A DNA stretch of 15,278 nt. Source: Sandaracinaceae bacterium. GTDB taxonomy: Bacteria; Myxococcota_A; Polyangia; Polyangiales; Sandaracinaceae. A program made the position numbers and the translations under genes. Positions 1 through 15,278 of the stretch are shown in pieces (positions within the stretch are counted from its first letter, which is position 1; every line of letters begins with the position of its first letter). Location: positions 1 to 15,278 of the forward strand of contig JBGAQA010000134.1 in the NCBI GenBank assembly GCA_044220955.1, given 5' to 3'. The notes beneath the pieces were generated by a model that had not been told where the DNA came from, did not search any database, and worked only from the letters and a program-made list of their open reading frames with translations.

Positions 1-1122
<1,122 letters not shown>

Positions 1123-1133
1123 CCGACCGGAGA

Positions 1134-2732
1134 CTACGCCAAGGGAGGCACGCTCGGGGCGGTCGGCGGAAGAGAGACCCGGTTTCGCCCTTCCTTCTTC
1201 GCGACGTAGACGGCGCGGTCCGCGCGCTGCACGAGGGCTGCGCCGTCCTCGCCCTCCTCCAGCTGAGCGACCCCGATGCTCACCGAGAGGTGGCCCAGGG
1301 GCTGGCCCGCCGCCGAGGGCAGACCGATGTTCGCCACGCCCTCGCGCAGCTTCTCGCCCACCTTGATCGCGTCGGGCTCGGCGGTGCGCGACAGGATCAC
1401 CACGAACTCCTCGCCGCCGTAGCGGGCGACCATGTCGACCTCGCGCAGCGACGCCTTGAGCACGCGGCTCACCTCGACGAGCGCCTCGTCGCCCGCGGCG
1501 TGACCCTCGCGGTCGTTCAGCTTCTTGAAGTGATCGACGTCGATCACCATCACGCTCAGCGGATGACCGTAGCGCTTGGCGTCGGCCATCTCGCGCGCGA
1601 GCCGGTCCTTGAACGAGCGACGGTTCGGGAGCGTCGTCAGCTCGTCGTGCGTCGACAGCTCCTCGAGCTTCGCGAAGAGGCGCGCGTTCTCGATCGCGAG
1701 CGCGGCCTGGTCGGCGAGCGCGCCCACCAGGCGCGTCTCGTGCTCGGACATGCGGTCGCTCGGCGGCCGCGTGAGCGCGAGCATCCCGATCATCTTGCCG
1801 CCCGCGCGGATCGGTACCGACATGAACGAGCCGGTCCGCTGCACCTCACCCCAGAACGCGAGGTAGCTCGGCGCGTCGCCCACGTCCGAGATGAGGACGG
1901 ACTTGCCCGTCTTGAGCGCCTCGCCGGTCGTCCCCTCGCCGGGCTCGACCTCGCGCCCGAGCACCTTCTCGGGCGCCTCGAACCCCGACACGGCGCGGAT
2001 GGTGAAGCGCCCTTCCTCGTTCTCGAGCAGGATGGCCACCTCCCGGAAGCGCATCACCGCGCCGAGACGGCTCGCGAGCATCGAGAGGACGCTGTCGAGG
2101 TCGTGCGTCTTGCTGCTCTCGCGCAGGACGTCGAAGAGCATCTGTCGCTCGCGCAGGCGCTGCTCGAGCTCGCTCGTCACGCGGGTCAGATCCTGCGAGA
2201 GCACGAGCTCGCGCGTGCTGTGATCGGGCGAGCTGCGGCTCGCGTCGCGGTCGAGCGACACGGTCCGCAGCAAGCGGTTGATCGCGAGCGTGACGCGGTC
2301 GAGCTCCTCGTCCTCGACCGGGATCGCGGTCGTCGAGCGCTCGGCCGCGCGCTGCTCGATCAGCTCCGCGACGCGCGAGAGCCGCCGCGCGAACACCCTC
2401 CGCACCACCACGAACGCCGCGATGCCGGACGCGAGCGCCGCGGCGAGCACGCCGAAGAGGGCGCGCGGGTCGGTGACCCCGCCTGCGAAGAGGGCCACCG
2501 CCACGGCTCCGCCCGCGACGAGCCCCCAGACGAGGGCCGCCACGCCCACCCGCCCCGCCACGCGGCTCCCGAGCGAGATCTCGGGCGGCGTCACGGCGGG
2601 CGGCCGCGTGATGCGTCGCGCCGTCGGCGTGGGGTCGCGACGCGCTGGGCGAGACGGAGGTGTGGAGGTGGGCACGTGCGGCCGGGAGGCGACGGAAGAA
2701 GAAGAAAGGGACGGAGCCGAGGGCTTCATCAT
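1134..2732 (-). CDS. Membrane-anchored sensor diguanylate cyclase (2 TM, HAMP-like/coiled coil, GAF, GGDEF)
   Basis: STHDELTTLPNRR, IDVDHFKKLNDREGHAAGD, RYGGEEF with a canonical RxxD I-site (REVD, five residues before GGEEF), SVSIGVA and RADRAVYVAKKEGRNR. The GAF domain (SFMSVPIRAGGKMIGMLAL) ends in QAALAIENARLF. Two hydrophobic helices lie near the N-terminus. I placed the start at the ATG-ATG at 2732/2729 because the track start (2804) overlaps the tRNA promoter -35; the start is uncertain. Confidence 0.93.
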   Translation of the reverse strand: MMKPSAPSLSSSSVASRPHVPTSTPPSRPARRDPTPTARRITRPPAVTPPEISLGSRVAGRVGVAALVWGLVAGGAVAVALFAGGVTDPRALFGVLAAALASGIAAFVVVRRVFARRLSRVAELIEQRAAERSTTAIPVEDEELDRVTLAINRLLRTVSLDRDASRSSPDHSTRELVLSQDLTRVTSELEQRLRERQMLFDVLRESSKTHDLDSVLSMLASRLGAVMRFREVAILLENEEGRFTIRAVSGFEAPEKVLGREVEPGEGTTGEALKTGKSVLISDVGDAPSYLAFWGEVQRTGSFMSVPIRAGGKMIGMLALTRPPSDRMSEHETRLVGALADQAALAIENARLFAKLEELSTHDELTTLPNRRSFKDRLAREMADAKRYGHPLSVMVIDVDHFKKLNDREGHAAGDEALVEVSRVLKASLREVDMVARYGGEEFVVILSRTAEPDAIKVGEKLREGVANIGLPSAAGQPLGHLSVSIGVAQLEEGEDGAALVQRADRAVYVAKKEGRNRVSLPPTAPSVPPLA

Positions 2733-2803
2733 GCCGGTTCGGGCCCGCGCATGCACGCCCGCGCCGCCTTGTACGCCCCGGAGGGGCGCCCTGTTCCTCG
2801 CCA

Positions 2804-2839
2804 TTGACAGAACGGCGCGATGGGAAATACTCGCGGCCC
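2804..2839 (+). promoter_or_regulatory. Sigma70-type promoter for tRNA-Met
   Basis: Perfect TTGACA (2804-2809), a 16-bp spacer, AATACT (2826-2831) and a GC-rich discriminator (cgcggccc); the -10 lies 12 nt upstream of the tRNA. This layout is typical of stable-RNA promoters. Confidence 0.7.
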
Positions 2840-2843
2840 TTTC

Positions 2844-2917
2844 GGCGACGTAGCTCAGCTGGTTAGAGCGGGCGTTTCATACGCGCTAGGTCAGTGGTTC
2901 GATTCCACTCGTCGCCA
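2844..2917 (+). tRNA. tRNA-Met (CAT), elongator type; CCA not encoded
   Basis: Acceptor stem GGCGACG/CGTCGCC with discriminator A; D arm GCTC-AGCTGGTTA-GAGC; anticodon arm GGCGT-TTCATAC-GCGCT; T arm AGTGG-TTCGATT-CCACT. The paired G1:C72 and the absence of three consecutive G:C pairs in the anticodon stem exclude the initiator. The TTCATAC loop and GGCG start favour elongator Met over Ile2. Confidence 0.95.
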
Positions 2918-2937
2918 TCCGAAAGCTCCACGGGAAC

Positions 2938-3786
2938 GTGCCCCGCCAGCGAATCGCTCCGGTCGCCGCCCTCGCAGGTCTCGGGGTCCTCGCGGTGGCG
3001 CTCGCGCTGCTCGCTCGGAGCACGGGCGAGGGGCTCGAGGAGCGTCGCGCGGCGGTCCTCGACGCAGGGACGTGGGCCGGCGACGGCGGCGGCCCCCCCG
3101 AGGCGTCCGGCCTCGACGCTGCGATCGCGCACGGCGCGGGGGAAGACGCCGCCCCGCGCGGCGAACGGTACGCGTGCGCCCTGCCGGACCTGCCCGTCAC
3201 CCGCGATGCTCGCTGCGATGCGGGCGCGCCCTACCCCGCGTGTCGCTGGCAGCTCCCGGACACCGCGGCGGCGGGCGGGCTCTACGTCGTGTGGCGCAGC
3301 ACGACCCCGGAGCACCGCTGGGCGCGCCCCGGCCTCGTCACGCTCGTGCTCGCGGCGGCCCGCGAGTACCAAGGCCGCTGGCCGGGCGAGCATCTGACGA
3401 TCGGCGATCTCGATGCCGCGGGCCCACGACACCAGACCCACGACCGCGGCGTCGACGTCGACCTCTACCTCGAGCACGCGATGCTCGACGTCAACGAGGG
3501 CCCGCACCGCTACGTCGACAACTACGCGAGCCGCACGCCGGCCGAGGTGGCCTCCCTGCGCGAGCGCGTCACCGACCTCGCGCGCATCCTCGCGACGTGC
3601 AGCCGCGGGCGGCTGCGGATCTACTACAACGACCCCGAGGTCCTCGAGCCCTTCGTGGCCTGGTTCGCCGAGCAGGGCTTCGTCAGCGACGTCGGCCCCG
3701 CGATGACGATGCACAACCGCCTGCACCGCTTCCACTTCCACATGACCGTCCCCGAGGACCTTCCGCCCCTCGGCGGACCCGGATGA
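2938..3786 (+). CDS. Exported or membrane-anchored MepA-like (peptidase M74, LAS-type) Zn metallopeptidase; putative murein endopeptidase
   Basis: N-terminal hydrophobic segment. RWARPGLVTLV...LTIGDLDAAGPRHQTHDRGVDVDLY provides the H-x6-D motif and the C-terminal HRFHFHM provides the HxH motif, matching the MepA pattern (IGD....H.SHQ.G.D.D ... H..H.H). The GTG start is uncertain. Confidence 0.75.
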   Translation: MPRQRIAPVAALAGLGVLAVALALLARSTGEGLEERRAAVLDAGTWAGDGGGPPEASGLDAAIAHGAGEDAAPRGERYACALPDLPVTRDARCDAGAPYPACRWQLPDTAAAGGLYVVWRSTTPEHRWARPGLVTLVLAAAREYQGRWPGEHLTIGDLDAAGPRHQTHDRGVDVDLYLEHAMLDVNEGPHRYVDNYASRTPAEVASLRERVTDLARILATCSRGRLRIYYNDPEVLEPFVAWFAEQGFVSDVGPAMTMHNRLHRFHFHMTVPEDLPPLGGPG

Positions 3787-3796
3787 CGCCGAGGCC

Positions 3797-3825
3797 CGAA
3801 ACCAAGTAGGTTGTCGCTCGTCCAA
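3797..3825 (+). promoter_or_regulatory. Candidate ECF sigma-factor promoter for the A2M-like pair
   Basis: GAAAC (3798-3802), 16 bp, then CGTCCAA (3819-3825) in the 100-bp intergenic gap, about 60 nt upstream of the ATG. This matches the common ECF consensus AAC-N16-CGT(C). Confidence 0.55.
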
Positions 3826-3886
3826 GCGGGGGACGGGCGGGATCGCCCCTCCATCGCGTCACGGCGAGCCGTCGAGGAACGAACTC

Positions 3887-6800
3887 ATGATCGAACGATC
3901 GAAGCTCTGGCTGCTCTTCTCCGCGTTCTGCCTCGTCCCTGCGTCCGCGCTCGCCCAGGGCGCCGTCGAGGAAGGCGCGCACGTCGGCTACGAGATCGCG
4001 CTCTCGGGCAATCCCTCGTCCGAGCGCGGCGCGGATCTCGTCCTGACGGGCATCGCCTACGAGGTCGAGGGACTCGCGACCCTGCGGCCGACGGCGGGGC
4101 TCGAGGTCGAGGCGCGCCTCTACGCGTACCAGCCCTCGGACGGATCGCAGTACGCGGTCGTCACCAGGACCTCCCGCAGCACGGCGGGTGGACAGTTCGA
4201 CGTGACCCTTCGGCTCCCCGAGGAGACCCTGTCGAGCCCCTACCTCGAGCTGCGCGTACATCGGGTCGGGCAGCCTGGGCGCACGTTCCAGTACCCGCTC
4301 TCGCAGCTCGCGAGCCGCACCGCGACGGTGATGACCGACCGTACGCGCTACGAGCCGGGCGAGACGGTGCACGTGCTCGCGCTCGTGCGCGCGGTGCGAG
4401 ACCTCGCGCCCGTCGCGCAGCGGTCGATCCAGCTCGACGTGCTCGACCCCTCGTACACGACGTTCCTCGAGCGTGAGCTCCAGACGGGCTCGTCCGGCGC
4501 CGTGCACACCGAGGTGGAGATCCCCGAGTCGGCCGTGCCCGGCACCTACCAGATCCGCGTCTCGTTCGACCCAGCCAGCGCGCCCGTCGTGCGCAACATC
4601 GAGGTCTTCCAGCGCACCGTCGAGCGCGTGATGGCCTCGATGACCATCGATCAGGACGTCGTCGCGCCGGGCGAGCACATCACGGGCAGCGTTCACGTCA
4701 CGACGCCCTCGGGCGCCGCCGTTCGCGGAGCGGAGGTCGAGCTCCACATCGGGCGCGGCTCGGGCGAGATCACGCGGCTCGTGACGGACGCGGCCGGCAT
4801 CGCCCGCATCGACGGCACCGCGCCGAGCTTCCTCAGCGGCGAGGTGTCGATCGAGACGGCCTGGGCGCGCATCTCGCACCCGGCGTACGGGACGATCACG
4901 GCGAGCGCCTCGTTCACGCTCTCGCGCACGCGCTGGCTCGTCTCCGCGATGCCGGAGGCGGGCGGCCTCGTGCCCGAGGTGGACTCGCAGCTCTTCTTGA
5001 CGGTCAACGACGCGCGTGGTCGCCCGATCACGGCCGGTGCGACGATCGACATCGTCGGCCTCGGCCTCGCCGGTGGACGGCAGCACCTCACCGTCGACGC
5101 GCACGGCGTCGCGATCGCCACGGTCCGCCTGCCCCGCGGCGCCGCGGCGCGCCTCTCGGGCGGCGACTGCGCCGGGCGCGGCGTGTCCACCACGTTCGAG
5201 GTGGAGGTGGGCACCGTCCCGCCGATCTCGGCATCGATCTGCGCCGGCGTCGCGCTCGACGCCCAGGTGCTCGCGCGCGTGCGCGCGCCGATCGCGGCGC
5301 CGGGAGCGCGGGTCGAGGTGGATCTGCTCCGTCGGCCCTCGGCCTCCGGGCGCGTGGTGCTGCTCGAGGCTCTCTACGGATCGCGGGCGGTGGCGTCCGC
5401 GTGGGTGGCCGGCGGCGCGTCGAGCGGCGCGCTGACCATGCCCGCGGGCCTGCAGGGCGTGATCTCCATCCGCGCGCGCCCGATCGCGGCCCCCGACGCG
5501 CGCCAGCCCGTCGACCAGCCCGGGGCGACGCTCTTCGGGGTCGGCTCGTCGGCGGCCGTGCTGCTGCGCCCCGCGGACGCGTTCTCGCTCTCGGTCACGC
5601 CCGACCGCCCGCTCCACGGCGTGCGGGAGCACGCGCAGGTGGCGGTGGCGACGAGCGGCCCGCCGACGCAGACCTGGATCACGCTCGTCGCGCGCGACGA
5701 GGCGCAGCTCGACGGAGAGGGCGACTACGCCATCGAGTGGATCCTGGGCGAGCTGCGCGAGGCCGTGCGCGCGGGGCCGGGCACCGCGCACGACCGCTTC
5801 GTCCGGACGGCGCTCGCGGCCGGGCTCTCGGCCGACGTCCAGGAGACGCACGCGCCGCCGCTCGTGACCGAGCCCTGGGACGACGCGAGCCGCTACTACG
5901 GATCGGGGGAGGGCGTGCTCCGCGACCCGGTCGCGATCCGCGAGGAGCTCGTCCGCCGCGGGATCGGGCAGGCCATGGGCGCGCTCGAGGGGCAGGTGTC
6001 GCAGCTCGGCAGCGATCACGAGCTGCGCGATCAGATCACGCGCGCGGCCGGGCGCCGCGTCGAGTTCGCTCCGGACGTGCTCGCCTGGATGGTCTCGCAG
6101 GGGACGATCGACCCGGGCTCGGTGACCACGCTGGGCGGGCAGCCCATGACGGCGGCGATGCTCACGCAGGCCGATCCGAGCTTCAGCTTCGACAGCGTCG
6201 CGCGCCGCGTGGCGCGCTCGCGGCTGGTCCGGCTCCTGGTCGCGCTCTCGTCGCTGACCAACGCCGACGACGCGGCGGCGCTGCGCGCCTCGCAGGGCGC
6301 GCCGCCGGATCGCTGGCTCTCGCTGCTCGTGCAGCTCGGGATGCTCGAGCCGGACGCGCTGGTCGATCCCTGGGGCCACGCGTTCGTCCTGCGCCGCGTC
6401 ACCGGGCGGCACCCTGCCGTGGTCGTCAGCGAGCGGGCGATCGACTGGGAGCTGAGCTCGCCGGGCCCCGACGGCGTGGCGGGCAACGCCGACGACGTAC
6501 GCGATCCCTTCGCCCGCGCGGTGCCGCGCGGGACGCCCTACGCGGTGGTCTCGGGCGAGGACGCCCTCATGGTCCAGCTCTCGCAGATCGCCCCGGGCGA
6601 GCAGGTGCTCTCGGCGATGGCGCGGGCCTACCAGCGCATCGGCCTGGCGGCGCAGGAGGAGATGCGCGGAGGCATCGTGACCGCGACGGGGAGCGAGGCC
6701 TACGCCACGCCGATGGCGCCGATGGCGATGGAAGCACAGATGATGGAGGACGACGCGTCCGGCGCGGCCGCGTACGATGGCGAGGGGTACGGCATGGGCG

Positions 6801-9046
6801 GCCTCGCGTCGCGCTCGATGGCCATGGAAGCGCCCGCGCCGCCGCCCCAGACGGTGTCTCCTTCGACGCCGCCCGCCGACACGGATCACGATGGCATCCT
6901 CGACCAGGCCGACGTGATGCCCGCGATGGGCTCGCTCATCCGCGAGGACTTCCCGGCCACGCTCTTCTACCTGGGTGAGCTCGCCCTCGACGCCCAGGGC
7001 CACGCGAACATCGACGTCCCGCTGGCGGACGCGATCACCACGTATCGGATCGAGGCGATCGCCTGGACACAGTCCGGCTGGATCACGTCGGGCCGCGGCG
7101 CCGTGCGCGTGGATCAGCAGGCCACGGTCGATGCGCCGGTGCCCGAGGCGGCGACGATCGGCGATCACATCCGCATCCCCGTCCGCGTCCAGAACCGAAC
7201 GGGCGCGCCGCTGCGCGCGCGGATCGAGATCGCGGTCGAGGGAGAGATCACCGTGCAGGTCGGCGCGACCGGCGTGGTGGAGGCGCCTGCGCACGAGGCC
7301 GCCGAGCAGATCGTGGAGCTCACGCTCACCGGTCCGGGTCAGGGCGCGCTCGTGGTCCGCGCGACGACCGAGGACGGAGAGGCGCTCGACGCGGTGCGCA
7401 GGCCGATGCACGTGTACGAGGACGCGCGCCTGGTCCGACAGCACCTCGAGACCCTCGTGCAGGACGGCGCCAGCGTGACGCTGACGCTCCCGTCGCGCGC
7501 GCTCGACCGCGGCGCGGCGGAGCTACGCCTCTCGGTGGCTGGCGCCATCTTCGGCGACCCGGCGGCGCTCGCGTCGGCCGATCCCTTCTGGGGAGGCTTC
7601 GCGTACGCGATGGACGGCGAGACCCTGCCGGACGCGCTCGCGCAGCAGCTCTCCCAGTGGTGCCACTACCAAGAAGACTACGGCATCTCGCCCGATCAGT
7701 ACTTCGCCGGGCGGGATCCGTTGCAGCTCGCGCTCGCGGTCGGCGCCCTGTACACGAACGACGCGCTCGACGCTCAGTCGCTCGCGGGCGCGCTGCGCGC
7801 GATCGCGGTCGCCTTCCCCGCGTCCGACACGGCCGCGACCGACGATGCGTCGCGCTACGGCTATCCCCCGGCGCGTTCGCCCGCGAGCCTCACCTTGCTG
7901 GCGCTCGCGCCCGCGGCTCGCTCGACCGCCCGCGCCGACGGGCGCGCGCAGCTGGACGAAGTGCTCACGCTGCTGCGACGCGCCGCCGGTGCGGAGGGCG
8001 CGCAGGCGGTGGAGTCGCCCGAGGCCTGGGCGCGCGTGGCCGCGGCGCTCCTTCTGACGCGACGCCCCGGCGACGACGGCGCTCGCGCCGACGAGATGAT
8101 CCGCCGCGCGGAGCGCTCGGTGATCACGGTCGGGGACATCGCCTGGCTCGAGCCGGACGCCGAGGACGGCTCGGTCGAGCCGCGCGTCGCGCCCACGGCG
8201 CTGCTCGCGCTCGCCCGCATCGCGCGCGGCGATCGCGTCGGCGCGCTCGCGCTCGTGCGGAGCCTCGCGGAGGTCACGCGCGGCGCACCGCACTGGCCGA
8301 CGGCGCCACGCGCGTTCGCGAGCGCCGCGGCCTCGTTGCTCGCGACGGGCGTGGGCACGGGGCCACTCTCCATCACGCTCGACGGCGCGCCCGTCGAGGT
8401 CGGCAGCGACGGCGCCGTCGTCGTCGCCTCGCTGACCGAGGCCTCGCGGCCGGGCGCGCACGAGCTGCACTTCCAGCTGCCCGACGGGGCCCTGGCGCTG
8501 ATGCGCCTCGACCTGCGATACGGCCTTCCGTGGGACGTGGAGCCCGATCGCGCAGCCCCGGTGGAGATCGAGTGGTCGGGCGAGACCGGTGCGCGCGACA
8601 CGCGCTCCGGCATGTCCGTGACCGTCTTCAACCGCGGCACCCGCGTGCTCACCCGGCCGACGATCGACATCGAGATGCCCGCCGGCACCGAGCTGGACGA
8701 GCCCACGCGCGAGGCGTTCGCGGCGCTCCTGGCCGAGCCGGCGACGATCGAGGGCACGACGCTGCACCTGGTGCTCCGCCCCATGGCGCCCGCCGCCGTG
8801 ACCCGCATCCCCGTGCGCGCACGCTGGTCGCTGGCCGGCTCGCTGCGCGGGCTCGGCGTGAGCTTCGTCGACGAGGCAGGGCCGAGCGTGGACGGCATGC
8901 ACCCGACGGCGATCCTGGTGTCGCGCACGGTGGAGATCGCCGACCGCGGGCCCGAGGTGACGTCGCAGCCGGCCGACATCGCGCCCGAGCCGCAACCGCC
9001 ACCGCCACCCCCCATGCCCCGTCCCCTCGCGGAGGTGCTCCGATGA
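3887..9046 (+). CDS. Secreted alpha-2-macroglobulin-like (MG2 domain) protein A, 1719 aa, no canonical thioester, with a GspG-like insertion
   Basis: GAGGA RBS; Sec-type signal peptide ending ALA|QG; MG2 signature TDRTRYEPGETVHVLALVR (from 4334); A2M-domain signature IREDFPATLFY...DAQGHANIDVPLADAITTYRIEAIA (from about 6940); GDHIRIPVRVQNRT; a helical TED-like region; C-terminal IDIEMPAG receptor-binding-like domain. No CGEQ/CxEQ. Confidence 0.85.
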   Translation: MIERSKLWLLFSAFCLVPASALAQGAVEEGAHVGYEIALSGNPSSERGADLVLTGIAYEVEGLATLRPTAGLEVEARLYAYQPSDGSQYAVVTRTSRSTAGGQFDVTLRLPEETLSSPYLELRVHRVGQPGRTFQYPLSQLASRTATVMTDRTRYEPGETVHVLALVRAVRDLAPVAQRSIQLDVLDPSYTTFLERELQTGSSGAVHTEVEIPESAVPGTYQIRVSFDPASAPVVRNIEVFQRTVERVMASMTIDQDVVAPGEHITGSVHVTTPSGAAVRGAEVELHIGRGSGEITRLVTDAAGIARIDGTAPSFLSGEVSIETAWARISHPAYGTITASASFTLSRTRWLVSAMPEAGGLVPEVDSQLFLTVNDARGRPITAGATIDIVGLGLAGGRQHLTVDAHGVAIATVRLPRGAAARLSGGDCAGRGVSTTFEVEVGTVPPISASICAGVALDAQVLARVRAPIAAPGARVEVDLLRRPSASGRVVLLEALYGSRAVASAWVAGGASSGALTMPAGLQGVISIRARPIAAPDARQPVDQPGATLFGVGSSAAVLLRPADAFSLSVTPDRPLHGVREHAQVAVATSGPPTQTWITLVARDEAQLDGEGDYAIEWILGELREAVRAGPGTAHDRFVRTALAAGLSADVQETHAPPLVTEPWDDASRYYGSGEGVLRDPVAIREELVRRGIGQAMGALEGQVSQLGSDHELRDQITRAAGRRVEFAPDVLAWMVSQGTIDPGSVTTLGGQPMTAAMLTQADPSFSFDSVARRVARSRLVRLLVALSSLTNADDAAALRASQGAPPDRWLSLLVQLGMLEPDALVDPWGHAFVLRRVTGRHPAVVVSERAIDWELSSPGPDGVAGNADDVRDPFARAVPRGTPYAVVSGEDALMVQLSQIAPGEQVLSAMARAYQRIGLAAQEEMRGGIVTATGSEAYATPMAPMAMEAQMMEDDASGAAAYDGEGYGMGGLASRSMAMEAPAPPPQTVSPSTPPADTDHDGILDQADVMPAMGSLIREDFPATLFYLGELALDAQGHANIDVPLADAITTYRIEAIAWTQSGWITSGRGAVRVDQQATVDAPVPEAATIGDHIRIPVRVQNRTGAPLRARIEIAVEGEITVQVGATGVVEAPAHEAAEQIVELTLTGPGQGALVVRATTEDGEALDAVRRPMHVYEDARLVRQHLETLVQDGASVTLTLPSRALDRGAAELRLSVAGAIFGDPAALASADPFWGGFAYAMDGETLPDALAQQLSQWCHYQEDYGISPDQYFAGRDPLQLALAVGALYTNDALDAQSLAGALRAIAVAFPASDTAATDDASRYGYPPARSPASLTLLALAPAARSTARADGRAQLDEVLTLLRRAAGAEGAQAVESPEAWARVAAALLLTRRPGDDGARADEMIRRAERSVITVGDIAWLEPDAEDGSVEPRVAPTALLALARIARGDRVGALALVRSLAEVTRGAPHWPTAPRAFASAAASLLATGVGTGPLSITLDGAPVEVGSDGAVVVASLTEASRPGAHELHFQLPDGALALMRLDLRYGLPWDVEPDRAAPVEIEWSGETGARDTRSGMSVTVFNRGTRVLTRPTIDIEMPAGTELDEPTREAFAALLAEPATIEGTTLHLVLRPMAPAAVTRIPVRARWSLAGSLRGLGVSFVDEAGPSVDGMHPTAILVSRTVEIADRGPEVTSQPADIAPEPQPPPPPPMPRPLAEVLR

Positions 9047-12000
9047 AGCGCGCGATGTCGAAACGCGGAATGCCGAACCGCGCGCTGCTTGGCGTCCTGG
9101 CCAGGGCCGCGCTCGTCGTCTGCTCCGTCGTCTCCGTGGGCCATGCCTCGGCGCAGGCCGCGGGCCACGTCGCGCTCCGCGGGGAGGTCCACGGCGTGGA
9201 GCTCTCGCTCGAGGGCGGGATGACCGTCACTCGCGGCGGAACGCTCCGCTGGCTCACGACGGTCTACGAGGTCGTCGGCCTGAGCGAGCTGCGTCTGGCG
9301 CCGCACGCGGAGATCCAGGTCACGACCCAGCTCGATCCGACGGCGCCGCCGGCGGTGTTCCACGTGGACGCGCACGGGCGCGCGACGGTGGACGTTCCCG
9401 TCCCGGCGGACGCGCCGGAGTCGTTCGGCGTGGTCATCCGGGTGCTGAGCGGGCCTGCGCAGCGGCGCTTCGAGCTCTCCGTGCACACGCAGGATCCCCG
9501 CGACCTCCGCCTCTGGGTCGCGCGCACCTCCGTGCCCGTCGGCGGCACGATCCAGGCTTTCGGCCGGCTGAGCGACCGGCAGTCCGGGCGGCCGATCGCG
9601 GACGAGGTGGTGCGTCTGGTGCTGCTCGACGACGCGCAGCGCCCCGTCGGCGCGCCCGTGCCCGTGACGACCGACGCGGCGGGCCTGTTCGCCAACGTGT
9701 TCGGCGTCCCGAGCGACATCCAGGGATCCATGTCGATCACGGCGACCGTCGGCGTGCGGGGCACCCGCGCCTCGGCCACCGCGTCGCTCGGCGTCGAGGC
9801 AGCGCGGGACACGCCGATGCTCGTCAGCCTCGCCCCGGAGCGGAGCATCCTCGAGCCCGAGTCCACCATCTCCGTCGAGGCCGTCGTCCGCACCGGCGAC
9901 GGGCGGCCCGTCGAGGGCGCTCGCATCGAGTTCCCGCCCGTCACGCCGGGCGCTCGATCGGGCATCGTCACCACCGACGCGCGCGGCCACGCGAGCTTCC
10001 GCTGGCGTGCGCCGGCGATCGGCGGTGCGTTCATGGACACCTCCATCGGCGTCTCGGTCAGCCGCGAGGGGCTCGGAGCGCTCGGCGCCGACGCGCCCGT
10101 CCGGATCGCGCGGGTCGAGCGTGCGGTCTCGTTCGGCGTCGAGGGCGGTGCGCTCGTCCCCTCCATCGGCGGGCGTGTCTTCGCGCGCGTCGTCGAGATC
10201 GACGGGACGGCGGCGCCCGCGGGCGTCTCCGTAGAGCTCGCCGGCCCGCGCCTGACGTCGCGCACCGCCACCACGGACGCGAGCGGCATCGCCGTGTTCG
10301 ACGTCACGCTCGGCGCGCTCGCCGCCGGGGTGCAGGACCGGTGCGGCGGAGACGCGGCGACGGCGCTGACCCTCGATGCAGCCGGCGCGACGCCCCTCGA
10401 GGGCTGCATCCCGCTCGACCCCGACGGCACCGCGCGCATCCGCGCGTCGAGCGCGGTCGTGCGTGCGGGCGCCACGGTTCACTTCGACCTCGCGCGAGCG
10501 CCCTCGGTCGCGCGGCTCCCGATCGCGATCACGGTCGTCGGCCTCGACGGGACCCCGCGCTCGTTCGTCGACCTGGTCGTTCCCGGCAGCGCCAGCGGGG
10601 CGGACGTGACGATCCCCGAGGGGTTCTCGGGCATCCTGGTCGTGCGCGCGCGACCGCTCCACGGCGCGACCGAGCGGCCACTGCGCGGCGGCTCGACGAG
10701 CGTCTGGGCCGTCCCGGGCGATCTCTACGCGCTCACCGGCCAGCTCGGGGCGAGCGGCGCCGACATCCAGGCGCGCGAGGACACCCGGGCGTACGTCGCG
10801 GCGCTCCCCGTCGACGACGCCCACGCGCTCGCGGCGCGCCTGCGCGGCGAGCTGCTGCGCACGTTCGGCGATCTTCGCGTCGATCCGGGCGCGGCGAGCG
10901 GATCGCTGCTCGCCGCCACGCTCTCGGTGATGACCCCGCTCGACGTGGCCGCCCCCTGGGTCCTGCGCGGCTCGAGCGTGGAGGCGGTGCCGGCGCCCGA
11001 GAGCCCGGAGTCGCTCGCCGTGCTCCGCGATCCGTGGCGCTCGCAGGCGCGCTTCGTCGAGGGCCGTCTCGCGCTCGTGTTCCAGGCGATCGAGCGCTAC
11101 GTCGCGGCCGCGGTCCCCGAGCGCATCGAGGACGTCGCCGTGCAGACCGGCAACCACTGGGACTTCAACGCGCAGATCCTCGCGGCCGTCGCCGACGGAG
11201 GCGAGCTCGGTGCCGAGGGCGCGACGGGCCTCGGCGGCGAGGATCTCACGGTGGCGGGGCTGCGCGGCTTCGACCCGGCGTTCACCTACGACTCGGTGGC
11301 GCGCCGCATCACGCGCGAGCGCCTCTTCCGGCTGCTCGTCGCGCTCCGCACGTACGTCCGGCAGCAAGGCTTCGATCTGCCCTGGGCGCGCCTCGGTGAT
11401 CCGACGACCTGGCTCGTGCACACGACCGAGGTCTACGTGCAGCCCTTCGGCTCGGTGCAGGCGCGAGAGCTGGTCGACGGCTGGGGCCGGCCCTTCGTGC
11501 TGCGCCCGACGAACGGGCATCCGCGCTTCGGCTCGTGGTCGCCGCTCGACGGCTGGGAGATCACCTCCGCCGGTCCGGATGGAACGGCCGGCAACGGCGA
11601 CGACGTGTTCGATCCGACCGCGCGCGTGCTGCCGACGACGAGCACCTACGGCCGCGCGGTCGGCGAGGACGCGCTCGTCGCGCGGCTCGCGGGCGTGGAG
11701 CTCGGCCGCGCGGCGGTCGAGCTGCTCGGGCAGTACGAGGGGCAGTACGCGAGCGGCGTCCCGGCCAGCCCCGACGCGGCCGCCGTGTCGCGCGGCCTCG
11801 CCGTCTGGCAGGACGTGCCCAGCGTGTTCGAGCCCGACCCGACGCCCCTCGCGCTGCGTCGGCCGAACGTGCCGACGCTCGCCGCGGGCGGCGCGATCGC
11901 GTCGCTCGACGGAACGTCGATCCCGCTCACGTTCGACGAGGAGCCGCGCACCTGGGGCCTCGTGGCTCTGGCGTACTCGGCGGCGGGAATCCCCGCGGTC

Positions 12001-13797
12001 GTCGAGGCGCGCGCGCTCCGCGGCTCGCCGCTGATCGTGTCCTCGCGCTTCCCGACCCGCCTGCACGAGGCGGAGCCGGTGACGGTCACCCTCGCCGTGA
12101 CCAACGCCAGCGACACCGACCGGACGCTGGCGATCACGGTGACGGGCGAGGGCGCCCTGACGGGAGACGGCGTGCAGAGCCTGCGCGTGGCCGCGGGCAC
12201 GGCGGAGCTCACCCACGTCACGCTGCGCCCGAGCGGCGTCGGCCACGCGCGCGCGCTGGTCGCGTTCCGCGAGGGTGGCACGGCGCTTCGCACGCTGCGC
12301 TACGAGCTCTCGCTCGAGTCGGGGATGCATCCGCTCCGCTCGCGGATCGCGGGCGTCACGAGCGGTGGGACGTGGTCGGGCACGCTCGACGTCGAGGGTG
12401 GAGCCCAGCGTGCGACCGGGCGCGTCGTCGTGCTCGCGCCGAGCGGGCTGTATCGCGATCCCGACCTGGCCGAGGTGCGCGACCGCGACCCGGCGCTTCT
12501 CGCGTGGTCGGCCACGCTCTCGGGCGCCGGGCTCGACGAGGCGTTCCGCGCGGATCTGCTTCGGGCACAGAGCAGCGACGGCCACCTCGACGGGGACGAG
12601 CCGGTGCTCTCGACGGCGTGCGCGCTCGTCGCGTGGTCCGCGGCCGACGCCGAGGACGAGGGCGCCGCGGCCGCGCGCCAGCGCGCCATGGGCGCGCTCG
12701 ACAACGTGCGCTTCGGCGACACCGACGGGAGCGCGGGCGAGCTACGCGCGCAGGCGGCGCTGCTTGGCGCGCTCGCGCCGAGCGGCATCGCCGACGTCGC
12801 GGACGCCCTCGAGGGCGCCGTCGATCCGCTGGCGCGGCTGACCGCGCAGTATCGTGGCGCGCTGCGGCGGGCGCTGCGGCGCTATCCCGACGAGCCGACG
12901 CTCCTCGCGCGCGCGGCCGCCGCGCTGCTGCTCGCGAGCCCCGACGACGCGTACGGGCGGGTGATGTTCGAGCGTGCGACGCAGCACCTCCACGACGAGG
13001 GCGCGGGCCGGCTCGTCGCTGCGTCCGCGGGACGCGCGGGGCTCGGCGAGGAGATCGCTGCCTCGCTCGCGCTCGCGGTCGGAGCCCATCAGCTGGGCCA
13101 GGACGCGCTCGCGCGCTCGCTCGTCGCGGGCGCGGTCGCGCACGACAACCTCATCACGCGCGACGGGGGCGAGGCCCTCTTCTGGCTCCTCGCGACGGGC
13201 GCGTACGGCGTGCTCGGGAGCGACGCGGGCACGAGCGTGCGCATCTCCGCGGGTGGCCGGGCCACCGAGGCGAGCTTCGACCACGGCGTCGCCATCGCCG
13301 CGATCGATCACCCGGCGGGCGGCGTGGGGGTGTCGGTGAGCGCGAGCGGCGACGCGGTCGTGCTCGTGCGCGCGGAGGCGGCGTACGCCGTTCCGTTCGC
13401 GGCCGAGACACACGCGCCGATGACCTTGGCGCTCGAGGGCGATCCTGGCGCGGGCGAGGGCCTCTCCGCGCTGGAGCTGGTCGTCCACGCGAGCCGCGAG
13501 GTCGCGCATCCGGTCGTGCTGATCGAGCTCCCGGCCGGGATCGACCTCGAGGACGAGGGCCTGCTCGCGCAGCTCGCGCGCGCGGGCGGGGTGCTCCACG
13601 TCGAGGCGCGCTTCCCGGGCTTCGTGCGGCTCGAGCTGAGCTCGATGGCTTCGGGTGTGGACGTCCGCATCCCGCTCGCGCTTCGCTGGACCCTCGGGGG
13701 CAGCATCCGCGGCCTCGCGGCCGTGGCCTACGAGGCGGACGACCCGGATCACCGGACCGTGATCGCTCCCATCACCGTCGAGCGTGGCGCGAACTGA
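9043..13797 (+). CDS. Secreted alpha-2-macroglobulin-like protein B, 1584 aa, divergent paralog of protein A, no thioester, with a GspG-like insertion
   Basis: The true start is the ATG at 9043, which overlaps the upstream TGA (ATGA) and has GGAGG at 9031-9035; signal peptide ends ASA|QA. It is colinear with protein A: YEVVGLSELR vs YEVEGLATLR, a Cys pair, VLRDP, DPAFTYDSVARR vs DPSFSFDSVARR, GEDAL, IELPAG vs IEMPAG, and RWTLGGSIRGL vs RWSLAGSLRGL. Repeated TTDAxG Ig-like turns are present. The track's extension to 7657 is spurious. Confidence 0.8.
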   Translation: MKRAMSKRGMPNRALLGVLARAALVVCSVVSVGHASAQAAGHVALRGEVHGVELSLEGGMTVTRGGTLRWLTTVYEVVGLSELRLAPHAEIQVTTQLDPTAPPAVFHVDAHGRATVDVPVPADAPESFGVVIRVLSGPAQRRFELSVHTQDPRDLRLWVARTSVPVGGTIQAFGRLSDRQSGRPIADEVVRLVLLDDAQRPVGAPVPVTTDAAGLFANVFGVPSDIQGSMSITATVGVRGTRASATASLGVEAARDTPMLVSLAPERSILEPESTISVEAVVRTGDGRPVEGARIEFPPVTPGARSGIVTTDARGHASFRWRAPAIGGAFMDTSIGVSVSREGLGALGADAPVRIARVERAVSFGVEGGALVPSIGGRVFARVVEIDGTAAPAGVSVELAGPRLTSRTATTDASGIAVFDVTLGALAAGVQDRCGGDAATALTLDAAGATPLEGCIPLDPDGTARIRASSAVVRAGATVHFDLARAPSVARLPIAITVVGLDGTPRSFVDLVVPGSASGADVTIPEGFSGILVVRARPLHGATERPLRGGSTSVWAVPGDLYALTGQLGASGADIQAREDTRAYVAALPVDDAHALAARLRGELLRTFGDLRVDPGAASGSLLAATLSVMTPLDVAAPWVLRGSSVEAVPAPESPESLAVLRDPWRSQARFVEGRLALVFQAIERYVAAAVPERIEDVAVQTGNHWDFNAQILAAVADGGELGAEGATGLGGEDLTVAGLRGFDPAFTYDSVARRITRERLFRLLVALRTYVRQQGFDLPWARLGDPTTWLVHTTEVYVQPFGSVQARELVDGWGRPFVLRPTNGHPRFGSWSPLDGWEITSAGPDGTAGNGDDVFDPTARVLPTTSTYGRAVGEDALVARLAGVELGRAAVELLGQYEGQYASGVPASPDAAAVSRGLAVWQDVPSVFEPDPTPLALRRPNVPTLAAGGAIASLDGTSIPLTFDEEPRTWGLVALAYSAAGIPAVVEARALRGSPLIVSSRFPTRLHEAEPVTVTLAVTNASDTDRTLAITVTGEGALTGDGVQSLRVAAGTAELTHVTLRPSGVGHARALVAFREGGTALRTLRYELSLESGMHPLRSRIAGVTSGGTWSGTLDVEGGAQRATGRVVVLAPSGLYRDPDLAEVRDRDPALLAWSATLSGAGLDEAFRADLLRAQSSDGHLDGDEPVLSTACALVAWSAADAEDEGAAAARQRAMGALDNVRFGDTDGSAGELRAQAALLGALAPSGIADVADALEGAVDPLARLTAQYRGALRRALRRYPDEPTLLARAAAALLLASPDDAYGRVMFERATQHLHDEGAGRLVAASAGRAGLGEEIAASLALAVGAHQLGQDALARSLVAGAVAHDNLITRDGGEALFWLLATGAYGVLGSDAGTSVRISAGGRATEASFDHGVAIAAIDHPAGGVGVSVSASGDAVVLVRAEAAYAVPFAAETHAPMTLALEGDPGAGEGLSALELVVHASREVAHPVVLIELPAGIDLEDEGLLAQLARAGGVLHVEARFPGFVRLELSSMASGVDVRIPLALRWTLGGSIRGLAAVAYEADDPDHRTVIAPITVERGAN

Positions 13798-13802
13798 ACG
13801 GG

Positions 13803-13840
13803 CCCCTCACCCCACGCGATCCCCGTCGGCGGGGAGAGGG
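13803..13840 (+). repeat. BoxC/REP-like imperfect palindrome
   Basis: CCCCTCACCCC-acgcga-TCCCCG-tcgg-CGGGGA-GAGGG has a pyrimidine-rich left arm, a purine-rich right arm and a 6-bp inner hairpin. It resembles the CCCTCACCC...GGGAGAGGG extragenic palindrome family. Only one copy is visible here. Confidence 0.5.
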
Positions 13841-13867
13841 CTCGAGCTCCGGTAGAGTGGGGGGGCG

Positions 13868-14908
13868 GTGTTCTTCTTCTTCCTGCCCTGGGGTCACGAC
13901 CAGCCGGTCTACGAGCGGCCCTGGCTGACGTACACGCTCGTCGGGCTGTGCGCGCTCGTGTTCGCGTTCACCTGGTCCATGGAGGAGCGGGCCGAGGTGC
14001 AGCTCGAGGAGGCGGTCGTGCAGATCGACTCCGTGCTCGAGACGCACCCGGACGCGCGCGTGCACCTGACGATCTCGGGACTGCCGCGGCGCATCGAGGA
14101 GATCCTCGCGCCCCTGATCACGAGCGACGCCCGGCGGCCCGCCAAGGCGGGGGATGCCGAGCTGGAGGTGGCCGTGCGTCAGCTCGTGGTGGCGCTCAAC
14201 CACATGCCGGCGTTCGCGTACGGGTTCCAGCCCGGCGCGCCGCGGCTCGGGCGGGTCTTCTCGCACATGTTCGTGCACGGAGGCCTCGGGCACCTGCTCG
14301 GCAACATGCTCTTCCTGTGGCTCGCGGGCGGCGTGCTGGAGTGCTTCTGGCGGCGCTGGGCGTACCTCGCGCTCTACTTCGCCTCGGGTCTCGCCGGGCT
14401 GGCCGCGCACTTCGCGTCGGGGCCGGACAGCCTCGTTCCGGTCGTGGGGGCGTCCGGCGCGATCGCGGGGCTGCTCGGGGCGTTCGTCGTGGGCTATCCG
14501 CGCACGCGCATCAAGGTGGTCTGGTTCGGGTTCCTCTTCGTCCAGCCGCTCTTCGGCAACTGGAAGGTCCCGGCGTGGGTGCTCATCCCGCTCTGGGCGC
14601 TCATCGAGGTCGCCAACGCGTACCTCGGCGGGCAGGACGAGGGCGTCGCGCACTGGGCCCACGTGGGCGGGTTCGCGTGCGGGGCGCTGGTCGCGCTCGC
14701 CGCGCGGCGCATGAACCTCGTCGCCACGGACGCGGGGCACGAGGTCGCCGCGGGTGTGCCGGCCGAGCGCGGGGCAGCGCCTGCCGCGCCACGGGCCCCG
14801 CTCGCCGAGCTCCCGCTCCCCGAGCCACGCGTCACCGCTCCGTCTCGTCCGCTCGAGATCGACGCCAGCGAGCTGCCGGCACACGAGGACGACGTGATCG
14901 AGCGTTGA
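13868..14908 (+). CDS. Rhomboid family intramembrane serine protease
   Basis: SHMFVHGGLGHLLGNMLFLW (HxxxN), VGASGAIAG (catalytic Ser), AHWAHVGGFACG (catalytic His) and multiple TM helices. There is a soluble insert of about 70 aa after TM1 and a Pro/Ala/acidic C-terminal tail. Confidence 0.95.
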   Translation: MFFFFLPWGHDQPVYERPWLTYTLVGLCALVFAFTWSMEERAEVQLEEAVVQIDSVLETHPDARVHLTISGLPRRIEEILAPLITSDARRPAKAGDAELEVAVRQLVVALNHMPAFAYGFQPGAPRLGRVFSHMFVHGGLGHLLGNMLFLWLAGGVLECFWRRWAYLALYFASGLAGLAAHFASGPDSLVPVVGASGAIAGLLGAFVVGYPRTRIKVVWFGFLFVQPLFGNWKVPAWVLIPLWALIEVANAYLGGQDEGVAHWAHVGGFACGALVALAARRMNLVATDAGHEVAAGVPAERGAAPAAPRAPLAELPLPEPRVTAPSRPLEIDASELPAHEDDVIER

Positions 14909-14920
14909 GGGGGACAGCCC

Positions 14921-15278
14921 TCAGATCCCCTCGGGGCGCCGCGCGTCCGGCGCGCCGTCGAGGGCGAACGGATAGTGCACGGCGACGCTCCCACCCTCGG
15001 GCGGTGGGAAGCGGAGGTGGCTCATCACGTGCGTGAAGCAGCGCGTGACTGTGTCGTCGTGGAGCGCGTCCTCGAGCACGGAGGCGTCCGCGACGCTGCC
15101 GTCCTCTTGGATCGTGAACTGCATCGTGACGCGCCCCGCCAGGTCGGGGTGCGCGTCGAGCTCCCACTCGAAGCAGAAGCGGATCTCGGGCAGGGCGTCG
15201 CGGACGACGTCGCGGACGGCGATCGCGTCGAGGGTGCCGCGGTGCACCGGCTCGGACGAGGGCGAGGGCGAGGGCGAG
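14921..15278 (-). CDS. AgmX/PglI C-terminal (TonB-C-like) domain protein, 5'-partial
   Basis: The frame is open to the window end: SPSPSPSSEPVHRGTLDAIAVRDVVRDALPEIRFCFEWELDAHPDLAGRVTMQFTIQEDGSV...VTRCFTHVMSHLRFPPPEGGSVAVHYPF. This matches the myxobacterial pattern I..CY...L...P.L.G.V...F.I...G.V...C......FP.P.GG.V.V.YPF with its Cys pair. Confidence 0.85.
   Translation of the reverse strand, partial: SPSPSPSSEPVHRGTLDAIAVRDVVRDALPEIRFCFEWELDAHPDLAGRVTMQFTIQEDGSVADASVLEDALHDDTVTRCFTHVMSHLRFPPPEGGSVAVHYPFALDGAPDARRPEGI
15258..15278. repeat. (GAGGGC)n hexamer run encoding an SPSPSP linker
   Basis: gagggcgagggcgagggcgag at the window end; the same unit occurs at the window start. Confidence 0.85.

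Follow-up and report, generated by a model that had tools for sequence, protein, structure and literature searches.

We report a pair of overlapping genes, here called A and B, that encode two large and highly diverged members of the alpha-2-macroglobulin (A2M)/complement superfamily in a Sandaracinaceae genome (contig JBGAQA010000134.1). Both proteins lack a thioester motif, and both carry an inserted domain whose core resembles the pseudopilin GspG. The genes lie in a stretch of 15,278 nucleotides that was analysed as a whole (hereafter the window; Table 1). Our preferred, although tentative, interpretation is that A and B cooperate in a non-covalent protease trap or sensor of two subunits, guarding the cell envelope.

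A coupled pair of thioester-less A2M-superfamily proteins

The ATG of B (9043-9045) shares bases with the TGA of A (9044-9046), and the GGAGGTG within the last codons of A is spaced 5 nt from the ATG of B. BLASTP aligns the two proteins as colinear paralogs with 28% identity over 927 columns (E = 2e-48), the last ~190 residues being 29% identical (E = 7e-11). The earlier note's reading of two colinear, highly diverged A2M-like genes with an ATGA overlap and a strong RBS therefore stands; the start it gave for the region, 3797, lies 90 nt 5′ of the start codon of A (3887). High-GC operons often contain overlapping stop and start codons, and such overlaps are no proof of complex formation.

The neighbours of A and B in the window encode a kinase, a GAF-GGDEF protein, a MepA-like protein and a rhomboid. 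The sigma-70-like match 5′ of the MepA-like gene is the sole promoter-like match in the window (shuffles average 0.2), and could possibly mark the start of a transcript spanning the MepA-like gene, A and B, if these are co-transcribed. No RNA holder is listed for the 9.9-kb stretch. Two antisense open reading frames (3683-7444 and 7861-12585, minus strand) were rejected because they fail the third-position GC filter, which recovers all other genes.

Table 1. Positions in the window of the A-B gene pair, its predicted domains and its flanking features
Feature	Position	Strand	Description
Sigma-70-like promoter match	2804..2831	+	TTGACA-16-AATACT; 5′ of MepA-like gene; consensus match only
MepA-like (Peptidase_M74/LAS-type) protein	2938..3786	+	282 aa; N-terminal membrane anchor or signal
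Gene A	3887..9046	+	1719 aa; thioester-less A2M-superfamily protein
Signal peptide of A	3887..3955	+	aa 1-23; cleavage ALA↓QG by eye; no lipobox
MG2 domain of A	4325..4582	+	aa 147-232; PF01835, E 1.1e-18
Insert domain of A	5927..6664	+	aa ~681-926; DPWG at 827, GPDG at 860
Hypervariable linker of A, candidate bait	6665..6916	+	aa 927-1010; predicted disordered
A2M (MG7) domain of A	6962..7228	+	aa 1026-1114; PF00207, 1.7e-09
Helical TED-like domain of A	7538..8341	+	aa ~1218-1485; secondary structure of predicted structure; no thioester motif
Coupling junction	9031..9046	+	GGAGGTG 9031-9037 within last codons of A; ATGA overlap 9043-9046
Gene B	9043..13797	+	1584 aa; thioester-less A2M-superfamily paralog
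Insert domain of B	11032..11697	+	aa ~664-885; homolog of the A insert; DGWG at 812, GPDG at 844
A2M (MG7) domain of B	11920..12135	+	PF00207, 21.2 bits vs cut-off 21
TED-like domain of B	12433..13227	+	aa ~1131-1395
Receptor-binding-domain/MG8-like domain of B, C-terminal	13411..13785	+	aa ~1457-1581
Rhomboid-family gene	13868..14908	+	PF01694, 1.5e-26

Profile searches and predicted structures together show that A and B are members of the A2M/complement superfamily, with MG, A2M, TED and receptor-binding domains. MG2 is a weak Pfam match in B itself, and MG2, MG4 and A2M are present in B-family homologs. Searched against the PDB, a family profile found ECAM/YfhM (6.8e-13) and human A2M (1e-10), as well as C3 and TEP1, whereas phmmer with the single sequences of A and B returned nothing at E ≤ 1, so that known structures were reached by the family profile only. 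The Pfam TED family (TED_complement) was not found by sequence in the genome, and the TED fold was seen by structure. Foldseek matched both models, with a probability of 1.00 over ~740-780 columns, to A2ML1 (6.4e-25 for the A model), CD109, A2M, C5, C3, Salmonella A2M and ECAM, with the TED-like domain of A aligned inside these A2M-family matches. A wider structural search of the PDB covered mainly model residues 407-1040 and barely any of the insert domain. For the B model, the fit to native forms is closer (rmsd 7.1-8.2) than that to protease-activated forms (14.6-16.8), and the MG7-CUB-TED-MG8/receptor-binding C-terminal architecture is found in both proteins, the predicted layout of TED and receptor-binding domain being the native-like arrangement of inhibitors. 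The MG/TED layout expected from the first reading is thus found in both chains. Conservation within the proteins is lowest in the TED-like domains (0.34 in A, 0.44 in B), which fits with a loss of thioester chemistry.

Both leaders, read by eye, are of the signal-peptidase-I type (AxA↓Q), ending in ...ASALA↓QG in A and ...GHASA↓QA in B, and the orthologs of A and B share the pattern; no lipobox was matched in the first 40 residues of either protein, in agreement with the earlier note. Neither protein has a long hydrophobic run past the leader or a C-terminal anchor or hydrophobic segment, no sorting signal besides the Sec leader was seen, and Pfam detected no peptidoglycan-binding domain. The CxEQ motif (C.EQ), stated from the start to be missing, is indeed absent from A and B; it occurs in one of 119 A-family homologs (P0114, CLEQ) and in none of 119 B-family homologs. 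Superfamily membership is kept despite this, since accepted members (type II bacterial A2Ms, C5) also lack the motif.

A pilin-like insert domain and a candidate bait

The insert domain, of ~250 aa in both proteins, occupies the site of the bait region or anaphylatoxin domain in other family members. AF2 predicts it in A with confidence as an alpha/beta domain, and it is the best-conserved region of the A/B family. Its core has in common with GspG, the major pseudopilin of type II secretion (Pfam T2SSG), a DPWG..F/Y...S.GPDG..G..DD(I/V) region, and the insert profile matches GspG in the PDB (3g20, E = 0.0088). Pfam T2SSG was found in 11 of 20 family members, and hhalign matched the insert to a pseudopilin of the same genome, itself found by a purpose-built profile, at 88.9% (E = 2.4e-6, 50 columns). 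A T2SSG family search covering nine relatives at E ≤ 1e-8 found nothing, Pfam searches with the insert of A or B alone found no family, and the ESM Atlas yielded no usable match to the insert by itself. The resemblance of the core of the insert domain to a pseudopilin (GspG) is weak but consistent. Unlike GspG, however, the insert is internal, with ~50-60 of its ~250 residues matching, and the prepilin cleavage/methylation motif and hydrophobic N-terminal helix are absent from A and B. Given its internal position and the missing prepilin motif, we regard the insert as a pilin-like module and not as a pseudopilin. A pilin-type module in a macroglobulin bait site is an architecture unreported in the literature searched.

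Only in A is the insert followed by a hypervariable, predicted-disordered linker. This linker (residues 927-1010) has a pLDDT below 50, varies in length from 52 to 107 aa among 82 homologs, and has a column conservation of 0.16 compared with 0.57-0.62 in its flanks, whereas the equivalent region of B is mostly ordered, with a conservation of 0.35. Placed as the MG6 bait region of the A2M superfamily, the A linker looks like a bait, and its predicted disorder and hypervariability are compatible with a bait and also with a mere spacer. Lacking a comparably disordered and hypervariable linker, B would be a poor stand-alone bait carrier. The insert domain, the asymmetry of the A and B linkers and the presence of a second pair in the same genome had all been missed by the earlier note.

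Retention of the pair and of its neighbours

A survey of the junction in 19 distinct pairs from 17 genomes found an [A/G]TGA overlap in 16 and TGA-NNN-ATG in the remaining three, with GGAGG closely 5′ of the junction in 17 of the 19 (by eye); the conserved overlap upholds the proposed translational coupling of full-length paralogs. In all loci with both genes resolved, A precedes B as its neighbour on one strand. When 121 genomes of the order were searched with the insert-domain profile, 36 were matched: 18 with four copies, 13 with two, one with six and four with one. Of the 13 two-copy genomes, 12 have both copies on a single contig and strand at a distance of ~5 kb, and the single-copy genomes, the sole cases of an odd copy number, all belong to the sister family f18 (4 of 20 genomes). 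Most Sandaracinaceae genomes, including the source genome, have two such pairs. The tree groups (A1,A2) and (B1,B2) with SH-aLRT values of 99-100 each, from which it follows that both genes were duplicated together; on this tree, the A/B split is older than the duplication of the pair. Compared with a same-genus genome, A is 76% and B 77% identical, and the two have similar evolutionary rates. The pair is therefore ancient and widespread in its order and no one-off duplication; apart from the single-copy form of f18, it is as a pair, and not as single genes, that the homologs are retained.

This pattern bears on the possibility that A and B are co-expressed yet act as separate monomeric traps or binders, each with its own range of targets, the overlap securing co-expression only. 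The strict A-B order and the 4-nt overlap persist through operon duplication and across at least seven families, which argues against separate action, as do the confinement of odd copy numbers to four f18 genomes and the lack of a disordered hypervariable linker in B. The fold can presumably work alone, however, as indicated by the single-copy relatives in f18, and characterised bacterial A2Ms, ECAM and Sa-A2M among them, are monomers. Strong differences between A and B in the linker and the MG7/TED regions, as would be seen with divergent specificities, also point to separate action, together with the lack of a fused A-B form (none among proteins of 3010-5000 aa, which is weak evidence). On balance, we consider separate action rather unlikely.

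The gene upstream of A was assigned to 2938-3786, replacing a frame of 2820-3809. Its match to PF03411 scores 21.0 bits against a cut-off of 25 and spans profile positions 18-94 of 240, an ortholog scores above the cut-off (27.2 bits), and the NCBIfam MepA model matches at E = 0.0014. H165, H168, D173, D175, H263, H266 and H268, forming H-x-x-H-x4-D-x-D and H-x-H, are invariant in six orthologs, and a profile of these six found no PDB match. Among 14 loci from other genomes, the MepA-like gene is matched in five, in four of which it lies directly 5′ on the same strand as in the window; it is absent from the other nine and from every second-type pair examined. Linkage of this gene to the pair is thus confined to some of the loci.

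The pair could, alternatively, be an envelope- or peptidoglycan-associated scaffold or regulator and not a protease trap, for example one sequestering or controlling cell-wall hydrolases such as the MepA-like enzyme or foreign peptidoglycan-degrading effectors, with the pilin-like domain doing the binding. The linkage to a LAS-type gene whose metal-ligand-type His and Asp residues are invariant is consistent with such a role, and so is the fact that constraint on A and B is strongest in the insert domain and not in the TED. Furthermore, bacterial A2Ms are described as tied to cell-wall enzymes, as in yfhM-pbpC and the Mag complex (PMC5764988). We nevertheless judge the scaffold reading unlikely, given the nine loci and the second-type pairs without the gene, its weak Pfam assignment, and the failure to detect a peptidoglycan-binding domain in A or B.

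The rhomboid gene, also considered earlier as a possible component, went unmatched in all 14 of the loci from other genomes, among them one from the same genus, and lies beside the pair in this genome only, outside the system. A rhombosortase assignment was rejected (TIGR03902, 27.4 bits against a cut-off of 84; no C-terminal hydrophobic segment in A or B), leaving a generic rhomboid. Secretion of A and B outside the cell for predation or surface adhesion, and not for self-defence, is improbable: SPI leaders without a membrane anchor, the large secretomes of myxobacteria such as these hosts and the frequency of Ig-like MG arrays in adhesins would accommodate it, but there is neither a sorting signal past the Sec leader nor a C-terminal anchor, and the TED and receptor-binding architecture is kept in the native-like inhibitor arrangement.

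Relation to known macroglobulins and proposed mechanism

As the earlier note had concluded, the yfhM-pbpC and yfaS/mag contexts are absent. The window contains no PBP, and DUF1175 and DUF2138, which we take to be yfaT and yfaA, were found neither in the about 88%-complete (87.9%) genome, with a positive E. coli control, nor in the loci. A and B are similar to type II A2Ms (E. coli YfaS and Pseudomonas aeruginosa MagD of magABCDEF) in being exported and lacking CxEQ. They differ from these in having no mag/yfa accessory genes, their partner instead being a full-length paralog, in carrying a ~250-aa pilin-like domain at the bait site, and in matching no NCBIfam model. Unlike type I A2Ms (E. coli YfhM/ECAM and Salmonella Sa-A2M), they have no thioester, lipoprotein signal or pbpC neighbour. 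The position of MG2, at residues 147-232 in A compared with 126-224 in eukaryotic A2M and ~350-480 in ECAM, suggests that A and B are without the extra N-terminal domains of ECAM.

The top structural matches of the A and B models are to the human A2M tetramer, A2ML1, CD109 and C3/C4/C5. In multimeric A2Ms, proteases are caged between subunits, and in complement proteins a folded anaphylatoxin domain is inserted at the same point inside MG6. However, in each eukaryotic multimer a single thioester-bearing gene product forms a homo-oligomer, whereas A and B are products of two diverged genes without a thioester, and their insert is unrelated to anaphylatoxin or bait-region domains. Our literature search found no description of a coupled A2M-pair arrangement, in line with the view that it was previously undescribed. 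The thioester-less MagD is reported to trap protease non-covalently and to need partner proteins encoded beside it (PMC5764988), and to guard against peptidoglycan-targeting T6SS effectors (PMC12663445). How thioester-less bacterial macroglobulins retain proteases is presented as an open question in both of these papers (PMC5764988, PMC12663445).

In the two-subunit trap or sensor that we favour, A and B would be made in about equal amounts and would bind each other. An attacking protease would cut the exposed A linker, and the MG/TED body, once released by the cut, would change conformation as other macroglobulins do. With no thioester, the protease would be retained through a cage of the two large subunits, with B as the non-bait half, and the tethered pilin-like domains might function as a latch or a contact module. 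A more far-reaching and doubtful extension is that the pair represents a third class of bacterial macroglobulin, as yet undescribed: a heteromeric cage obligately built from the products of two genes, in which the second subunit would replace the thioester and a tethered pseudopilin-derived domain would replace the classical bait-region domain. A would then be the protease-sensing bait carrier and B the closing partner, and tandem duplication of a single-copy ancestor, followed by duplication of the whole unit, would have given rise to the class.

If the pair is two independent inhibitors, it would extend the known family only modestly. Sandaracinus amylolyticus, for which complete genomes exist, has one pair only in the two that were searched, and genetics and biochemistry would be feasible there if it is culturable and manipulable. 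Kept coupled through operon duplication, the pair may offer a natural test of whether a second large subunit can take the place of covalent capture.

Gene content and the A-B junction

The assembly to which the window belongs, as contig C38, comprises 7.5 Mb in 301 contigs and is 87.9% complete; the window has a G+C content of 75%. Close homologs bear public names that point to a Sandaracinus-like member of the Sandaracinaceae (Polyangiales, Myxococcota). Gene calling with a third-position-GC filter recovered seven genes in the window, and domain names were taken from Pfam (see table). Two long open reading frames opposite A and B, both on the minus strand (3683-7444, 1253 codons, and 7861-12585, 1574 codons), did not pass this filter; such frames are a common artefact in DNA of 75% G+C. 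The Ser/Thr kinase gene adjoins the GAF-GGDEF gene.

Genes of the window, and the regulator gene preceding the second pair (A'-B') of the same genome
Feature	Sequence	Coordinates	Strand	Basis
Ser/Thr kinase	window	1-1122	minus	GC filter + Pfam
GAF-GGDEF protein	window	1134-2804	minus	GC filter + Pfam
MepA-like gene	window	2938-3786	plus	GC filter + Pfam
Gene A, 1719 aa	window	3887-9046	plus	GC filter + Pfam
Gene B, 1584 aa	window	9043-13797	plus	GC filter + Pfam
Rhomboid	window	13868-14908	plus	GC filter + Pfam
Short gene	window	window end	minus	GC filter
Response regulator with HTH domain, before A'-B'	L002	6284-6967	minus	

The earlier note described A and B as overlapping, colinear but diverged paralogs with SPI-type leaders and no thioester motif, and each of these points was recovered here. 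The overlap is the ATGA at 9043-9046, shared by the ATG of B and the TGA of A, and the strong ribosome-binding site of B is GGAGGTG at 9031-9037. The two proteins align at 28% identity over 927 columns (E 2e-48), and again over the last ~190 residues (E 7e-11). C.EQ is present in neither. The leaders of A, B and their orthologs end, as judged by eye, in AxA followed by Q, both A and B lack a lipobox, and neither has a hydrophobic segment downstream of the leader. The C-terminus of A is a proline-rich tail (window 8990-9043, PEPQPPPPPPMPRPLAEVLR). The conserved last residues of A (..AEV.R) coincide with the GGAGGTG of B, and part of their protein conservation may therefore stem from constraint on the ribosome-binding site.

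Macroglobulin fold, insert domain and linker

Gene A carries Pfam MG2 and A2M domains; the A2M match of gene B is barely above cut-off, and B homologs have MG2, MG4 and A2M. Single-sequence searches of the PDB with A or B gave no match, and a profile of the A family (25 sequences) matched E. coli YfhM/ECAM (6.8e-13) as well as human A2M, C3, TEP1, A2ML1 and CD109. Structure models of A 540-1719 (82-sequence alignment) and B 540-1584 (89-sequence alignment) have mean pLDDT values of 83.2 and 88.9, and Foldseek aligned both with A2ML1, CD109, A2M, C5, C3, Salmonella A2M and ECAM over ~740-850 columns (E 1e-20 to 6e-26). Profile and predicted structure thus uphold the proposed A2M-like nature of the proteins, and A and B are both members of the A2M/complement superfamily. 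The predicted conformation of B is closer to native than to activated macroglobulins, which, as a prediction, would be compatible with a spring-loaded state.

Among homologs, C.EQ occurs in one of the 119 A-type proteins and in none of the 119 of B type. The exception is a 1619-aa A-family protein (P0114) with CLEQ at residue 1187, in a context (ILRGCLEQLGRR) that is not obviously thioester-like, and it may be a chance occurrence. Cys1193 of B, in the TED-like domain (motif LSTACA.VAW, window 12619-12621), is a possible relic of the thioester cysteine: 58 of the 89 B-family rows (alignment A3) retain it. In the A family, the column at C1259 is Cys in just 2 of 82.

Neither protein is of a described bacterial type, although both belong to the superfamily. 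The thioester, lipoprotein signal and pbpC neighbor of type I (YfhM/ECAM) are all lacking; the loss of the thioester is common to A, B and type II (YfaS/MagD), whereas type II accessory genes were not found in this 87.9%-complete genome, so that both contexts are absent, as the earlier note had stated.

Both models contain a confidently modeled alpha/beta domain, ~250 aa long (A ~681-926, B ~664-885), that follows the first half of MG6 and precedes the A2M domain, at the bait-region site of macroglobulins and the anaphylatoxin site of C3/C4/C5. The structural alignments to C5, CD109 and Sa-A2M begin at residues 21-23 of the model and pick up again beyond this insert, which is the best-conserved region in both families; motifs common to the A and B inserts are LRDP, DPxFxYD..ARR..R.RL, DPWG.PF and WE..S.GPDG..G..DD..DP. 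Four of six PDB matches to the insert profile are GspG (best 3g20, E 0.0088), and T2SSG is the only recurrent Pfam family (11 of 20 members, best E 0.003). By these profile matches the core of the insert has a weak resemblance to GspG, a pseudopilin of type II secretion, over only ~50-60 of its ~250 residues, and the prepilin motif is absent; the insert is a candidate pilin-like module and not a pseudopilin. Beyond the four macroglobulin genes, the genome's best matches to the insert profile were ORFs on contigs C188 (E 0.83) and C301 (E 2.3), neither significant. The C188 ORF had no match in a Pfam search; the C301 ORF, the only confirmed pilin among the genome's top matches, carries the N-terminal methylation motif PF07963 (1.9e-06) and aligned with the insert profile over 50 columns (88.9% probability, E 2.4e-6). 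This small pseudopilin gene (37538-38008, L036) encodes the prepilin motif GMTLVE and the C-terminus DAWDNPF...SNGPDGNPGTEDDI.

The linker directly after the insert is asymmetric between the two proteins. In A (residues 927-1010) its pLDDT is below 50, its length ranges from 52 to 107 residues across 82 homologs, it is rich in A, G, E, S and P, and its column conservation is 0.16 versus 0.57-0.62 in the flanks. The B equivalent is mostly ordered, with only 16 residues below pLDDT 50 and a conservation of 0.35. Neither protein shows hypervariability in the linker N-terminal to the insert. The model and alignment thus give the A linker the hallmarks of a bait region, making it a candidate bait.

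Conservation, duplication and neighboring genes

Matches to A were found in 33 of 41 related genomes, among them all but one of the 24 further members of the same family, and wherever both genes were resolved the A ortholog was followed by a B ortholog on the same strand. Among 19 distinct pairs, A and B overlap as ATGA or GTGA in 16, and in 3 the junction reads TGA, three bases, ATG; GGAGG sits within the final codons of A in 17. This order and overlap, kept across relatives, bear out the view that the pair is more than a one-off duplication. At two loci (L030, G038:C1; L031, G014:C5) the A and/or B frames are in several pieces, reflecting frameshifts or assembly errors.

The genome has a second pair, A'-B', split by an assembly break: A' lies on contig C111 (1094-6040, minus), and B', whose start at 1097 overlaps A' as GTGA, runs on into contig C234 (1-3458) across a 22-bp contig overlap. 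In a maximum-likelihood tree A groups with A' and B with B' (SH-aLRT 99-100 each), so the A/B split predates duplication of the pair, which was copied as a unit. Since the root is one long outgroup branch, a third A2M-like gene of the genome, this order, with the A/B split first and whole-pair duplication later, is likely rather than certain. That third gene (contig C53:1455-7289, a 1944-codon open frame) gives the genome's strongest PF00207 match (9.3e-18) and has neither C.EQ nor an insert-domain match.

Across the order, the insert profile (E<=1e-10) matched 36 of 121 genomes: 18 with four copies, 13 with two, one with six and four with one. Of the 13 two-copy genomes, 12 have both copies on the same contig and strand, separated by ~5 kb, and the remaining one has them on separate contigs. 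The families with pairs are f1 (18 of 20 genomes), f9, f10, f13, f15, f17 and f72. The single-copy genomes (G264, G249, G174 and G105; loci L032-L035) all belong to family f18, where the insert-bearing gene stands alone, without an adjacent paralog, and falls outside the A+B clade (SH-aLRT 91); these relatives may represent the pre-duplication state. In a phylum-wide sample A matched at least 4 of 251 genomes, all four in this order, a figure that is a floor because the first look was stricter. Against 1.84 billion representative proteins the insert profile gave 235 matches at 1e-30, 300 at 1e-10 and 578 at 1e-3; among the 150 matches listed, the insert lies at residues ~600-1000 of 1450-1800-aa proteins or apparent fragments thereof.

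Of the flanking genes raised as possible members of the system, the rhomboid drops out, with no match in 14 loci of other genomes, one of them of the same genus. It was also considered as a rhombosortase and scored far below that cut-off. The case for the MepA-like gene holds in part: five of the 14 loci contain a match, four of them immediately upstream in the same orientation (called gaps of 34-114 nt) and one at a distance of ~5.5 kb. The gene is absent from the remaining loci and does not adjoin any of the second-type pairs examined, those of the A'-B' kind. Its family assignment is weak and its His/Asp motifs are invariant. The GAF-GGDEF gene, divergently upstream of MepA-like/A/B, is kept there in 5 of 14 loci of other genomes, and this conserved diguanylate cyclase hints at c-di-GMP-linked regulation. 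In this genome, and in another from its genus, second-type pairs are preceded by an HTH-domain response regulator. The genes that follow B differ from locus to locus. A search of the window gave a single sigma-70-like match, upstream of the MepA-like gene, and no terminator-like site.

A candidate two-subunit protease trap

We tentatively propose that A and B form a two-subunit non-covalent protease trap, a reading that has a little under an even chance of being correct. The two proteins would be synthesized equally and associate physically, and an intruding protease would cut the linker of A; cleavage would then cause a macroglobulin-type conformational change, and the protease would be caught between the two large subunits rather than covalently bound. 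As a precedent, one report describes non-covalent protease trapping by thioester-less MagD, whose stability depends on operon partners (PMC5764988), and another describes MagD as guarding against peptidoglycan-targeting T6SS effectors, by a mechanism unknown there (PMC12663445).

Independent action of A and B is less likely, at about one chance in four. A cell-wall-linked scaffold or regulator, as opposed to a protease trap, is slightly less likely again. Secretion with a role in predation or adhesion is improbable.

NCBIfam has no model for A or B, and public annotation goes no further than 'MG2 domain-containing protein' or 'alpha-2-macroglobulin family protein'. A2M genes of bacteria were reportedly first surveyed by Budd et al. 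2004, as cited in PMC5764988. Full-text literature searches, covering few subscription journals, returned no paper on a macroglobulin in Sandaracinus and no bacterial macroglobulin paper joining thioester and pseudopilin; Myxococcus together with alpha-2-macroglobulin, and a heterodimer of periplasmic macroglobulin with thioester context, appeared only in unrelated work. What is new is a domain insertion in a macroglobulin, unreported in the literature searched, and a real, conserved two-gene macroglobulin module.
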